A stretch of 64,000 bases of DNA from Candidatus Dormiibacterota bacterium. Lineage in GTDB: Bacteria > Chloroflexota > Dormibacteria > Aeolococcales > Aeolococcaceae. The translations under genes and the position numbers were made by a program. Where the stretch lies: the NCBI GenBank assembly GCA_963709585.1, contig CAVPXI010000015.1, positions 1-64,000 on the forward strand, given 5' to 3'. Below the pieces are notes generated by a model that was given only the letters and a program-made list of their open reading frames with translations, did not search any database and was not told where the DNA came from. Positions 1-64,000 of this stretch are shown here, one piece after another (position 1 is the first letter of the stretch; each line of letters starts with the position of its first letter).

Positions 1-391
1 GCGCGACCGCGAGCGCCAGGGTTGCGCCGGCGAGATATGGGCCGCGAAGCCGGGCTCCGGCGATACCGACGATCGCACCCGCGATGCCAGTCGTCGCGAT
101 CGAGGCGACGAGCATGAGCACGAGCGGCAGGTCCGCATGCCACGTGAGGAGCACCGACGTCGTGTACGCGCCGATCATCATCAGCGCGCCATGCCCGAGT
201 GAGATTTGACCGTTGACGCCGGTGAGGACGGTCAGGCCGGCGGCCGAGATCGCGTAGATGGCCACCTCGGTCACGTTGTAGTTCGTGTACGAGTCGAAGA
301 CGAACGACGTGAGCAGCAGCAGCACGACGGCCAGCGTCAGGAAGAAGAGTCCATGGCGCACGAGTGTCGAGCCACGCAGCACCGCGCTCAT
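1..391 (-). CDS. livM: Branched-chain amino acid ABC permease LivM-type (runs off window start)
   Basis: Minus strand reads ...AGLTVLTGVNGQISLGHGALMMIGAY, the LivM motif; ATG at 391 overlaps the upstream stop. Confidence 0.85.
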   Translation of the reverse strand, partial: MSAVLRGSTLVRHGLFFLTLAVVLLLLTSFVFDSYTNYNVTEVAIYAISAAGLTVLTGVNGQISLGHGALMMIGAYTTSVLLTWHADLPLVLMLVASIATTGIAGAIVGIAGARLRGPYLAGATLALAVA

Positions 392-1266
392 ACCTGGCGC
401 TGCCGTCCGAAGCTGAACAATCCCTGCGGACGGATCATGAGCACCGCAATCAGGATCACGAATCCACCGAGTGGGGCGAGATCCGCGCCAATGTAGCCGC
501 TGACGTAGCTGAGTGCGAGCCCCACGCCAACCGCGCCCGTCACCGCACCCACCGGGCTGTCGAGACCACCGATGATCGCACCGGTGAAGCCGAACACCAG
601 GACCTCGTCCATGTTGGTCGGGTACAGGTACACGGCAGGCGCGGCGAGCATCCCTGCGAGTGCGCCGAGCAGCGCGGCCAGCCCCCATCCGAGGGTGAGC
701 ATCCTGCCGACGCGAATCCCGAGGATGCGCGCGATCTCGGGGTTGAACGCGGCGGCGCGCATGCGCAACCCGAGTGTGGTGCGCTGAAAGATGAGGAAGA
801 GCAACAGCATCGCGATCAGAACGGTCCCGATCGTGAAGAGAGCGAACGGTGAGATTTCGAGCGAGGTCGTCCCGGCGACGAGGTCGATGTTCGAGACAGG
901 CACCGGGAACGATTGCGTCTGACCGCCGAAGAGCATTGGCGCCACCGCTTCAAGGAGGATGAGCACGCCCAGGCTGAGGATCACCGCGTTGAGCGGAGGT
1001 CGCGACTCCACGGGACGCACCAGGACACGCTCGGTGGCCGCACCGAGCACCATCCCGGTCGCGAGAGCGACCACGAACCCCAGCCAGTACGGTGCGCCGT
1101 GGCGGATCACGACGAGTGCGATATACGTCGTGAACATCGCCATCGCGCCCTGGGCGTAGTTGATGATCCGTGTCGCGCGCCAGATCATCACGAGCGCCAG
1201 CGCCACCGCCGCATAGACCATCCCGTTGGTGATCCCGTCGACGGTGTAGATCACGAACAGGCGCAT
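388..1266 (-). CDS. livH: Branched-chain amino acid ABC permease LivH-type
   Basis: GITNGMVYAAVALALVMIW...INYAQGA, GLRMRA, GGLDSPVGA motifs; hydrophobic. Confidence 0.92.
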   Translation of the reverse strand: MRLFVIYTVDGITNGMVYAAVALALVMIWRATRIINYAQGAMAMFTTYIALVVIRHGAPYWLGFVVALATGMVLGAATERVLVRPVESRPPLNAVILSLGVLILLEAVAPMLFGGQTQSFPVPVSNIDLVAGTTSLEISPFALFTIGTVLIAMLLLFLIFQRTTLGLRMRAAAFNPEIARILGIRVGRMLTLGWGLAALLGALAGMLAAPAVYLYPTNMDEVLVFGFTGAIIGGLDSPVGAVTGAVGVGLALSYVSGYIGADLAPLGGFVILIAVLMIRPQGLFSFGRQRQV

Positions 1267-1268
1267 GG

Positions 1269-1982
1269 TCAGAATCCCAGGTAGGCATGGCGAAGCGCGT
1301 CGTCGCCGGCGAGTCGTTCGGCGCTGTCGCGCAACTCGACCCTCCCGAGCGACAGGACGACGGCCTGATCCGCCACGGACAGTGCGGAGCGTGCGTTCTG
1401 CTCGATGAGGAGCACGGTCAGCCTGCGCTCGATCACCAGCGCCGAGAGCCGCTGCATGATCTGCGCGAGCAGGCCGGCGGCGAGCCCGAGCGACGGCTCG
1501 TCGAGGAGCAGTGCAGTGGGACGCGCGACCATCGCTCTGCCGATCGAGAGCATCTGCCGTTCGCCTCCGCTGAGGTTCGACGCATGGACGCTGCGACGCA
1601 CTCGCAGCGGCGGAAACAGCTCGTATGCCTCCTCGATCGCGACCCGCTGGTCGGCGCGATCGCGGCGCCAGAGGCCACCGAGGCGAAGGTTCTCATCGAC
1701 GGTCAGCTCGCTGACAATGCCGTGACCTTCGGGGACATGACCGACGCCGAGACGAGCGATCGCCTCGGGGGATCGGCCCACCAACTGCCGCTCGCCGAGC
1801 ATCACCGAGCCATGACGCGGTTTGACGAGGCCGGAGATGGTTCTGACCAGGGTGGTCTTGCCGGCGCCGTTGGCTCCCAGCACTGCGGTGATGCTGCCCT
1901 CGGGAACCGACAGCGACACCTTGTCGAGCGCGATGACGCCGCCGTACGCGACCGTGAGATCGCTGATCTCAAGCATGGGCAA
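1269..1982 (-). CDS. livF: ABC ATP-binding protein LivF-type
   Basis: GANGAGKTT, LSGGERQML, LLLDEPSLGL, LIEQN. Confidence 0.92.
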   Translation of the reverse strand: MPMLEISDLTVAYGGVIALDKVSLSVPEGSITAVLGANGAGKTTLVRTISGLVKPRHGSVMLGERQLVGRSPEAIARLGVGHVPEGHGIVSELTVDENLRLGGLWRRDRADQRVAIEEAYELFPPLRVRRSVHASNLSGGERQMLSIGRAMVARPTALLLDEPSLGLAAGLLAQIMQRLSALVIERRLTVLLIEQNARSALSVADQAVVLSLGRVELRDSAERLAGDDALRHAYLGF

Positions 1983-2757
1983 CCTTCTGCCCGAGGTACG
2001 CGTTGGCGACCTCGCTGTTGGCGCGGATCTCGTCGGGTGAGCCCGACGCGATCACCTGGCCGAGGTTGAGAACGGTGATGGTGTCGCTCACCGCCATCAC
2101 CATGTCGACGTGGTGCTCGACCAGCGCGATCGCCATCCGCGTCCGCAGCGAGCGCAGCACCTCGATCAGGTCGTGCACATCGGCAGCCGAGAGCCCACTG
2201 GCGGGCTCATCGAGGAGCAACAACGACGGCGCCGCCATCAGAGCGCGCGCGATGATCACTCGCTTCTGGACACCGTGGGGAAGAGCGCCCGGATACGCGC
2301 CCGCACGATCGGCCACCCCGAGCTCGGTGAGATTCGCCATCGCCTCCTCGCGAAGCTTTCGGGTTCGGCGATCGGCACTCGGGAACGCGAGCATGTCCGA
2401 TGCAAGTCGAGTCCGCGCCGGTGCGCCTGCCATCACGTTCTCGAGCACGGTGAGCGTGGGCCAGAGGCCATGCCCCTGGAGCGTGCGCGCGATGCCCAGA
2501 TGGGCCAGACGCCAGGTTGGAAGGCCGAGCAGGGATTGTCCGTGATAGGTGATCGTGCCGGCCACGGGAGTGACGAACCTGGAGATCGCGTTGAAGAGCG
2601 TCGTCTTTCCGGCGCCATTCGGCCCGATCACACCGACGATCTGATTGGCGCGCACCGTCAGTGACACGCCGTCGAGAGCGACCACGCCTTCGAAGCGCAC
2701 ATCGACCCCGGCGACCTCGAGCACGGTGGGAGTTGCGCCTGGTGTCTCTTCGGACAC
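1969..2757 (-). CDS. livG: ABC ATP-binding protein LivG-type
   Basis: GPNGAGKTT, LLLLDEPASG, VEH, C-terminal AYLG. Confidence 0.92.
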   Translation of the reverse strand: MSEETPGATPTVLEVAGVDVRFEGVVALDGVSLTVRANQIVGVIGPNGAGKTTLFNAISRFVTPVAGTITYHGQSLLGLPTWRLAHLGIARTLQGHGLWPTLTVLENVMAGAPARTRLASDMLAFPSADRRTRKLREEAMANLTELGVADRAGAYPGALPHGVQKRVIIARALMAAPSLLLLDEPASGLSAADVHDLIEVLRSLRTRMAIALVEHHVDMVMAVSDTITVLNLGQVIASGSPDEIRANSEVANAYLGQKVAHA

Positions 2758-2832
2758 GTTACGGCGACCTGTTCAACCCCATAAGTGCCCGCAGGGTACA
2801 GGGATCAGACGACCTCTGCTACGCGATCCAGG

Positions 2833-3594
2833 TCAGCGGATCGCCACCAGAACGCGATTTGCGAGGTGCTGCCAGAGCGTCCCGACCTCGACGAACCCGG
2901 CCGAGAAGAGCGCCGACCGGTGGAACTCGTAGCTGTGGCCCTCGTCCTCGTGGGGATGGTCGTGCCATCGCCGGGCGCGCTCGGCCACCTCACCGGCGAG
3001 CCCGGGCTCCGCAACCACAGCCTTCCACCATGCGTCGTAATCCTCGGCGCCCTCCGGGGCGTCGGGCCATTCGGGTCGCACCTGACGTGCTCCAGTCGCG
3101 ATCACCCGTTGATCGTGGTTGAAGTCGAGCCGGTCGCCGTCGAGAAATACCGCGCCCGGACGGAGCACTCGACCCAGCGCCTGATAGAGACCAACCAGTT
3201 GTTCGAGTCCGAGCCAGTGCAGCGCCGTGGTCGAGACCGCGGCGTCATATGGTCCGGGCGACGGCAGGGCGGACACCCAGTCGGCGCGAAGGTCAGCGTC
3301 GACGAACTGCAACTGCTTCCGCGTTCCGAGCGTCCCGCGACCGATGGCCAGGAGGACCGGATCTGCGTCGATCGCCACGACGCCCGCCCCGGTGACACGG
3401 TCTAGGACCCGCGCGCTCAATGAGCCGGGCCCGCATCCGAGGTCCAGGACGCGCGGCTCGGGTCCGGCGAAAGCCGCCACCGCATCGACCATGGCGGTGA
3501 AGCGCTCCTCACGGTCGGGGATGTGGCGCTGCTGCTGCGCGTCCCAGCGTGCCAGCCAGTTCGAGTAGTCAGTGGCGATGTTCGCGGTGCTCAT
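2833..3594 (-). CDS. Class I SAM-dependent methyltransferase
   Basis: VLDLGCGPG motif I; STTALHWL; LRPG. Confidence 0.9.
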   Translation of the reverse strand: MSTANIATDYSNWLARWDAQQQRHIPDREERFTAMVDAVAAFAGPEPRVLDLGCGPGSLSARVLDRVTGAGVVAIDADPVLLAIGRGTLGTRKQLQFVDADLRADWVSALPSPGPYDAAVSTTALHWLGLEQLVGLYQALGRVLRPGAVFLDGDRLDFNHDQRVIATGARQVRPEWPDAPEGAEDYDAWWKAVVAEPGLAGEVAERARRWHDHPHEDEGHSYEFHRSALFSAGFVEVGTLWQHLANRVLVAIR

Positions 3595-3618
3595 CTCTTG
3601 ACGCTAACGTGTATCACA

Positions 3619-4739
3619 TCACCGCCGCGCCACCGAGGGGAGTTGCAGCGTGATCGCGGTGCCATCCGCCTCCGTGCTCGTCGCGCTCACCGAGCCGCCA
3701 TGCGCCTCGACGACATCCCGAACGATCGCGAGCCCGAGCCCCGAGCCGGTAGACGACGGCCCTTTCACGAAGCGATCGAAGACACGCGGGAGCAGGTCCG
3801 CGGGAATACCCGTTCCGTCGTCGCGGACGGTGAGGCGTATCCACCCGTTGGAAGCAATCCCCTCGACACCGATGGTGCCGCCTGGGCGCGCGTGCACCAG
3901 CGCGTTGCGGACGAGGTTGCCCAGAACTCCGCGCATCCTCGCGGGATCTGCGTCCAGCGCCGGAAGGTTGACGTCGACCCGCTCGCTGAGCTGCACCCCG
4001 GCCGCCCGCGCGTCGGCTCCGAAGGCCTGCAGTGTCTCGTTGACCAGGACAGCGACGTCAATCGGCTCGCGATGGAGACGCAGCGCGCCGCTCTCGGCAA
4101 GGGTGAGGGTGCCGAGGTCGTCCACGAGCATCTCCAACAACTTCGTCGCGCTCACGATCGGGGCCATGTGCTCGGCATCGGCCGGGTAGATGCCGTCAGT
4201 GATCGCCTCCGCCTGTCCGCGGATTATCGAAAGGGGCGTGCGCAACTCGTGGGCGATGTCGGCCAGGACCGACCGGCGCTGTGTCTCCTCGGCTTCGAGG
4301 CGACCGCTCATCTCGTTCATGGCCCGTGCAAGCGAGCGAAGGTCCGACGGTCCGCGAACCGGTACTCGCGCCGACAGGTCTCCAGCCTCGATGCGGTGGG
4401 CCCCCTCGATGAGCGCGCCGACGGGTGCCACCAAGCGCCTGAGCACCAGGAGCGCCACGAGGATCGCGAGGCCGCCAAGCACCAGCGCGGTGACCGCCAC
4501 CGCGGTGTCGAACGGCGCCGAGTTGACCGCGCCGAAAGCGCTGAGCACCAGCCATACGACACCGAAGATCGCGCCCAGGAGCACGAGGAGCGCGAGGCCG
4601 ATGAAGCAACCGATGCGCCTCGCGATGCGTCTCCCGTGACGCCGCCAGTTCGGGTTTCCAGCCCACGGGCGGGTTTCGCCCTCCGGCCACCAGGGTGGGC
4701 GGCCACCACCGCTCCTCCCCACGGCGGCCCCGACCTCAT
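3619..4739 (-). CDS. HAMP sensor histidine kinase (BaeS-like); start uncertain: ATG 4739 needs one more G in the G-run near 4720, otherwise GTG 4722
   Basis: AHELRTPL H-box, NLVRNA N-box, DDGTG and GSGLGL boxes; two TM segments. Confidence 0.88.
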
Positions 4740-5426
4740 GGATCGCCTTCCACGAGGCGATAGCCGACCCCGAAAACGGTCTGCAGGTGGCGCGGTGAGC
4801 GCGGATCGTGCTCGATCTTTCGGCGAATGTTCTTGACGTGCGCATCGATGGCGCGCTCGTACGAACTCGACGGCAACGCCGTGGACCGCGTCGAGCAGCT
4901 GCGCCCGCGTGAAGACCCGGCCCGGTTGCCGGGCCATGTGGAGCAGCAGCTGAAACTCGGTCGCGGTCAGCAGCACGTCGCGACCATCGACCTCCACCTG
5001 CATGCGGGGCGCGTCGAGGACGATCAAGTCACCGACACGGAGGACGTCATCCTGCATCGCGGCCGACTGCGCCCGGCGCAGCACCGCTCGAACTCGGGCG
5101 ACGATCTCGCGCGCACTGAAGGGCTTGGTCACATAGTCATCGGCTCCGAGCTCGAGACCGGCCACCCTGTCCGGCTCGTCGGTTCGGGCGGTGAGCATGA
5201 TGATCGGCACGTCGCCGGCCCGCCGCATCGCCCGCGCGACATCGAGACCGTCCATGTGGGGCAGGGTGAGGTCGAGGATCACCAGGTCCGGACGGCTGCG
5301 CGCAAAGAGATGCAACGCGTCCTCACCGTTGCCGGCGGTCATCACCGCGAATCCAGCGCGCTCCAGGTAGTCGCGAACCAGGCGCACGATCGCAGGCTCG
5401 TCGTCGACGATGAGCACGCTGGTCAT
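4736..5426 (-). CDS. OmpR-family response regulator with +1 frameshift at 4863-4868 (probable sequencing error)
   Basis: Receiver domain (DDE, LDLTLP, GADDYVTKPF). Removing one T from GAGTTC restores ESYERAIDAHVKNIRRKIE...TVFGVGYRL and a stop overlapping the kinase ATG. Confidence 0.88.
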
Positions 5427-5483
5427 TGCGAATGCATCGTAGGGGCGACGCGGGGCGGCGAGCAGCCGCCGCCCCGGCGATCG

Positions 5484-5762
5484 TCAGACCGATTGCGGGG
5501 TGGGCGTGGATGCCTCGGCGTCCGGCGTCTTGTTGGCGGCACCGGCGCAGCCGCCACCCCAGCCCTTGCCATGGGCACCAAAGGCGCCGGGTCCGAAACC
5601 GCGCCGATTCCAGCGCCGCGGCGTCAAGCCGAGCACCCGCGGCACCACCAACGCGCCGAGGAACGTGATGATGATGAACCCGGGGTCGCGAGTGGTGATG
5701 CCCACCGCGGTTGCCGCCCCGATTGCCACGAGTTCCCAGGCGGTGCGTCCTGCACGATACAT
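5484..5762 (-). CDS. Small membrane protein, first gene of the two-component operon
   Basis: AAGGAG RBS, two hydrophobic segments, Gly/Arg-rich tail. Confidence 0.7.
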   Translation of the reverse strand: MYRAGRTAWELVAIGAATAVGITTRDPGFIIITFLGALVVPRVLGLTPRRWNRRGFGPGAFGAHGKGWGGGCAGAANKTPDAEASTPTPQSV

Positions 5763-5812
5763 GTCGATTCTCCTTGTGGAGGGTTGAACGGTACGTGCAT
5801 CACTGTCGCCGC

Positions 5813-5833
5813 CAGATGTGAATCAGATGTGAA
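5813..5833 (-). promoter_or_regulatory. OmpR-type tandem direct-repeat operator
   Basis: CAGATGTGAA repeated perfectly at 5813 and 5824 (11-bp period), about 50 bp upstream of the operon. Confidence 0.65.
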
Positions 5834-5856
5834 GCGCGGACGGAGGTCTGGCGCGC

Positions 5857-6234
5857 TCACGCGCCTTTGGCGTAGTCGCCGAAGCCCGCCCAGTCGACGA
5901 CCACGCACGCCTCGTCGCCGACGGTCCAGGCGTCGTGACCCGGCGGGCAGATCATGAGGTCGCCCGGTCCGAACTCGTCCTCGGTGCCGTCGTCCATGAC
6001 CACCCTCATCCGTCCCGAGACGAAATAGGCGACGTGGCCCGCCTGGCAGCTCTCCGTCTTGGCGATCGGCTTCACGTGCTGCGACCATTTCCATCCGGGT
6101 TCGAACCTGGCGCGACCCACCGGGCCGCCCTCGGTGGTGACGAGGTCGAGCTTGCCAGTGCCTGCTTCGAAGCGGCGTGTCTCGTCCGGCAAGTCGAGGC
6201 TCTTCCGGATCATCCGAGTGCCTGTCGTAGCCAT
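5857..6234 (-). CDS. Cupin-domain protein
   Basis: FEPGWKWSQHVKP...SCQAGH...SGRM...PPGHDAW; AAGGAGG RBS. Confidence 0.88.
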   Translation of the reverse strand: MATTGTRMIRKSLDLPDETRRFEAGTGKLDLVTTEGGPVGRARFEPGWKWSQHVKPIAKTESCQAGHVAYFVSGRMRVVMDDGTEDEFGPGDLMICPPGHDAWTVGDEACVVVDWAGFGDYAKGA

Positions 6235-6306
6235 TGCCTGTCCTCCTTGTGATGGTTGCGGATTGCTGACTGAACGCCGTCTTGGGGGCGGATGCCGACG
6301 CGAAGA

Positions 6307-7188
6307 TCAGCCGGCAGCGCCGTACTCGATGGGCCGCTGTGGATCCGCACTCCATTCCGAGAACGACCCGTCGTACACACCGGCTCCATGAACACCGGCG
6401 ATCTCGAGCGCGATCAGCGCGACTGTTGCCGACACGCCGGTACCGCACGTGGCGATCAGCTCGCGGGGCGGCCGCGCGGGGTCGACGCCCGCATCGCGCA
6501 GCAGGCGACCGATCGCCGCCGGGTTCGCGAACAATCCGGTCGCACCGTCGACAAGCTCCTGGTACGGCAGGGAAAGCGCGCCCGGGATGTGCCCCGTGCC
6601 CGCGGCTCCGGGCTCGCCGAGAAAGAGATGGCGCGGCCGCGCATCCACGAGCGTCGCCCCGTTGGCTGTTGCCAGCTGGACGTCTTCGAGGCTGCGGCGC
6701 AACGGGGCGCGCACCTTGGTGGTGAACGTCACCGCCGGTCGATCAACCGCATCCGAAGTGGTCTTCCGGCCTTCCTCGAGCCATGTCCGCCAGCCGCCGT
6801 CGAGAACGCGGGCTTCGGCTCCGTAGTAGCGGAAACTCCAGGCCGCTCGCCCCGCGAAGATGCCGTAGTAATCGTCATACGTCACCACCAGGTCGCCCTC
6901 GTTGATGCCCAGCGCACCGGCGCGCCTGGCGAACGCATGGTTTGATGCGACCTGGTACGGCACCGGGTCGCTGACATCGACGAAGTCCTTCTCCCAGTCG
7001 ATGAAGATCGCGCCGGGGATATGGCCTTCCGTGTACTCAACTCGCTTGGCGTGCGCAAGCGATGAGCTGGGATGCCGTCCGCGCACGTCGAGGATCCGCA
7101 CTCTTGGTTGATCCAGATTTGCCTCGAGCCAGTCACCGCTGACGAGTGGCCCGGGCGGCAGTCCGAGCTCGGGAATGAGTTGGGTCAT
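6307..7188 (-). CDS. Tandem-rhodanese sulfurtransferase (SseA/MST-like)
   Basis: GHIPGA twice, LDGG, catalytic loop CGTGVSA, YDGSFSEW. Confidence 0.92.
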   Translation of the reverse strand: MTQLIPELGLPPGPLVSGDWLEANLDQPRVRILDVRGRHPSSSLAHAKRVEYTEGHIPGAIFIDWEKDFVDVSDPVPYQVASNHAFARRAGALGINEGDLVVTYDDYYGIFAGRAAWSFRYYGAEARVLDGGWRTWLEEGRKTTSDAVDRPAVTFTTKVRAPLRRSLEDVQLATANGATLVDARPRHLFLGEPGAAGTGHIPGALSLPYQELVDGATGLFANPAAIGRLLRDAGVDPARPPRELIATCGTGVSATVALIALEIAGVHGAGVYDGSFSEWSADPQRPIEYGAAG

Positions 7189-7249
7189 GTGCGTGCTCCT
7201 GGTTGAGGTGTGTTGACACCGCAGACCCTAGGAGCGGCTGGTTGACCCC

Positions 7250-7289
7250 TTCTGACCGCGACCTTGCACCAACCTTGACGCTCCAGCCC
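7250..7289 (-). promoter_or_regulatory. Putative SARP operator copy 1 (upstream of sulfurtransferase)
   Basis: TTCTGACcgcgACCTTGCacCAACCTTGACGCtcCAGCCC; TGAC/TTGC units at ~11-bp spacing; near-copy at 7520. Confidence 0.6.
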
Positions 7290-7308
7290 AGCCGGAGCGT
7301 CTCGTGCT

Positions 7309-7467
7309 TCAGGCCTCTTCGGCCATCGCCATCAGGTCGTCCTTGCTGACCTCTCCCACCAGCTCGGGGTGATCGCTCTGCATGTGCACCTCGACCACCG
7401 CCGCTGCATCAGCGGCTGTCTCGCCGCGGGCGACGAAGCCACACTGACAGATGATCTGCTTGGCCAT
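7309..7467 (-). CDS. DUF1059-like small metal-binding protein (52 aa, absent from ORF track)
   Basis: MAKQIICQCGFVARGETAADAAAVVEVHMQSDHPELVGEVSKDDLMAMAEEA; GAGGAG RBS; CxC...HxxxxH. Confidence 0.85.
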   Translation of the reverse strand: MAKQIICQCGFVARGETAADAAAVVEVHMQSDHPELVGEVSKDDLMAMAEEA

Positions 7468-7519
7468 GGCTCTCTCCTCGTTGTGTCGATCCGGCCGGCT
7501 CTAGGCGGACCCTCGAACT

Positions 7520-7559
7520 TTCTGACATTCTCCTTGCCGCAACGTTGACGCATCAGCCC
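7520..7559 (-). promoter_or_regulatory. Putative SARP operator copy 2 (upstream of DUF1059, overlapping SARP start)
   Basis: TTCTGACattcTCCTTGCcgCAACGTTGACGCatCAGCCC. Confidence 0.6.
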
Positions 7560-8309
7560 TCCACCCGAATTCAGATCTGCGGGCGGCTCGCGGTCGAGAT
7601 CGCCGGTCAACCGGTCACGGAGTTCATTCCGAAGCGCCAGGGTCGCCTCCTGTTCACCTTTCTCGTGCTCAACCGTCACCGCAACTCGAGCAGGGAGGAA
7701 CTGATCGACGCGCTCTGGGCAGACGACGTGCCCCCCGACGCCGACGGTGCGCTGAGCAGCGTCCTCTCGAGGCTTCGCCACGCTGTTGGCCTCGACCGGG
7801 TCCAGGGGCGGGGCGAGATCAGACTGCTCCTCCCCGCCGATGCCTGGATCGACTTCGAGGCGGCAGACGACGCGATCCACCGAGCTGAATCGGCGATCGC
7901 GCAGGGTCGGTGGGCGCGCGCGTGGGGCCCGTCCCTGGTCGCCCTCTTCACCGCTCGCCGCGGGCTCCTGCGCGGCGAGGATCTTCCCTGGATCGAACCG
8001 CACCGGCGGCGGCTCGACGACATCCAGTGCTCAGGGCTGGAGTGCTACACCGCCTCCGCGCTTGGGCTGGCAGGCGGCGAACTCCCTGTCGGCGAGCGCA
8101 CCGCGCGCGAGCTCATCGAACACGCTCCGTATCGCGAGTCGGGCTATCGCCTGCTCATGGAAGTTCTTGCCGCCCGAGGCAATTTCGCGGAAGCGCTGCG
8201 TGTGTACGAGGAGCTGCGCACGCTGCTTCGCGAGGAGCTCGGAGCGACGCCGAGCCCACCCATCCAGGCGCTCCACGTTCAGCTGCTCAAGCAGGCTGAT
8301 GGAGTCTGA
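7545..8309 (+). CDS. SARP-family transcriptional activator (wHTH + BTAD, no ATPase)
   Basis: REELIDALW, LSRLR, PYRESGYRLLM, REELGATPSP. Confidence 0.9.
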   Translation: MTHQPSTRIQICGRLAVEIAGQPVTEFIPKRQGRLLFTFLVLNRHRNSSREELIDALWADDVPPDADGALSSVLSRLRHAVGLDRVQGRGEIRLLLPADAWIDFEAADDAIHRAESAIAQGRWARAWGPSLVALFTARRGLLRGEDLPWIEPHRRRLDDIQCSGLECYTASALGLAGGELPVGERTARELIEHAPYRESGYRLLMEVLAARGNFAEALRVYEELRTLLREELGATPSPPIQALHVQLLKQADGV

Positions 8310-8321
8310 CCGCCCGGGTCG

Positions 8322-9275
8322 CTAGCGGTACGTCACCGGGTCACGGAGACCGCGGTCGACCGCGAGCTGAAAGACGTCCGGGCGGCTGTAATGGCCGGTG
8401 ACATCGAGCGTCCGTCGTGCCGCCGCGGCACGTGCCGGCTCGATGTCGGCCATGAGCAGCCCGACCTCCTCGTGCAGTGGCCCGGCAACGATGCTCCCGC
8501 CCGGAGCGACCACCACGGAGTCGCCCGGGTTGATCCATTCGTCGGGGTCGGGAAAGAGTTGCACGCGCCCCGGAAATGACGCCGGCACATCGGAGGCGCG
8601 CAGCACGCATCCAGATCCGAGCACCCAGCACCTGCCTTCCGCCGCGATGTGCCGCATGGTGGCGATCCACGTGTCGCCCTCATCCCACGTCGACGCGATA
8701 TACACCTCGACCCCCTCGGCGTAGAGGGCGTAGCGGGCGAGCGGCATGTAGTTCTCCCAGCAGATGAGGGTGCCGACGCGTCCGATCGCGGTGTCGCTGA
8801 CACGCAATCCACTTGCGTCGCCCTGTCCCCACACCATGCGTTCGGGATTGGTGGGTACCAGCTTGCGATGCCGGTTGAGGATGGTGCCGTCCGATCCAAC
8901 CGTGACCACGGTGTTGTACAACGTCGAACGGCCGAACTCCCCCTCCCGTTCATGCAACCCGCACACCACCACGAGGTGCAACTCCGCTGCGGCCTCGCGA
9001 ACCACCTTCAAGCCGTCGGCGGCGAGGTCGACGCTGTTCTCGATCAGCCGGCGATGAATCGCACCGGTGAGGTCGTGATCGTCACCTGGGCGCAATCGCC
9101 AGATCCATGCCGGGTACCCCGGGATGAACGTCTCGGGGAAGACCACCAGTCCGGCTCCTGCCTTGGCGGCCGCGTGAAGATGCGCCACCGCGGCGTCGAG
9201 CGTCGCCGCTCGGTCGAGCAATACGGGTGCGTGCTGCACGATCGCGACCCGGACAACGACGTCCTTGGCCTCCAT
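8322..9275 (-). CDS. Carbon-nitrogen hydrolase (nitrilase)
   Basis: FPETFIPGYP, HRKLVPT, ICWENYMP catalytic triad, DVTGHYSRPD. Confidence 0.93.
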   Translation of the reverse strand: MEAKDVVVRVAIVQHAPVLLDRAATLDAAVAHLHAAAKAGAGLVVFPETFIPGYPAWIWRLRPGDDHDLTGAIHRRLIENSVDLAADGLKVVREAAAELHLVVVCGLHEREGEFGRSTLYNTVVTVGSDGTILNRHRKLVPTNPERMVWGQGDASGLRVSDTAIGRVGTLICWENYMPLARYALYAEGVEVYIASTWDEGDTWIATMRHIAAEGRCWVLGSGCVLRASDVPASFPGRVQLFPDPDEWINPGDSVVVAPGGSIVAGPLHEEVGLLMADIEPARAAAARRTLDVTGHYSRPDVFQLAVDRGLRDPVTYR

Positions 9276-9421
9276 GACCGCGACTATAGATTCGCAACCG
9301 GCGGTCGGTGGCAGGCGATGGATGCTGCCTGCTCGGGCGGTCTCGTGAACCGCGCCGGGCTCTATGGGCGCCTGACCCTTGGGCCGCCCGGCCGTGCCGT
9401 GGCCGTACCCTGTCGGACGAC

Positions 9422-10672
9422 GTGCCGAGTTCCATCGCCGAGACCTTGGCGGTCCTGCTCCTCGTTGCGACGCTGGGCTGCGCCATCGTCCGGCCCCACG
9501 GATTGCCGGAGGCAGTTGTCGCGGTCCCGGCCGCCGGTCTGCTGCTCGTGCTCGGCGTGCTCCCACTGGGTCAGGCCGGCACCGAGGCGGGAGATCTGGG
9601 TCCGACCATCGGTTTCCTCGCCGCAGTGCTCGTCCTCGCCAACCTCTGTGATCGCTACGGGCTGTTCAAGGCGGCAGGCTGGTGGATGGCAGCCGGGTCG
9701 CGGGGCAGACCGGTCTCACTCCTCGCTCTTGTCTTCGCCGCAGCGAGCGTTGTCACCGCGGTGCTCAGCCTCGACGCGACGGTCGTCCTGCTGACGCCCG
9801 TGGTGTTCGCAACGGTTGCGCGGCTGCGCCTCCGAGCCAAACCGCACGTCTATGCGTGCACGCACCTCGCCAACTCCGCGTCGCTCCTGCTTCCGGTGTC
9901 GAACCTCACCAACCTGCTCGCCTTCGGCGCGAGCGGCCTTTCGTTCGCGCGCTTCGGCGCGATCATGGCCCTCCCCTGGCTGGCGGCAATCGGGGTCGAA
10001 TGGCTCGTGCTGCGACGCTTCTTCGCGGGCGACCTCGTCGGCCGCGGCGAGTCGCACGCCGTGGCCGCGCTGCCGGTGCCGGTGTTCGCGACAACAGTGG
10101 TGGCATTTACTCTGATCAGCTTCTTCGTCACGTCGGCCTTCAATGTCAGCCCCGCATTCGCGGCACTCGGTGGCGCGCTCGTCCTCGCCGTGCCGGCGGT
10201 TGGGCGCGGCCTGACCACCGTCCGCGATATCGCGTTGTCGATCGACGTTCCCTTCCTGGCCTTTGTGCTGGCACTTGGCCTCGTGGTCAAGGCGATCTCG
10301 CTGCACGGGCTCGGCTCGGTGGTGACCCATCTGGTGCCGGGTGGCACCGGGCTCGGCTCGCTGCTGGTCATCGCGGTCGTCGCAGCCGTTCTCGCCAACG
10401 TCATCAACAACCTGCCGGCGGCGCTGCTCCTGCTTCCCGCGGTGGCCGGGGCGGGAGCCGGACCGGTCCTGGCGGTCCTCATCGGCGTCAACACCGGACC
10501 CAACCTCACGTATGTCGGATCGCTCGCCACGCTGCTCTGGCGGCGCGTCCTTGTCCGCCACGGCCAGGAGTTGCCGATCGCCGAATTCCTCCGGCTTGGG
10601 GCCCTCACTGTGCCGCCGGTGCTGATCACGGCCACCGTCGCCCTGTGGATTTCGTTGCGGTTGGTGGGTTAA
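9422..10672 (+). CDS. ArsB/NhaD-family (IT superfamily) transporter
   Basis: LSLDATVVLLTP, ANSASLLLPVSNLTNL, NNLPA, GPNLTYVGSLATLLW; ~12 TM. Confidence 0.88.
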   Translation: MPSSIAETLAVLLLVATLGCAIVRPHGLPEAVVAVPAAGLLLVLGVLPLGQAGTEAGDLGPTIGFLAAVLVLANLCDRYGLFKAAGWWMAAGSRGRPVSLLALVFAAASVVTAVLSLDATVVLLTPVVFATVARLRLRAKPHVYACTHLANSASLLLPVSNLTNLLAFGASGLSFARFGAIMALPWLAAIGVEWLVLRRFFAGDLVGRGESHAVAALPVPVFATTVVAFTLISFFVTSAFNVSPAFAALGGALVLAVPAVGRGLTTVRDIALSIDVPFLAFVLALGLVVKAISLHGLGSVVTHLVPGGTGLGSLLVIAVVAAVLANVINNLPAALLLLPAVAGAGAGPVLAVLIGVNTGPNLTYVGSLATLLWRRVLVRHGQELPIAEFLRLGALTVPPVLITATVALWISLRLVG

Positions 10673-11214
10673 TGACTTCCGTGCGAATCGTCGTCTGGGT
10701 TGTCGAGGGAACCTGGGAGGGCTGCGTCGACGCTGCCGCACAGCACTTTCCCTCCGATTCGCGATTCGTGCTCCTGCACGTCACACCCTCGGACGTCACC
10801 GAAGCCGCTGACGCAGCGACCGTCGGCCTCTTCGGGCGCGGCTTCCCCGGGCGCAGACCCGCCCGCAGCTACGACACCGTCGCCGACGACGAGGCGTCGC
10901 AGCTGCTTGCCGCCGCCGCTGTTCGTCTCGGTCATACCGATGTCGAGCTGCTCAGCCGTCGTGGGCGCGTCGAGCGTGAGGTCGTGCGCGCGGTCGCCGA
11001 AGGAGTCGATGTCCTCGTGGTGGCGCGGGACGGCGATCACTCACGTCTCGGGCCGAAGAGCCTGGGACACGCCACGCGATTCATCGTCGACCATGCGCCT
11101 TGCGCGGTGCTCCTGGTCTGGCCGGACGAGACGCCCGGCATCGACTCGATACCCCCTCCGAAGCACGGGCCACCGCCACCCCACGGCCCGCGTCCACCCC
11201 ACCGGCGCGACTAG
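10672..11214 (+). CDS. Universal stress protein (UspA domain)
   Basis: ATG overlaps upstream stop; SLGHATRFIVDHAPCAVLLV. Confidence 0.85.
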   Translation: MTSVRIVVWVVEGTWEGCVDAAAQHFPSDSRFVLLHVTPSDVTEAADAATVGLFGRGFPGRRPARSYDTVADDEASQLLAAAAVRLGHTDVELLSRRGRVEREVVRAVAEGVDVLVVARDGDHSRLGPKSLGHATRFIVDHAPCAVLLVWPDETPGIDSIPPPKHGPPPPHGPRPPHRRD

Positions 11215-12605
11215 CGCCGCGCGTCCATGACAGCGCGAACCCACGCCTGAGCACCGATCTGCATGGCGTCCCAGGGGCTACCGAGGGGCGGTGTGTAGGA
11301 CATATCGAGCTCGCTGAACGCCTCGACGGTCATGTCGTTGAAGATCGCCGCCGCGGCGATGTCGATGCGTTTCGCCACCTCCGCGTGACGGTGGCCGAAG
11401 AGCTGCACGCCGAGGAGGCGGCCGGTCTGCCGATCGCCTGTCCAGCGCATCGCGATCCGGTGCGAGCCGGGGTAGTACGCCTTGTGGTCGTCGGCTTCCG
11501 CGGCGACCGTGACCGGGTCGAACCCGGCGCTCGACGCCTCATGGTCGCGTAGCCCGGTGCGCGCGGCGGCCATGTCGAAGACCTTGACCACCTGCGTTCC
11601 AAGACTTCCGGCAAATTCGCGACGACCACCGACCGCGTTCTCGCCGGCGACGCGTCCCTGCTTATGAGCGGTCGTTCCCAGCGGGATGTACGTAGTGCCG
11701 AGCAGGCGATGGTGAGTCACCACGCAGTCGCCTGCCGCGAAAACGTCGGGCAGGTTGGTACGCATCGCCCGGTCGACGTCGATCGCCCCTCGCAGGCCGA
11801 GTCTGGCGCCGGCAGCGGCGGCCAGGCGGACGTCCGGACGGACACCCGCGAAGATGAGGACGACGTCAGCGTCCCGCCGGAAGACCACTCCGTCGCCCGA
11901 CGCGCCTTCCACGCACAGTGCCGGCCTCCGAGGCGGTTGGTTGCGCTCGACGCGATGCACGGCGGTCCCGGTCACAACATCGACGCCGTGAGTCCGTAGC
12001 TCTGCTGCGATGTGGTGTCCCAGCTCGGGATCGACCGTCGGCAGCACCTGGGGAAGCTGCTCGACCTGGGTCACCTCGAGGCCGCGAAGCGTCAGGGCGT
12101 CAGCCATCTCGAGCCCGAGGTATCCGGCGCCGATGATCACCGCGGTGTGGGCGTCCGCGGCGGTGAGACTGTCCATGACCGCAAAGGTGTCGCCCATTGA
12201 ATGGACCACGTGAACGCCGTCTCGGGGCCCCAGACGCTCGAGACCGTCGATCGGCGGGCGCACCGGGACCGCGCCGGTGCCGATCACCAGCGCGTCGTAT
12301 TCGAGAGCGCTGGTGGCACCGTTCGCGTCGCGCACGTGCACCTGGTGTGCGTCGACGTCGATCCGTTCCGCGGTCGTGCCCAGTTCGAGGCGCATGCCTG
12401 TCGCTTCGAGGTCGGCCGCGGTGCGGTGCGCCAGGTTGCGCCAATCCGGTACCTCACCGGACACGTAGTACGGGATGCCGCAGATCGAGAAGTTCGGGTA
12501 TTGGTCGGCGACAAGGACGCACACGTCGGCACCGGCGTCGAGCTCTCTGGCTCGCAGGGCTGCGGAGATCCCCGCATCGCTGCCGCCGACGGCCACGATG
12601 CGCAT
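11211..12605 (-). CDS. FAD-dependent oxidoreductase, CoA-disulfide reductase/NADH peroxidase family
   Basis: GGSDAG, NFSICGIPY (redox Cys), GAGYLG, AAGDC, SYTPPLG. Confidence 0.9.
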   Translation of the reverse strand: MRIVAVGGSDAGISAALRARELDAGADVCVLVADQYPNFSICGIPYYVSGEVPDWRNLAHRTAADLEATGMRLELGTTAERIDVDAHQVHVRDANGATSALEYDALVIGTGAVPVRPPIDGLERLGPRDGVHVVHSMGDTFAVMDSLTAADAHTAVIIGAGYLGLEMADALTLRGLEVTQVEQLPQVLPTVDPELGHHIAAELRTHGVDVVTGTAVHRVERNQPPRRPALCVEGASGDGVVFRRDADVVLIFAGVRPDVRLAAAAGARLGLRGAIDVDRAMRTNLPDVFAAGDCVVTHHRLLGTTYIPLGTTAHKQGRVAGENAVGGRREFAGSLGTQVVKVFDMAAARTGLRDHEASSAGFDPVTVAAEADDHKAYYPGSHRIAMRWTGDRQTGRLLGVQLFGHRHAEVAKRIDIAAAAIFNDMTVEAFSELDMSYTPPLGSPWDAMQIGAQAWVRAVMDARR

Positions 12606-12611
12606 CGCGGC

Positions 12612-13022
12612 TTAGGCTGCGCCGCAGCAGCCGTCCGCGTCGGGCGCCTGATCGCTCAACGGGGCATCGGCCAGCACCGTGTACACCTCCCAGCGGGTAT
12701 CCGCTCCGGCGACCCAGACCTTGTCCTGCAGAGCATGGCAGCAGGTGACCCCGTCCTCGACCTCGGTTGGCAGTCCCTCGGCGGCAAGGCGACGAGTTGC
12801 GGTCACCACCTCGTCGGTCGTGCTCACCTCGACGCCGAGGTGGTTGAGCGTCCCGGCCTGTGCCGGGTTCTCGAACAGGACCAGCTTCAGCGGCGGGTCG
12901 GCAACCGCGAAGTTGGCGTAGCCAGGGCGCCGCTTGGCGGGCTCGGTCTGAAAGAGCTTCGAATAGAACCCGATCGCTTCATCGAGATCGGTGACATTCA
13001 GTGCGAGTTGCACCCGTCCCAT
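12612..13022 (-). CDS. arsI: ArsI/CadI-family VOC metalloenzyme (C-As lyase-like)
   Basis: RVQLALNV, RPGYANF, LNHLGVEV, TCCHALQDKVW, WEVY; C-terminal CC. Confidence 0.88.
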   Translation of the reverse strand: MGRVQLALNVTDLDEAIGFYSKLFQTEPAKRRPGYANFAVADPPLKLVLFENPAQAGTLNHLGVEVSTTDEVVTATRRLAAEGLPTEVEDGVTCCHALQDKVWVAGADTRWEVYTVLADAPLSDQAPDADGCCGAA

Positions 13023-13023
13023 C

Positions 13024-13080
13024 TCAGCAGCAACCACAGTCGCACGTGCCGTCACAGTCGCAGCCGCAATCACAGTCCAT
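13024..13080 (-). CDS. 18-aa Cys-rich peptide MDCDCGCDCDGTCDCGCC (metallothionein/phytochelatin-like)
   Basis: AGGAGG RBS 10 nt before ATG; 8 Cys; TGA one base before the arsI ATG. Confidence 0.75.
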   Translation of the reverse strand: MDCDCGCDCDGTCDCGCC

Positions 13081-13096
13081 GGTGACCAGACCTCCT

Positions 13097-13155
13097 ATCG
13101 ATGACCGTCGATGAATGGTCCCGATCCTAGCGCGTTCCATCGAAGGCTGTCAATG
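13097..13155. promoter_or_regulatory. Two ArsR-type operator boxes in the divergent promoter
   Basis: ATCGA-n6-TCGAT (13097-13112) and ATCGA-n6-TCAAT (13139-13154). Confidence 0.65.
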
Positions 13156-13169
13156 GGTAGACTAAGACG

Positions 13170-13679
13170 ATGCACACTGGATCCAGGACGGTCGCGACCG
13201 ACATCGAGGTTCGACCCTTTCGCGACGAGGACTGGCCGGCGGTTCGCACCATCTACGCCGAGGGGATCGCAACCGGCAATGCCACGTTCGAGACCGAGGT
13301 GCCGGCCTTCGACCGCTGGGCCGCCGCGCATCCGCCCCAATACCGCTTCGTGGCCATCCTCGGCGGCGACATCGTCGGCTGGGTGGCCGCCGCTCCCGTC
13401 TCGGATCGCTGTGCGTATGCGGGTGTCCTGGAGCACAGCGTCTACGTGGACGCCCGCACTCGGGGTCAGGGGATCGGCCGCAGGCTGCTCGAAGCCCTCA
13501 TTGAGGGTGCCGACAGCAGTGGCGTCTGGACGATCCAGAGCGGGATCTTCCCCGAGAATCAGGCCAGCGTGAAGCTCCATCAGCGCTGCGGGTTTCGCGT
13601 CGTCGGTACCCGCGAGCGGCTTGGGCAGCTTCACGGCACCTGGCGAGACGTTCTCTTGATGGAGCGGCGCAAGCCATGA
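13170..13679 (+). CDS. GNAT acetyltransferase, phosphinothricin/ArsN1-like
   Basis: IYAEGIATGNATFE, RCAYAGVLEHSVYV, IFPENQAS, WRDVLLMERR. Confidence 0.88.
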   Translation: MHTGSRTVATDIEVRPFRDEDWPAVRTIYAEGIATGNATFETEVPAFDRWAAAHPPQYRFVAILGGDIVGWVAAAPVSDRCAYAGVLEHSVYVDARTRGQGIGRRLLEALIEGADSSGVWTIQSGIFPENQASVKLHQRCGFRVVGTRERLGQLHGTWRDVLLMERRKP

Positions 13680-14038
13680 CTGCCACAGCGTCTGCGACCA
13701 AAACCGCCCTGGCACCCCTGCGCGTGAAGGGGTGCTGCCAGCCGGTGGCTCCTCCCCTCCCCGACGGGCGGGCTGACGAGCTCTCGGCGCTGTACAAGGC
13801 GCTCGGCGATCCAACCCGAATCCAGATACTCCACATCCTCGCGACCGCAAGCGAGCCCGTCTGCGTCTGCGACTTCACCGCCGCGTTTGAACTGGGCCAG
13901 CCGACCATCAGCCACCACCTCGCCACGCTTCGCGAGGCTGGGATCGTGACGAGCTTCAAGCGCGGCATCTGGGCGTTCTACCGTCTCAATCCCGCGATGT
14001 CTGACTCGGCGCGCGCCGCAGTGTCGCTGGTCAGTTAG
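13676..14038 (+). CDS. arsR: ArsR/SmtB-family metalloregulator
   Basis: N-terminal CC, KALGDPTR, VCVCDF, QPTISHHL. Confidence 0.9.
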   Translation: MTATASATKTALAPLRVKGCCQPVAPPLPDGRADELSALYKALGDPTRIQILHILATASEPVCVCDFTAAFELGQPTISHHLATLREAGIVTSFKRGIWAFYRLNPAMSDSARAAVSLVS

Positions 14039-14100
14039 CACTTCGACCCGACGCCGCATCGACACCGCGCCCTTAACCAGCGCGCTGGTAGGGTGAGGAC

Positions 14101-14841
14101 GTGGTCTCCCAGCAATCCAGCACGCTGACGGTCGACGGGCTCGTCAATCTCCGTGACCTCGGCGGGCTGCCAACGGAATCTGGGGCGACCACGCTGCCGG
14201 GCCGGCTGCTGCGCAGCGAATCGCCGCACACCCTCAGTGACTCGGGGCTGCGAGCGCTCCTCGATCTTGGTATCGGCGCGGTTGTCGACCTGCGTACGGC
14301 GTCGGAACGGGAGCACCGGCCGAGCCCGCTCGTCGACGCCGGCGTGCACACGTTGCACGCGCCCATCTTCACCGACGACGAGGACTATCCCGACCACCTC
14401 ACCACCGCCGCCGAGGTCTATTGCTGGTGGCTCCGCGAGCGCCGGACCGGCGTCGCCGCAGCGATGACTGCGATCGCCGACGCTCCATCGGCGCCGATCC
14501 TGGTGCACTGTCACGCCGGCAAGGATCGGACCGGGGTGATCATCGCGCTGGTGCTGCGCCTCGCCGGGGTCAGCGTCGACGCCATCGCCGACGACTACGC
14601 GATCAGCGGCGTGCAACTTGCCGAGATGCTTGCCCGCGACCGTATCAGCGCGCGGGAACGCGGGATGGACGAGGTGCGCGCCGAGCGGATCTTCACGGTG
14701 CGCCGCGAGGCGATGGTGCACACCATGGACTGCGTCAACTCGGAGCACGGCGGTGCCGTGTCGCTGCTGCGCGCCGCAGGCCTTGACGACGTGCGAGTCG
14801 AGCGGCTGTCGAACCTTCTGCTCAGCTCGGTCTGGCCGTAG
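14101..14841 (+). CDS. Protein-tyrosine phosphatase family protein (IphP/PtpB-like)
   Basis: NLRDLGG, DLR, HCHAGKDRTG P-loop, DY. Confidence 0.9.
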   Translation: MVSQQSSTLTVDGLVNLRDLGGLPTESGATTLPGRLLRSESPHTLSDSGLRALLDLGIGAVVDLRTASEREHRPSPLVDAGVHTLHAPIFTDDEDYPDHLTTAAEVYCWWLRERRTGVAAAMTAIADAPSAPILVHCHAGKDRTGVIIALVLRLAGVSVDAIADDYAISGVQLAEMLARDRISARERGMDEVRAERIFTVRREAMVHTMDCVNSEHGGAVSLLRAAGLDDVRVERLSNLLLSSVWP

Positions 14842-14852
14842 CGCGCCGCGCG

Positions 14853-15287
14853 TCAGCTCGACGCGGCCGGGATGAACCCAGGGCACGCTCGCGCCGGAAA
14901 ACCCGGCATCTGCCAGGCGCTGCCGAGGTCGATCTCTGCGTGGAACCCGGATGTCACCGAGATCTGGGCGTTCGCGATCCGGTCGCCGGTGCATCCTTCA
15001 GCGGACACCGCGTAGCGCCCGGCGGGAAGCACGATCTTCAGCGTGGTGGCGGGTCCCCGCCAGTCGTCGTGGCCGGCGGCGCTGCCATCCGACGCATGCG
15101 TCAGAAACACCCGGCAGCCCTCGGCGCCGGTGGGGCACGACGGGACTGTGACCGCCACCCCAGTCCAACCCGACGTGCCCGGTCGCGGCCACACCGCGAT
15201 TACTAGGACGACGGCAGCCGCAAGGATGCACACCGCGAGGGCAGCGCCAAAGCGCGTGCGGACGAGCCCGGCCGGCCCGTGGATCAC
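14853..15287 (-). CDS. Hypothetical membrane-anchored protein with 4 extracellular Cys
   Basis: N-terminal TM helix; co-oriented downstream of the L,D-transpeptidase. Confidence 0.55.
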   Translation of the reverse strand: MIHGPAGLVRTRFGAALAVCILAAAVVLVIAVWPRPGTSGWTGVAVTVPSCPTGAEGCRVFLTHASDGSAAGHDDWRGPATTLKIVLPAGRYAVSAEGCTGDRIANAQISVTSGFHAEIDLGSAWQMPGFPARACPGFIPAASS

Positions 15288-15309
15288 GAAACCCGAGTAT
15301 GGCGCCGCG

Positions 15310-16680
15310 TCACTGCGTGATGATCACCGGCGTACCGAGCGGCGTCCACTGATAGGCCCACCGCATCACCGGCGTCGGGATATGGACGCATCCATGGCTC
15401 GCGACGTAGCTGTTCTCGCTCCCGGGGCCGAACATCGATGACGGCTCCCACGATGCATCGTGGAGGAAGTACCCGCCGACATCGAATTCCATCACCCAGG
15501 TCACCGTCCCCGTCGGATACCAGAACGGAGACCCGTGGGGCCACGGCGACACCATCGTGAACGGCGATGTCTTGTAGAAAACGTGAAAGGTACCCGTCGG
15601 CGTGCGCAGGAAGGGACGGCCGGTCGTGATCGGCGTGGCCCGGACGACGCAACCGTTGTCATAGAAAACGGCTTCCTGGAGGGTCAGGTTCAGCGTGATC
15701 GCCTTGCCCGAGGGCACAGCGTGCCCGCACTGATCGGCGCTGAGCACGGCCGCGACCGCGGTCTGCAATCCGACGATCTGCACGGCGATGGTATTCAGCT
15801 GTGTTGTGTCTCGTGCAGCGCGGAACCCCACCGCGATGCTGTTGTACCGCGCCAGGAAGCTGGCCGCATTGGGAGTCCGCTCGGCGGCCGCCTGGTCGAC
15901 GCTGTACATCAGCGGAGGAAGGCCGGCCCCGACGTTGTGATTGAGGCCGAGCAGTGCGTGCAGCCCCTGCACCGCCGAAATCAGCGTGCGAACGGTAGTC
16001 GTCGCGTCGGCATGCGTGGACACTTCTGTTCGCAGCGTCGTGATCAGCGCCGGAACCTGACCCGGGTCCAGCTTCTCGCGATGCGCCTTGGTCACCGCTG
16101 AGTTAGCCTGAGAGATCAGGCCGTTCACCCCTCCGTAGGTGCCCACCTCCGCGTTGAGCTGGCTCATGAGCGCGGCGTCTCGTGCAACGGTGATCTCGCC
16201 CGTCCACAGGCTGACCAGCCGCTCGACGGCCACCGGCGTCGCGGCGCCGGCGAGCTCCTGGCTCCACTCAGCCTGGGCGCCGACCGCAGCGGTGGGGACG
16301 TACGGCGACAGTTGCGCCGCCATCTGCTCCCAGTTGGTGAAGACGCCTGCCGCTCGACCACGTGCGGTGTCCAGCGCCGCCGTCCAGTCACGCGCGGTTT
16401 TCGTCCCCAGGCTGTCGAGAAGGCTCTGGCCGGTGCCGAACCACCAGAGCGGGGACCAGGCGGGGGTTTTCGAATACTCCGAGGCGGCGAGCTGGCTCCG
16501 GAGCGGCTCGAGCCCGGCCTCCGGCTCGCCATTCGCGGTGTCAGCGCGCCATCGCTGTTCCAGGGCAGCAGCCTGACGCGCGAACGACGCCTGGCGTCCG
16601 CCGGCAACCGCGGTCACCGCAAGACCCGAGGCGATCAGCCCGATGCCGAGCCCCGCCGCAACGATCGGGAGTGCGCGCAT
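15310..16680 (-). CDS. L,D-transpeptidase with long helical N-terminus
   Basis: TTG..TPTG, FLHDA...SHGCV YkuD motif; signal anchor. Confidence 0.9.
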   Translation of the reverse strand: MRALPIVAAGLGIGLIASGLAVTAVAGGRQASFARQAAALEQRWRADTANGEPEAGLEPLRSQLAASEYSKTPAWSPLWWFGTGQSLLDSLGTKTARDWTAALDTARGRAAGVFTNWEQMAAQLSPYVPTAAVGAQAEWSQELAGAATPVAVERLVSLWTGEITVARDAALMSQLNAEVGTYGGVNGLISQANSAVTKAHREKLDPGQVPALITTLRTEVSTHADATTTVRTLISAVQGLHALLGLNHNVGAGLPPLMYSVDQAAAERTPNAASFLARYNSIAVGFRAARDTTQLNTIAVQIVGLQTAVAAVLSADQCGHAVPSGKAITLNLTLQEAVFYDNGCVVRATPITTGRPFLRTPTGTFHVFYKTSPFTMVSPWPHGSPFWYPTGTVTWVMEFDVGGYFLHDASWEPSSMFGPGSENSYVASHGCVHIPTPVMRWAYQWTPLGTPVIITQ

Positions 16681-16784
16681 CTGTGCGCCATGCTACCCGA
16701 CCCCCCACGCTCAACGAGGCGTCGGTCACGCTCCGGATCTGGAACCGTTACATGAAGTCGCGGTGGCTGGGCTCGAGCCGGCGG

Positions 16785-16809
16785 GTCTTCAGCGCATACC
16801 GCTGAAGAC
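16785..16809. terminator. Hairpin downstream of the PQQ-propeller gene
   Basis: GTCTTCAGCG-catac-CGCTGAAGAC, 10-bp stem. Confidence 0.5.
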
Positions 16810-16829
16810 GCTTCACAAGCAGCGCTCGG

Positions 16830-19800
16830 CTACTGGAACCAGCCGGCGACGTCGAGGGCCGCATCGATGGTGCCCGCCGCGTTGAACAGCGCGACGTTGC
16901 CGTTGTCCGCCCCCGTGGTCGCAATGCCGACGATCGCGAGGTTGGCGATCACCTCACCCGCGCTCGGGTTGAGGTCGGACGCGGTGGGCTTCGACGCATC
17001 GCTCGGATACAGCGTGAAATACGTAGCCGCCGAGCCTGCGATACCGGTGAGGTTCGCGACCACGGCGACCGGCTGCGCCGAGCCGCCCTCGGCCGGCACC
17101 ACCAGGACGCCCGCCACACCGACCTGCTGGATATCGCTCGACGTGAGCGTGTCACCGTCGCATTCGGTACCGAAACCCGACCGCGTGTCGCAGATCCGCG
17201 TGGGCTGCACCGAGTAGAAATGCGCACCCGCCGGTGCACTCGCCGTCCCGAACCAGCCGTTGACGTCGATGATGAAGTTGATGCTCCCCGCCGCCGAGTA
17301 GAGGCATATGTCCTGGTTCGGCCCGAGGCTCGAGATCACGCGATTGGGCAGGCTGATCCCCGGCGTCGGGTTCAGGTTCGAGAAGCTGGGTGCCGTGCTC
17401 GGGCAGGCATCGCTCCCGTTCGGCACCGCCACCGAGAGATACGTGCGCGCCGTTCCGGCGGTCGCGGTGAGATTGAACACCGCCGCCGCCGCGGTCCCGT
17501 TGGTGGGGATATCCGGCGTGGTTGGCGAGACGCCGCCCGGGAGGCCGGAGAGGACGACACGACGCCAAGCGCCACCCGCCAGCGGCGCGCTGGTCGATCC
17601 GGTGGCCTCCGCGCAGACCCACGGGTTGCCGGTGCCCCCTCGGAAGTCACAGATCCGCAGCGGCGGAATGCTGTGGAACCCACCCGCCGACGCTCCGGTG
17701 GGCGCGGCGAAGTAGCCCTCGACGTCGACGATCACGTCCGCGCCGCCCACGGCGTTGAACAGGCTGATCGCACCACCGCCGCTCAGCTGCACGATCGCCA
17801 GGTTGGCCTCGACGCTGCCACCGGCGAGGTTGATGTTCGAGGCCCGCGGCACCGATCCGCCTGCCGGGTATGCGGTCACGTACGTTGGGCTTCCACCGCG
17901 GTTGATCGCCGTGATGTTCGCCACCACGGCAAGCGCTCCGGAGGGAACATGCGCGCCGGTGATCTGTGCCGTGATGGTTTCATGGCCGGGCCCGAGGGTT
18001 CCGTTTCCGCTGCTGTCGCACTGATTGGTGGCGATCCCCGGCGCGGGCGGTCGGGTGTCGCAGATGCGGACCGGGTTGATTGCCGTGTACGCACCCGGCG
18101 CCACGAATGTGTACTCATCCGCGGCACTCGCAGGACTGGTGCCGCCCGGCGTCACCACGTTGATATCGACTGTTCCCGCGCCGACAGTGGTGGGCGTGTA
18201 GACATGGATCTGCGTGGGGCTGGTGACCGTGAAGCACCCGGCGCTCGAGCCTGAGCAGGGATACGTGTTGCTCGAGGGGATATCGGTCAGATTGAACATG
18301 ACGTCGGACGCGGTGAAGCCGGTTCCGGCGAACGCGTTGCCCGTGACGGTAACCAGTGCGCTGCCACCGACGGCTCCATGGTTCGGCGTGACCGCGGTGA
18401 CGACCGGCGATGGGAATGCGCTGCCGGATCCGAAGGCGTAGAGATTGCCGTTGCCCCCATCGGAAATGAAAAATTGGCCCGTCGAGACCGCTGCTGACGC
18501 GAAGATCAGGCCACCGGTCGCGTACGTGAACTCGGTCGCGCCGGTTTGCAGATTGAACACGTAAACGTTGCCGGCGTAGTCACCGACGACAATCACCTGG
18601 TCGCCAGGCGGGCCGGACACCGCTGGCGAGGAGATCACCCCCGCAGTCGCCGCCGTCGTGCCTGGATGTGCTCCAGTGGTCCAGTTGGGGTTGACCGCAC
18701 CCGTTGCCGCGTTCAACGAGAAAACACCGGTGCCGTAACCGGCGTAGATGTAGCCACCCACAAGAGCTGCGCCGGACTGGGCGGGGTTGCCGGCGCCGCT
18801 GCTGAACGACCTGATGTAGAAGTTCCAGATCTGTGCTCCGGTCTTCAGATCGAGCGCATAGGTGTAGGCATCCTTGCCGGTGTCGTAGACGACGCCGTCC
18901 ACGAACGTCGGCGACCCGGCTGCGCCGATAAGGCCTGGGGCGGCGATAGTCGGGGGTGCCCCCACGTCCAAGTCGGTGCCGACCACCGTCTGGAACCGCC
19001 ACAGCGCCGCGCCAGTCTTGGCGTCGAGTTCATAGATGGCATCGTCAGGGTCCGTCGAGCCGATAACGATGACGGGCAGGCCACTCGCAAGTGTTGTGTA
19101 GGCTGGGCTCGAGTACACGCCCGACACACCGGTCTGACTGCCCGACGGGCTGCCGAAGGCGTCGTACATCCACTTCGTGGCGCACGCGGTCCCGGCAGTG
19201 TTGCCGACGCCATACATCGCCCACATATGGCCGCCGTCGCTGAGAGTGCCACTCGGACCGCTGTCGCCGAAGTACACGACGTCGCCGTGCCCATCGGGAT
19301 TTCCGACCACCGCCGACGCGGCGATGACGCCGCCCACGGATACGGATTCGCAGATGAGCGCGCCCGTCGTTGCATTGAGTGCGTACTCGTGATAGTCACC
19401 ATCACCGAAGTAGACCGTGTTGTTCGACACCGTCGGCGACGGTTCGATCTCTTTGGAAAGGCCGGCGATCTTGACGGTCTGGTATTGCCATACGAGGGCG
19501 CCCGTTGTCGCGTTGAAGGCATCCATGTCGCCGGACTGGTTGCCGACATACACGAGCGATATCCCGAGTGTGGGATTGAAGACGACTGACGGCGAGCTGT
19601 AGGCAATCGTGCCACCGGTGTTGGCCGACCAGTGGAGTCTGTAGGAGGTCGAGGCGCTTAGCAACGTCTCCGTTGAGACGCTTGTGTGGTTTGGGTCGTG
19701 CATATGCTCCGGCCAGTCCTGGAATCCGGGCGGGATCGTGTGCACGGCCGGCGCCTTGGCCGAAGCGGCGGCACCGGATGACACCGCGGCAGCGGCGACC

Positions 19801-19898
19801 ATGGCGGCAACCGACAGCAGAGCGCCACCGGCGCGCACGCAGCTCATCGTCTTCCTGGTCATCAACCCCACTCCTCTCGCGGCACGCGCCAGGGCCAT
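16830..19898 (-). CDS. Secreted PQQ-like beta-propeller protein with IPT/TIG domain and three C-terminal repeat domains
   Basis: Signal peptide; repeated ALNATTG..W blades; PVVTAVTPNHG; three P.RICD.R...DV.GW/YF repeats. Confidence 0.85.
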   Translation of the reverse strand: MALARAARGVGLMTRKTMSCVRAGGALLSVAAMVAAAAVSSGAAASAKAPAVHTIPPGFQDWPEHMHDPNHTSVSTETLLSASTSYRLHWSANTGGTIAYSSPSVVFNPTLGISLVYVGNQSGDMDAFNATTGALVWQYQTVKIAGLSKEIEPSPTVSNNTVYFGDGDYHEYALNATTGALICESVSVGGVIAASAVVGNPDGHGDVVYFGDSGPSGTLSDGGHMWAMYGVGNTAGTACATKWMYDAFGSPSGSQTGVSGVYSSPAYTTLASGLPVIVIGSTDPDDAIYELDAKTGAALWRFQTVVGTDLDVGAPPTIAAPGLIGAAGSPTFVDGVVYDTGKDAYTYALDLKTGAQIWNFYIRSFSSGAGNPAQSGAALVGGYIYAGYGTGVFSLNAATGAVNPNWTTGAHPGTTAATAGVISSPAVSGPPGDQVIVVGDYAGNVYVFNLQTGATEFTYATGGLIFASAAVSTGQFFISDGGNGNLYAFGSGSAFPSPVVTAVTPNHGAVGGSALVTVTGNAFAGTGFTASDVMFNLTDIPSSNTYPCSGSSAGCFTVTSPTQIHVYTPTTVGAGTVDINVVTPGGTSPASAADEYTFVAPGAYTAINPVRICDTRPPAPGIATNQCDSSGNGTLGPGHETITAQITGAHVPSGALAVVANITAINRGGSPTYVTAYPAGGSVPRASNINLAGGSVEANLAIVQLSGGGAISLFNAVGGADVIVDVEGYFAAPTGASAGGFHSIPPLRICDFRGGTGNPWVCAEATGSTSAPLAGGAWRRVVLSGLPGGVSPTTPDIPTNGTAAAAVFNLTATAGTARTYLSVAVPNGSDACPSTAPSFSNLNPTPGISLPNRVISSLGPNQDICLYSAAGSINFIIDVNGWFGTASAPAGAHFYSVQPTRICDTRSGFGTECDGDTLTSSDIQQVGVAGVLVVPAEGGSAQPVAVVANLTGIAGSAATYFTLYPSDASKPTASDLNPSAGEVIANLAIVGIATTGADNGNVALFNAAGTIDAALDVAGWFQ

Positions 19899-20030
19899 CG
19901 CCCGAGCGTGTAGACCTAGGATGGCATAGTTCGCCGGGTTTCGCGCGGATCACAGCCAGGGGAATGGGTGACAAGGACGATTTCGTGATGGTGGGTCGGC
20001 GAAGTCCCCCCGGTCGGTCGATCCAGCAAA

Positions 20031-22662
20031 CTACCCGGGAACTACCGGTGCCGCCGCCCTGACCGCTTGTCTGCGATTGTTCACGCCGAGCTTGGCCAAG
20101 ATCGCCGCCACGTGATGGTCGACGGTCTTTTCCGAAAGGTGCAGGCGTCGAGCGATCTCACGGTTGCTCATATCCTCGCTGAGCATTCCGAGCACCTCTA
20201 CCTCGCGGGTCGTCAGCCCGCCGGTATTCTGCTTCGTCGAGGGACGCGGCCCACGGGGCACGCCTCGAGCACCGCCCTCACGGAGGAGGCGCGCTGCGAT
20301 CGCGGCGGCCGGTCTCGCGTCAAGTGCCTGGAAGATGGCGAGTGCGCGCCGGCGATTCTCGTCTGGTCCTTCTCCCGTGCAGAGCGTGATCGCAGCCTCG
20401 TATTGGCAGCCGAGCTCCGTCCACGCTGCCGCTGCGCCGACCGTGTCCCCGGTGAGTTCCAGGGCATACGGCCCCGCCGAATCGGTGGGCTTCGCATCGT
20501 GGACTGCACAGCGTCGTCGCCAGGCCGCGAGCTCGCTCAGCGCCGGTATGGCGCCATAGCGCATCGCCAGCTCCATGGCAGGATCGGTGGCCGCGCGGGT
20601 CACGTCGGCGGCCTGTGCGCCGCCCTCGAGCCATGCGATCTCGGCGGATGCAGTGGCGACAGGCAAGAGGTGCTGGAGCTCTCCTGTTGGTGCCGCGATC
20701 GCTTGCGCTTCCGCCAGCGGGCCGTGGTGGTCGGGATCACCGCGACGCGCCCGTAGCAGCGCGACGATGCAAAGGACCATTGTTCGTGCGACCGCGTTGC
20801 CGGTGCCGGATCGCAGAATCGTCGCGGTCGCCTCGGTCGCCTCGTTCCAGTGGCCCTGATCGAGGAGGCGGCGGGCTTGGTGTGCGAGGATCTCGAATCG
20901 CCACGCATCAAGCCCGCGCTCGAGGCAGTATTCGTCGCCTTCACGTTGATATGCCTCTGCACGGACGTAGTCGTGCACGCGGACGCCCGCCCAGGCCAGG
21001 TGGATGTAAGCGCGACCAGCCTGCTCGACGAATCCCCACTCCTTGCAGAGGTGCAAGCTCCGTTCGAGTGCCCGCCGGCCGTCGTCATCGCCGAGCAAAT
21101 AGCCGGCTGTGCCGATGGAATTCATGGAATGCACGAGCGTCTCCCGGTCGTCGATGCGCTCGGCGAGCTCCTGCGCCTTTCGGCCCCAGTCCAGCGTCGC
21201 CGCCGTGTCCTCGACGTTCAGCGCGAGCATGGCGCGATTCGCGTACGCCAGCGCAAGCTCATGGCCCGGAGCCAGAGTCTCCAGCACGGCAACTGCTGCC
21301 AATCCGGCCTCGGTCGCTTCGTCGACCAGCCCGTGGCAGCGGAGATTCGATGACATCGCGCGAAGCGCGTCACCCTCACGCAGCCGGTCGCCGAGAGACC
21401 GATACGTCGCCAACGCCTCCCGGCGGGAACTCGATTGCGTCCCCGTAATGGCCAATGAGAAAGCACTCCCAGGACCGGAGGGAGAGGAGTTCGGCGCGCT
21501 GCTCATCGGTGAGCGCCCACCCAAAACGCAGCGCGCGCGCATATTGTGCGGCCGCCTCCCGATGTGCTCGAGCCTGCGCGGCGAGAGCCGCTGCCTGAGG
21601 GGCGAAGCGAAGCACCGCGTCGATGTCACCCGCAGCTTCCGCGTGGTGTGACAGCGATGTGGGATCAATGGGTCCACGCGTCGGATCGGACAGCGCCCTC
21701 AGCGCGGCGCGGTGGAGGGAGACGCGGCGCGGGGGCGACAGCGAGATCTCAACAGCCAGACGGGCAAGCTCGTGCCGGAAAGCGACACCGCCGGGGATCG
21801 GGGCGAGCACGCCGGAGGCAAGACACTCCTCAACTCCAGCCACGGCCTCGTCATCCATTGCCTCGAGGACGCTGATGTCGACACCCGTCGGGACTATGGC
21901 TACCATCTCGACCAGCCGCTGCGCGACGGGCCGCAGGCGCGCAATCCTCGCGAGGACAGCGTCCTGAACTGTCGCCGGAAGCGTGTCCCCGCCTGCGGCG
22001 AGCACTTCTGTGACGAAGAAGGGATTGCCGCCCGTGTTGCGGTACAGCTCGGCCGCGTCGACGCCGTACGGCGATGCGAGATCCGCGACCGCGGCTGCCG
22101 ACAGCGGGCTGAGCGAGAGGCGCGCGACGGCCGGGCTGGTCGCGACATCGCCGATGAGCACCCGCAGCGGGTGGGTGCGGTCGATCTGGTCGTCCCGGTA
22201 GGTACCCACCACCAGTACCGGCGCCGATTCCACCTTGCGAGCGAGCAGCCTGACGACGTCGAGGGTGGCGTCGTCAGCCCAGTGGAGATCCTCCAGAATC
22301 ACGACGCAACGGGGCCCTGACCGCAGCTGGTCGAGAAACGCCGCAGCGACTTCATGGGGCAGGCCGCCCCGGACGATCGTCGCCTCGAGGACTCCAGCCG
22401 TCGTGTGGGCGATGTCGAGCAGCGGGCCCAGTGGGTGCGGGGTAGCGAGCGCGTCGCACGCTCCGGAGAGGATTCGCACCGACTGATTGGCACAGAAGCT
22501 CCGCACCAGAGAGGTCTTGCCGACACCCGCCTCACCACCAATGAAAACGAAGCGGCCGGCCGAGGACCTCGCGACGGCGGCGAAGTGGTACTCAAGCGCA
22601 GCGAGCGGTTCCGCCCGCTCGAGGAGATCCCACGATCCTGCAACGGCTTGCGACGTCGTCAG
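20031..22662 (-). CDS. Large ATPase-LuxR (LAL) regulator with +1 frameshift at 21427-21432
   Basis: GEAGVGKT, LEDLHWAD, GGNPFF, C-terminal LTTREVEVL HTH. Removing one T from GAGTTC joins the two ORFs (AIE-S-RREAL). Confidence 0.85.
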
Positions 22663-22830
22663 AGCCCTACCTCCCGTGAATCCGGCCAATTGTACAAAGC
22701 GACCGAGCCTCCTTTGTTGCCGAATGGGCAACGTTGCGCGTCGTCCCAGCCGGCGCTATCGCCCTCTGCGATCGTCGGACCAACCCGGAGGCGATGGGCG
22801 AGGCCCGGCGTCTCTGCTTGCCGGCAAAGA

Positions 22831-22860
22831 TGGGTAACCGCAAACGCCAATCTGGGTAGT
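22831..22860 (+). promoter_or_regulatory. Direct repeat upstream of DUF4242, putative LuxR site
   Basis: TGGGTAAC (22831) and TGGGTAGT (22853), 22-bp period. Confidence 0.45.
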
Positions 22861-22944
22861 CCTCCCGATTCGAGCTCGATAGAGCCGCTCCTAGTCTCGC
22901 TGCAGGTACTCGCGCCAGCGAGAACAGCACAAGGAGGAGCGCAA

Positions 22945-23217
22945 ATGCCGAGATACGTCGTCGAGCGGACTTTTCCGGAAGGACTCAACATCCCCGTCGA
23001 CGCGAAAGGGGCAGCGACCTGCCTTGCGGTGGTCGACCGCAACGCCGATGAGGGCGTCACCTGGGTCCACTCCTATGTCAGCGACGACAAGAGGAAGACC
23101 TTCTGCATCTACGACGCGCCGAGTCCAGAGGCGATCCGCAAGACCGCCGACCGCAACTCCCTGCCGCTCGACCAGATCACGCAGGTGAGCGTCCTCGATC
23201 CGTACTTCTACCGCTGA
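22945..23217 (+). CDS. DUF4242 (SCO4226-like) protein
   Basis: MPRYVVERTFP...WVHSYV...KTFCIYDAPSPEAIR; AAGGAGG RBS. Confidence 0.9.
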   Translation: MPRYVVERTFPEGLNIPVDAKGAATCLAVVDRNADEGVTWVHSYVSDDKRKTFCIYDAPSPEAIRKTADRNSLPLDQITQVSVLDPYFYR

Positions 23218-23301
23218 CCGACTTCCGACGGATTCGAGGTCGTCGGGTCACATCAGATGCCGATATCACCACCAGAACAAGAAATCGCCAATCAAAAGGA
23301 A

Positions 23302-24294
23302 ATGATGATGTTGTCTCGCCGGTTCCGAATGGTTGTTGCAGGCCCAGCCGCAGCCGCCATTCTCACCCTGGGCCTCCTTGCTGCGGCCCCTCAGTTCAGC
23401 TCACCCGTGAGCGCCCAAGCTAGTTCTCCTACTTGCGCCACGCCCGTCACCAGCGCCCCGACCGGCCCTGCGAAGGTCTCGACTGCATCCACACCCTTTG
23501 GCAGGGTGCTGATCGTCGGTTCAGGCGCCAACGCCGGTTGCTCTCTGTACATACTCACGTCCGACCAGCTCCATTCGCTGACGTTTGGTCTGTCCGCATT
23601 TGCATGCGGCGACGGCGCAAACGCCATCGGGCAGCCGTGCGACAGCGTCCTCTGGCCGGCACTTCTGACCAAGGGGGCCCCCATCGCCGGGCCGGGAGTC
23701 AACCACACCCTCCTCGGAACGGTGGCCCGGACCGACGTGCTCTCTGGCGAGAGCGTGCAGCAGGTGACCTACGCCGGTCTGCCGCTGTACCGGTTCTTCC
23801 TGGACGAGACACCGGGACAAACGGACGGGGCCAACCTGTTCGACCCCGTGACCAGTCCCACTGGCACCTGGTACCTGGTGGAGCCAGGTCGAGGCCATCC
23901 CGCGCCTGGTCAGGCTCAGATGCGGGTTGAGGCGGTAAATGGCACGGAGGTGCTGGCGGCATCGATGGACACTGACTTCTCCCTCCTGCCGCATGGGAAC
24001 TTCCCCGTCTACACCTCGAGCAACGAAAATGGCCGGGCCTGCCAGAGGTACTGTGCCTTGATCTGGCAACCGGTCCTGACGTCCGGGCGGCCTGAAGCCG
24101 GGGAAGGCGTCGATCAGCACGCACTCGGAACCGTCGTGCGGCCGGACGGCACCCATCAGGTGACCTACAACGGCAAGCCCCTGTACCTATTCATCAAGGA
24201 TGCCTACATACCGGGCATCATCGGGACCCAGAGCATCAACGGGGCGGGTGCGGTCACCCCCTGGGGTGTGTTCAACACGATCACGTTGCCATAG
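23302..24294 (+). CDS. Secreted protein with Lipoprotein_15-type repeats
   Basis: C...WP, QVTYAGLPLYRF, QVTYNGKPLYLF; signal peptide; start uncertain. Confidence 0.8.
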   Translation: MMMLSRRFRMVVAGPAAAAILTLGLLAAAPQFSSPVSAQASSPTCATPVTSAPTGPAKVSTASTPFGRVLIVGSGANAGCSLYILTSDQLHSLTFGLSAFACGDGANAIGQPCDSVLWPALLTKGAPIAGPGVNHTLLGTVARTDVLSGESVQQVTYAGLPLYRFFLDETPGQTDGANLFDPVTSPTGTWYLVEPGRGHPAPGQAQMRVEAVNGTEVLAASMDTDFSLLPHGNFPVYTSSNENGRACQRYCALIWQPVLTSGRPEAGEGVDQHALGTVVRPDGTHQVTYNGKPLYLFIKDAYIPGIIGTQSINGAGAVTPWGVFNTITLP

Positions 24295-24373
24295 CGGATA
24301 CCGGAAGGGGTCGTCGTCCGATGGGTCCGCGGCCCGACGATTCTCAAGGACTGCCCACTTCCTCGAGCGACAC

Positions 24374-24410
24374 CAAAGCCCCGGCCGTTCAGTCGGCCGG
24401 GGCTTTGTTT
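24374..24410. terminator. Intrinsic terminator between convergent genes
   Basis: CAAAGCCCCGGCCG-n6-CGGCCGGGGCTTTG followed by TTT. Confidence 0.75.
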
Positions 24411-24425
24411 CGCACCAGCAATCAC

Positions 24426-24977
24426 TCAACTCCGCAATCCAACCGCGTCGTGCTCCCAGAAGACATGGGAGTACACGAGCGTTCCCATCATCCATGGCTC
24501 GCGGGCCGGGAGATTCATCGCCTGAAACGCGGGCTCTGGGATGCGCAGGGACGGGCGGCGGTATGCGAGCGATGCGGCGGCGACGAAGCCCAGGCGGGAG
24601 TAGTAGGCCGGGTTGCCCTCGAGGAAGACGATCGGTGCGCCCTGGCCGGCGACGATATCGATCCCGCGCCGCACGAGCGCGCTGCCCACGCCGCGGCGCT
24701 GCGCCGCCGGTATAACGGCAAGCGGACTCAACACCTGGACGGTCACAAGCGCCCGCGGCGCATCGAGGAGGCTCGGCGTGAACATGACGTGCCCGATAAC
24801 TGCGTCGCCCTCTACGGCCACGAGCGAGACCCCGCAGTCGTCGTTGATGAGATCGCGTAGCGCGTCAACCAGCCCGGCGACGTGCGCGCCGTCGTCTCCG
24901 AACGCGGCGCAGTTGACTTCACGGACGGCGTCGCGGTCGGCCGGAAGTTCCCGCCTGATGTCGAACGTCGGCGACAT
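24426..24977 (-). CDS. GNAT acetyltransferase (YhbS-like)
   Basis: GHVMF, LSPLAV, QRRGVGS, LEGNPAYYSRLGF. Confidence 0.88.
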   Translation of the reverse strand: MSPTFDIRRELPADRDAVREVNCAAFGDDGAHVAGLVDALRDLINDDCGVSLVAVEGDAVIGHVMFTPSLLDAPRALVTVQVLSPLAVIPAAQRRGVGSALVRRGIDIVAGQGAPIVFLEGNPAYYSRLGFVAAASLAYRRPSLRIPEPAFQAMNLPAREPWMMGTLVYSHVFWEHDAVGLRS

Positions 24978-25041
24978 GGCGGCGATCTTAGCTCCTGCCG
25001 TTCCCCAATCCTGGAACGCGGGGCGGTGACATAGTTAGCCG

Positions 25042-25548
25042 ATGGTTGCAGGCATCTTCGGTGGTTCTGGCACCCACGTCGTCCAGATCATCATCGCCAT
25101 CGTGGTGGCGGCTGCGCTCATCGGCTACTTCCTATTGCGCGTCGGGGGTCGAGGCGGCGGCGGTCATGTCCGCGTCGCTTCAACGGTTGTCAGCCAAAGT
25201 GACCGCGACGCAGACCGGGCACACGAGGAAGCTACGAGCGACGCGACGGTTAGGTTGGTCCGGACGTGGAGTGGGATCGGTATTGGTGCGCAGAATGAGG
25301 AGTGGAACATCGCGATCGACGGCATCGTGGTGGGGTCGATCGCTAACAAAGAGACAGTCGAGGTAGCTGTAGCGCCTGGGCACCACACTCTTCGTCTCGG
25401 GTCCGGCAGGCACCGCAGCGCGGAGCGTTCGTTCGACGTCGCGCCGGACGAGGTCTCCGGCTTCAGATGCAACGGTCCGAGGTTCTGGCCACAGCTCCTG
25501 GCGGCACTCGTCAACAACGATCTCTGGATCACGCTGCGCCGAGAGTGA
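25042..25548 (+). CDS. Hypothetical membrane-anchored protein
   Basis: N-terminal TM; beta-rich domain (IDG...VAPGHHTLRL). Confidence 0.65.
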   Translation: MVAGIFGGSGTHVVQIIIAIVVAAALIGYFLLRVGGRGGGGHVRVASTVVSQSDRDADRAHEEATSDATVRLVRTWSGIGIGAQNEEWNIAIDGIVVGSIANKETVEVAVAPGHHTLRLGSGRHRSAERSFDVAPDEVSGFRCNGPRFWPQLLAALVNNDLWITLRRE

Positions 25549-25615
25549 GGCCGGAGCTATTCGGTGCGAAGATGGACGCGATCAATCCAGACAATGCGCC
25601 TCCCAGGAAACATCA

Positions 25616-26266
25616 ATGGCGAGCGTAACCATCTCAGCATCGTACGGAGCCCGGGGCGAACGCATCGCCCAGGCTGTGGCTGAGCGTTTGGGATTAGCTT
25701 TTCTCGATCGAGCGATTCCGCTGCGGGTGGCTCGCCAACTACATCTTCCCGAGGAGTCGGCCGAGAGCAGCGACGAACGTGCCCCTACTCGATGGGATCG
25801 GGTTGCCCACGCACTATCCGCGGCCGGGTCAGTGACGACCGCGACAGGAGTATCCCAAGCGCATATTCAGGATGCCGACGCATTTCGGAGGGCTACCGAG
25901 AGCATCCTCAAGAGGGTCGCCGACACCACCGGCGCGGTGTTCCTTGGTCGCGCCGGCATGGTCGTCCTCGGCGGCCGCGCCGACGTGCTCTGCGTGCGTC
26001 TCGATGGGCCAATCGAAGCGCGAATCGCGCAGGCGGTCGCCGACGGTGCCGACCCGGCGATCGCCAGCGATGCTCAGCGGGATGTCGATGAGGCGCGGAA
26101 TGACTATGCAAGCTTCTTCTATAGACAACGGCAGGACAACGCACGGCTCTACCACCTGATCATTGACAGCACCGCGCTGCCTGTTGATGCGTGCGTCGAC
26201 ATCATCGTCACGGCTGCTCGAGCGCATCTTGGCGGTCGAGACACACCGACGACGTCGATCGACTAG
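25616..26266 (+). CDS. Cytidylate-kinase-like protein
   Basis: TISASYGARG, FLDR, FLGRAG, YHLIIDS. Confidence 0.85.
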   Translation: MASVTISASYGARGERIAQAVAERLGLAFLDRAIPLRVARQLHLPEESAESSDERAPTRWDRVAHALSAAGSVTTATGVSQAHIQDADAFRRATESILKRVADTTGAVFLGRAGMVVLGGRADVLCVRLDGPIEARIAQAVADGADPAIASDAQRDVDEARNDYASFFYRQRQDNARLYHLIIDSTALPVDACVDIIVTAARAHLGGRDTPTTSID

Positions 26267-26294
26267 AGAGTCCACGGGCTGACATAGTTTGCCG

Positions 26295-27200
26295 ATGGTT
26301 CACAACGTTGCTCTGGTTCTCGGTGGTGGTGGGGCTGCCGGAAATGCGTGGGAGATCGGTGTCATCGCAGGCCTGGCCGAAGCTGGTCTCGATATGACAG
26401 AGGCCGCCGATTTGGTAGTCGGCACCTCGGCCGGTGCCACGGCGGCAGCGCAAGTGCGCAGCGGTATACCGGCGGCCGAACTGTTGGCCTCGGTGCTGTC
26501 CCCGCCGGTTCAACCGGCCGGACAGAACCGGGAACGGCAGCCGTCCCTGCCAATGGCGACGGTGTTCGAGCGGATGAGGGCCATCGGCGCCGCCGCCACC
26601 TCGGCAGGCGATCTGCAACGTGCGATGGGCGCGTTCGCCTTGGAGAGCGACTCCGTACTCGGACCCGCGGCGGAACAGCGGCGCGCAATGGTCGCCGCCC
26701 GGTTGCCCCACCGTGATTGGCCGGACAGGCCGATGATCGTCGTGGCCGTCAACGCGCATACGGGCGAGTTGGCTGCGTTCGACCGCGAGTCCGGCGTCGA
26801 GCTGGTGGACGCGGTCACGGCGAGTACCGCGCTGCCCGGTCTGGTCCCCACCGTCAGCATCAACGGCGCGCGCTACATCGACGGCGGCGTGCGCTCCTCC
26901 GAAAACGCCGACCTTGCTTCGGGCTATGCGAACGTCATGGTGCTCTCGCCGCTGGGCGGACGGAACGGGACAGTACCGGAAGGCCAGTTCGAGGGCCTGC
27001 GCAGATTTCCGGGCGCGGACCTGGGAAGCCAGGTCGAGGTATTGCGCAAGGGGGGCAGCCGCGTCGAGGTGATCACACCCGACGCCGATTCGAGCGCCGC
27101 ATTCGGCACGAACCTGATGGATCTAGCGACCCGCATCCCCGCCGCCCGTGCCGGTTTCGCCCAAGGCAAGCAGGAAGCGATCCGCGTCACGTTCCTCTGA
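26295..27200 (+). CDS. Patatin-like phospholipase
   Basis: LGGGG, GTSAG, DGG. Confidence 0.92.
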   Translation: MVHNVALVLGGGGAAGNAWEIGVIAGLAEAGLDMTEAADLVVGTSAGATAAAQVRSGIPAAELLASVLSPPVQPAGQNRERQPSLPMATVFERMRAIGAAATSAGDLQRAMGAFALESDSVLGPAAEQRRAMVAARLPHRDWPDRPMIVVAVNAHTGELAAFDRESGVELVDAVTASTALPGLVPTVSINGARYIDGGVRSSENADLASGYANVMVLSPLGGRNGTVPEGQFEGLRRFPGADLGSQVEVLRKGGSRVEVITPDADSSAAFGTNLMDLATRIPAARAGFAQGKQEAIRVTFL

Positions 27201-27309
27201 CGATTGCACGCCGGCCCTGCGCTACACCGTCATCTGTGAAGCTGCGCGAGTTAGGGTTCATCATGGCGCCGATGTGCCGTCATGATCCTTATTCAAGTTG
27301 AGTGAACCC

Positions 27310-28371
27310 CTAAGCCGGCGGTCCGTACCGCGATGTAGATCCACCCCCTTCGTAGACGAAGATGACCCACCTCACAGACGGGGCGGCCGTCACTCGAAGC
27401 GTCAGCGGACCTCCTGCTTCCGAGCCTACGGGGCCTCCACTGCTTCCACCGGCACCTGTGCCGTAAAAGCATTGGCCTATCCCGAGGGAACCGTTAAAGG
27501 CTGGGTCTCCTGATCCAATGTTGAGAACGTTCGCCGCAGCGCTCGTTGAGATGCAACCCTCCTCGATGACGAGCGGCACATTGCGTGCGACCGTGACGGT
27601 CGGAAGCGTTTCCGACCCCCAGCCGTAGGTGATCTTGATCAGAACCTTTGCGCCGGACGGCGCCGGCGCAACCAGGAACGGCGGCGCGGATCCCGGCCAA
27701 TTCGGCCCAGTCTCATACGCTGGAGGCGTGGTGAGAATCGCCTGCGACGGGTACTCGTAGAGAGCGACCGTCCACGTGACGGATGGACGGACGGCATTGA
27801 ACCGCACGGTCAGTGGCCCCCCCTGCCCACCGTCAGTCGGCAATGTACCGCTGCAGCGGTTCGGTGTTGAGAACTGGTGCAGCCACCACTGGATGTTTGA
27901 TCCCAGGAACACAGGGACGCCACGTCCTGAAACGAAGATGGAATTGAACGGTAGGGAATCGTTTGAGCAGATGTATGCGATCCAGATTCCCTCGTTTGGA
28001 CCCAGGGTCACGGTCGGAAACGTCTCGGTGCCTGTCCCGGAGGTCGGCGGAATCAGCACCTTCGCACCGGGTGGCAGCGAACTGCCATCGGGGCCCGTAG
28101 GCGCGGGCCTGGGAGTGCTCGTTGGCCCAGCTTTGTCACCCGGAACAGGCGAGCCGGGACCGTGATGGCCGTTCAACTCGATCGCGAACACAGTCGCGGT
28201 TGCCGCGATGACGGCAACGGCTACCGTGCCAGCGAGGACATTGAGAACCTTTCGTCCCGAGCGAACCGTCGCCGGCTTGAAATCCGCCAACTGGTGCGGC
28301 AACGGCTGCGCTTTGATCTCATCAAGGAAGGACCTCAACCGGCGGTCCAACAGGGAATGAACGTCAGGCAT
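27310..28371 (-). CDS. Putative anti-sigma membrane protein with a duplicated extracellular domain
   Basis: Overlaps the sigma stop; one TM; two copies of GAKVLI...G.ET.PTVT...GGPLT.R...PSV.W...YE. Confidence 0.65.
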   Translation of the reverse strand: MPDVHSLLDRRLRSFLDEIKAQPLPHQLADFKPATVRSGRKVLNVLAGTVAVAVIAATATVFAIELNGHHGPGSPVPGDKAGPTSTPRPAPTGPDGSSLPPGAKVLIPPTSGTGTETFPTVTLGPNEGIWIAYICSNDSLPFNSIFVSGRGVPVFLGSNIQWWLHQFSTPNRCSGTLPTDGGQGGPLTVRFNAVRPSVTWTVALYEYPSQAILTTPPAYETGPNWPGSAPPFLVAPAPSGAKVLIKITYGWGSETLPTVTVARNVPLVIEEGCISTSAAANVLNIGSGDPAFNGSLGIGQCFYGTGAGGSSGGPVGSEAGGPLTLRVTAAPSVRWVIFVYEGGGSTSRYGPPA

Positions 28372-28885
28372 CTCCAAGCTCCTTTCGCAGGGTTGCCAGC
28401 CCACGTGCCACATGGGTGCGGACCGTTCCAGGGCGACAGCCCATCAAAGCGGCGGACTCGTCGTCGGTGTAGCCATAGCCATAGGTGAGCGCGATCGCCG
28501 CGCGCTGTTTAAGCGACAGCCGGCGATAGGCGCGATCCATATCCACGACCTGAGCGCCTGAGCTAGGGTCGCCGGGCGAACCGGCCAGTTCGGACATTAG
28601 GAGCGGTGGCCAGCCGCGCGAGCGCAGATAACGGCGCCTGCTGATGCAGTAGTTGACACACACCCGCGTCAGCCACCGGCTAACGTGATCTGTGCGCGAG
28701 AGCGAGTCCCAAGACCTCCAGGCCCTGACCAAGGTCTCCTGGACGGCGTCCTGCGCCTCGCCCTCGTCACGGAGAATGGACAGCGCGAGGGTGAAGAGCC
28801 GCCCGGTGTCCGAGCCCACAGTCACGTCAAAACCCTGCTCGCCTGCGGCATCGCTCCCAGACGCTTGTATTGCAGATGAGATCAC
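28364..28885 (-). CDS. ECF sigma-70 factor
   Basis: AQDAVQE, WLTRVCVN, GTVRTHVARG. Confidence 0.88.
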   Translation of the reverse strand: MISSAIQASGSDAAGEQGFDVTVGSDTGRLFTLALSILRDEGEAQDAVQETLVRAWRSWDSLSRTDHVSRWLTRVCVNYCISRRRYLRSRGWPPLLMSELAGSPGDPSSGAQVVDMDRAYRRLSLKQRAAIALTYGYGYTDDESAALMGCRPGTVRTHVARGLATLRKELGDA

Positions 28886-29179
28886 ACCATTCCTAACGCA
28901 ACTCGAGGCCCCTTGCCTGACGTGCGGGCGACGGGTACGGCGCCATGTCCCATCGAAGTAGCGCGCGTCCCTCGGCATCGTCGAGCATCGCGCAGGCGGT
29001 CACGACGACTGACGGGCCCTCCCGCTCGTTTTCTCAGCCTTGCTCGGCTACGCGTCAGATGAAAAACACGCAGCTGTGCGGCTGCTTGGGAGGCGGCCCC
29101 GGCCGCACCCGGGCGGCCGGCCTGCCGCTGTGAGGAGCCCGCTCAGGGCGCTGCCGCGCCGAAGACCAGGGCGCCCGGC

Positions 29180-29548
29180 TCAGCCGCGGTCGTGGAGGGT
29201 CACCTGGTAGCCGTCGGGGTCCGCGAACGTGAAAGTGCGGCCGAACGGCCCGTCGACGGGCGCTGAGATGATCGTCGTGCCGGCCGCGGCGAGGGCGTCG
29301 TGGATGTCCTGCGCGTCGGGGGCGTGCAGCCACAGCGCCATTCCCTGCCCCGGCTGCTCGATCGCGTTCAGGTCGACGCCCGCGACGACGTCGCGGACGG
29401 CGAACGCGATCGGCTGTGTGTCGAACACGACGGCGTGCGGCGGTCCTGCGTTTGAGCGCTTCAGCCCCAGGTACTGCTCGTAGAAAGCAGCGGAACGCTC
29501 CAGGTCGCGCACCTGCAGTGAAATGAAGTCGGGTCCGGTGACGGCCAC
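29180..29548 (-). CDS. VOC/glyoxalase protein
   Basis: LQVRDLERSAAFY, GPFGRTFTFADPDGY. Confidence 0.9.
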   Translation of the reverse strand: MAVTGPDFISLQVRDLERSAAFYEQYLGLKRSNAGPPHAVVFDTQPIAFAVRDVVAGVDLNAIEQPGQGMALWLHAPDAQDIHDALAAAGTTIISAPVDGPFGRTFTFADPDGYQVTLHDRG

Positions 29549-29567
29549 GATTCCTGCCTCCTCATGG

Positions 29568-29615
29568 TATGTCAGTCATTTGACACATCACAGTGTATGT
29601 CAGACTACTGACATA
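29568..29615. promoter_or_regulatory. Two MarR operator palindromes
   Basis: TATGTCAG-tcat-TTGACACA (29568-29587) and TATGTCAG-acta-CTGACATA (29596-29615). Confidence 0.75.
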
Positions 29616-30074
29616 AGTCAAGGCGAGCCCGGAATCGAGCTGGACACATCGCTGGGGTACATGCTGAAGGCGGCCGCGAGCGCCCTGCACTCTGCCCTGG
29701 AGGCCGTGCTGAGGCCCCTTGGGATGACGATCACCCACTACGCCTGCCTGGAGCTGCTTGCCCAGCGACCGGGTCTGTCCAACTCCGAGCTTGCCCGAGG
29801 CGCTTTCGTCACCCGGCAGTCGATGAATGTGCTCCTGCAGGCCCTCGAACGCCAAGGACTCGTTGTCCGCCCCGCACAGGCACCCGTCGGCAGGGCCCTG
29901 CCGACCGAGCTGACCGCCCGCGGGCGCCGCCAGCTTGAGGTGGCCAGCGCCACGGTTCGCCGCGTCGAGCAAGACATGCTGGCCAATCTGGAGGTCAGCG
30001 AACAACATCAGATGCGGCGCCTGCTCACTGCATGCATCGCCTCGCTGACTGAACCGCCCGTGTCGGCGACGTGA
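29613..30074 (+). CDS. MarR-family regulator (probable start reads ATA; likely ATG, see GASTC finding)
   Basis: LGYMLK, SNSELAR, VTRQSM, LTARG. Confidence 0.85.
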   Translation: MSQGEPGIELDTSLGYMLKAAASALHSALEAVLRPLGMTITHYACLELLAQRPGLSNSELARGAFVTRQSMNVLLQALERQGLVVRPAQAPVGRALPTELTARGRRQLEVASATVRRVEQDMLANLEVSEQHQMRRLLTACIASLTEPPVSAT

Positions 30075-30158
30075 TTCCTCCGGACCGGCCGCCTGCATCA
30101 GGGCACGTGGCGCAGGCAGCAACGGCCTGGTGACGCGTAGCATCGGGACCACTCAGAG

Positions 30159-30704
30159 GTGAAGGGCGTGCGCAAGATCGTCGTGTACGAGTTGTTGTCC
30201 CTCGACGGGGTCGCCGAGGACCCAGATACGTTCTTCGCCGACTGGGACGAGGCGATGGACGCCAACCTTGCCGCTGTGATCGCGACACAGGACGCGGTCA
30301 TTCTCGGCCGACGTAGCTACACCGAGTGGGCGCAGTTCTGGCCGAGCAGCCAGATCCAGCCATTCGCGACTTTCATCAACGGGGTCACGAAGTATGTCGT
30401 CACATCTACGCCCCTTGATCGAGACTGGGCCAATGCGACGGTGCTCGACGGCGGGCTGGTCGAATTCGTTCAGGATCTCAAGCGGCAACGCGGAGGCGAT
30501 GTCGGCGTCCACGCAAGTATCTCGGTCGCGCAGGCGCTGCTCGCCGCCGACTTTGTCGACGAACTCAGGCTCGTGATAGCGCCGAGGATCGCCGGCCGCG
30601 GGCGACAACTCCTCGACGGCTTGCCATCGATTCAGCTCGAATCGATCCGAAGCGAGATCTCACCGACTGGCTATCTGCTCGTCGACTATCGCGTTGTTCG
30701 CTAA
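30159..30704 (+). CDS. Dihydrofolate reductase/RibD C-terminal family protein
   Basis: SLDG, LGRRSY, VDELRL...GRG. Confidence 0.88.
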   Translation: MKGVRKIVVYELLSLDGVAEDPDTFFADWDEAMDANLAAVIATQDAVILGRRSYTEWAQFWPSSQIQPFATFINGVTKYVVTSTPLDRDWANATVLDGGLVEFVQDLKRQRGGDVGVHASISVAQALLAADFVDELRLVIAPRIAGRGRQLLDGLPSIQLESIRSEISPTGYLLVDYRVVR

Positions 30705-30788
30705 CTGCTACCTCGAGGCGGCCCGCCACCGCTGCTCGGCAACGTTCGAGGCGTCGACGACGCGCCCTGACGACCGGATCGCAACACT

Positions 30789-33128
30789 TCAGTTGGTTCG
30801 GCTCCGTCTCCGAAGAATGGTCGGTACCGCGATCCCGATGATGAGCGCGCCAATGAGGAGTCCCACCATCACAGTTTTCCCGATGTTCGCGAGCAACCCG
30901 GCATCACCCTGCGGGCTACCTGTGTTGGTTGGGCAGGCGCTGAAGGTCAGGTAGGTTTCGTAGACGCCGCGGACGAAGTCGGTTCGATACTCGCTGCCGT
31001 CCAGGATCGAGTTTGCCACGCTAATCTGCCACGTCGCATCGTGCGGTGCGGGGCGTTGCAGGTACGCCAAGTCCTCGGCCGTCAGTCCCGGTCGCGCCAG
31101 CAGCACCTCGATGGTGCGCACAACAAAACCGGCGTCAGATCCACTCGCGTCTGCGTAATACTCTGAGGTGCCGAGAAGCGTTTCGAGAAGCGTTTCGTCC
31201 GGTGTCTGTACCGACGGGATGCCGCCGCCGAGCACTCCTTCCCCCGTGATCGTTTCAGACAGGTACGGGGCGCGCAGTAACAACTGCTGATAGTCGAGCG
31301 CGATGACTCGGTCTCTGTAGGCGAGGGCGCTGACCATGGCCGTGGCGAAGTCCAAGTGACCGCTGGCGTCGTTCGTGTACCGATCCAGCGCCGCCATGTA
31401 CTCCGCATCGGTTGGCGCACGACCGAGAAGATCCTCGTACACACCCCCGATCAGGCCGGTCTGCGTACTCTGGTGGTTCTGATAGTACTGCGGACTCCCG
31501 AGCACGCCTGCGATGATCCCCTCCTCGGTGGAACCACTCGTGAGCGAGGTGAGTGCCGTCGCGAGATCGTCGGGCGTTGGTGTCTGGACGGCACCGTTGG
31601 TGCATTCCTGTGCTGCGAGCTCGCGGCAGGTTGGGTGCAAGTAGTTGTCGAAGAACGACGTGATCTCAGCGCTGCGGAACGCCGAGCTCGAGAGCACTGC
31701 ACCAGCGGCTGCGAGTCGTGTCGAAGGGTCACCTTGGGCGATCTCGGTGCTGCTGACCGCATTGCTAGCAAGCTCGGCCGAGCTCGGAGATCGGCTCAAC
31801 AGGTCCGAGTACAACTTCGAGATGAAGCCGGTCGGTGAATCTCCCGCAGCCGCGTAGAAGTCGGACGCGCTAGCGATTGCCGCCACCATCGTTGTTCCAA
31901 GGGTGCCGGTGGTGGAACCGGAGCCGGGCAGGCGATTGACCCACATGGCCAGCTCGGCACTGTCCGGATAACGGTTCAAGAGGGTGTGAAACGCATTATC
32001 CACGCGAATCGCCCGCGCCTCGGGGCCGAGCACGATCTCCTGTGCGAGCTCGCTTCGCTCGGCGCCGTCGCCGCTCGCAAGGGTCGCGAGTGCGCTCGCG
32101 ACCTCTATAGGCGTTGGATCGCGCCGCAGCACGTCGTCGTAGAGCCGTATGACGAAGCCGAGCGGTCTGGAGCCGGCATCCGCGTAGTACTCCTTGGAGG
32201 CGAGCAGGTCGATCTGGATGGATGTGCCGTCTGCACCCGCAGCAAGCTGCGATGTGTAGGCGGCGAGTTCCCCTTGGGTGGGACGGCGTCCGTAGCCGCC
32301 CGAGCATGCAGCCCCTCCCTCGGGTGGCCCACCGCCCAACTCAGTCGGGCCTGGGCCGACGATGAACGGAGGTGGGGTCGGCAGTGGTGGCGGCGCAGGC
32401 GGTGGGATCGATCCCTTGGACGAGGATGAAGACGAGGTGGGGTGATTCGACGTTCCCGTTGCAGTTGGGCCCGACGTCGCGGGAGGGCCAGGGGAACCCG
32501 TGCCTGTCGGTGTGGAAGCTGGGCTGCCAGTAGTCGTCGGCGTCGGATTCGGCGTGAAGGTTGGGGTTGGGGTCGGCGTTGGCGTTGGCGTTGGTGTGGG
32601 CGTGGGCGTCGATGTGGGCGTCGGCGTCGGTGTGGGCGTGGGCGTCGGTGTGGGCGTCGGTGTGGGCGTCGGTGTGGGCGTAGGCGTCGGGGTCGGCGTG
32701 GGTATCGACGTGACGGTGAACCCGCCGCCATCGGTTGCCGAGCTTCCCGTGACCGGACAGATCGCCGTGGTGTCATCGCAAAGCACAGCAGTCACGCTGA
32801 TCGGACCCGGGTTCGCATCAGTCGGGACGATGCCGGAGACGATGCCCGAGCAACTGGTCGGAACGGCGGCCCCAGGGGGCATGGTCGTGGCGCCCGGATC
32901 GACCCAGGTGGCGTCAATCTCGAGTGCGTCGGTGCTCGCGACCCCGCAGTCCGGTTGATCCCAGGTGTAGTCGTAGATGACCGCGGTGCCAGGAGGTCCC
33001 GAGCTCGCGCTGGCACCGTCGAGCGAGAGATTCGGTGACGTCTGCGCCGCCACCGCCCTCGCGGTTGCCGTCGGCACCACGAGTGCGCAGACCACGACCA
33101 AGATCGCGAGGCCCGCCCCCTTGCGCAT
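30789..33128 (-). CDS. Secreted, C-terminally anchored DUF4214-repeat surface protein with Pro-Thr linker
   Basis: Signal peptide; (PT)n; repeats LY..LL.R.P...S.EY; C-terminal TM plus RRR. Confidence 0.8.
32559..32705 (-). repeat. Pro-Thr coding hexamer tandem repeat
   Basis: (GGCGTN/GGTGTG)n on plus strand. Confidence 0.9.
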
Positions 33129-33242
33129 GCGCCGAGTCTAATCGACGGCGCGGGGTCAGCTGGACGCGACCGAAGGGCCGTAGGGTGACTTCATCACTGA
33201 CGATCTGGGGCAGTTGAGCTCGCTCGTCCTCCCAGTGGCGAC

Positions 33243-33419
33243 CCCAATCGCGACGATCCCACCTAGTCTGACCGGCCGGCTATCGGCGCCAAGCCGATTT
33301 GAACTCTAATGCACGAGGTCTTCTGCCCAAAAACTAAAAAGTTCATGACAAAGGCGTGGTGATTTCGCTTCCAACGAAAGCCCTTGCACAGCAAGGCACA
33401 TTGCCTGATTCTAGGTTGA
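33243..33419. repeat. Diverged copy of 40480-40657 (island arm plus 3' tip of the phosphoesterase gene)
   Basis: CCAATC.CGACGATCC.ACCTAGTCTGA.CGGCCGGCT.TCGGCGCCAAGCCGATTTGAAC...AAAAACTAAAAAG...GGTTGA shared between the two. Confidence 0.9.
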
Positions 33420-33464
33420 TGGTCGGGGCGACTGGATTCGAACCAGCGACCCCCTGCTCCCAAA
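33420..33464 (-). mobile_element. att core: 3' 45 bp of tRNA-Pro, distal copy with 1 mismatch
   Basis: Matches 40658-40702 except one T-loop base; ends exactly after the anticodon loop. Confidence 0.92.
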
Positions 33465-33571
33465 ATAACAGGGGCAATGTGGATCTCAACTAGGCGATAT
33501 CGACCATTTTGCAAGGGATTTCGCGAGTGGGGTAAAGGGGCCCTGATCGTCCCCGTCCGCGTTCATCTGAG

Positions 33572-34133
33572 CTAGGAGAGCGCGAGCATCGCCGCCGCGA
33601 CCTCACCGGCGTCCGCATCGCGGATCGCCGTCGCGGCCCGTTCGAGCACCAGCAGCCGCGCGCCGGAGATCTCGCGTGCGAGCGCTTCGCCATTGCCGAC
33701 CGGGAAGAACGGGTCGCGGCGACCGTGCACCACCAATGCCGGGATCGCGAGTTCGGACAGCCGCTCGCGCCAGCGCGGGTTGCAGTCGAGCTTGGCGAAC
33801 ACCATGCCCAGCTGGTTGGCCATCTGCACCGCCGACGCCGATGCCCGCCAGGTGCGCCGGCAGGCCGTCGAGTTCGCGGGCGAGCGCTGCGGCATCGGCT
33901 GCAAGATCGCGCAACGTGTACGCGGGAGCCTCCGGATCGATCGTGGTTGACGCACCGGAATCGCGCAGGTCGTACCGTACGACGTGGCGCCCGCCGCGCG
34001 CGATCGCCTCGCAGAGCGCGTCGGGCCAGGACATCATTGTCGTGCCGCCCGCGAGCAGAACGAGCGGTGCCTCAGCATCACCGAAGAACTCGACCCCGAG
34101 CGTGACTCCGTCAGTCTTGACGGTCGTCATCAA
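33572..34133 (-). pseudogene. Alpha/beta hydrolase with internal deletion and frameshift
   Basis: N-part ...RYDLRDSG...AHLAGIGVGG fused out of frame to the C-part VQMANQLG...VVHGRRDPFFP; the cap region is missing. Confidence 0.8.
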
Positions 34134-34192
34134 GATTCCGCCGTCGAAATGACGCGGCCGGACGTGCGAAATGAGTGGATCATCGGGTACAT
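34130..34192 (-). CDS. Putative 20-aa leader peptide MYPMIHSFRTSGRVISTAES
   Basis: GGAGG RBS; stop overlaps the hydrolase start (TGATG). Confidence 0.45.
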   Translation of the reverse strand: MYPMIHSFRTSGRVISTAES

Positions 34193-34407
34193 GGTGAACC
34201 TCCAGTGGCGCAGGGACGGCGGCACAAGCTACGCGTCCCCGTCGGTCGTATAGGTCGCATCGAACGTCCGCGGCTGAGCTTGACTCTCAGAGATGGACGA
34301 CTGGCGGGGCAAAAACTTATCGAACCCCAGACCGCAACGGAACCATGAGCGGGCATTCGTCGACTGCCTCTGGGCGCGATCGCCGCTGCCTGCGCGAAGA
34401 TCCGTCG

Positions 34408-35244
34408 ATGCCACACCGGGCGCTGACCTCAGCCGAGATCTCCTTACCCATGCACCCCGACACTGCACGTGTCACAGAGCGGATCGCACAGCTGGCGCGG
34501 GACGTCGAACTGGTCGTGCTCACCGACAATCACGCTGGGCAGCCCCGGATGTCGCCACTTGCGGCGGTGGCCCTGGCGAGAGAGCAGGGCGTCCGGACCG
34601 TGGTCCATATCTCGGCGCGGGATCGCAACCGACTAGCGCTCCAGAGCGAGGTGATTGGCGCTGCCGCCCTCGGCTGCGACGGAATCGTCTGCCTCCACGG
34701 CGACGACGTTCCCGGGATTGCCCGGGTCGGCGACATGACCGGGACGCAGCTGCTCGCTGCTGCCGGGGAATGGCTGGCCCCGCTGCCAATCGTACGGGGC
34801 TGCGTATTGAACCCGTTTGCCACCGACCCCGACAGAGAGCTGCGGCTGCTCCGACGCAAGCTTGAGTGCGGTGCAACCTTCGCTCATACCCAGATGTGTT
34901 TCAGCATCCCCGCTCTGATCGGGTTCTTGGATCGCGCTGGCGAGGCGGGGCTGCTGAAGCAATTGCGCGTTTACGTGACCGTAGGAGTCCTGCGGAGTCG
35001 CGCCATGGCTGATCGTGCCCGCTCCCTGCCTGGCTGCGACCTGCCTGACTCGGCCTATGCCCAGGTGTGCGCCGGGGGAGGACGCGAGTTGGCCCTTGAG
35101 ATGGCACAGCGCCTAGCCGATCTTCCGGTGGTGGACGCGCTTCATGTCATGCCCTTGGGCGACGAGCCCACCGCCGCCCAAGTGGCAGCCACCTTCCGCC
35201 GTGCCCGGCAGGTCGTCCCGAGGCATGGGGTCGCGGGCCCTTGA
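34408..35244 (+). CDS. Methylenetetrahydrofolate reductase-like protein (MetF/YitJ-type domain)
   Basis: LTDN, HISARDRNRLALQS, CLHGD, RKLECGA..AHTQ, HVM. Confidence 0.8.
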   Translation: MPHRALTSAEISLPMHPDTARVTERIAQLARDVELVVLTDNHAGQPRMSPLAAVALAREQGVRTVVHISARDRNRLALQSEVIGAAALGCDGIVCLHGDDVPGIARVGDMTGTQLLAAAGEWLAPLPIVRGCVLNPFATDPDRELRLLRRKLECGATFAHTQMCFSIPALIGFLDRAGEAGLLKQLRVYVTVGVLRSRAMADRARSLPGCDLPDSAYAQVCAGGGRELALEMAQRLADLPVVDALHVMPLGDEPTAAQVAATFRRARQVVPRHGVAGP

Positions 35245-35479
35245 CTGGCCCCCATGCAAGCGAAGGGTCGACCCTCCGCTCAACGATCCGTGGCCGCACG
35301 TCCGCGCCCGATGAGCCGCCAGTGCCTGGACCGCGACCGGGGATGGGGACGTCCTTTAGGGACAGTCCGTTAGACGCTTAACACGGACTTTTTTGACCCG
35401 CCTAGCAGCCGCTGGCTCTCCGACACGACCCGCCCGAAACGCCTTTTGTGTCAACGATAATCCGGCGCTAGCTGGTCGA

Positions 35480-35524
35480 TGGTCGGGGCGACTGGACTCG
35501 AACCAGCGACCCCCTGCTCCCAAA
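35480..35524 (-). mobile_element. att core: 3' 45 bp of tRNA-Pro, identical copy
   Basis: Identical to 40658-40702. Confidence 0.95.
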
Positions 35525-35737
35525 CTACCGAAGGCTATTTCGATCTCCAGGGGGCGTCGAGGCAATTTTGCGAGCGAATTTGCCCTTCGCATGTTGACGG
35601 CTGAAATATGTTTGGGCCTAATGCAGGTCCCGCGCAGTGCGTCAGCCGCGGTCACTGAGCTTCCCCTCCCCGTCTGAGAACAGGACGCTCGGGTGACCGA
35701 GGGTGATGCCCTTCGGTGCGTGCTGGATATCTTCCCG

Positions 35738-36191
35738 TCATCGGACTATCGTTCGCCCAGGCGCCCGGGCATCTGGAGCGGCGATCTCCGAGCTGTTGCT
35801 CGCAGTGGGTACGACCATGGTTAGAAAGCAAATCAAGCGCGTCCGTTGAGTGCTGCCATTGCTGGCAATCGGCGTGGTGCTCGCCGATACGGAGGGGACG
35901 GTGACCGCCTCCACGCCCCCACGATTTGTGGTGAGTCCGCTCGTACGGCGATGCTTCCTGCCGCTGCGACGACGGACGGTCCCACTGTCGGGTAGTCGAA
36001 GAGCCACTGCCCGGCTCGCTCGCGGCGTGCAGCGCGCATTCAGGAGCGTCGACGCGGAGGGCTGGGAGCTACTCTGCCCTTGCGCCGTAAGTCGAAGCCC
36101 ATACCAGGAGACGACGACGATGATGATCACCACCGCGACCACGTAGACAGCGACTTCCTTGACGCCGAACTCTCTTCTTTTCGATTCTCAT
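35738..36191 (-). pseudogene. Membrane-anchored hypothetical protein, frameshifted or truncated
   Basis: ATG at 36191 joins the TM frame (MRIEKKRVGVKEVAVYVVAVVIIIVVVSW) if one T is removed from GAGTTC at 36167-36172. Confidence 0.45.
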
Positions 36192-36393
36192 GGCCCCCAT
36201 AGCCCGCCGTGAGCACCTCGGACCCCGGCCCAAACTCACCTACTTACCGCCGGCGGAAGAGGCGCTTGTTACCGGAGCCGCGACGGCGTATCTTTCAACA
36301 CCCCGGATCTGTGGTGATCTCTGACCAGAGGATCAGCTGAGTCAGCCACCGCGGTGACCGGAGAGCATCGGAACCCTGGGGAGGGTCTGAGCA

Positions 36394-39300
36394 ATGGGAA
36401 GGCGCTACCGCCGCCGGCACCTGGGCGGACGATGGACGGCCATTTTCCTCAGCGGTCTGCTGTGCTTCGTTGTGGCGGGTAGCCTGCCCGCTCAAGGGGC
36501 CGGTTCCGGAGTCAGCGTGACATCGTTCGGTGCTGCATCCGGCCCGGCGCTCTCGGTCTCGTCGTTTGGGGCGGCCAACAGCACGCTGAGCCTGACCCAG
36601 CAAGCAATCCCGATCACGGCCACCGCCACCGGCGATCTGCTCGTCGCGACCATCCGCACCCGCACCACCAGCGGCGCGCCGGCCACGGTCAGCACCGTCA
36701 CCGATTCGGCGAACAACAAGTGGCTCCCGGCGGTGCAGTTCCCCTCGGGCAGCCAGAATGATGAGGAGATCTGGTATGCGCCAGGGGCGGCTGGCCTCAG
36801 CACTTCGGGAGCCGTCACCGTCACGGTGAGCGCCAGCGCTGCGATCGCCGTCACCGTGCTGGACGTCGCCGGCACCTCCTCGGCGTCGCTCGACGTGATC
36901 GCCCACAACTCGGGGAGCAGCACCGGCGCTTCGACGGGAACCACGCCAACAACCGCGACCGCATACGAGCTCGCGGTTGCCGACATCGGCTGGAGCGCCG
37001 CGGTCACCACGAGTTCGCCGACCGCCGGATACGCCCCGACCGCCCTGGAGCAGTCCTCGGTGAGCGGCGACAAGGCAGGGGAGCAAGCGGCTTGGCAGGA
37101 GCTCGCCACCACCGGGACGGAGAGCTATGCGGTCACCCTGAGCGGTTCCTACGCCTGGACGGGAGCGATCGCGATCTTTGAGATCGGAGCGTCGGGCACC
37201 CCGAGCCCCACACCGAGCCCGACCCCGACGGCCACCCCGACCCCAAGCCCATCGACGACACCCAGCCCCACCCCCTCAGCGACGCCTCCGCACATCATGG
37301 TGATCGTGGAGGAGAACCAGGAGTACGGCAGCATCATCGGCAACACCAACGGCGCTCCGTACATCAACGGCCTGGCGAGCACCAACACCGTGGCCACCAA
37401 CTGGTACGGGGTCGAGCACAACAGTCCCACCGACTACATGGACCTTATCTCGGGGTCCGACCAGGGATACGCCGGGACGACGAAGAAGAGCCCGCCCTTT
37501 TCCGGCACGACCCTGGTGGACGAGCTGGATGCCGCCAGGATTCCCTGGCAGGCATACATGGAGACAATGCCCTCCGCCTGCTACACGGGAAATCCCACCT
37601 CGACCGGGCTCTACGTGCCCAAGCACAACCCCTTCCACTTTTTCAGCAATTACAAGAACTGGTGCGGAAACCTCACCGTCCAGGGAGTCGTGCCCTACCC
37701 TGGCGCCAGCTCGCTGGTCAGCGCTCTAGATAGCAGCAACCCACCCGACTTCACCTGGATCACGCCCAACGAGTGCGATGACATGGAGGGCGACACGGTG
37801 AGCGGCAGCCCGTGCGGAGGCGAAAGTACCGCGCAACTGATCACGGCTGGCGATACCTGGCTGAAGAATAACCTCGGGCCCATCCTCAGCTCCACATGGT
37901 TCCAGGACAACGGCGTCGTGATCCTCACCTGGGACGAGGGCACGAGCAGCGCCGGGTTGGCGGGGGCCAGCCCGCCAGATGACGGCGGCTGCACTGCGCC
38001 CCACGTGCCCGAGTGCGGAGGCCACATCGCCACCCTGGTGATCGCCTCCAAGTCCGCCGGGAGCTTCAGCGCCGGCGGAGACCACTTTGGGGCCCTGCGC
38101 GGAATCGAGGAAGCCTACGGGGTCGGCCTGCTGGGGCACTCGGGCGGCACGAACGATGGCGATCTAGAGCCCGCCTTCGGCCTGCAAACGCCGACGCCGA
38201 CCCCGAGCCCGACGCCAACGCCGACGCCAACGCCAACGCCGACCCCCACTCCTACGCCCACGCCGACGCCGACACCAACGCCAACGCCAACGCCAACGCC
38301 AACGCCTACCCCCACGCCAACCCCGACACCGACGCCGACGCCCACCCCGACGCCGACGCCCACCCCCACGCCAACCCCGACACCGACGCCGACGCCCACC
38401 CCGACGCCGACGCCCACCCCCACGCCAACCCCGACACCGACGCCGACGCCCACCCCCACGCCAACCCCGACACCGACGCCGAGCCCAACACCCACTCCCG
38501 GGTCCTCGGGCTCCTTCGGTGCAGGGGGCAGCGCGCTGGCGGCGACGCTATCGGCCAACGCCGGCATTCCCACCCATGGTGGCGACCTCCTGGTGGTCAC
38601 CATCAAGCTGCGCAACACCACCGCCTCACCGAGCGTGAGCAGCGTCTCCAACTCCACCAGCGGTCAGAACGTGTGGCAGCGAGCGTTGTCCGTCAAGAGC
38701 GGGACCCAGGCTGAGGAGGAGATCTGGTATGCCTCCAACACCCAGAGCGTCACCAGCGTCACTGTCACCGCGACTGCGAGCTCGGCGATCGCCTTTACCG
38801 TGCTCGACGTCAACGGCGTGTCGTCGCCCGATGCCACGGCGACGGGTTTCGGGAGCGGGACGGCGGCATCGACCGGGACGGCCCTCGCCACCGCGGCTCC
38901 GGAGGTGACGGTAGCCGCCATCGGCTGGAATGCCGGCGTCACGCCTAGTGGTCAGTCCCCCGGATACACTCTGACCGTTCCTGAGCAGTCGACGGCGAGC
39001 GGAAGCGCTACCGGCGAGCAGGCCGCGTACGAGGTGCTGACCGCCACCGGCCCACAGTCATATGCCGCGACCCTCAGCGGGTCGGTGGTGTGGACGGCAG
39101 GCCTGGTCACCTTCAAGGGAACCATCACCGCCCCGCCAACGCCAACGCCGACTCCGACGACCACCCCGACGTCCACCCCAACGCCCACGTCGTCACCATC
39201 GCCGACGCCCACGCCTGGCACCACGCCCATCAAGCACATCGTCGTTTTCTACCAAGAGAATCACAGCTTCGACAACGTGCTCGGCGCTCTCTGCGCCGCC

Positions 39301-40503
39301 AACACCCGGGCGACGCCTTGCGACGGAGCGACCAGCGGGCTGCTGCCGAACGGTACGGTTCAGCCGCTGGGCCAGGCAGCGGATGTGATCCCCGACGTCG
39401 ATCACAGCGTGGCCGGGCAGACGACCGCGATGGATGGCGGGAAGATGGATGGGTTCGCCAACATCGGCGGCTGCGGGGCGCCCAGCTACGCCTGCTACAC
39501 CGAGTTCGAGCCGAGCCAGATCCCGAACCTCGCCGCCTTGGCGACCACGTTCACGGTCTCCGACAGGACCTTCGAGTTTGGTGCGGTGCCCAGCTGGGGA
39601 GGTCACCTCACCCTGGTGGCGCAGACCCTTGACGGTTTCCTCGGCGACAATCCCTTCTACAACACCGCCGCGTCCCCCCCGCCTCAGGGGAATGGATGGG
39701 GGTGCGATTCCAACAACGACGAGTACTGGTCCGCGCCCGGGTCCTCCACCCTGGTCCCGGAACCAGCCTGCATCCCCGATCCCTCGCTCAACCCCATCCA
39801 GTACCCCTATGGCGGCGCCTACCGCTCAACCCCCGTGCAGCACGTGGACACGATCATGGACCGCCTCGACGCCGCTGGGCTGAGCTGGAAGCTGTACACG
39901 AGCCAGGGCGGCGTCTACACCTGGTCGATCTGCCCATCGTTTGCGGACTGCCTGGACACCAGCCAGGCCGCCAACATGGTGCCCCCCAGCCAGTTCATCA
40001 CCGACGCCCAGGCGGGGACCCTGCCCAGCTTTTCCGTCCTCCTTCCTCAGGGCGACTCCGGGTCAACCTCGCAGCACAACGGCACATCGATGTTGGAGGG
40101 CGACAACTGGATCGGCTCAGCGGTGAGCGCTGTGGAGAATGGTCCCGACTGGGCATCGACGGTGATCTTCATCACCTACGACGACTGCGGCTGCTTCTAC
40201 GATCACGTGGCGCCCCCACCCGGCCTGGGGATTCGGGTGCCGATGGTAATCGTCAGCCCCTACGCCAAGCCCGGCTACACCAACTCGAACATCGCCTCCT
40301 ACGCCTCCTTGCTCGCCTACACCGAGCACACCCTGGGGCTCGCGCCCCTGGGTGCCAACGATGCCGGCGCCTACGACTTCAGCAACGCGTTCGACTATCA
40401 GCAGACGCCGCTCAGCGGTGCGGCGATGATCCAGCGGCCCATCCCTCCGCAGGAGCAGGCGTACTTGGCCGCCCATCCGCCCAATCCCGACGATCCGACC
40501 TAG
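36394..40503 (+). CDS. 1369-aa secreted double phosphoesterase (acid phosphatase-like + phospholipase C-like domains) with duplicated beta-rich domains and PT linkers
   Basis: HIMVIVEEN...KHNPF...TWDEG; [15 protein letters not shown]...[12 protein letters not shown]...GIRVP; two GDLLV...EEIWYA...GEQAA domains. Confidence 0.88.
38188..38499 (+). repeat. ~50-unit Thr-Pro coding tandem repeat with higher-order 36/48-bp periodicity
   Basis: ACGCCCACCCCCACGCCAACCCCGACACCGACGCCG recurs. Confidence 0.92.
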
Positions 40504-40657
40504 TCTGATCGGCCGGCTGTCGGCGCCAAGCCGATTTGAACACTTTTGCACGAGGTTTTTTGCCCCAAAAACTAAAAAGGTCACCACAAATGCGTGGTGG
40601 TTTCGTGTCCAACAAAAGTCCTTGCACACCAAGGACTTGTTCATGATTTCGGGTTGA

Positions 40658-40732
40658 TGGTCGGGGCGACTGGACTCGAACCAGCGACCCCCTGCTCCCA
40701 AAGCAGGTGCGCTACCACTGCGCCACGCCCCG
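40658..40732 (-). tRNA. tRNA-Pro(TGG)
   Basis: CGGGGCG acceptor stem, D arm GCGC-AGTGGTA-GCGC, CCTGC-TTTGGGA-GCAGG, TTCGAGT T-loop, CCA end. Confidence 0.97.
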
Positions 40733-40932
40733 ACGCTTTCTGGTCTCAGTTACCGCATCTGCTTGGGTGATTGTGCGGTGGTGTCGCACTTTTCTCATGC
40801 GGCCGATGTGGCCAAAACCAGGCTCGAAAGGTAGCACGGGCTAGGGAGTTGTCTCCGAGAGAGAGGATCGTTCGACGCATTTGGCGCGGCTGTAACCGTG
40901 GATGACATGTTCCCGTTGACCGGGTAGCCGCC

Positions 40933-41874
40933 ATGAAACTCACAGCCATCGTCAGCTCTGCGATCGCCGCCGTTGGCCTCGCAGCTTGTGGATCGACCGC
41001 AGTTACGCCGCCTTCTGCGCGACCAACGCTCTCGTTAGCAGCCGCTCCGACAGTAGCGTCGACACCCACCGGGTCGCCCAGCCCGACCGCAAGCCCGAGC
41101 GAGTCGCCCAGCCCGTGCGTTGTGACTACTGAAGGCCCGCCTGGGACTGGTAGTTGCGAGACGCCGCCTGTGGTCACCGTGACCGCTTGCGACAGCGGCT
41201 ACGGCTTTGCAGCGGGCGGTGGCGAAATCTCGTGGAGTGGCGCTGATGCCGCTGACGAGTTCACTATCTTCCAGGCTGTCAACGGCAACATCACCATATA
41301 CCCCGGAGCAGCAGACCCCAGCAACCCCACACCTGCATCTGGCTCGTATGGACCGCTACCGGCTGGCTACTACACGTACCAGTTCTCAGACAACACGAAC
41401 GAGTTCGGTGGGCCATTCAGCGGCTCGTTTACGATCCTCAACTGCCCGGTGGTGCCAACACCAACACCAACACCGAGCGCAAGCCCGAGCGCGTCGCCCA
41501 GCCCGACCGCCTGCGTTCCCAACCCCGAGCGGGGCTACACCGGTAGCTGCGAAACGCCGCCTGTGGTCACTGTGACTGCGTGTGACAGTGGTGGCTACGG
41601 CTCAGCGAGTGGCGGCGCAATCTCATGGAGTGGCGCAGACGCCGCTGATGAGTTCACGCTCTTTCTACCCGATGGCGGTGGCAGCATCCAGTTGTATCCC
41701 GGCATCGTAGACCCCGGCAACCCCACTCCTGCATCCGGCTCGTACGGCCCATTGACGGCAGGCGCGTACACCTACCAGTTCGTAGACAACACGGACGAGA
41801 TCTTCAACGGCTCGTTCACGATACTCACGTGCGACGTGCCCTACGCCTCCACCGACACCTTCCCTCACGCGTAA
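40933..41874 (+). CDS. Lipoprotein with an internal tandem duplication of a ~120-aa Cys-containing domain
   Basis: Lipobox LAAC; GSCETPPVVTVTACDSG...SWSGADAADEFT...GSFTIL.C occurs twice. Confidence 0.82.
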   Translation: MKLTAIVSSAIAAVGLAACGSTAVTPPSARPTLSLAAAPTVASTPTGSPSPTASPSESPSPCVVTTEGPPGTGSCETPPVVTVTACDSGYGFAAGGGEISWSGADAADEFTIFQAVNGNITIYPGAADPSNPTPASGSYGPLPAGYYTYQFSDNTNEFGGPFSGSFTILNCPVVPTPTPTPSASPSASPSPTACVPNPERGYTGSCETPPVVTVTACDSGGYGSASGGAISWSGADAADEFTLFLPDGGGSIQLYPGIVDPGNPTPASGSYGPLTAGAYTYQFVDNTDEIFNGSFTILTCDVPYASTDTFPHA

Positions 41875-42016
41875 GCGCTCACCCCGACGCCAACTCTTAC
41901 AGTGCGTCGCCTGCTTCACCTCTGATCGTAAGTCGAGTAGATCGGGAGCATCAAGGCGTACTGGGTGTTGGTGAGCGCGACGGCAGCAGTATCGACGTCA
42001 GGTCTACGCTGCGTGC

Positions 42017-42400
42017 ATGAGTACCGCTGCCAGCCAGGGGCAAAGAGGGCTCGATCTCTTTCTTCGGCCGACCGCGTTCTGGCTCTGGTGTCTCCCGGGC
42101 TGCGCCGCGATTGCCGCGGCTGTTCTTGAGGGAAATCACCGACTCTCGCTGACGGCGACCGGGATCATCTGGATGCTCGCGACCCTGTGGATCGGTGTCG
42201 GTTGCGCGTGGAACGCACTGCGCTGCGGCCGCATCCACTGCATCATCCACGGCACGATGTTGCCCCTACTTGCGCTCGTTGGCATTCTCCACGTCATGGG
42301 CGTCCTAGCCATCAGTTGGAACATCTACTGGGCGGCGTTTGGGGCCATCCTCATCGCGGGATTCATCCCCGAAATCCTGGGAAAACGGCACTACATCTAG
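42017..42400 (+). CDS. 4-TM membrane protein with CxxNxxxCGRxHC motif
   Basis: Hydrophobic helices; GCAWNALRCGRIHC. Confidence 0.75.
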   Translation: MSTAASQGQRGLDLFLRPTAFWLWCLPGCAAIAAAVLEGNHRLSLTATGIIWMLATLWIGVGCAWNALRCGRIHCIIHGTMLPLLALVGILHVMGVLAISWNIYWAAFGAILIAGFIPEILGKRHYI

Positions 42401-42904
42401 GACTGTGGCGCCGCAGGCGTCTTCGGTAGCGACAATCCGCGGTGGCAGGCCCATGCGCCGCCGATCACCTCGCCCTCGGTGGTGAGCAGTGCCGCAATCC
42501 GGCCGCGCCCGTCCGTGTAGTGCTCCGGATAGGTCGTCCCGTCCTCAGCGCGACACGGCCACAGGCTCCAGTCGCCCTCCCGCGGGGCATGGATCGACGG
42601 CGCCACCTTCACCCACTCGGCGGCGGATGCGCCCTGGTCCGGGAGGTGGTCATCGAAGCCGAGCGCGGGCGATGAAGAGCCGTTCCCAGGCGCCGGCCTC
42701 GATGGCCTCGAGCCGGGCGTCCTCATCAGCGGTGAGGTCGTGCCTGTGCTGGCCCGTAGAACGCGTGGTGAGCGCGTCGTCCACTGCCCGCGCAGCCTCG
42801 AGATAGCGTTTGCAGGCGGCGACGGCCAGATGCAGCTGCGATCGCGCTCGGCCGTCGGGCGGCCATTCGGTACGTCGCTGGTAGGCTCGGCCGGATGGGG
42901 AACG

Positions 42905-43258
42905 GTGACTGAGCGAGCGATCCCTCCAACGACGCGCGAGCGCGCGGCGTTCGATGCCGCAACCACCGGGGGACCTCGGGATTTCGTTCGGGTGTGCCAG
43001 GAGCTCGGCAGGGAGCCGGAGCAGATGCTCGACGAATTCGAGGCAGCGCCGTGGCGCTGGTTGACGTATTTCTCGCCGGGAGACCCGGTCACTGACGAAG
43101 TGCGGCATCGGCCAATCCAACCTGCGATGCAGGCACGCCTCGACGCCGTTCGCGAGTACATCGAGGCCCCCTGGTGGCGCCGCGTCTTCGGCCACCGCGA
43201 GGCATTCCAGGAGGTGACGGGACGGTCCTATACGAGGACACGTCTGCCAGGCCGGTGA
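42905..43258 (+). CDS. Hypothetical protein
   Basis: GC3-rich ORF ahead of marP; start uncertain. Confidence 0.4.
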   Translation: MTERAIPPTTRERAAFDAATTGGPRDFVRVCQELGREPEQMLDEFEAAPWRWLTYFSPGDPVTDEVRHRPIQPAMQARLDAVREYIEAPWWRRVFGHREAFQEVTGRSYTRTRLPGR

Positions 43259-43338
43259 GCCGCCCTCGAGAGCGGAATTCGCTCCCGGCTAACTCGGTCG
43301 CGACCCGGCGACGGCCGCCCATCGCAAACTCTTCGCCC

Positions 43339-44517
43339 GTGGACCTCCTCGACGTCGTCATCGCCGTCTTCCTGATCGTTTTCGCGGTGTCCGGCCTGCG
43401 TCGCGGACTGAGCGGCGTCGCCCTGGCACTCGCGGGGCTCCTCGCCGGCCTCTTCCTCGGGGCCGTGATCGCCCCGCCGATCGCGAGAGCGATCACCGCG
43501 GACCGGTCCACACAGCCGCTCTTCGCGATCGGCATCTTCATCGGCGTCACGTTGCTCATCGAGGGGATCGGCGCCGGAATCGGCTTTCGCGTCCGCCAGC
43601 GGACCGAGCACACCGCTCTGCTGGGCAAGGCCAACTCCGCGGCGGGCGCCGTGCTCGGCGTGGTGTCCGCGCTCGCGGCCGCCTGGTATCTCGGGCTCAT
43701 CTTCTCGCCGAGCTCCTGGGTCAGCCTGGACAAGCAGATCAGCAACTCGGCCATCGAGCGATCGCTCGACCGCTTCATGCCGCGGCCCCCAGGGTTCCTC
43801 GCGACCATCGGCAACCTGTTCGTGCCTGGCGACTTCCCGAACCCCTTCTCCACGATCCTGAACACATCGCCCGCGCCGGTAGCGATCCCGCGACTGGTCG
43901 ACACGACAGGCATCCGCCAGGCGGTCGGCGCGACGTCGAAGGTCATCGCCTCGGGGTGTGGTGGCGGGGCCGAGGCCGGGTCATCCTGGCCGCTCGGCGC
44001 CGGGTACTTCGCGACCAACGCCCATGTCGTCGCCGGCTCGAACGGCGTGGTGATCGACACGCCGAACAACGGCCAGCACACCGCCCGGGTCGTGCTCTTC
44101 GACCCGAACACCGACCTCGCTGTCCTCTACTCCCCGGGACTGGCGCTCCGCCCGCTCGTGCTCGTCGACAGCGACCCGGTGCGTGGCACGGGCGGCGCGG
44201 TCATCGGCTACCCGGGCGGCGGTTCAGAGCAGGTCGTCCCCGCCGCTGTCAGCGGCACCGAATCGGCACGCGGCTACAACATCTACGGCGACACGCTCGT
44301 GACCCGCGACATCGAAGTGCTGGCCGCGCAGGTCATCCCGGGCAACTCGGGCGGCCCGATCGTCAACGACAGCGGTCAGGTCATCGGCGTGGTGTTCGCG
44401 GCGAGCACCACCGAGCCGAACGTCGGCTACGCCCTGACGATTCCCCAGGTCTTCCCGGACCTTCAGGCCGGAGAGCACCGGACGGCGGCAGTCTCCACCG
44501 AGGCGTGCGCCGGCTGA
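43339..44517 (+). CDS. marP: MarP-family serine protease (CvpA TM domain + trypsin)
   Basis: LDVVI...SGLRRG, TNAHVV, DLAVL, PGNSGGP. Confidence 0.9.
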   Translation: MDLLDVVIAVFLIVFAVSGLRRGLSGVALALAGLLAGLFLGAVIAPPIARAITADRSTQPLFAIGIFIGVTLLIEGIGAGIGFRVRQRTEHTALLGKANSAAGAVLGVVSALAAAWYLGLIFSPSSWVSLDKQISNSAIERSLDRFMPRPPGFLATIGNLFVPGDFPNPFSTILNTSPAPVAIPRLVDTTGIRQAVGATSKVIASGCGGGAEAGSSWPLGAGYFATNAHVVAGSNGVVIDTPNNGQHTARVVLFDPNTDLAVLYSPGLALRPLVLVDSDPVRGTGGAVIGYPGGGSEQVVPAAVSGTESARGYNIYGDTLVTRDIEVLAAQVIPGNSGGPIVNDSGQVIGVVFAASTTEPNVGYALTIPQVFPDLQAGEHRTAAVSTEACAG

Positions 44518-44539
44518 GCGAACCCCGCTCAGCCGGCGC
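44507..44539. terminator. Hairpin between convergent genes
   Basis: 14-bp perfect stem GCGCCGGCTGAGCG / CGCTCAGCCGGCGC. Confidence 0.7.
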
Positions 44540-44558
44540 CCTGCGGCCTATCCCGGGA

Positions 44559-45557
44559 TCAGCTCGAGAGGAACCCGTTCTGCACGAGCCAGGCGTGCGC
44601 GACGGCGGTCACGGTCTGGCCCTGAACCTCGACCATGGCGTTGAGTGAGAGCATCACCGGGGTGGTCCACTTGGCCGCCACCGGGGCCATCCAGGCACCG
44701 ATCGACGGGTGCTGCTGGAGCACGCTCGAGCGGACCACGAGCCCCGCGTTGTCGGGCGGGAACAGGTTCTTGTCGTCGGTCAGCGTCACCTCGTTGTTCA
44801 CCTGGATTGCAAAGTCGGTGGTGAACACCTCGCCCGCATCGCACTGGCCTTTCGCGATTGCCTTCTCAGCAGTGGTGCCGATCTGGGTGTAATGGAAGCT
44901 GGCGGGCGAGGGCCAGCCATACGTGCTCACGAGCCCCGGCAGACCATCAGGGCGGGTGAGGAATTCGGAGAGGACGCAGACCTTGGTGCTCGCATGCGAG
45001 GTCAGGTACGAGCCGAACGCCGCGAGCGAGGTCCCGAAGGTGGACGTCTGACTCGACTTGATTGCGATGCCGTTTGTGTCGTCGAACTGTGTCGGCGCGA
45101 CCCAGCACAGCTGCTTCGCCTCGTCGAGCGCTTTCACCTTGGCGAAGGCCCCGGGGAGGTCCGTCGGGAACTGTCCTGCGGTCAGGTTGAGGTAACCCGG
45201 GTCCGTCAACTCCGTACCCGTGTACTGCCAGTACATATCGATGATTCCGCTGGACAGCGCCTTTCCGAGCGCCGGATCGGCTGCGCTGAATGTGTTCGTG
45301 ATGGTGAAGCCATGTGCACCGAGCACGTCGGCAGTCATCTGGGCCATCAACTGCTCTTCCGCAAATGACTTGCTGCCAATCGATAGCGTGGCACCACCGC
45401 CACTCGCCTGAGAACCCGTCGGGCACGTCGACGCCGCCGCAGTGCCGGACGGCGGGTTGCTACCGGAGTTGCCTCCCCCGCACGCAGCAAGGGTCCCGGG
45501 TATCGCGATTGCGATGACCGCGAGTAGCTTGCGCTTCATGGATGTGTTCCTCCACAT
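44559..45557 (-). CDS. Glycine betaine/osmoprotectant ABC substrate-binding lipoprotein
   Basis: Lipobox LAAC; IGSKSFAEE, YTGT, RPDG, FTTD, DDKNLFP. Confidence 0.9.
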   Translation of the reverse strand: MWRNTSMKRKLLAVIAIAIPGTLAACGGGNSGSNPPSGTAAASTCPTGSQASGGGATLSIGSKSFAEEQLMAQMTADVLGAHGFTITNTFSAADPALGKALSSGIIDMYWQYTGTELTDPGYLNLTAGQFPTDLPGAFAKVKALDEAKQLCWVAPTQFDDTNGIAIKSSQTSTFGTSLAAFGSYLTSHASTKVCVLSEFLTRPDGLPGLVSTYGWPSPASFHYTQIGTTAEKAIAKGQCDAGEVFTTDFAIQVNNEVTLTDDKNLFPPDNAGLVVRSSVLQQHPSIGAWMAPVAAKWTTPVMLSLNAMVEVQGQTVTAVAHAWLVQNGFLSS

Positions 45558-45577
45558 GTTCCAACTGCTGACATGTC

Positions 45578-46318
45578 TTAACCGTTGACCTGTTTTGGGA
45601 CGGCGATGCGCTCAATCATTGAGAGCCCCCAGTCGGCGAGCAAGGCGAGTGAAGCCACCATCACGGCACCGACGAAAACCACCTGATCACTGTTGTTGAT
45701 ACCAGCGGCGATCACGTCCCCGAGGCCGCCTCCACCGATGAAGTTTCCGAGTGTAGCGGTTCCAATGATCAGGACGAGTGCAGTGCGCAGCCCCGCAAAG
45801 ACCAGTGGTGAGGCAAGCGGCAACTGCACTCGCACCAAAGCCTGCCAACGCGTCATTCCCATTCCGCGTGCGGCGTCGACCGTGGCAGGGTCGACACTTT
45901 GAATGCCGGCAACCGTGTTGCGCAGGACAGGGAGCAACCCGTACACCACCAGCGCGATGACGGTGGGGGTGACCCCGAGGCCGAGAAAGGCGAACAGCAG
46001 CACCAGGAGTCCGATCCCGGGGATAGCCTGCCCGAGATTCGCTAGCACGAACACCGGCACTCGGACAGCCCTCCCCGCCTGGGCGATCAGCGCCCCGATG
46101 GGCACGCCGATCGCGGCGACCAGCGCGAAGGAGACGCCCGACACGAAGACATGCTGGATGGTCTCGCTCATCAGGTTGGGCGCGTTGAGCACTTCGGAGT
46201 CGAACCGCCTGCCGACCAGCGTCTGATAGACACCGACCGAGACGAGGATGCCGATCGCGACCCAGATCGGAACGGCGAACGGGCGCAGGCGGTGCATCCA
46301 GCGCGGCAGGGTTGGCAT
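45578..46318 (-). CDS. Osmoprotectant ABC permease
   Basis: QAIP, DAARGMGM EAA loop, GGGGLG. Confidence 0.9.
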   Translation of the reverse strand: MPTLPRWMHRLRPFAVPIWVAIGILVSVGVYQTLVGRRFDSEVLNAPNLMSETIQHVFVSGVSFALVAAIGVPIGALIAQAGRAVRVPVFVLANLGQAIPGIGLLVLLFAFLGLGVTPTVIALVVYGLLPVLRNTVAGIQSVDPATVDAARGMGMTRWQALVRVQLPLASPLVFAGLRTALVLIIGTATLGNFIGGGGLGDVIAAGINNSDQVVFVGAVMVASLALLADWGLSMIERIAVPKQVNG

Positions 46319-47263
46319 CTATCGCGACCTCATCGACGCCGCACGAATGACGTCGGCGTCCACGATGCCGAGGGTCTGGTCGCCATGGATCACGCGGACC
46401 CGCCCGTCGGACGAGCGAAGCACCGCGTCGAGCGCGTCGCGAAGGGTTCCGCCGGCGTCGACTGTGGCCTCCGGCGCAGCGCCGTTCACCGGCGTCAGTT
46501 CCACCTCGCTGATGTGGATCAGTGCAAGGCGGCGCACAAGGGGCCCCTCGCCGAGAAATCCGGTGACGAACGCGGACTGCGGGTGGGCCAGCAGGTCCTC
46601 CGGGGTCGCGAACTGCTCGAGAACACCGCCCTTGGAGAGGAGCGCCACGCGGTCGCCGAGCTTGACCGCCTCGTCGATGTCATGGGTCACGAAAACGATG
46701 GTCTTGCGCACCACGCTCTGGAGCCGCAGCAACTCGTTCTGGAGGCGCTCCCGGGCGATCGGGTCGATGGCCCCGAAGGGCTCGTCCATCAGCAGGATGT
46801 TCGGGTCCGCCCCGAGCGCCCGGGCGACGCCGACCCGCTGACGCTCGCCACCACTCAGCTCGGAGGGCAGGCGTCGTCGGTAGTCGGCAGCCGGAAGCCC
46901 GATGAGGTCGAGCAACTCCTCCACCCGCGCCTGGGTCCGCTGCTTCGACCACCCCAGCAGGCGTGGCACTGTCGCGATGTTGTCGGCGACCGTCTGGTGC
47001 GGAAACAGCCCCACCTGCTGGATGACATAGCCGATCGAGCGGCGGAGGTCGTTGACGTCGTATGTCCGGGTGTCGCGGTCGTCGATGCTGATCGTCCCTT
47101 CGGTCGGCTCGATCAACCGGTTGATCATCTTCAGCGACGTGGTCTTCCCACACCCGGAGGGGCCGACCAGGATGACCGTCTCGCCTGACTTGATCTCGAG
47201 CGAGAGGTGGTCGACCGCCAGCGAGGTCCCGTAGCGCTTGACGACGCGATCGAATCTGATCAC
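46319..47263 (-). CDS. Osmoprotectant ABC ATPase (OpuCA/ProV-like)
   Basis: GPSGCGKTT, LSGGERQR, MDEPFGA, VTHD. Confidence 0.92.
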   Translation of the reverse strand: MIRFDRVVKRYGTSLAVDHLSLEIKSGETVILVGPSGCGKTTSLKMINRLIEPTEGTISIDDRDTRTYDVNDLRRSIGYVIQQVGLFPHQTVADNIATVPRLLGWSKQRTQARVEELLDLIGLPAADYRRRLPSELSGGERQRVGVARALGADPNILLMDEPFGAIDPIARERLQNELLRLQSVVRKTIVFVTHDIDEAVKLGDRVALLSKGGVLEQFATPEDLLAHPQSAFVTGFLGEGPLVRRLALIHISEVELTPVNGAAPEATVDAGGTLRDALDAVLRSSDGRVRVIHGDQTLGIVDADVIRAASMRSR

Positions 47264-47910
47264 GTCGCCGCCACCGAGACGCGCCCGCGAGACAGTGCCC
47301 GCTGGACGCCAGCCAGGATGAAGTCGGCGAGGATGCCGATGGCCGCCACCGGGATGATCCCGGCGAGCACTGCGTCGAGCGTTCCGGTGGAGCGTCCGAT
47401 CGCCGAGAGGATCGTCTGGCCGAGGTCGTCGACCCCGACCGTCGCGCCGACGGTGGCAATCGCGACGATCATCACCGTCGACTGCCGGATGCCCCCAAGC
47501 ACGACCGGCACCGCAAGCGGGAGCTCAACCTTCAGGAGCACCTGGCGTGGGTTCATCCCCATGCCGCGCGCCGACTCCACCACTGCGGGGTCCACCGCCT
47601 TGATACCGGCGCGCGTGTTCCGGGTCACGGGCAGCAGGCCGTAGAGGATGAGCCCGACGATGACCGGCGGATTGGCCAGACCGAACCAGATCGAGAGCAG
47701 ACCGAAGAGGGCGAAGCTCGGCACCGTCAGGATCGTGCTGGTAACCGCCAAGATCACTGTGGACAGGTTCTCGGAGCGCGCAGCGGCTATGCCCAGCCCG
47801 AGCCCGATCGCGCTCGTGATGGCGATGCACTCGCCGACGATCTCGAGGTGGGTGACGATCTGGGGCTCGACCGAGCTCCAGTTTTCAGAGATGTATTGAA
47901 AAACGCTCAC
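47260..47910 (-). CDS. Osmoprotectant ABC permease
   Basis: TVPS, ESARGMGM, VELPLA. Confidence 0.9.
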   Translation of the reverse strand: MSVFQYISENWSSVEPQIVTHLEIVGECIAITSAIGLGLGIAAARSENLSTVILAVTSTILTVPSFALFGLLSIWFGLANPPVIVGLILYGLLPVTRNTRAGIKAVDPAVVESARGMGMNPRQVLLKVELPLAVPVVLGGIRQSTVMIVAIATVGATVGVDDLGQTILSAIGRSTGTLDAVLAGIIPVAAIGILADFILAGVQRALSRGRVSVAAT

Positions 47911-47922
47911 ATTTGTGAGGCG

Positions 47923-48444
47923 TCAGTATCCATAACCTCCAGGGGTCGGTGTGGGGGTCGATCCCGAGCCGGTCGTCCCACCCGTGGACGTGGAGGTCGT
48001 GCCCGGCATCGCGGCGAACCACATGCCCGAGATCCCGTTGCCGTTCGTCTGGCCGGCGGCCGTGTCACTGGCAAATGTGTGCAGCGGCCAGCCGTTGTAG
48101 GTGACCTCGGTGGCTGCAGCCCCGTTCACCATGACCGAGACTGTGGCGAGCGTCCCGGTGGCGCCCGATGCCGCGGTAGGCGTTCCCGTTACCACCAGCG
48201 GCGGCCAGGTGGTCAGGCATCCGCCGGTGCAGGCGCCGATCGTCGAGTTCTTCTCGGGCAGGAAGTAGTACAGGGTGAAGCCCCTGGAGTTGGTCAGCAC
48301 CGTGCCGAGCGATGTGGTCGCGGTGGCGATGGTCGAGCCCGACGAGGCGGCGCCGCCGGTGCCGTTCGAAGACGTGGTGGTGCCGGCCGCCCCGCAGGCG
48401 GCGAGCACCCCTGCGCCGGCCAGGGTCAGGACGATTCTCTGCAT
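47923..48444 (-). CDS. Lipoprotein with Lipoprotein_15 repeats
   Basis: Lipobox LAAC; TLYYF, C...C..WPP, VTYNGWPLHTF. Confidence 0.85.
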   Translation of the reverse strand: MQRIVLTLAGAGVLAACGAAGTTTSSNGTGGAASSGSTIATATTSLGTVLTNSRGFTLYYFLPEKNSTIGACTGGCLTTWPPLVVTGTPTAASGATGTLATVSVMVNGAAATEVTYNGWPLHTFASDTAAGQTNGNGISGMWFAAMPGTTSTSTGGTTGSGSTPTPTPGGYGY

Positions 48445-48523
48445 GGTGATCCTCCGCTGTGGTCGATGCAATGAGTACGCCACGGTGTTACGTGGCTCGA
48501 GCTCGGCCGCGTATTCTCGACGC

Positions 48524-48727
48524 ATGTGCCGAAGCATCAAGACCCTCCGTGGTGCGGAACCCCCGGCGGATGACGACGACGCTCACGCGGCTGCGCTCCA
48601 GTTCGTGCGCAAGATCAGCGGCTACCGAGCGCCGTCCAGGGCGAACCAGCAGGCCTTCGACGCGGCCGTGCACGAGGTGACCGCCGCGACCACACGGCTG
48701 CTCGAAGGTCTGCAGAAGCCCGCCTGA
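48524..48727 (+). CDS. DUF2277 family protein
   Basis: MCRSIKTL...AAALQFVRKISG...PSRAN. Confidence 0.88.
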   Translation: MCRSIKTLRGAEPPADDDDAHAAALQFVRKISGYRAPSRANQQAFDAAVHEVTAATTRLLEGLQKPA

Positions 48728-48780
48728 AGCGGCGATCATCGAACAGCGGATAATTCGCCGATGCGATCAGGCCGGATGCA

Positions 48781-49176
48781 CTACTCCGAGTTGTCCGCTC
48801 GCATGGTGATGCTGCCGTTGACAGTCCCGCCATCGTCGACCCGAAGCCGTGAGGCACGAACATCACCGAGCACAATGCCGCTACCGGCAACCGTGAGCCG
48901 TCCGTGCGCGACCACGTCGCCGGTCACATTGCCGCGGACGGTGACGTTGCGTCCATCGATGCGTGCGCGCACCGTGGCCGAAGCCTCGACATCGACGTCG
49001 CCCGACGCGTTGATCTCACCCTCGGCAGTCCCCTCGATGTGGAGATCGCCTTCGAGTGTGAGCGACCCGTTGAGGACATCGCGTGGCCCCAGGGTGACTC
49101 CCTTGGCACCCGACGCGCCGTTTCGGTGACCCCCGCGTGGAATGGATGCCTCCTCGACTTCAGTGATGTTCTCCAT
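48781..49176 (-). CDS. Bactofilin (polymer-forming cytoskeletal protein)
   Basis: G.L...GDL.IEG...GEI...beta-helix repeats; AAGGAG RBS. Confidence 0.88.
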   Translation of the reverse strand: MENITEVEEASIPRGGHRNGASGAKGVTLGPRDVLNGSLTLEGDLHIEGTAEGEINASGDVDVEASATVRARIDGRNVTVRGNVTGDVVAHGRLTVAGSGIVLGDVRASRLRVDDGGTVNGSITMRADNSE

Positions 49177-49264
49177 GGATGTGTCCTCTCCTTCTCGTCC
49201 GCTGCTCGACACATATCCTACTGATATGGCGGCTCCTTCGCGGGCCGTACCGACGTACGATTCC

Positions 49265-50206
49265 GTGACGGCGGTCGGCACCCCGGACACGTTCCGGCAG
49301 CTGCAACTCGACTTCTACCGCGAAGCAGCGCATCGATACAACTCGTGGGCGGGTGGCGCAAACGTTCGTGCCGCCGAACGTCTTGCGGCGTTTGCCGACC
49401 TTGATCCTGACGAACGAGTGATCGACGTTGGTTGCGGAACCGGCCTGGTGAGCAGGTCACTCGGAATCGGCGGTTCGACCCTCGACCACATGGCCATCGA
49501 TCTCTCTCCCGACATGATCACTTACGCTCGCGAGCAGGCGAGCGGTGCGCGGGGCGTGCATTACTCGGTGATGGACGCGCACGACCTCGTCTTCAATGAC
49601 GACATGTTCGATGTGGCGATCCTCGGCCAGTCGCTCGCGTGCCTCGAGGATCCGTGGCGGGCATTTTCGGAGATTCGCCGCGTGCTGAAACCGAACGGGC
49701 GGATCGCGGTGTCGTGCCGGTGCAGGAGCCTGTCGACACCCGCGCAGGGAGTGTTCTTCGAGCGCCTCGAACGGCTTGCCATCCGGCGTGCGCGGACGCC
49801 GTCGCATCACGCGCTCTTCGGTGAACCATGGGTGCTCACGAACATGCTGGAGATTGCTGGGTTCGCCGATATTCGCGTCACCCAGTTGCTCGTCGGTGTG
49901 CACGCCGCCGACGTGCACGAATGGACCGAGATGATGCGCTGGTCAGGTCCTTGGCCGCACGCGATGATCGGGTTGTTGAGCCCCGGCGCTCGCACGACGT
50001 TCGAGGAGGAGCTCGACCGCACCATGCACCGCCTGGGCGAAGGTGACTACGCGTTTCACGGCGCATTCACCCTCGCTACCGGGCGGCTTCGCGACCAGTC
50101 CCCGGCTCAGCCCACTTCTGAGTCCGAACCTGAGGAGACGCCCGATGTCTCCGCGGTGCGCTCGTCGCTATACGCATCGAACTCCGAGCCTCCGTCCTCG
50201 CCGTAG
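49265..50206 (+). CDS. Class I SAM methyltransferase (UbiE-like)
   Basis: VIDVGCGTG, IDLSPDM, MDA, RVLKPNG. Confidence 0.85.
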   Translation: MTAVGTPDTFRQLQLDFYREAAHRYNSWAGGANVRAAERLAAFADLDPDERVIDVGCGTGLVSRSLGIGGSTLDHMAIDLSPDMITYAREQASGARGVHYSVMDAHDLVFNDDMFDVAILGQSLACLEDPWRAFSEIRRVLKPNGRIAVSCRCRSLSTPAQGVFFERLERLAIRRARTPSHHALFGEPWVLTNMLEIAGFADIRVTQLLVGVHAADVHEWTEMMRWSGPWPHAMIGLLSPGARTTFEEELDRTMHRLGEGDYAFHGAFTLATGRLRDQSPAQPTSESEPEETPDVSAVRSSLYASNSEPPSSP

Positions 50207-50709
50207 GCTCCGTGCTCGCCCTCGTTGACCGATGACCCGGTGACGTCAACCGAGACGTCGACATCGTGCACTTCGTTGCGCCGCGCCGGTGGCGCGTCCC
50301 CGGCCGGGGCCATCGTGATGGTGCCGTTCAGCGTCGCACCCTCATCCACCCGCAGTCGCGCGGCGCGGACCTCGCCGGCGAACGACGCGCTCTCGTCGAG
50401 TGTCACGAGTTCGCGCGCGACGATGTTGCCTTCGACAATGCCGCTGACAACGATATCCCGAGCCGAAATCTGCGCGCGTGCGGTACCGGTCGAGTGAACG
50501 TTGACCTCACCGGTTGCCGACACCTCGCCCTCGAGGGTGCCCTCGATGCGGACGTCTCCATCGACGGTCAGCGTGCCGACGAGTGAATCGCGCGGTCCGA
50601 GGACGACGATGCCGGGTGCCGCCGGGGTCGCCGGCGCTGCGGGGGTCGCCGCGCCACGGCGCGGGCGCGCTCGGCTCGATGTCGATCTTCCGGTGTCGCT
50701 CGCGTCCAT
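50107..50709 (-). CDS. Bactofilin, second paralogue
   Basis: LGPRDSLVGTLTVDGDVRIEG...RLRVDEGATLNGTITM. Confidence 0.88.
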   Translation of the reverse strand: MDASDTGRSTSSRARPRRGAATPAAPATPAAPGIVVLGPRDSLVGTLTVDGDVRIEGTLEGEVSATGEVNVHSTGTARAQISARDIVVSGIVEGNIVARELVTLDESASFAGEVRAARLRVDEGATLNGTITMAPAGDAPPARRNEVHDVDVSVDVTGSSVNEGEHGAYGEDGGSEFDAYSDERTAETSGVSSGSDSEVG

Positions 50710-50836
50710 GGCGGCTCCTTCGCTACGGCTCGGCGGACTGGGGAGGGGCGTAATCGTACGAGTTCGTCCCGGTCCCGAGTCAGGCGTCGAGGTTACGAAT
50801 TGCGAAACGTCACTGAGGATGTCTGCCAGCGAGGCG

Positions 50837-51641
50837 TCAACCGGAGGGCGGTGTCGGCGGCGGGAGCGGCTGGTAGGCATTCGTCGGGATTATCGGCGTC
50901 GCGATGCCTGCCACGATGGCGCCCGAGCACTGGGTCAGCTGGACCAGCTGCTCCCCGGGGGCTCCGATCCGGTAGGTGATGGCGCGACAGGTGTATGAGG
51001 TCGCCTGCGCTCCGGGATACGACTGGGGGCCGTAGGTCACCCCGTCGGTGAAATGGCAGTGCGCATTGCTTTCCGCGACGACTCGATAGTGGTGCGTCGC
51101 GATCTCGTCGGGTCCGGTCTCACTCATGGTGAGCGTTCGCGGCATACAGACCTCCGCCGAGCTCACGAAGCACTGACCCGCCTCGGCCGAGCCTGGCGTG
51201 GTGGCCCCCCCGGGACCGACGCTCGCCGTGCCACACGACGGCACCGGTTCGAGCGCGGCCGTGATCGCCGATGCGCCGGTGGCCACACCGAGGGTCGCGA
51301 GGATGATGAGCAGATTGCGGGTAGCCCTGCGGAACGACCCTCGTCCCTTCGCCAGCACCAGCGCGCTGCAGACGAGCGTGTCCACGGCGAGCATGCCCGC
51401 GAGCGTGATACCCGCGGCCGCGAGGGCGGTGATAGCCCAGACGGTCGCTCCTGCGATCAGCGCCACGATCTCGGCCATCACGTACCAGCGATTGACGTAG
51501 CGATGCCCCGCGAACAATGCCACCGAGATGAAGTCCGGCGAGGAGCAGGACAGAGGCCACCAACGCGAAACTCAGCCCGGCCCAGAAGCAGAATGCCGCC
51601 CAGCAGAGCAGCAGGATGCCGAAGACGAGCGGCGGGTACAC
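50837..51641 (-). CDS. Membrane protein with Cys-rich extracellular domain; +1 frameshift at 51530-51535
   Basis: Removing one T from GACTTC joins the TM segment VYPPLVFGILLL...LLLAG to LISVALFAG. Confidence 0.6.
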
Positions 51642-51649
51642 CCGCGAGT

Positions 51650-52846
51650 CTATTGCGGCGGCGGGGCGGCGGCGAGCGTGACCTTGGCCTGATGCTCCCG
51701 GCCGGAGGTGTCGAGCCACACCACGATCACGGATTGGCCCGAATGATCGCCCTGGAGGATCACCGTGAGCGAGGACTTGGAGTCCACAGGCATCCCGCCC
51801 AGGGAGGTGATCACGTCGCCGGCGGCGAGCGCGGTCGTGGATGCGGGCGACCCGCTCGCGACACCGGTCGCGCACCCGTCCGAGCCCGCGATGAGGAGCG
51901 CCCCGGGGGGTGACGTGCTGTCCACGACGCAGACACCAAGCATCGCCGGCGCCGGTGGCGTCGACGGTTGCGCCAGGATCTGATGGGCGTAGTTGAGCGC
52001 GGTGTCGATCGGGATCGCGAACGCCTCGACCGCGCCCGATCCGAGGCCTCTGCGACTTCCGCTGGCCGCCGTGTCGATGCCGATGACCTTGCCGTCGCCG
52101 TTGACGAGCGGGCCGCCGGAGTTGCCAGGCTGGATCGGGGCGTTGGTCTGAATCATCCCGCTCAGGTTCTCCGCGTTCTGGCCGGTCTGATCGGACGCCG
52201 TGATCTGCTGTCCGAGCGCCGTCACCGTGCCCGGCGCCGCAACCGGCGCGACCCCGCGCCCCTGGGCATTGCCGAACGCGGTGACACTGTCCCCAACCTG
52301 CACGCTCGAGGAATCGCCGATCGGCGCTGTCGCGAGGCCGCTGGCCCCTTGGAGCTGGAGCACGGCGATGTCGTGAGTGGCGTCCTGGCCGATCAGGACG
52401 GCGGGAAACGTGGCGCCGGTCGAGGTGAGCCGGACGCTGATCGCCTGCCATCCTTCGACGACGTGGTTGTTGGTCAGCACGACCCCGGATGAGGTGAGCA
52501 CGATACCCGTTCCCGCCGCCGCCGCACCGTCGACAAGCGTCGTGTCGATGTCAACGACGGCTGCCTCGACGCCGGCGTTGTTCCCGGAGCCGCCGATGCC
52601 GCGGGTTGCGATGACCGCGGTCGCGGCTGCGCTCGCGGCAAAAACAAAGATGACCAGAAAAACGCCGAGCATGACGAGCCGTGACGTACGCCTCGGTGGC
52701 GGCGGAGGCTCGTAGACGTAGTACTGCTGCGGCCACCATCCGGGCGTCGGAGGCGGCGACGTCCATCCGGCGCCGCCCCACGGGTCGCTCGAATGTCCTC
52801 CCCCAGGCCACGCCGGCGCTCCGGCGGGGACCTCCTCCTCGCTCAT
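51650..52846 (-). CDS. HtrA/S1C serine protease with PDZ domain
   Basis: LTNNHVV, DIAVL, IQPGNSGGPL, GDVITS. Confidence 0.92.
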   Translation of the reverse strand: MSEEEVPAGAPAWPGGGHSSDPWGGAGWTSPPPTPGWWPQQYYVYEPPPPPRRTSRLVMLGVFLVIFVFAASAAATAVIATRGIGGSGNNAGVEAAVVDIDTTLVDGAAAAGTGIVLTSSGVVLTNNHVVEGWQAISVRLTSTGATFPAVLIGQDATHDIAVLQLQGASGLATAPIGDSSSVQVGDSVTAFGNAQGRGVAPVAAPGTVTALGQQITASDQTGQNAENLSGMIQTNAPIQPGNSGGPLVNGDGKVIGIDTAASGSRRGLGSGAVEAFAIPIDTALNYAHQILAQPSTPPAPAMLGVCVVDSTSPPGALLIAGSDGCATGVASGSPASTTALAAGDVITSLGGMPVDSKSSLTVILQGDHSGQSVIVVWLDTSGREHQAKVTLAAAPPPQ

Positions 52847-52966
52847 GCTGCCTTATTGTCGCCATTTCGGCCTGTCGAGTGCATGACGGGAGACTCCCCG
52901 CGCACCGCGCCGGCACGGCGCGTGCGCGGGGGTCCGTGGTCGAACCGGCAGCCCGGTCCGACGCGA

Positions 52967-53284
52967 CTACATGACGTTGAAGGTTTCCGCGACCTCGATG
53001 CTTGCGCCGCCACCGAGCACCGGGCATCCCTTGGCGAGCGCGACGGCCGCGTCGATGCCGTCCGCCTCGATGAGGCTGTAGCCCGTCGCCGGGTTTGCGC
53101 CACCTCCGTCCGAAACCGACCCGTCACTCGCGATTGTCTTCGTCTGCGACGTCGGGTTGCCGCCGTCGGCGAGCGCCGGTCCGAGGTTCTGGAACCACGT
53201 TCCCCAGGCGGCCATCACCTTCGCCTGAGCCTCCTCGCCCTCGGGCATGCCTCCGCCGTGGTAGACGAGCAGATATTTCGCCAT
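52967..53284 (-). CDS. YciI-family protein
   Basis: MAKYLLVY, GYSLIEA, AKGCP, IEVAE. Confidence 0.85.
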   Translation of the reverse strand: MAKYLLVYHGGGMPEGEEAQAKVMAAWGTWFQNLGPALADGGNPTSQTKTIASDGSVSDGGGANPATGYSLIEADGIDAAVALAKGCPVLGGGASIEVAETFNVM

Positions 53285-53304
53285 GTCGTGCCTCCTTGTC
53301 CTGG

Positions 53305-54557
53305 TCAGCTGTTGTTCGCGCCGATGGCGCGGATGACGGTGGGTTCGAGGCGCGTCTCGAGCAGCGCGCGCTCCGACGGGTTGTCGGTCAGCTCGATGGC
53401 GCGCCGATCCGCATCGGCCGCCTCGTCGAGCCTGCCGAAGCGGCGAAGCAACTCCGCACGCGTCGCCCAGTACAGGTGGTAGCCGTCCAGGTCGGCGCGC
53501 AACGCGTCGAGCTCCTCCATCGCGGGGACCGGCCCGGCCACGTGCTCGAGGGCGATCGCGCGATTCAGGCGCACCACCGGCCCCGGATTGAGCCGCACGA
53601 GTGCGCCATACAGCGCGAGGATCTGCGGCCAGTCGGTTTCCTCGAATGTGGGTGCCTCCGCATGGCAGGCGGCGATGGCGGCCTGCAGCCAGTAGGACCC
53701 GGGCCGGCCGTAGACGCCGGGCCCGCTCGAGCAGCGCGCCGGCCTCGGCGATCGCGGTGTGATCCCAGCGGGTGCGGTCCTGGTCGCGCAGCAGGACGAG
53801 TGCGCCGCGATCGTCGAAACGCGTCGCCCGGCGCGAACTCGTGGAGGCGCATCAGAGCGAGCAGGGCGAGCACCTCGGGCTCCTCCGGCAGCATTCGGGC
53901 GACCAGCCCGCAGAGCCAGAGGGCATCGACGCAGAGGTCGCGGCTCGTCGAGACGTCGGGGCCGCTGCCGAGGTAGCCCTCGTTGAAGACGATGTACAGC
54001 GAGGCGAGCACCTCGGCGAGCCGATCAGGCAGCTCGTCCGCGCCAGGCACCCGGTACGGGATGTGCGCGCCGACGATCTTGCGCTTGGCACGCACGATGC
54101 GCTGCGCCATGGTCGCTTCGGATACCAGAAACGCATGCGCGATCTGGCCCGTGGTCATGCCCATGACCGCGCGGAGCGTCAGCGCCACCTGGGCGTCGCG
54201 GGCCAGGGCGGGATGGCAGCAGGTGAAGATGAGCCGGAGGCGATCGTCGGGATCGGAGCGCACGTCCGGCGCCCAGCCGTCGGTCAGCAACTGGAGCTTG
54301 GCGCGGTAGGTCGAATCGCGGCGCAGGCGATCGATCGCGCGTCGCCGCGCGGTCTGGAGGAGCCAGGCGGCGGGGCGCTCGGGGACCCCGTCCACCGGCC
54401 ATCGCTGCAGGGCCACGACCACCGCGTCCTGGACGAGGTCCTCGGCGAGGTCGAAGTCACCGGTGATCCGCACCAGCGATCCGCAGATGAGGCCGACCTC
54501 GGCACGGAAGACGGCATTCATCGCCTCGCTGGTCGGGTCGTTCGCCATGGTGCCCAC
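53305..54557 (-). CDS. ECF42-type sigma factor with C-terminal TPR/DUF6596 extension; two +1 frameshifts (53835-53840 and ~53720)
   Basis: AEDLVQD, DDRLRLIFTCCHPAL, AQRIVRAK, FNEGY; corrected frame gives LRDQDRTRW, YWLQAAIA, VVRLNRAIA. Confidence 0.85.
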
Positions 54558-54570
54558 GAGGCCGGGTGGG

Positions 54571-54936
54571 TCAGCCGACCGGGTGGTGAGGCATTTGGTC
54601 GTGGCTCACGACGGGGCGGATCTCGACGGCCTGGTCCTTTGGCGGCCACTGCTTTGCTATGGCGATCGCCTCGTCCAGGTCGGCGACGTCGATGGTCACG
54701 AAGCCCGCGACGTTCTCCTTGCTCTCCATGAACGGCCCGTCGGTGACGAGCGGCCGGCCTTCCTCGAAGCGAATCGTGGTCGCCGTGTTCGAGGGCTGCA
54801 ACTCCTCACCACCGCGAAGCTTCCCATCGCGGCCGATCGTGGCAAACCACTCGTCGATCGCCGCGTAGTGCGCGCTTTGAGCCGCGTCGTCGAGAATCGA
54901 TTCCTCGTTCCTGATGAACAGCAGCATGTATTTCAC
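54571..54936 (-). CDS. YciI/DGPF-family protein
   Basis: TDGPFMESKE, VEIRP. Confidence 0.9.
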   Translation of the reverse strand: MKYMLLFIRNEESILDDAAQSAHYAAIDEWFATIGRDGKLRGGEELQPSNTATTIRFEEGRPLVTDGPFMESKENVAGFVTIDVADLDEAIAIAKQWPPKDQAVEIRPVVSHDQMPHHPVG

Positions 54937-54980
54937 TGAGTGAGCTCCTTGGCGTCCGGATGAGTCATCCCAATCATGAC

Positions 54981-55007
54981 GACGAACGGGAACGGCCCAA
55001 ATCGACA
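54981..55007 (-). promoter_or_regulatory. ECF42-type promoter
   Basis: TGTCGA-n17-CGTC upstream of the DGPF gene. Confidence 0.65.
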
Positions 55008-55057
55008 GGTCGATTCCGGCGAACCGGCCATCCTCGCGCCTGTCAGGCTATCTCGCC

Positions 55058-55887
55058 GTGGCTGACTGGAGCGTCACGGGGCGGGCTCGCCTCGGCAGCG
55101 GGGATCGATCGAGCGTCGATCACCTTCGCCGGGCGTGCGAGGCAGCCGACCGTCTCGACCTGAAGGTCGAGCTCGACGAAGCCGACGACCTCGAGCGCCC
55201 GATTCACTTTCTCGCCGAGACCGGGGATGATGTGATCGGATACGCCGGCCTCACATCGGGCGACGAGTTCGAAGTCTGCGGGATGGTCCACCCATCGTGG
55301 CGACGTCGCGGGGTGGGCAGCGCGCTGCTCGCTGGGGTGCGCGACGCCGCGACCAGCCTCGGGCGGGACAGCATCCTCGTCATCTGCGAGGATGCGGGGC
55401 CTCAGGCGCTCGCCTGGATGCGCCGCATCGGCGCGACCCTCGAGTCAGCGGAGCGGCGCATGGTCGTCCGGCTCTCGACGCCGGCCGTCCGGTCACCTCT
55501 GATCCAGTGCTGGAGGTACGCCCAGCATCCGACGCCGATCACGACGCGGTCGTCGCTGTGCTGGGTGAGGAGTTCAGCGATCGCCCGCCCGACCGGCGGC
55601 TCGTCGGAGTTGAAGGCGCCACCGTGGTCGGAACCCTTCGCCTGATCGACGCTTCGCACCGCACGATGGTCTATGGGTTCGTGATCGACGAGCGCCGCAG
55701 GGGCCAACGGCTCGGGTCGCGCATGCTCGAAGCGGTGATGGCGCAGCTCCGAGCCGAAGGGGTCGGTGACGTGGGTCTCGAGGTTGATCCGAGCAACACC
55801 CCCGCGATCCGGCTCTACGAGCGGTTCGGCTTCGAGACCGTCACCACCTATCGGTACATGCGCCTGTCACTGCTCACGGAGCGGTGA
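55058..55887 (+). CDS. Tandem GNAT acetyltransferase, frameshift in the linker at ~55475-55495
   Basis: VHPSWRRRGVG in one frame; RRGQRLG...NTPAIRLYERFGF in another. Confidence 0.75.
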
Positions 55888-56820
55888 CGAGGGCGCCGGC
55901 CGACCGATGTTGAGGACGACCTTGCCGGTGACCTTGCGCGCCAGCAGATCTCGAGCAAGCTCCCCACCTCGGGTCCAGTCTGCCTCCACGTCGATGTGCG
56001 GCTTGAGCAGACCCGCTGCGGTCAGCGCGAACAGTGAGCGGAGATCCGACGTCGCACTCTGCGTGTGCCGGAGCTCGACGAAGATCAACATCGAGCGCAC
56101 CGTCGCGCCGACGTGAGCGCCGAACCAGCGCGGGCCGAGCGCGGCGGGCTCCATGAGTGTCGATGCGTAGGAGACAACCGTGCCGCCCGGCGCGACGGCA
56201 TCGAGACATTGGGTGAGGACCTCGCCGCCGACTCCGTCAAGGATGTGGTCGTACGGCCCGCGCGCGTCCCGGATGTCGCGAACCACGTGGTAGCAGGCTG
56301 CCGCGGCGGCGACGTTCATCTCGGGGTTGCGGATCAAACCCGTCACGGTCATCTGCGCGGCCCGCGCCAGTTGGACGGCCAGGTGCCCCACGCCGCCGGA
56401 AGCACCGGTGATCAGCACGCTCTTGCCCACCGGGAATCCGCCGAGGGCAAGCGCCCGGAATGCGGTCATCCCGGCGAGCGGCATGCAGGCGGCTTGCGCA
56501 GGCGTCACGCCCTCTGGCACGGCCGTGAGGTAATCCACCGGGACCGCGACCAGCTCTGCCCAGGCTCTGTTGTCGACAAGGCCGGCCACTCTGGTCCCGG
56601 CCGGCGGACCGACCCCGCCTTGCGCGGCGCACTCGACGATGCCGCAGACATCCCAGCCGACCTGCTGACCCGCCGGTGAGCTCTTCGCGCGCGACACCTC
56701 GCCGCGGTTCAGGCTCGTCGTCTCCACGCGCACGAGCACCTCGGTAGCTCCGGGCGCGGGGTCGGGCAATTCGGTGACGCGCAGCAGGTCATCGTCGCCG
56801 GTCGTGGTGAGGGCAAGCAT
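55867..56820 (-). CDS. MDR-family NADPH:quinone oxidoreductase-like protein
   Basis: SLNRGE, GWD, ITGASGGVG, GKVVL. Confidence 0.88.
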   Translation of the reverse strand: MLALTTTGDDDLLRVTELPDPAPGATEVLVRVETTSLNRGEVSRAKSSPAGQQVGWDVCGIVECAAQGGVGPPAGTRVAGLVDNRAWAELVAVPVDYLTAVPEGVTPAQAACMPLAGMTAFRALALGGFPVGKSVLITGASGGVGHLAVQLARAAQMTVTGLIRNPEMNVAAAAACYHVVRDIRDARGPYDHILDGVGGEVLTQCLDAVAPGGTVVSYASTLMEPAALGPRWFGAHVGATVRSMLIFVELRHTQSATSDLRSLFALTAAGLLKPHIDVEADWTRGGELARDLLARKVTGKVVLNIGRPAPSSPLREQ

Positions 56821-56914
56821 CTCGGGAATCTCCAGGTCTTGTCGAACCGTGGAAAGATTAGGCTGCGATGGTGCGCCTGCAGGCGCGAATATCGCAGGAG
56901 TGACAGCGCCAGGC

Positions 56915-57970
56915 ATGCTCGAGATCACGGCTGCGGCGAGGGCACTTCATGGGCGGTCGATCGTCGTCGACACCCACAACGACCTGCTCATGCTCTGCGC
57001 GCGCCGGAAACCCTCCGAGCAGGGCTCCTACTTCCGGAGCGCCTGGCTACCACAGCTGCGCGCCGGTGGCGTGAACATTCAGGTGCTGCCGGTCTTCATC
57101 GACGACGACTTCCGCCCCGAGGCCGCGTTGCGACAGACGATGCGGATGCTCGAAGCCGGTTGGCGCATCGCGGCCGAGAACCCCGATGCGGTGCGGATCT
57201 GCCTCACAGGCCCGGACGTCGACGCCGCCCTTGCTGACGGATTGATCGCCCTCATCCTGGCGCTGGAGGGGTGCGAGGCCGTCGGCGCCGACGTTGCCCT
57301 CTTCGGACCGCTCCATCTGCTCGGGGTTCGGATCGCCTCGTTCACCCATTTCGGCCGGACCATGCTGGCCGACGGATCCGCCGAGGACGCAACCGGCAGC
57401 CGGCTCACCCGAGCCGGTATCGAAGCGCTTGCGACCTGCGAGAGCGTCGGCATCATGCTGGACGTCTCGCACCTCGGCGCAACCTGCACCGATCACCTGC
57501 TCGAGCTCGCAACCCGCCCGGTCATCGCGTCGCACTCCTCGGCGTTCGCGCTCCGCCGGCACCATCGCAATCTGACCGATGAGCGCCTGCGCGGGATCGC
57601 GGCGACGGGCGGTGTTGTCGGCGTCAACGTGCTCGGGACCTTCATCGATGAGGACGCGCCGAGCGTCGCACGCGTCGTCGATCACGTCGAGCATGTCGCG
57701 TCGATCGTCGGTGCCGGGCATGTCGGGCTGGGGCCGGACTTTTTCAAGGAGATATCCGACGAGATCCACGGGCCAGAGGCGCAGTCCATGGACGGGGCCG
57801 GGGCGATGATCACCTACGTCCCCGGCCTCGAGGGGCCGGCCGGACTGCCGCTGATCACGGATGAGCTTCTGCGTCGTGGTTGGTCCGAGGATGACATCCG
57901 CCAGGTGCTGGGTGGCGGGTTTCACGAACTGTTCAGGCGCGAACTTGGAGTCCGCGCTCCACTGCGATAG
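56915..57970 (+). CDS. Membrane dipeptidase (M19)
   Basis: DTHND, LEG, DVSH, ASHS, RNLTD, GLGPDF. Confidence 0.9.
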   Translation: MLEITAAARALHGRSIVVDTHNDLLMLCARRKPSEQGSYFRSAWLPQLRAGGVNIQVLPVFIDDDFRPEAALRQTMRMLEAGWRIAAENPDAVRICLTGPDVDAALADGLIALILALEGCEAVGADVALFGPLHLLGVRIASFTHFGRTMLADGSAEDATGSRLTRAGIEALATCESVGIMLDVSHLGATCTDHLLELATRPVIASHSSAFALRRHHRNLTDERLRGIAATGGVVGVNVLGTFIDEDAPSVARVVDHVEHVASIVGAGHVGLGPDFFKEISDEIHGPEAQSMDGAGAMITYVPGLEGPAGLPLITDELLRRGWSEDDIRQVLGGGFHELFRRELGVRAPLR

Positions 57971-57988
57971 GCCGAGATATCCGGCGTC

Positions 57989-58690
57989 TTACAGCGCGCA
58001 ACTCTCGTCGGTGCACGTGGTATCGACGTCGCGAGCGCCGACCATCTGCAGGGGGTGAGCAGCGGTCCACGCCTGTTGCAGGGCGCCGAGGATCAAATCC
58101 GACGGCTGTGCGCCGGAGACACCGTAGGCGCGATCGAGCACGAAGAAGGGGACGCCGGTGATTCCCAATTGGCGCGCCTCCAGTTCGTCATGACGAACGT
58201 CGTCGGCGTATGCGTCGCCGTCGAGCACCGCGCGAGTGCCGGATGCGTCCAGCCCGACCTCGACCGCGAGCCGCGCCAGGACGTCGGGCTCGCCGATCGC
58301 TGCTCCCTCGACGAAGTAGGCCGCCATCAGACGTTCTTTGAGCGCGTCCTGCTTTCCGGCCGAGTGCGCGTAGTGGATCAGGCGGTGGGCGTCGAACGTG
58401 TTGCCGGACCGGGCCCGGTCGAGGTGGAAGTCCAGCCCCTCGGTCGCCGCGTTGGCCGTGACCCGGGCCTGCGCGGCCTCCGCGGTGGCGCGGCTCATGC
58501 CGTATTTGGCGGCAAGGCGCTCCACGGGATCACCCTCCGACGTGGGCGGCGCGCTCGGATCGAGCTGGAAGCTACGCCAGGTGACCGTGACCTCCTCGCG
58601 ATGATCGAAGGCGGCCAGAGCGTGCTCGAAACGGCGCTTGCCGATGTAGCACCAGGGACAAACGACGTCGGACCAGATCTCAACATCCAT
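57989..58690 (-). CDS. DsbA/FrnE-family oxidoreductase
   Basis: WSDVVCPWCYIG, GVPFF, GAQP. Confidence 0.92.
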   Translation of the reverse strand: MDVEIWSDVVCPWCYIGKRRFEHALAAFDHREEVTVTWRSFQLDPSAPPTSEGDPVERLAAKYGMSRATAEAAQARVTANAATEGLDFHLDRARSGNTFDAHRLIHYAHSAGKQDALKERLMAAYFVEGAAIGEPDVLARLAVEVGLDASGTRAVLDGDAYADDVRHDELEARQLGITGVPFFVLDRAYGVSGAQPSDLILGALQQAWTAAHPLQMVGARDVDTTCTDESCAL

Positions 58691-58820
58691 GGTTCGGTTG
58701 TACCCGATCTCCCGCCGATTACGCGTCCGGTGCGCGGATTCGGAATACCCGGCGGCGGGTACAACAAGCGCCAGAAACCCACGAGCCGATCGTTCCGACG
58801 GCCGGCCATAGAGACTGAAC

Positions 58821-61152
58821 ATGCCAGAACTGACCTCCGAACTCCTTCCCATCCTGCAGCTCGACGACGTCGTCGTCCTGCCCGGCATGACCGCCACACT
58901 GGCGGTCGAGAGTGACCAGCAGCGGGCCGCCATGACGGCCGCGCAGAACGGCAACCGCCTGATCCTGCTGGTCCCGCATGTCGGCGGCCGGTTCTCCGCG
59001 ATCGGCACCGTCGCCCAGGTCGTCGAGTTCGGGTCAGCTGCCCTCAGGGGCAGAGGTCTCGATCCTCAAGGGGCTGCACCGCGCCCGCCTCGGTGGCGGC
59101 CAGTCCGACATCGGTGGGGCGCTCTGGGTCCAGGTCGAGCCACTCCCCGACGGCGACCCCAGCGACGCAGCGCGCGAGCTGGCGCGTGAATATCGCGCCC
59201 TCATCGAGAACCTCCTCGAGCTGCGTGGCGCCGGCCGCGCCATCGAGGCGGTCCGCTCCGTTCGGCATCCGGGCCACCTCGCCGATCTGGCCGGATACTC
59301 GCCCGACTTCAGCATCGAGCAGAAGGTCGAGGTGCTCGAGACGCTCGACATCGAGCAGCAACTCTCCCGGCTCATCGCCTGGACCAAGGACGTGCTCGCT
59401 GACGCGTCGGTGCGCGAGAAGGTTCGCACCGAGGTCAACGAAGGGATGGAGAAGACGCAGCGAGACTTCCTGCTGCGCCAGCAGCTCGAGGCGATCAAGA
59501 AGCAACTCGGCGAAGGCGGCGACGACGTCGCGGCCGGTTACCGGGCTCGCCTCGAGAGCGCCGGCATGCCCGAGAACGTCCGCGCCGAGGTCGAGCGCGA
59601 GCTGGACCGTTTCGAGCGGACCAGCGAGCAGAGCCCGGAGCACGGCTGGATCAGGACGTACCTCGATTGGATGTTCGAGATCCCGTGGAACGTCCGCTCG
59701 GAGGACAACCTCGATCTCGGCGAGGCGCGACGCATCCTCGATGAGGACCACACCGGCCTCGAGGACGTCAAGCAACGCATCATCGAGTTCCTGGCCGTCC
59801 GCAAGCTCCGCAGCGAGCGCGGCATCACCGTGCTCGGCGGCGGATCGGGAGCGATCATCACGCTGGTCGGACCTCCGGGCGTCGGCAAGACGTCGCTCGG
59901 CGAGTTGGTTGCCCGGGCGCTGGGCCGGAAGTTCGCGCGCATCTCTCTCGGTGGGATCCACGACGAGGCCGACATCCGCGGGCACCGGCGCACGTACGTC
60001 GGCGCGCTCCCCGGGCGAATCGTGCGCGCCCTCAAGGAGGCCGGTACCAAGAACCCGGTGATCATGCTCGACGAGATCGACAAGGTCGGTAGCGACTGGC
60101 GTGGCGACCCCTCCTCGGCGTTGCTCGAGGTGCTCGATCCCGCGCAGAACAACACCTTCCGCGACCACTACCTCGAGGTCGACCTCGACCTCTCCGAAGT
60201 GCTCTTCATCCCGACAGCAAACGTCTGGGAGACGATCCCCGCGCCGCTGCTCGACCGCATGGAGCTGATCCGTCTCGATGGATACACCGAGAACGAGAAG
60301 GTCGCGATCGCGCGCGATCACCTCCTCCGGCGGCAGGTCGAACATGCGGGGCTCCGGCCCGAGGAGATCAGCGTCACAGACGCTGCCATCCTCGCGGTCA
60401 TCACCGACCACACGCGCGAGGCGGGTGTCCGTAACCTCGAGCGAGAGCTCGGCAAGATGACCCGCAAGGTCGCGACGCGTATCGCCGGAGGAGACCTGGT
60501 CGCTCCGTTCGAGATCACACCGGAGCAGGTGCGAGAGCTCCTGGGCAAGCCCAAGTTCGACAACGAGGTGGCCGAGCGCACCGCCGTCCCAGGCGTTGCA
60601 ACCGGCCTCGCGGTCACCGGCACCGGCGGTGATGTCCTCTTCATCGAAGCCGCCAATGCCCCCGGTGACGGGAAGCTCACGCTGACTGGCCAGCTTGGCG
60701 ACGTGATGAAGGAGTTGGCGCAGATTGCGTTGTCGTACGTCCGCGCCCATGCCGTGGCGCTGGGGATCGACCCCGAGGCCGCACGGCAGAGCTTCCACAT
60801 CCATGTCCCGGCCGGCGCCGTGCCCAAGGATGGGCCGTCGGCGGGCGTCGCGATGACGACGGCGATGGTGAGCCTGCTGACTGGACGGCCGATGCGCAGC
60901 AGTGTGGCGATGACCGGTGAGGTGACACTCCAGGGACTCGTGCTCCCGATCGGAGGCGTCAAGCAGAAGGTGCTCGCCGCCCATCGGATGGGTCTGCGCG
61001 AGGTGATCCTCCCGCGGCGCAACGAGAAGGACATCGAAGACGTGCCCGAGAGCGTGCGCGAGGTGATGACGTTCCACCTGGCGAGCCGCGTCGAGGAGGC
61101 CATTGACGTGGCGCTCGAACCGGCCGAGACCAAGGTGTTCGCTGCCGCGTAA
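58821..61152 (+). CDS. lon: Lon protease with +1 frameshift at 59025-59030
   Basis: [35 protein letters not shown]; the N-domain joins if one T is removed. Confidence 0.93.
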
Positions 61153-61206
61153 GTGCCGCAACACGCGGTGCGCTGTACCCGCGCAGCGCACCGGCTGCGC
61201 ACACCG

Positions 61207-62226
61207 CTACCGCGGTGAGGATGGCGCTGGAACCTCCGACTGAAACGCGAAGAGCAGCAGCAGCGCTGGAATCAGCAGGGCCGAACCGATCGCCAAAGCC
61301 ACGACGAGCGGAAGCAGCGTCTGCTCCGGGGCGGCGGCGCCGCTCACCGTGATCACCCCGGCGAGAACGTCGGGATATTGCGCCGCTCCCCATGCCCAGA
61401 GCACGGCCACCACGGCGAGTGCAGCGGTGACACGCACGGCGACATAGCGCCGCTGCAGAAGTAGGGCGAGCGACAATACGCCGAACACGATGCTGGCCAC
61501 GACAAGTGCAAGGCCACGCTGGGTCAGGCCGTTGAAGAGACGGGGTGCGTCTGCATGCAGAATGGCGATACCCACCATCGCGGTCACTCCCGTCACCACG
61601 CCCATGACCATGGCGCGAAGTCGGAACTGCAGCGCAAGTGTCTGCTCGTTGTGTCGCTGGCAATCCCGCGTCAAGTAGACCGCCGCGAGGTAGGCGGAGA
61701 CCTCCACCGCCAGCACACCGCCCAGAATCGATGTCGGATTCAACCAGCTGGTGATTACGTCGCCTCGAGCGATTCCCAGTGGGACGCGCCCGGACGCGAT
61801 CGCGCCGGCAATCGTTCCCAGAAAGAACGGCGTCACCACCGACGATATGGCGAAGGCGGCGCCGAATGCTCGCCGCAGCTGAAGTTCCGACACGGCGCCA
61901 CGAAATGCGAACGCTGAGCCTCTGAGGATCACGCCGAACGCGGTCGCGATGAGTGGGATGTACAGCGTCGACGCGATCGCGGCGAAGACCGTGGGGAACC
62001 CGGTCCAGGTCACGACCAGCGCGAAGATCAACCAGACGTGGTTGGCCTCCCAGACCGGCCCGATCGACTCCGCGATGCGATTGCGCTGCGCGGCGCCGGC
62101 CGTCGCCGACCCCGCGAGAAGGTCCCAGAATCCAGCGCCGAAGTCGGCGCCGGCGAGGAGCACGTACGCGGTGATGCCGCCCCAGAGAAAGACGAGTACG
62201 ACGTTGGCGAGCAGGCTGCCGCTCAC
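61207..62226 (-). CDS. cydB: Cytochrome bd oxidase subunit II
   Basis: GADFGAG, IGPVWEANHVWL. Confidence 0.92.
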   Translation of the reverse strand: MSGSLLANVVLVFLWGGITAYVLLAGADFGAGFWDLLAGSATAGAAQRNRIAESIGPVWEANHVWLIFALVVTWTGFPTVFAAIASTLYIPLIATAFGVILRGSAFAFRGAVSELQLRRAFGAAFAISSVVTPFFLGTIAGAIASGRVPLGIARGDVITSWLNPTSILGGVLAVEVSAYLAAVYLTRDCQRHNEQTLALQFRLRAMVMGVVTGVTAMVGIAILHADAPRLFNGLTQRGLALVVASIVFGVLSLALLLQRRYVAVRVTAALAVVAVLWAWGAAQYPDVLAGVITVSGAAAPEQTLLPLVVALAIGSALLIPALLLLFAFQSEVPAPSSPR

Positions 62227-63530
62227 GGGTCGGCCCGCCGGATGCGGCGCAGCACCAGCAGCGTCGTCGCGGTCAGTCCTGTGTAGACGATCACCAGCAC
62301 GACCAGACCCCAGTACAACCCCGGCGCGGGATTCACCGCGTCCGACGTGCGCATCACCTGGTACACGATCCAGGGCTGCCGCCCCACTTCTGTTGTGATC
62401 CAGCCGCACTCCATCGCAATCACGGCCCCTGGGCCGGCGACGAGAGCAGCACGAAGGAACCACCGGGAACCCGGCGGCCCCCGTCGCCGGATCCAGCGGA
62501 TCAACAGCCAGGCACCAAGCCCGAGAAGGAGAAAACCGATCCCCACCATGGTGTCGAAGGCGAGGTGGATGAGCGTGACCGACTGGGGCCGATCGTCGGC
62601 CGGGACGCTGTCGAGACCGACGACGGTCGCATTGACATCACCCTTCGCGAGGAACGCGAGCACATGAGGCAACACGATGGCGAAGCGCAGTTGCCCGTCG
62701 ATGAAGAGGCCGCCAATGTGCTCGCCGGCTCCAGCCTCGGTGTGTGCAAGCCCCTCCATGGCCGCGAGCTTGATGGGCTGGGTGTCGGCGACCTCGCGTG
62801 CGGCGATGTCACCCACGACGATCTGGGCCGGCGTGATCACGGTTGCGACGATCAGAGGAAGCAAGAGTCCGATCCGGTGGTAGCGGTCATTCCTGCCACG
62901 CAGCCGCGCCGCGGCGTACACGCTGGCGACCAGAAAGCCGGTCACCATGAACGCGGCGAGGATCATGTGCACCGTTTCCACGAAAGTCGCGGGATTGAAC
63001 ATCGCGACCAGTGGCTGAGGATTGGTGACCCGCCCAGCGACGAGTGTGAATCCCTGCGGGTCGTTCATCCACGCATTGGCGGTGACCACGAAGAAAGCGG
63101 ACGCGACGCCGGCCACCGCCACGGGAATGCCACTCGCGAGGTGGCGCATCGGGCTCAGCCGATCCCACGCGTGGAGATAGATCCCGAGAAAGATCGCCTC
63201 GATGAAAAACGCGAATCCTTCGAGCGCGAACGGGAGGCCGAAAACCGCGCCGAACTCGCCCATCAGGCGGGGCCACAGCAGGCCCATCTCGAAGGAAAGA
63301 ATGGTTCCGGAGACGGCACCGACCGCGAAGAGCACACCGGCAACCTTCGCCCAGGTGCGGGCGAGCCGAGCGGCGTCGGCATCCCCGTGGATTCCGCGCC
63401 ACTCAGCGATCAGGATCAGTGCTGGAAATCCGACGCCAAGGCAGGCGAAGATGATGTGCCAGCCGAGCGACAAGCCCATCTGGGCGCGCGCCGCTCCGAG
63501 GTTGGAGGCGGCGTCTCCAAGCAGGCTCAC
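62223..63530 (-). CDS. cydA: Cytochrome bd oxidase subunit I
   Basis: HII, FEMG, ANAWM, KLAAME, EVGRQPW. Confidence 0.94.
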   Translation of the reverse strand: MSLLGDAASNLGAARAQMGLSLGWHIIFACLGVGFPALILIAEWRGIHGDADAARLARTWAKVAGVLFAVGAVSGTILSFEMGLLWPRLMGEFGAVFGLPFALEGFAFFIEAIFLGIYLHAWDRLSPMRHLASGIPVAVAGVASAFFVVTANAWMNDPQGFTLVAGRVTNPQPLVAMFNPATFVETVHMILAAFMVTGFLVASVYAAARLRGRNDRYHRIGLLLPLIVATVITPAQIVVGDIAAREVADTQPIKLAAMEGLAHTEAGAGEHIGGLFIDGQLRFAIVLPHVLAFLAKGDVNATVVGLDSVPADDRPQSVTLIHLAFDTMVGIGFLLLGLGAWLLIRWIRRRGPPGSRWFLRAALVAGPGAVIAMECGWITTEVGRQPWIVYQVMRTSDAVNPAPGLYWGLVVLVIVYTGLTATTLLVLRRIRRADP

Positions 63531-63640
63531 GACTGACCGGGGCGCGCAAGCACGCGCGGTAGCTTACGCTCGCCCGCGCGCCGGGACCCCACCCGTCGTC
63601 ACCCTTGCGCCTGCGGTAGAGAATGCAGGCTACAGGAAAC

Positions 63641-63681
63641 GGCGACCCGCGTTGATGGTGGAACATCCTTCGCGGGTCGCC
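63641..63681. terminator. Inverted repeat upstream of cydA
   Basis: GGCGACCCGCG-n19-CGCGGGTCGCC. Confidence 0.45.
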
Positions 63682-63829
63682 TCCTCGAATCATCCAGGGT
63701 GCGGCGCTTCAGGATCAGTACGGAAGCGAACCGTGGTCGCCGAATGCCGTCCCTTTCGTGTTGATGAGGGTCGCACCCGTACCTCCGTTCCACTAGCACA
63801 GTGGGCGGGACGCTACTTACCGAGACTGC

Positions 63830-64000
63830 TCATCGCACACCGGTCATGCTCTCGCCCCGTGCGGCAAGCGATTTCGATGACGCACTTGCGAGCAGCCGAT
63901 CAACCCGATCGAGCCATGGGCGTGCCCCGAGCGGCTCGAACAGCGCACGCGACTCCAGGGCGAACGTTGCCGCGTCTTCGTGGCGGCCCAGGCGGTCGAG
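63830..64000 (-). CDS. C-terminal end of a TPR-tailed regulator or cyclase (partial)
   Basis: ...SRALFEPLGARPWLDRVD...* resembles the tail of AAA-ATPase/cyclase proteins. Confidence 0.5.
   Translation of the reverse strand, partial: LDRLGRHEDAATFALESRALFEPLGARPWLDRVDRLLASASSKSLAARGESMTGVR

Follow-up and report, generated by a model that had tools for sequence, protein, structure and literature searches.

A conserved, unannotated cysteine-rich micro-gene ahead of arsI in Dormibacteria, a probable metallothionein-like peptide

An 18-codon gene that is nearly half cysteine codons, real and conserved yet unannotated, precedes arsI, a gene of arsenic/cadmium resistance, in uncultured soil bacteria of the class Dormibacteria. 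We have studied it in a 64,000-nucleotide stretch of one such genome (hereafter the window) and in related loci. Judging from sequence comparisons, this small open reading frame (sORF) is probably a translated micro-gene, the ArsR-repressed first cistron of its transcript, whose product would be a metallothionein-like thiol peptide and whose translation would be coupled to that of arsI by reinitiation. That the peptide sequesters metal(loid)s is the reading best supported by the constraint acting at the peptide level, the lack of a conserved RNA structure and the survival of the sORF at loci that have no arsI.

Results

The sORF and its genomic context

On the minus strand of the window, the sequence AGGAGG (13096-13091) is followed by a 10-nt spacer (13090-13081) and by an ATG (13080-13078) that opens a frame of 18 aa, with 8 Cys and 5 Asp, translated as MDCDCGCDCDGTCDCGCC. 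Its TGA stop (13026-13024) is separated by a single G (13023) from the ATG of arsI (13022-13020). An earlier note on this DNA had described an ORF of this length and composition, its Shine-Dalgarno (SD) sequence 10 nt away and its stop one base ahead of arsI, and our re-reading of the strand agrees; the outer edge, placed at 13095, was one base off, since AGGAGG begins at 13096. The features of the locus are collected in Table 1.

Table 1. Features identified around the sORF, with positions in the window
Feature	Position	Strand	Basis
sORF, 18 codons + TGA, peptide MDCDCGCDCDGTCDCGCC	13024..13080	-	Translation, cross-locus conservation, codon-level selection
Shine-Dalgarno AGGAGG of the sORF	13091..13096	-	Sequence; SD core upstream of the sORF start in 41/42 distinct loci
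Predicted sigma-70-type promoter	13124..13153	-	TTGACA 13153-13148, 18-nt spacer, TAGGAT 13129-13124; 10/12 matches
Operator-like box 1, 20-nt imperfect palindrome over the -35 hexamer	13138..13157	-	70% complementary to box 2; conserved across loci
Operator-like box 2, 20-nt imperfect palindrome with ATCGA-N6-TCGAT core	13094..13113	-	Between -10 and SD, directly 5' of the SD
arsI/cadI, 136 aa	12612..13022	-	NF041414 ArsI_CadI_VOC 181.3 bits, cut-off 116; ATG 1 nt past the sORF stop; no SD of its own
CoA-disulfide-reductase-like pyridine-nucleotide-disulfide oxidoreductase, 464 aa	11211..12605	-	TIGR03385 312.9 bits, below cut-off 578.8; begins past the arsI stop
Divergent GNAT acetyltransferase, ArsN1-like	13170..13679	+	NF040503 143.9 bits, below cut-off 170
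ArsR/SmtB-family repressor, 120 aa, N-terminal CC, CVC in the DNA-binding region	13676..14038	+	NF033788 87.7 bits, cut-off 55
Y_phosphatase3-family protein, 3' of arsR	14101..14841	+	PF13350 187.9 bits

To assess a chance origin we have used the organism's own genome (3.52 Mb, 66.6% GC), in which 8804 combinations of SD and start codon lead to sORFs of 10-30 aa. Four distinct ones among them have at least five Cys, and the sORF in the arsI leader is the sole one without an Arg/Trp-rich, off-frame make-up. A poly-Cys frame at G000:C16:38160 was discarded, since it arises where another gene's end is read off-frame and has neither start codon nor SD. Chance is ruled out because the sORF is conserved over dozens of loci (see below).

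The promoter search (12500-13300) returned a single sigma-70-like candidate against 0.0 expected from shuffles, and both its -35 and -10 hexamers are conserved across the aligned loci; transcription is predicted to start near 13117, leaving a 5' UTR of ~37 nt. Two ArsR-type boxes had been proposed upstream of the sORF, and both were recovered and are kept across loci. The core of box 2 is invariant in 16/16 aligned loci, and a related box lies directly before the SD-ATG of actinobacterial arsI/cadI genes. The proposed ArsR control also found its counterpart in the divergent repressor gene: ArsR was detected by tblastn in 75 of 80 loci, mostly divergent and upstream of arsI. In its sequence features the locus fits the layout of SmtB/ArsR-controlled systems, with a divergent repressor gene and inverted-repeat putative operators in the promoter. 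The Y_phosphatase3-family protein is the downstream neighbor of arsR (13676-14038) and possibly part of a divergent operon. On the other side, the ArsI of the window exceeds the curated NF041414 cut-off and carries a vicinal Cys pair in its core, and tblastn placed a pyridine-nucleotide-disulfide oxidoreductase downstream of arsI in 7 of the 17 loci closest to the window. As a side observation, one third of the neighboring ArsI gene calls extend over the sORF in a frame that is not its own.

Conservation and distribution

Of the 17 closest genome loci, 16 have a Cys-rich sORF that ends 1-2 nt ahead of the arsI start; none was found in 63 more distant arsI/cadI loci, nearly all titled Actinomycetota. 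When metagenome loci were selected by the operator and SD motif alone, 38 of 40 contained a CxC-rich sORF, the remaining two being one degenerate copy and one cut by the end of the locus. Within the genus, 28 of 30 species-level loci have the sORF, as do 17 of 35 arsI loci from other genera of the class, and its range so far comprises eight genera in four families of Dormibacteria. As a check on the gene, it had been suggested to look upstream of arsI/cadI homologues for Cys-rich sORFs that are conserved and vary synonymously, and the gene has passed this check.

Searches with the peptide itself recovered much less. A 19-position profile run in six frames against 401 genomes of the phylum gave only three matches at E <= 0.01 (the window's own at E = 0.008), which is not evidence of absence because so small a profile lacks sensitivity. 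The peptide alignment matched two members of a protein collection, both named 'hypothetical'; gene callers are expected to pass over ORFs this short, so that these two matches point to lack of annotation and not to rarity. We found no published account of a Cys-rich sORF upstream of arsI/cadI in a search that covered subscription journals thinly and is thus not proof of none in print.

A quick ArsI tree (112 rows after removal of three duplicates) requires, by parsimony, five changes in the presence of the sORF, at least two of them forced by well-supported branches. In this tree 54 of 109 inner branches are open, and because of the weak backbone one gain followed by losses is not separable from several gains or transfer.

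Coding signal and composition of the peptide

The sORF evolves as a protein-coding sequence in its own frame. Entropy by codon position (0.39 / 0.40 / 0.84) peaks at the third, and pooled pN/pS amounts to 0.25 for the sORF frame, against 3.2 for that of arsI and 0.81 for the remaining one (the pairs are not independent). The frame is kept throughout the 46 distinct peptides found, which are 15 to 27 aa long and, in 45 cases, contain at least five Cys.

These values bear on the idea that there is no separate gene here, the region being either an N-terminal extension of ArsI from an upstream GTG or a segment joined to it by programmed frameshifting or readthrough. Indeed, 40 of the best 120 ArsI homologues are annotated with an Ala/Thr/Val-rich N-terminal stretch that crosses the sORF in the arsI frame, and a 153-aa version started at GTG is among the ORFs of the window. 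However, it is the sORF frame and not the arsI frame that is under purifying constraint by pN/pS, and the SD is spaced for the sORF ATG and not for the GTG. A programmed +1 frameshift or readthrough was rejected too, since the gap between stop and start is 0, 1 or 2 nt depending on the locus, so that the relative frame is not constant, against what a fixed frameshift site would need. We regard this explanation as extremely improbable.

The amino acid composition is severely restricted. In the 45 distinct Cys-rich peptides (811 residues), C (335, 41%), D (193, 24%) and G (124, 15%) predominate, followed by T (43), N, E and P (23 each), S (17), A (15), R (5) and M (4), with K and Q absent. The Cys are in CxC register, although some variants have only 4-6 of them, and hydrophobic, aromatic and basic residues are almost missing. 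The peptides thus have the small size, the Cys content, the CxC register and the scarcity of aromatic or hydrophobic residues (1 W, 1 Y, 0 F, 0 H, 1 L, 1 V and 2 I in 811) by which metallothioneins are operationally recognized. Asp spacers occur mainly in one genus, that of the window, and Pro or Gly takes their place in other genera, as in MPCDCPCGTCPCGCGC. The proposal of an (Asp-Cys)n mimic of phytochelatins hence holds mainly for one genus and was too narrow for the rest; the conserved feature is CxC, which places the peptide nearer to metallothioneins than to phytochelatins.

No membership in a described metallothionein sequence family was detected in Pfam (variants of 20 and 25 aa, no match at E <= 1), in NCBIfam (no match with the peptide) or in the PDB, where rat MT-2 gave the best and only match, through its beta domain of 30 residues with a similar Cys register (2mrt_A; E = 3.1, 11.7 bits). 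This match is not significant, and the resemblance is therefore compositional and probably convergent.

Coupling to arsI

In 42 of 48 distinct sORF loci arsI starts 0-2 nt past the sORF stop: TGA, one nucleotide and ATG/GTG in 35, no gap in four and 2 nt in three. An SD core upstream of the arsI start is found in only 3 of these 42 loci, versus 61 of 62 actinobacterial arsI/cadI genes that have no sORF. The absence of an obvious ribosome-binding site before arsI, and the coupling proposed from it in the window, are thus seen at the sequence level across the group, the two genes having the spacing of a translationally coupled pair and 39 of 42 arsI genes lacking an SD core. Lacking an SD, arsI probably depends for its translation on reinitiation after the sORF.

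Such an arrangement could mean that the sORF is purely a translational device that loads ribosomes for arsI, or else an arrest peptide that binds As(III)/Cd in the exit tunnel and modulates termination and reinitiation. The reliance of an SD-less arsI on the position of the sORF stop speaks for it, as does a degenerate 2-Cys copy that retains start, frame and stop beside arsI. The coupling role can therefore outlast the Cys pattern. But an ORF that only loads ribosomes would not have stayed at 41% Cys, and nearly devoid of hydrophobic and basic residues, across 45 variants, an SD alone serves the actinobacterial arsI, and monocistronic copies (see below) have nothing to load. No precedent for a metal-sensing arrest peptide is known to us, and we consider both versions very unlikely.

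In two metagenome-assembled genomes (MAGs G415 and G489; loci L184 and L146) the sORF reads in frame into arsI. We have set these fusions aside as probable indel errors, because the MAGs are 52% and 61% complete and one of them also joins arsI to the next gene in an open frame of 613 aa.

Loci without arsI

The sORF persists where arsI is missing. Intact copies with 8-9 Cys precede an LMW-PTP arsenate reductase, at a distance of ~60 nt (L100), a GNAT-like gene (L105, L109, L115 and L125) or an arsI remnant together with the reductase (L116 and L150). In two further genomes (G493 and G498) the sORF is the only ORF of the transcript before a convergent gene, and in G493 a remnant of the first arsI codons is still present; the loss of arsI could have been recent at the loci that lack it. 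In G463 the copy coupled to arsI is devoid of its Cys, with start, frame and stop position kept, and an intact copy is found at another place in this genome. Conversely, none of the 63 actinobacterial arsI/cadI loci has the sORF, nor do the arsI loci of about half of the other dormibacterial genera; since the enzyme gene works there without it, the peptide is dispensable for the enzyme.

These loci weigh on the possibility that the peptide is an accessory specific to ArsI/CadI, a thiol arm that delivers the trivalent substrate, takes up the As(III) product or tends the Cys pairs or the Fe(II) site of the enzyme. In most loci the peptide would, from the sequence arrangement, be made together with ArsI from one initiation event, and the vicinal Cys pairs in the ArsI core (114/115 sequences), with two CC pairs in the C-terminal tail, indicate that flexible thiols matter to this enzyme family; the two in-frame fusions would also fit were they not from such incomplete MAGs. 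Against it, the intact sORF is kept with other downstream genes or with none, a Cys-rich N-terminal extension appears in none of the best 120 ArsI homologues in the protein collection, and loci that have the sORF do not differ in their ArsI tails from those that lack it, no complementarity being found between sORF presence and the C-terminal Cys tail. An accessory role of this kind appears unlikely.

RNA structure and transcripts

No conserved RNA structure was detected. The 137-nt segment with leader, sORF and arsI start folds no better than its shuffles (z = +0.39; 127 of 200 at least as stable), and the consensus fold of 16 sequences (-4.16 kcal/mol) has a covariation term of 0.03. Within leader and sORF this fold has a single stem, the invariant operator palindrome; seven further predicted pairs link the 3' end of the sORF with the arsI start and vary little.

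This is relevant to whether the sORF is a leader that senses Cys or thiols, at which ribosomes would slow down on Cys codons when charged tRNA-Cys drops (As(III)/Cd depleting thiols), altering the expression of arsI and the genes downstream, while the peptide itself would have no function. Cys-rich sORFs placed first in operons act in this manner in mycobacteria (Canestrari et al., bioRxiv 10.1101/834739), and the sORF described here is likewise first in its transcript and tightly joined to arsI, with a thiol-disulfide oxidoreductase downstream in some loci. However, the mycobacterial mechanism requires an RNA duplex that hides the next ribosome-binding site, while here there is a gap of 0-2 nt, no arsI SD, and neither a fold better than shuffles nor a covarying structure. 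With coupling by reinitiation, stalling would reduce ArsI synthesis under stress, the reverse of the direction required. Moreover, the Cys codons alternate instead of forming consecutive runs, and the non-Cys residues are tightly restricted, a limit that a mere sensor does not need. The genes downstream belong to resistance and not to cysteine metabolism, two genomes have nothing downstream to regulate, and sensing is already supplied by the dedicated ArsR repressor. We therefore disfavor a Cys- or metalloid-sensing leader, which is distinctly unlikely, relative to a metallothionein-like peptide.

The RNA data consist of four runs, all as Logan contigs of relatives, in which no starts, ends or expression levels are readable. 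Contigs from soil RNA libraries, 88-94% identical, span sORF and arsI; co-transcription is compatible with this but not proven by it. Coverage of the promoter stretch (13118-13176) is close to nil in all four runs, with no bin above 0.98, and one 151-nt RNA contig terminates at 13117, where transcription is predicted to begin; as to where the transcript starts, both are weak hints at most.

Discussion

The metallothionein-like reading can be put in mechanistic terms. The sORF would stand first in a transcript that the divergent ArsR/SmtB-type regulator represses; we take this regulator to bind both palindromic boxes, the one over the -35 and the one just before the SD. Upon induction of the operon, a peptide of 15-27 residues, with 5-10 Cys in CxC register and Asp, Gly, Asn, Glu or Pro as spacers, would serve as a minimal thiol ligand for As(III), organoarsenical(III) or Cd(II). 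The sORF would, in this lineage, have been placed between an ancestral SD and the arsI ATG, so that ribosomes ending at its stop would reinitiate 0-2 nt downstream on arsI, and peptide and ArsI/CadI enzyme would derive from the same initiation events.

Among known systems, SmtA is a stand-alone protein of ~56 aa, folded around a Zn4 cluster that has His ligands. The peptide described here, of 15-27 aa, has no His, no detectable homology and a stop-start coupling to an enzyme gene. What SmtB-SmtA and BmtA loci share with it is a small Cys-rich gene beside a divergent ArsR/SmtB repressor, inverted repeats in the common promoter region and a presumed sequestration of thiophilic metals; two accounts give the smtB-smtA layout as an ArsR-family repressor divergent from a small Cys-rich gene (PMC8790569, PMC4353254). 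The beta domain of mammalian metallothioneins and the smallest fungal Cu-metallothioneins are comparable in size, CxC register and spacers of Gly/Asp/Ser/Thr type, but are eukaryotic and not operon-coupled, and the match to 2mrt_A fell short of significance. The metallothionein of Neurospora has ~25 aa.

Phytochelatins and the synthetic (Glu-Cys)n-Gly peptides produced on ribosomes, such as EC20, also alternate acidic residues with Cys, as the peptide does in the genus of the window. Phytochelatins, however, are (gamma-Glu-Cys)n-Gly chains, gamma-linked and made by a synthase, whereas the peptide is gene-encoded (it has a start codon, an SD and codon-level selection), alpha-linked and built with Asp instead of Glu, and uses Pro or Gly spacers in other genera; EC20 is an engineered construct and not a natural gene. 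As to the thiol background of the organism, its own genome (88.8% complete) gave no E. coli-type Glu-Cys ligase, and no match to phytochelatin synthase (PF05023) in a search that gave none in the control genomes either. It did have an MshC-like match, which at 389.9 bits falls short of the cut-off (485.1), beside a second CysS-like match.

Two bacterial cases of unannotated Cys-rich sORFs are of interest here. The mycobacterial polycysteine sORFs are, like ours, first cistrons in a high-GC lineage of Gram-positive type; they are described as leaderless, with consecutive Cys codons and an RNA duplex hiding the next ribosome-binding site, in operons of cysteine metabolism (bioRxiv 10.1101/834739). 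The dormibacterial sORF, instead, is SD-led in 41 of 42 loci, with a predicted 5' UTR, has alternating Cys (the terminal CC of the window peptide is absent from many variants), leaves no spacer and no RNA pairing over a downstream ribosome-binding site, and precedes resistance genes under ArsR. Zrd of Pseudomonas aeruginosa, a small Cys-rich ORF under the Cd/Zn sensor CadR, provides a precedent for an unannotated metallothionein-like gene found via the operator of a metal sensor, although it has two zinc-ribbon Cys4 sites, depends on an activator of MerR type and is uncoupled to an enzyme gene (PMC12301328).

A bolder proposal, which we put forward tentatively and with slightly more doubt than conviction, is that Dormibacteria encode the smallest ribosomally made metallothionein, an ArsR-induced (Cys-X)n peptide of 15-27 residues that would bind As(III)/Cd(II) alone and be selected even when monocistronic. 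In one genus, it would be a natural (Asp-Cys)n counterpart of the 'synthetic phytochelatins'. We know of no smaller ribosomally made metallothionein. The known thiol peptides are either metallothioneins of roughly 25 residues or more or enzyme-made phytochelatins, and a gene-encoded CxC peptide of 15-27 residues in ars/cad operons would, if confirmed, lower the size limit of the class and offer a natural template for minimal As/Cd-binding tags. Arsenic-resistance operons would gain a component that is invisible to present annotation. The insertion of an sORF between SD and start codon would represent a micro-gene born in a 5' leader and taking over the translation of the enzyme, and since the operator-SD-arsI module exists with and without the sORF, the gain of the micro-gene and the transfer of translational control may be compared directly.

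Organization of the arsI leader

The arsI/cadI gene is directly preceded on the minus strand by an 18-codon Cys-rich ORF (sORF), for which the coordinates of the earlier note were correct to within one base, including the placing of its stop one base (a single G) before the arsI ATG. The predicted promoter is the sole sigma-70-like one in 12500-13300, where shuffles expect 0.0. The protein model NF041414 (NCBIfam) describes heavy-metal-resistance metalloenzymes of the ArsI/CadI family, and the model matched by the divergent GNAT gene is that of the arsinothricin-resistance ArsN1 family A. A 4-nt overlap between the GNAT gene and the start of arsR suggests that the GNAT, arsR and phosphatase genes form an operon.

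Features of the sORF-arsI region in the window
Feature	Position	Strand	Remarks
ArsB-like permease	9308-10672		beyond flavoprotein gene
CoA-disulfide-reductase-like flavoprotein	12605-11211	minus	downstream of arsI
ArsI/CadI metalloenzyme, 136 aa	ATG 13022	minus	NF041414, 181.3 bits (cut-off 116)
sORF, 18 codons, product MDCDCGCDCDGTCDCGCC	ATG 13080, TGA 13026-13024	minus
SD of sORF, AGGAGG	13096-13091	minus	followed by 10-nt spacer
Imperfect palindrome, 20 nt, core ATCGA-N6-TCGAT	13113-13094	minus	between -10 and SD
Sigma-70-like promoter (TTGACA, 18 nt, TAGGAT)	13153-13124	minus	predicted
Imperfect palindrome, 20 nt	13157-13138	minus	over -35, related to the box between -10 and SD
ArsN1-like GNAT acetyltransferase, divergent	13170-13679	plus	143.9 bits, below cut-off 170
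ArsR/SmtB repressor, N-terminal CC + CVC motif	13676-14038	plus	NF033788, 87.7 bits
Y_phosphatase3 protein	after arsR

Two further observations concern arsI itself. Its coding region contains a hairpin with T-rich tail resembling a terminator (12969-12986, minus; one found against 0.2 expected from shuffles) that is probably due to chance. In their C-terminal tails ArsI proteins mostly have two pairs of vicinal Cys (GCCG ... VCCA), with four Cys within the last 15 residues in 62 of 120 homologues; the window protein (tail at 12612-12650, minus) ends past the first pair and is shorter than most relatives (145-165 aa).

Conservation and coding signal

We have scanned 400 nt upstream of ArsI relatives at 80 genome loci for ORFs with at least four Cys and at least 20% Cys. 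Among the best 17 loci (75-89% identity; 15 titled Dormibacterota, one Acidiferrales and one Saccharimonadales), 16 had an ORF of this kind whose stop lay 1-2 nt short of the start of arsI, and the 17th (L013) had a 17-codon ORF at the same place with only two Cys. Within the same distance none was found at the remaining 63 loci, nearly all titled Actinomycetota. A metagenome scan by the operator-like box and Shine-Dalgarno (SD) motif alone, in which the sORF was not a criterion, returned 40 loci: 38 with a Cys-rich sORF, one with a degenerate form and one cut by the locus end. The conserved Cys-rich ORFs that the earlier note had proposed to look for upstream of arsI are therefore present in both sets, and the synonymous variation expected of them is described below.

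Of the 374 genomes of the class, 29 have the exact motif, all of them in the genus of the window (that of the window organism and 28 of the 41 others), and 67 have arsI, spread over 14 of 75 genera; these tallies include the unpublished genomes G173 and G404, from which no loci were taken. A Cys-rich sORF was present in 28 of 30 loci examined in the genus (from 34 motif matches) and upstream of arsI in 17 of 35 outside it, covering overall 8 genera and 4 families. Outside-genus loci without it mostly have the SD directly followed by arsI; three contain the sORF in degenerate form, joined to arsI in frame or as a remnant. The ArsI tree is weakly resolved on the number of gains and losses.

At the 57 loci there are 49 different DNA sequences, encoding 46 different peptides of 15-27 aa, 45 of them with at least five Cys, and the frame is kept throughout. 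Mean column entropy is highest at the third codon position (0.39/0.40/0.84 for positions 1/2/3), and pN/pS pooled over 132 pairs of identical gap pattern was 0.25 in the sORF frame, compared with 3.2 in frame +1 (that of arsI) and 0.81 in frame +2, a descriptive figure since the pairs are non-independent, with a large contrast between frames. Both the value in the arsI frame and the variable stop-start gap speak against the sORF belonging to ArsI, whether as an extension of its N terminus or by frameshift fusion, which we regard as extremely unlikely. Extended proteins do appear in the databases: 40 of the 120 best ArsI homologues (P0003-P0122) are lengthened at the N terminus by an Ala/Thr/Val-rich stretch, which results from reading the sORF in the arsI frame, as does the 153-aa GTG-started ORF of the window (13022-13073, minus), and none of the 120 has a Cys-rich extension. 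These upstream-started gene calls are an annotation artefact that hides the sORF. Variants of 20-25 aa had no match in Pfam or NCBIfam at E <= 1, and searching some 5.8 billion protein clusters with a profile gave two 'hypothetical proteins', one being an upstream-extended call of a member.

The 811 residues following Met1 are dominated by C (335), D (193) and G (124), followed by T (43), N, E and P (23 each), S (17), A (15), R (5), M (4), I (2) and V, L, W and Y (one each), with K, H, F and Q absent. GC-rich genomes favour codons for Ala, Arg, Leu, Val and Pro; the genome of the window organism has 66.6% GC, and the departure of the sORF from this bias argues for selection on the peptide and not on the RNA. 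The conserved pattern is M-x-C-[DEN]-C, after which further CxC units surround a central [DG]-G-[TSA] turn. The (Asp-Cys)n design that had been proposed holds for the window's genus, where Asp spacers predominate, but not for other genera, which use Pro and Gly spacers (e.g., MPCDCPCGTCPCGCGC in locus L157 and MTCDCPDCPDCTTCGC in L214).

Probable coupling to arsI and copies without it

In 42 of 48 distinct sORF loci arsI starts 0-2 nt past the sORF stop (TGA+1 nt+ATG in 30, TGA+1+GTG in 5, ATG abutting TAG or TAA in 4, and a gap of 2 nt in 3). An SD core precedes the sORF in 41 of these 42 and arsI in 3, which bears out the remark that arsI lacks an obvious ribosome-binding site of its own and makes the layout consistent with translational coupling. 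At actinobacterial loci without the sORF, an SD core stands directly before arsI/cadI in 61 of 62, preceded by a related palindromic box. On the simplest reading the ancestral module would have been operator-SD-arsI; the sORF would now fill the space between the SD and the arsI ATG, and ribosomes terminating on it would go on to translate arsI. Two soil RNA contigs of relatives (X9 records 27 and 28, 88-94% identical) span both ORFs, compatible with co-transcription. At L146 and L184 the Cys-rich ORF runs in frame into arsI, the open frame of the former (genome G489) reaching 613 aa, long enough to include the downstream reductase-like gene; in these MAGs (G489 and G415, 52-61% complete) indel errors are likely and natural fusions possible.

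Several loci keep an intact sORF (8-9 Cys) without adjoining arsI. At L100 the start of an LMW-PTP-type arsenate reductase lies some 60 nt downstream; at L105, L109, L115 and L125 a GNAT-like gene follows (weak Pfam matches, E = 0.04-0.14); at L116 and L150 there is a remnant of the arsI 5' end and then the reductase. In the genomes G493 and G498 a convergent gene comes next, leaving the sORF (MTCDCGCDCDGTGDCDCDCC and MSCDCGCDCDDTCDCEGGDCC) as the only ORF of the predicted ArsR-controlled transcript; the alignment is conserved as far as the sORF stop codon and diverges immediately beyond, G493 retaining a remnant of the first arsI codons. Conversely, one locus of G463 has an arsI-coupled ORF that has lost its Cys and kept its start, frame and stop position, while the other is intact. 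Together these cases indicate that the peptide is of value by itself, although individual arsI-less loci could be recent deletions, and that the coupling role can outlast the Cys pattern. Against this background an accessory peptide specific to ArsI seems unlikely, and a pure loading ORF or metal-sensing arrest peptide very improbable.

The GNAT-like protein (L105:711-1220, L115, L125:1754-2368) is a conserved product of about 200 aa standing in arsI's place, has no NCBIfam match and is possibly a so far uncharacterised component of ars-type operons. L125 (G463) also has, behind the intact sORF and before this gene (~1595-1700, operator strand), a second, degenerate Cys/Asp/Arg-rich ORF-like stretch that looks like a decayed sORF duplicate.

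Possible roles: leader peptide or metal-binding peptide

Cys-rich sORFs are known as attenuators in mycobacteria. These are leaderless, have consecutive Cys codons and control operons of cysteine metabolism, the stalled ribosome opening an RNA duplex that conceals the following gene's ribosome-binding site (bioRxiv 10.1101/834739); none of these features is found in the sORF. Folding of the predicted transcript, which begins at about 13117 and includes the first 40 nt of arsI, is no more stable than that of its dinucleotide shuffles (-44.6 versus a mean of -46.05 kcal/mol, z = +0.39; 127 of 200 shuffles reach at least the same stability). The consensus fold of 16 loci (-4.16 kcal/mol, covariation term 0.03) has as its only stem inside leader and sORF the invariant operator palindrome; its other seven pairs, with little variation, connect the 3' end of the sORF with the start of arsI. 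Moreover, under reinitiation coupling, stalling would lower ArsI output, the wrong direction. A Cys-sensing leader is thus rather improbable.

An ArsR/SmtB repressor transcribed divergently from a small gene rich in Cys is also the arrangement of the smtB-smtA metallothionein locus (PMC8790569, PMC4353254). In size, number of Cys and CxC register the peptide corresponds to a single metallothionein domain. A PDB search with a 25-aa variant returned solely the 30-residue beta domain of rat MT-2 (E = 3.1); this match is not significant, and we therefore read the likeness as convergent. We consider it reasonably probable that the product is an inducible thiol peptide binding As(III), organoarsenical(III) or Cd(II). 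Adjacent genes (ArsN1-like, ArsB-like and, in L100, ArsC) suggest arsenic as ligand. The N-terminal Cys and CVC motif of the repressor resemble a CadC-type Cd/Pb site, and mycobacterial CadI is cadmium-induced.

Our literature search found no description of a Cys-rich sORF upstream of arsI/cadI; the closest precedent is a zinc-ribbon gene of Pseudomonas, likewise unannotated, that is controlled by CadR (PMC12301328). The genome of the window organism also encodes an MshC-like ORF (G000:C6:314912-316033, minus; 389.9 bits, below the cut-off of 485.1) and a second CysS-like gene. Any mycothiol production in this lineage would bear on the reason for encoding a putative thiol peptide. We rate the sORF product as a putative metallothionein-like peptide under an ArsR/SmtB sensor, unusual in its extremely small size, its insertion into a 5' leader and its apparent takeover of arsI translation.
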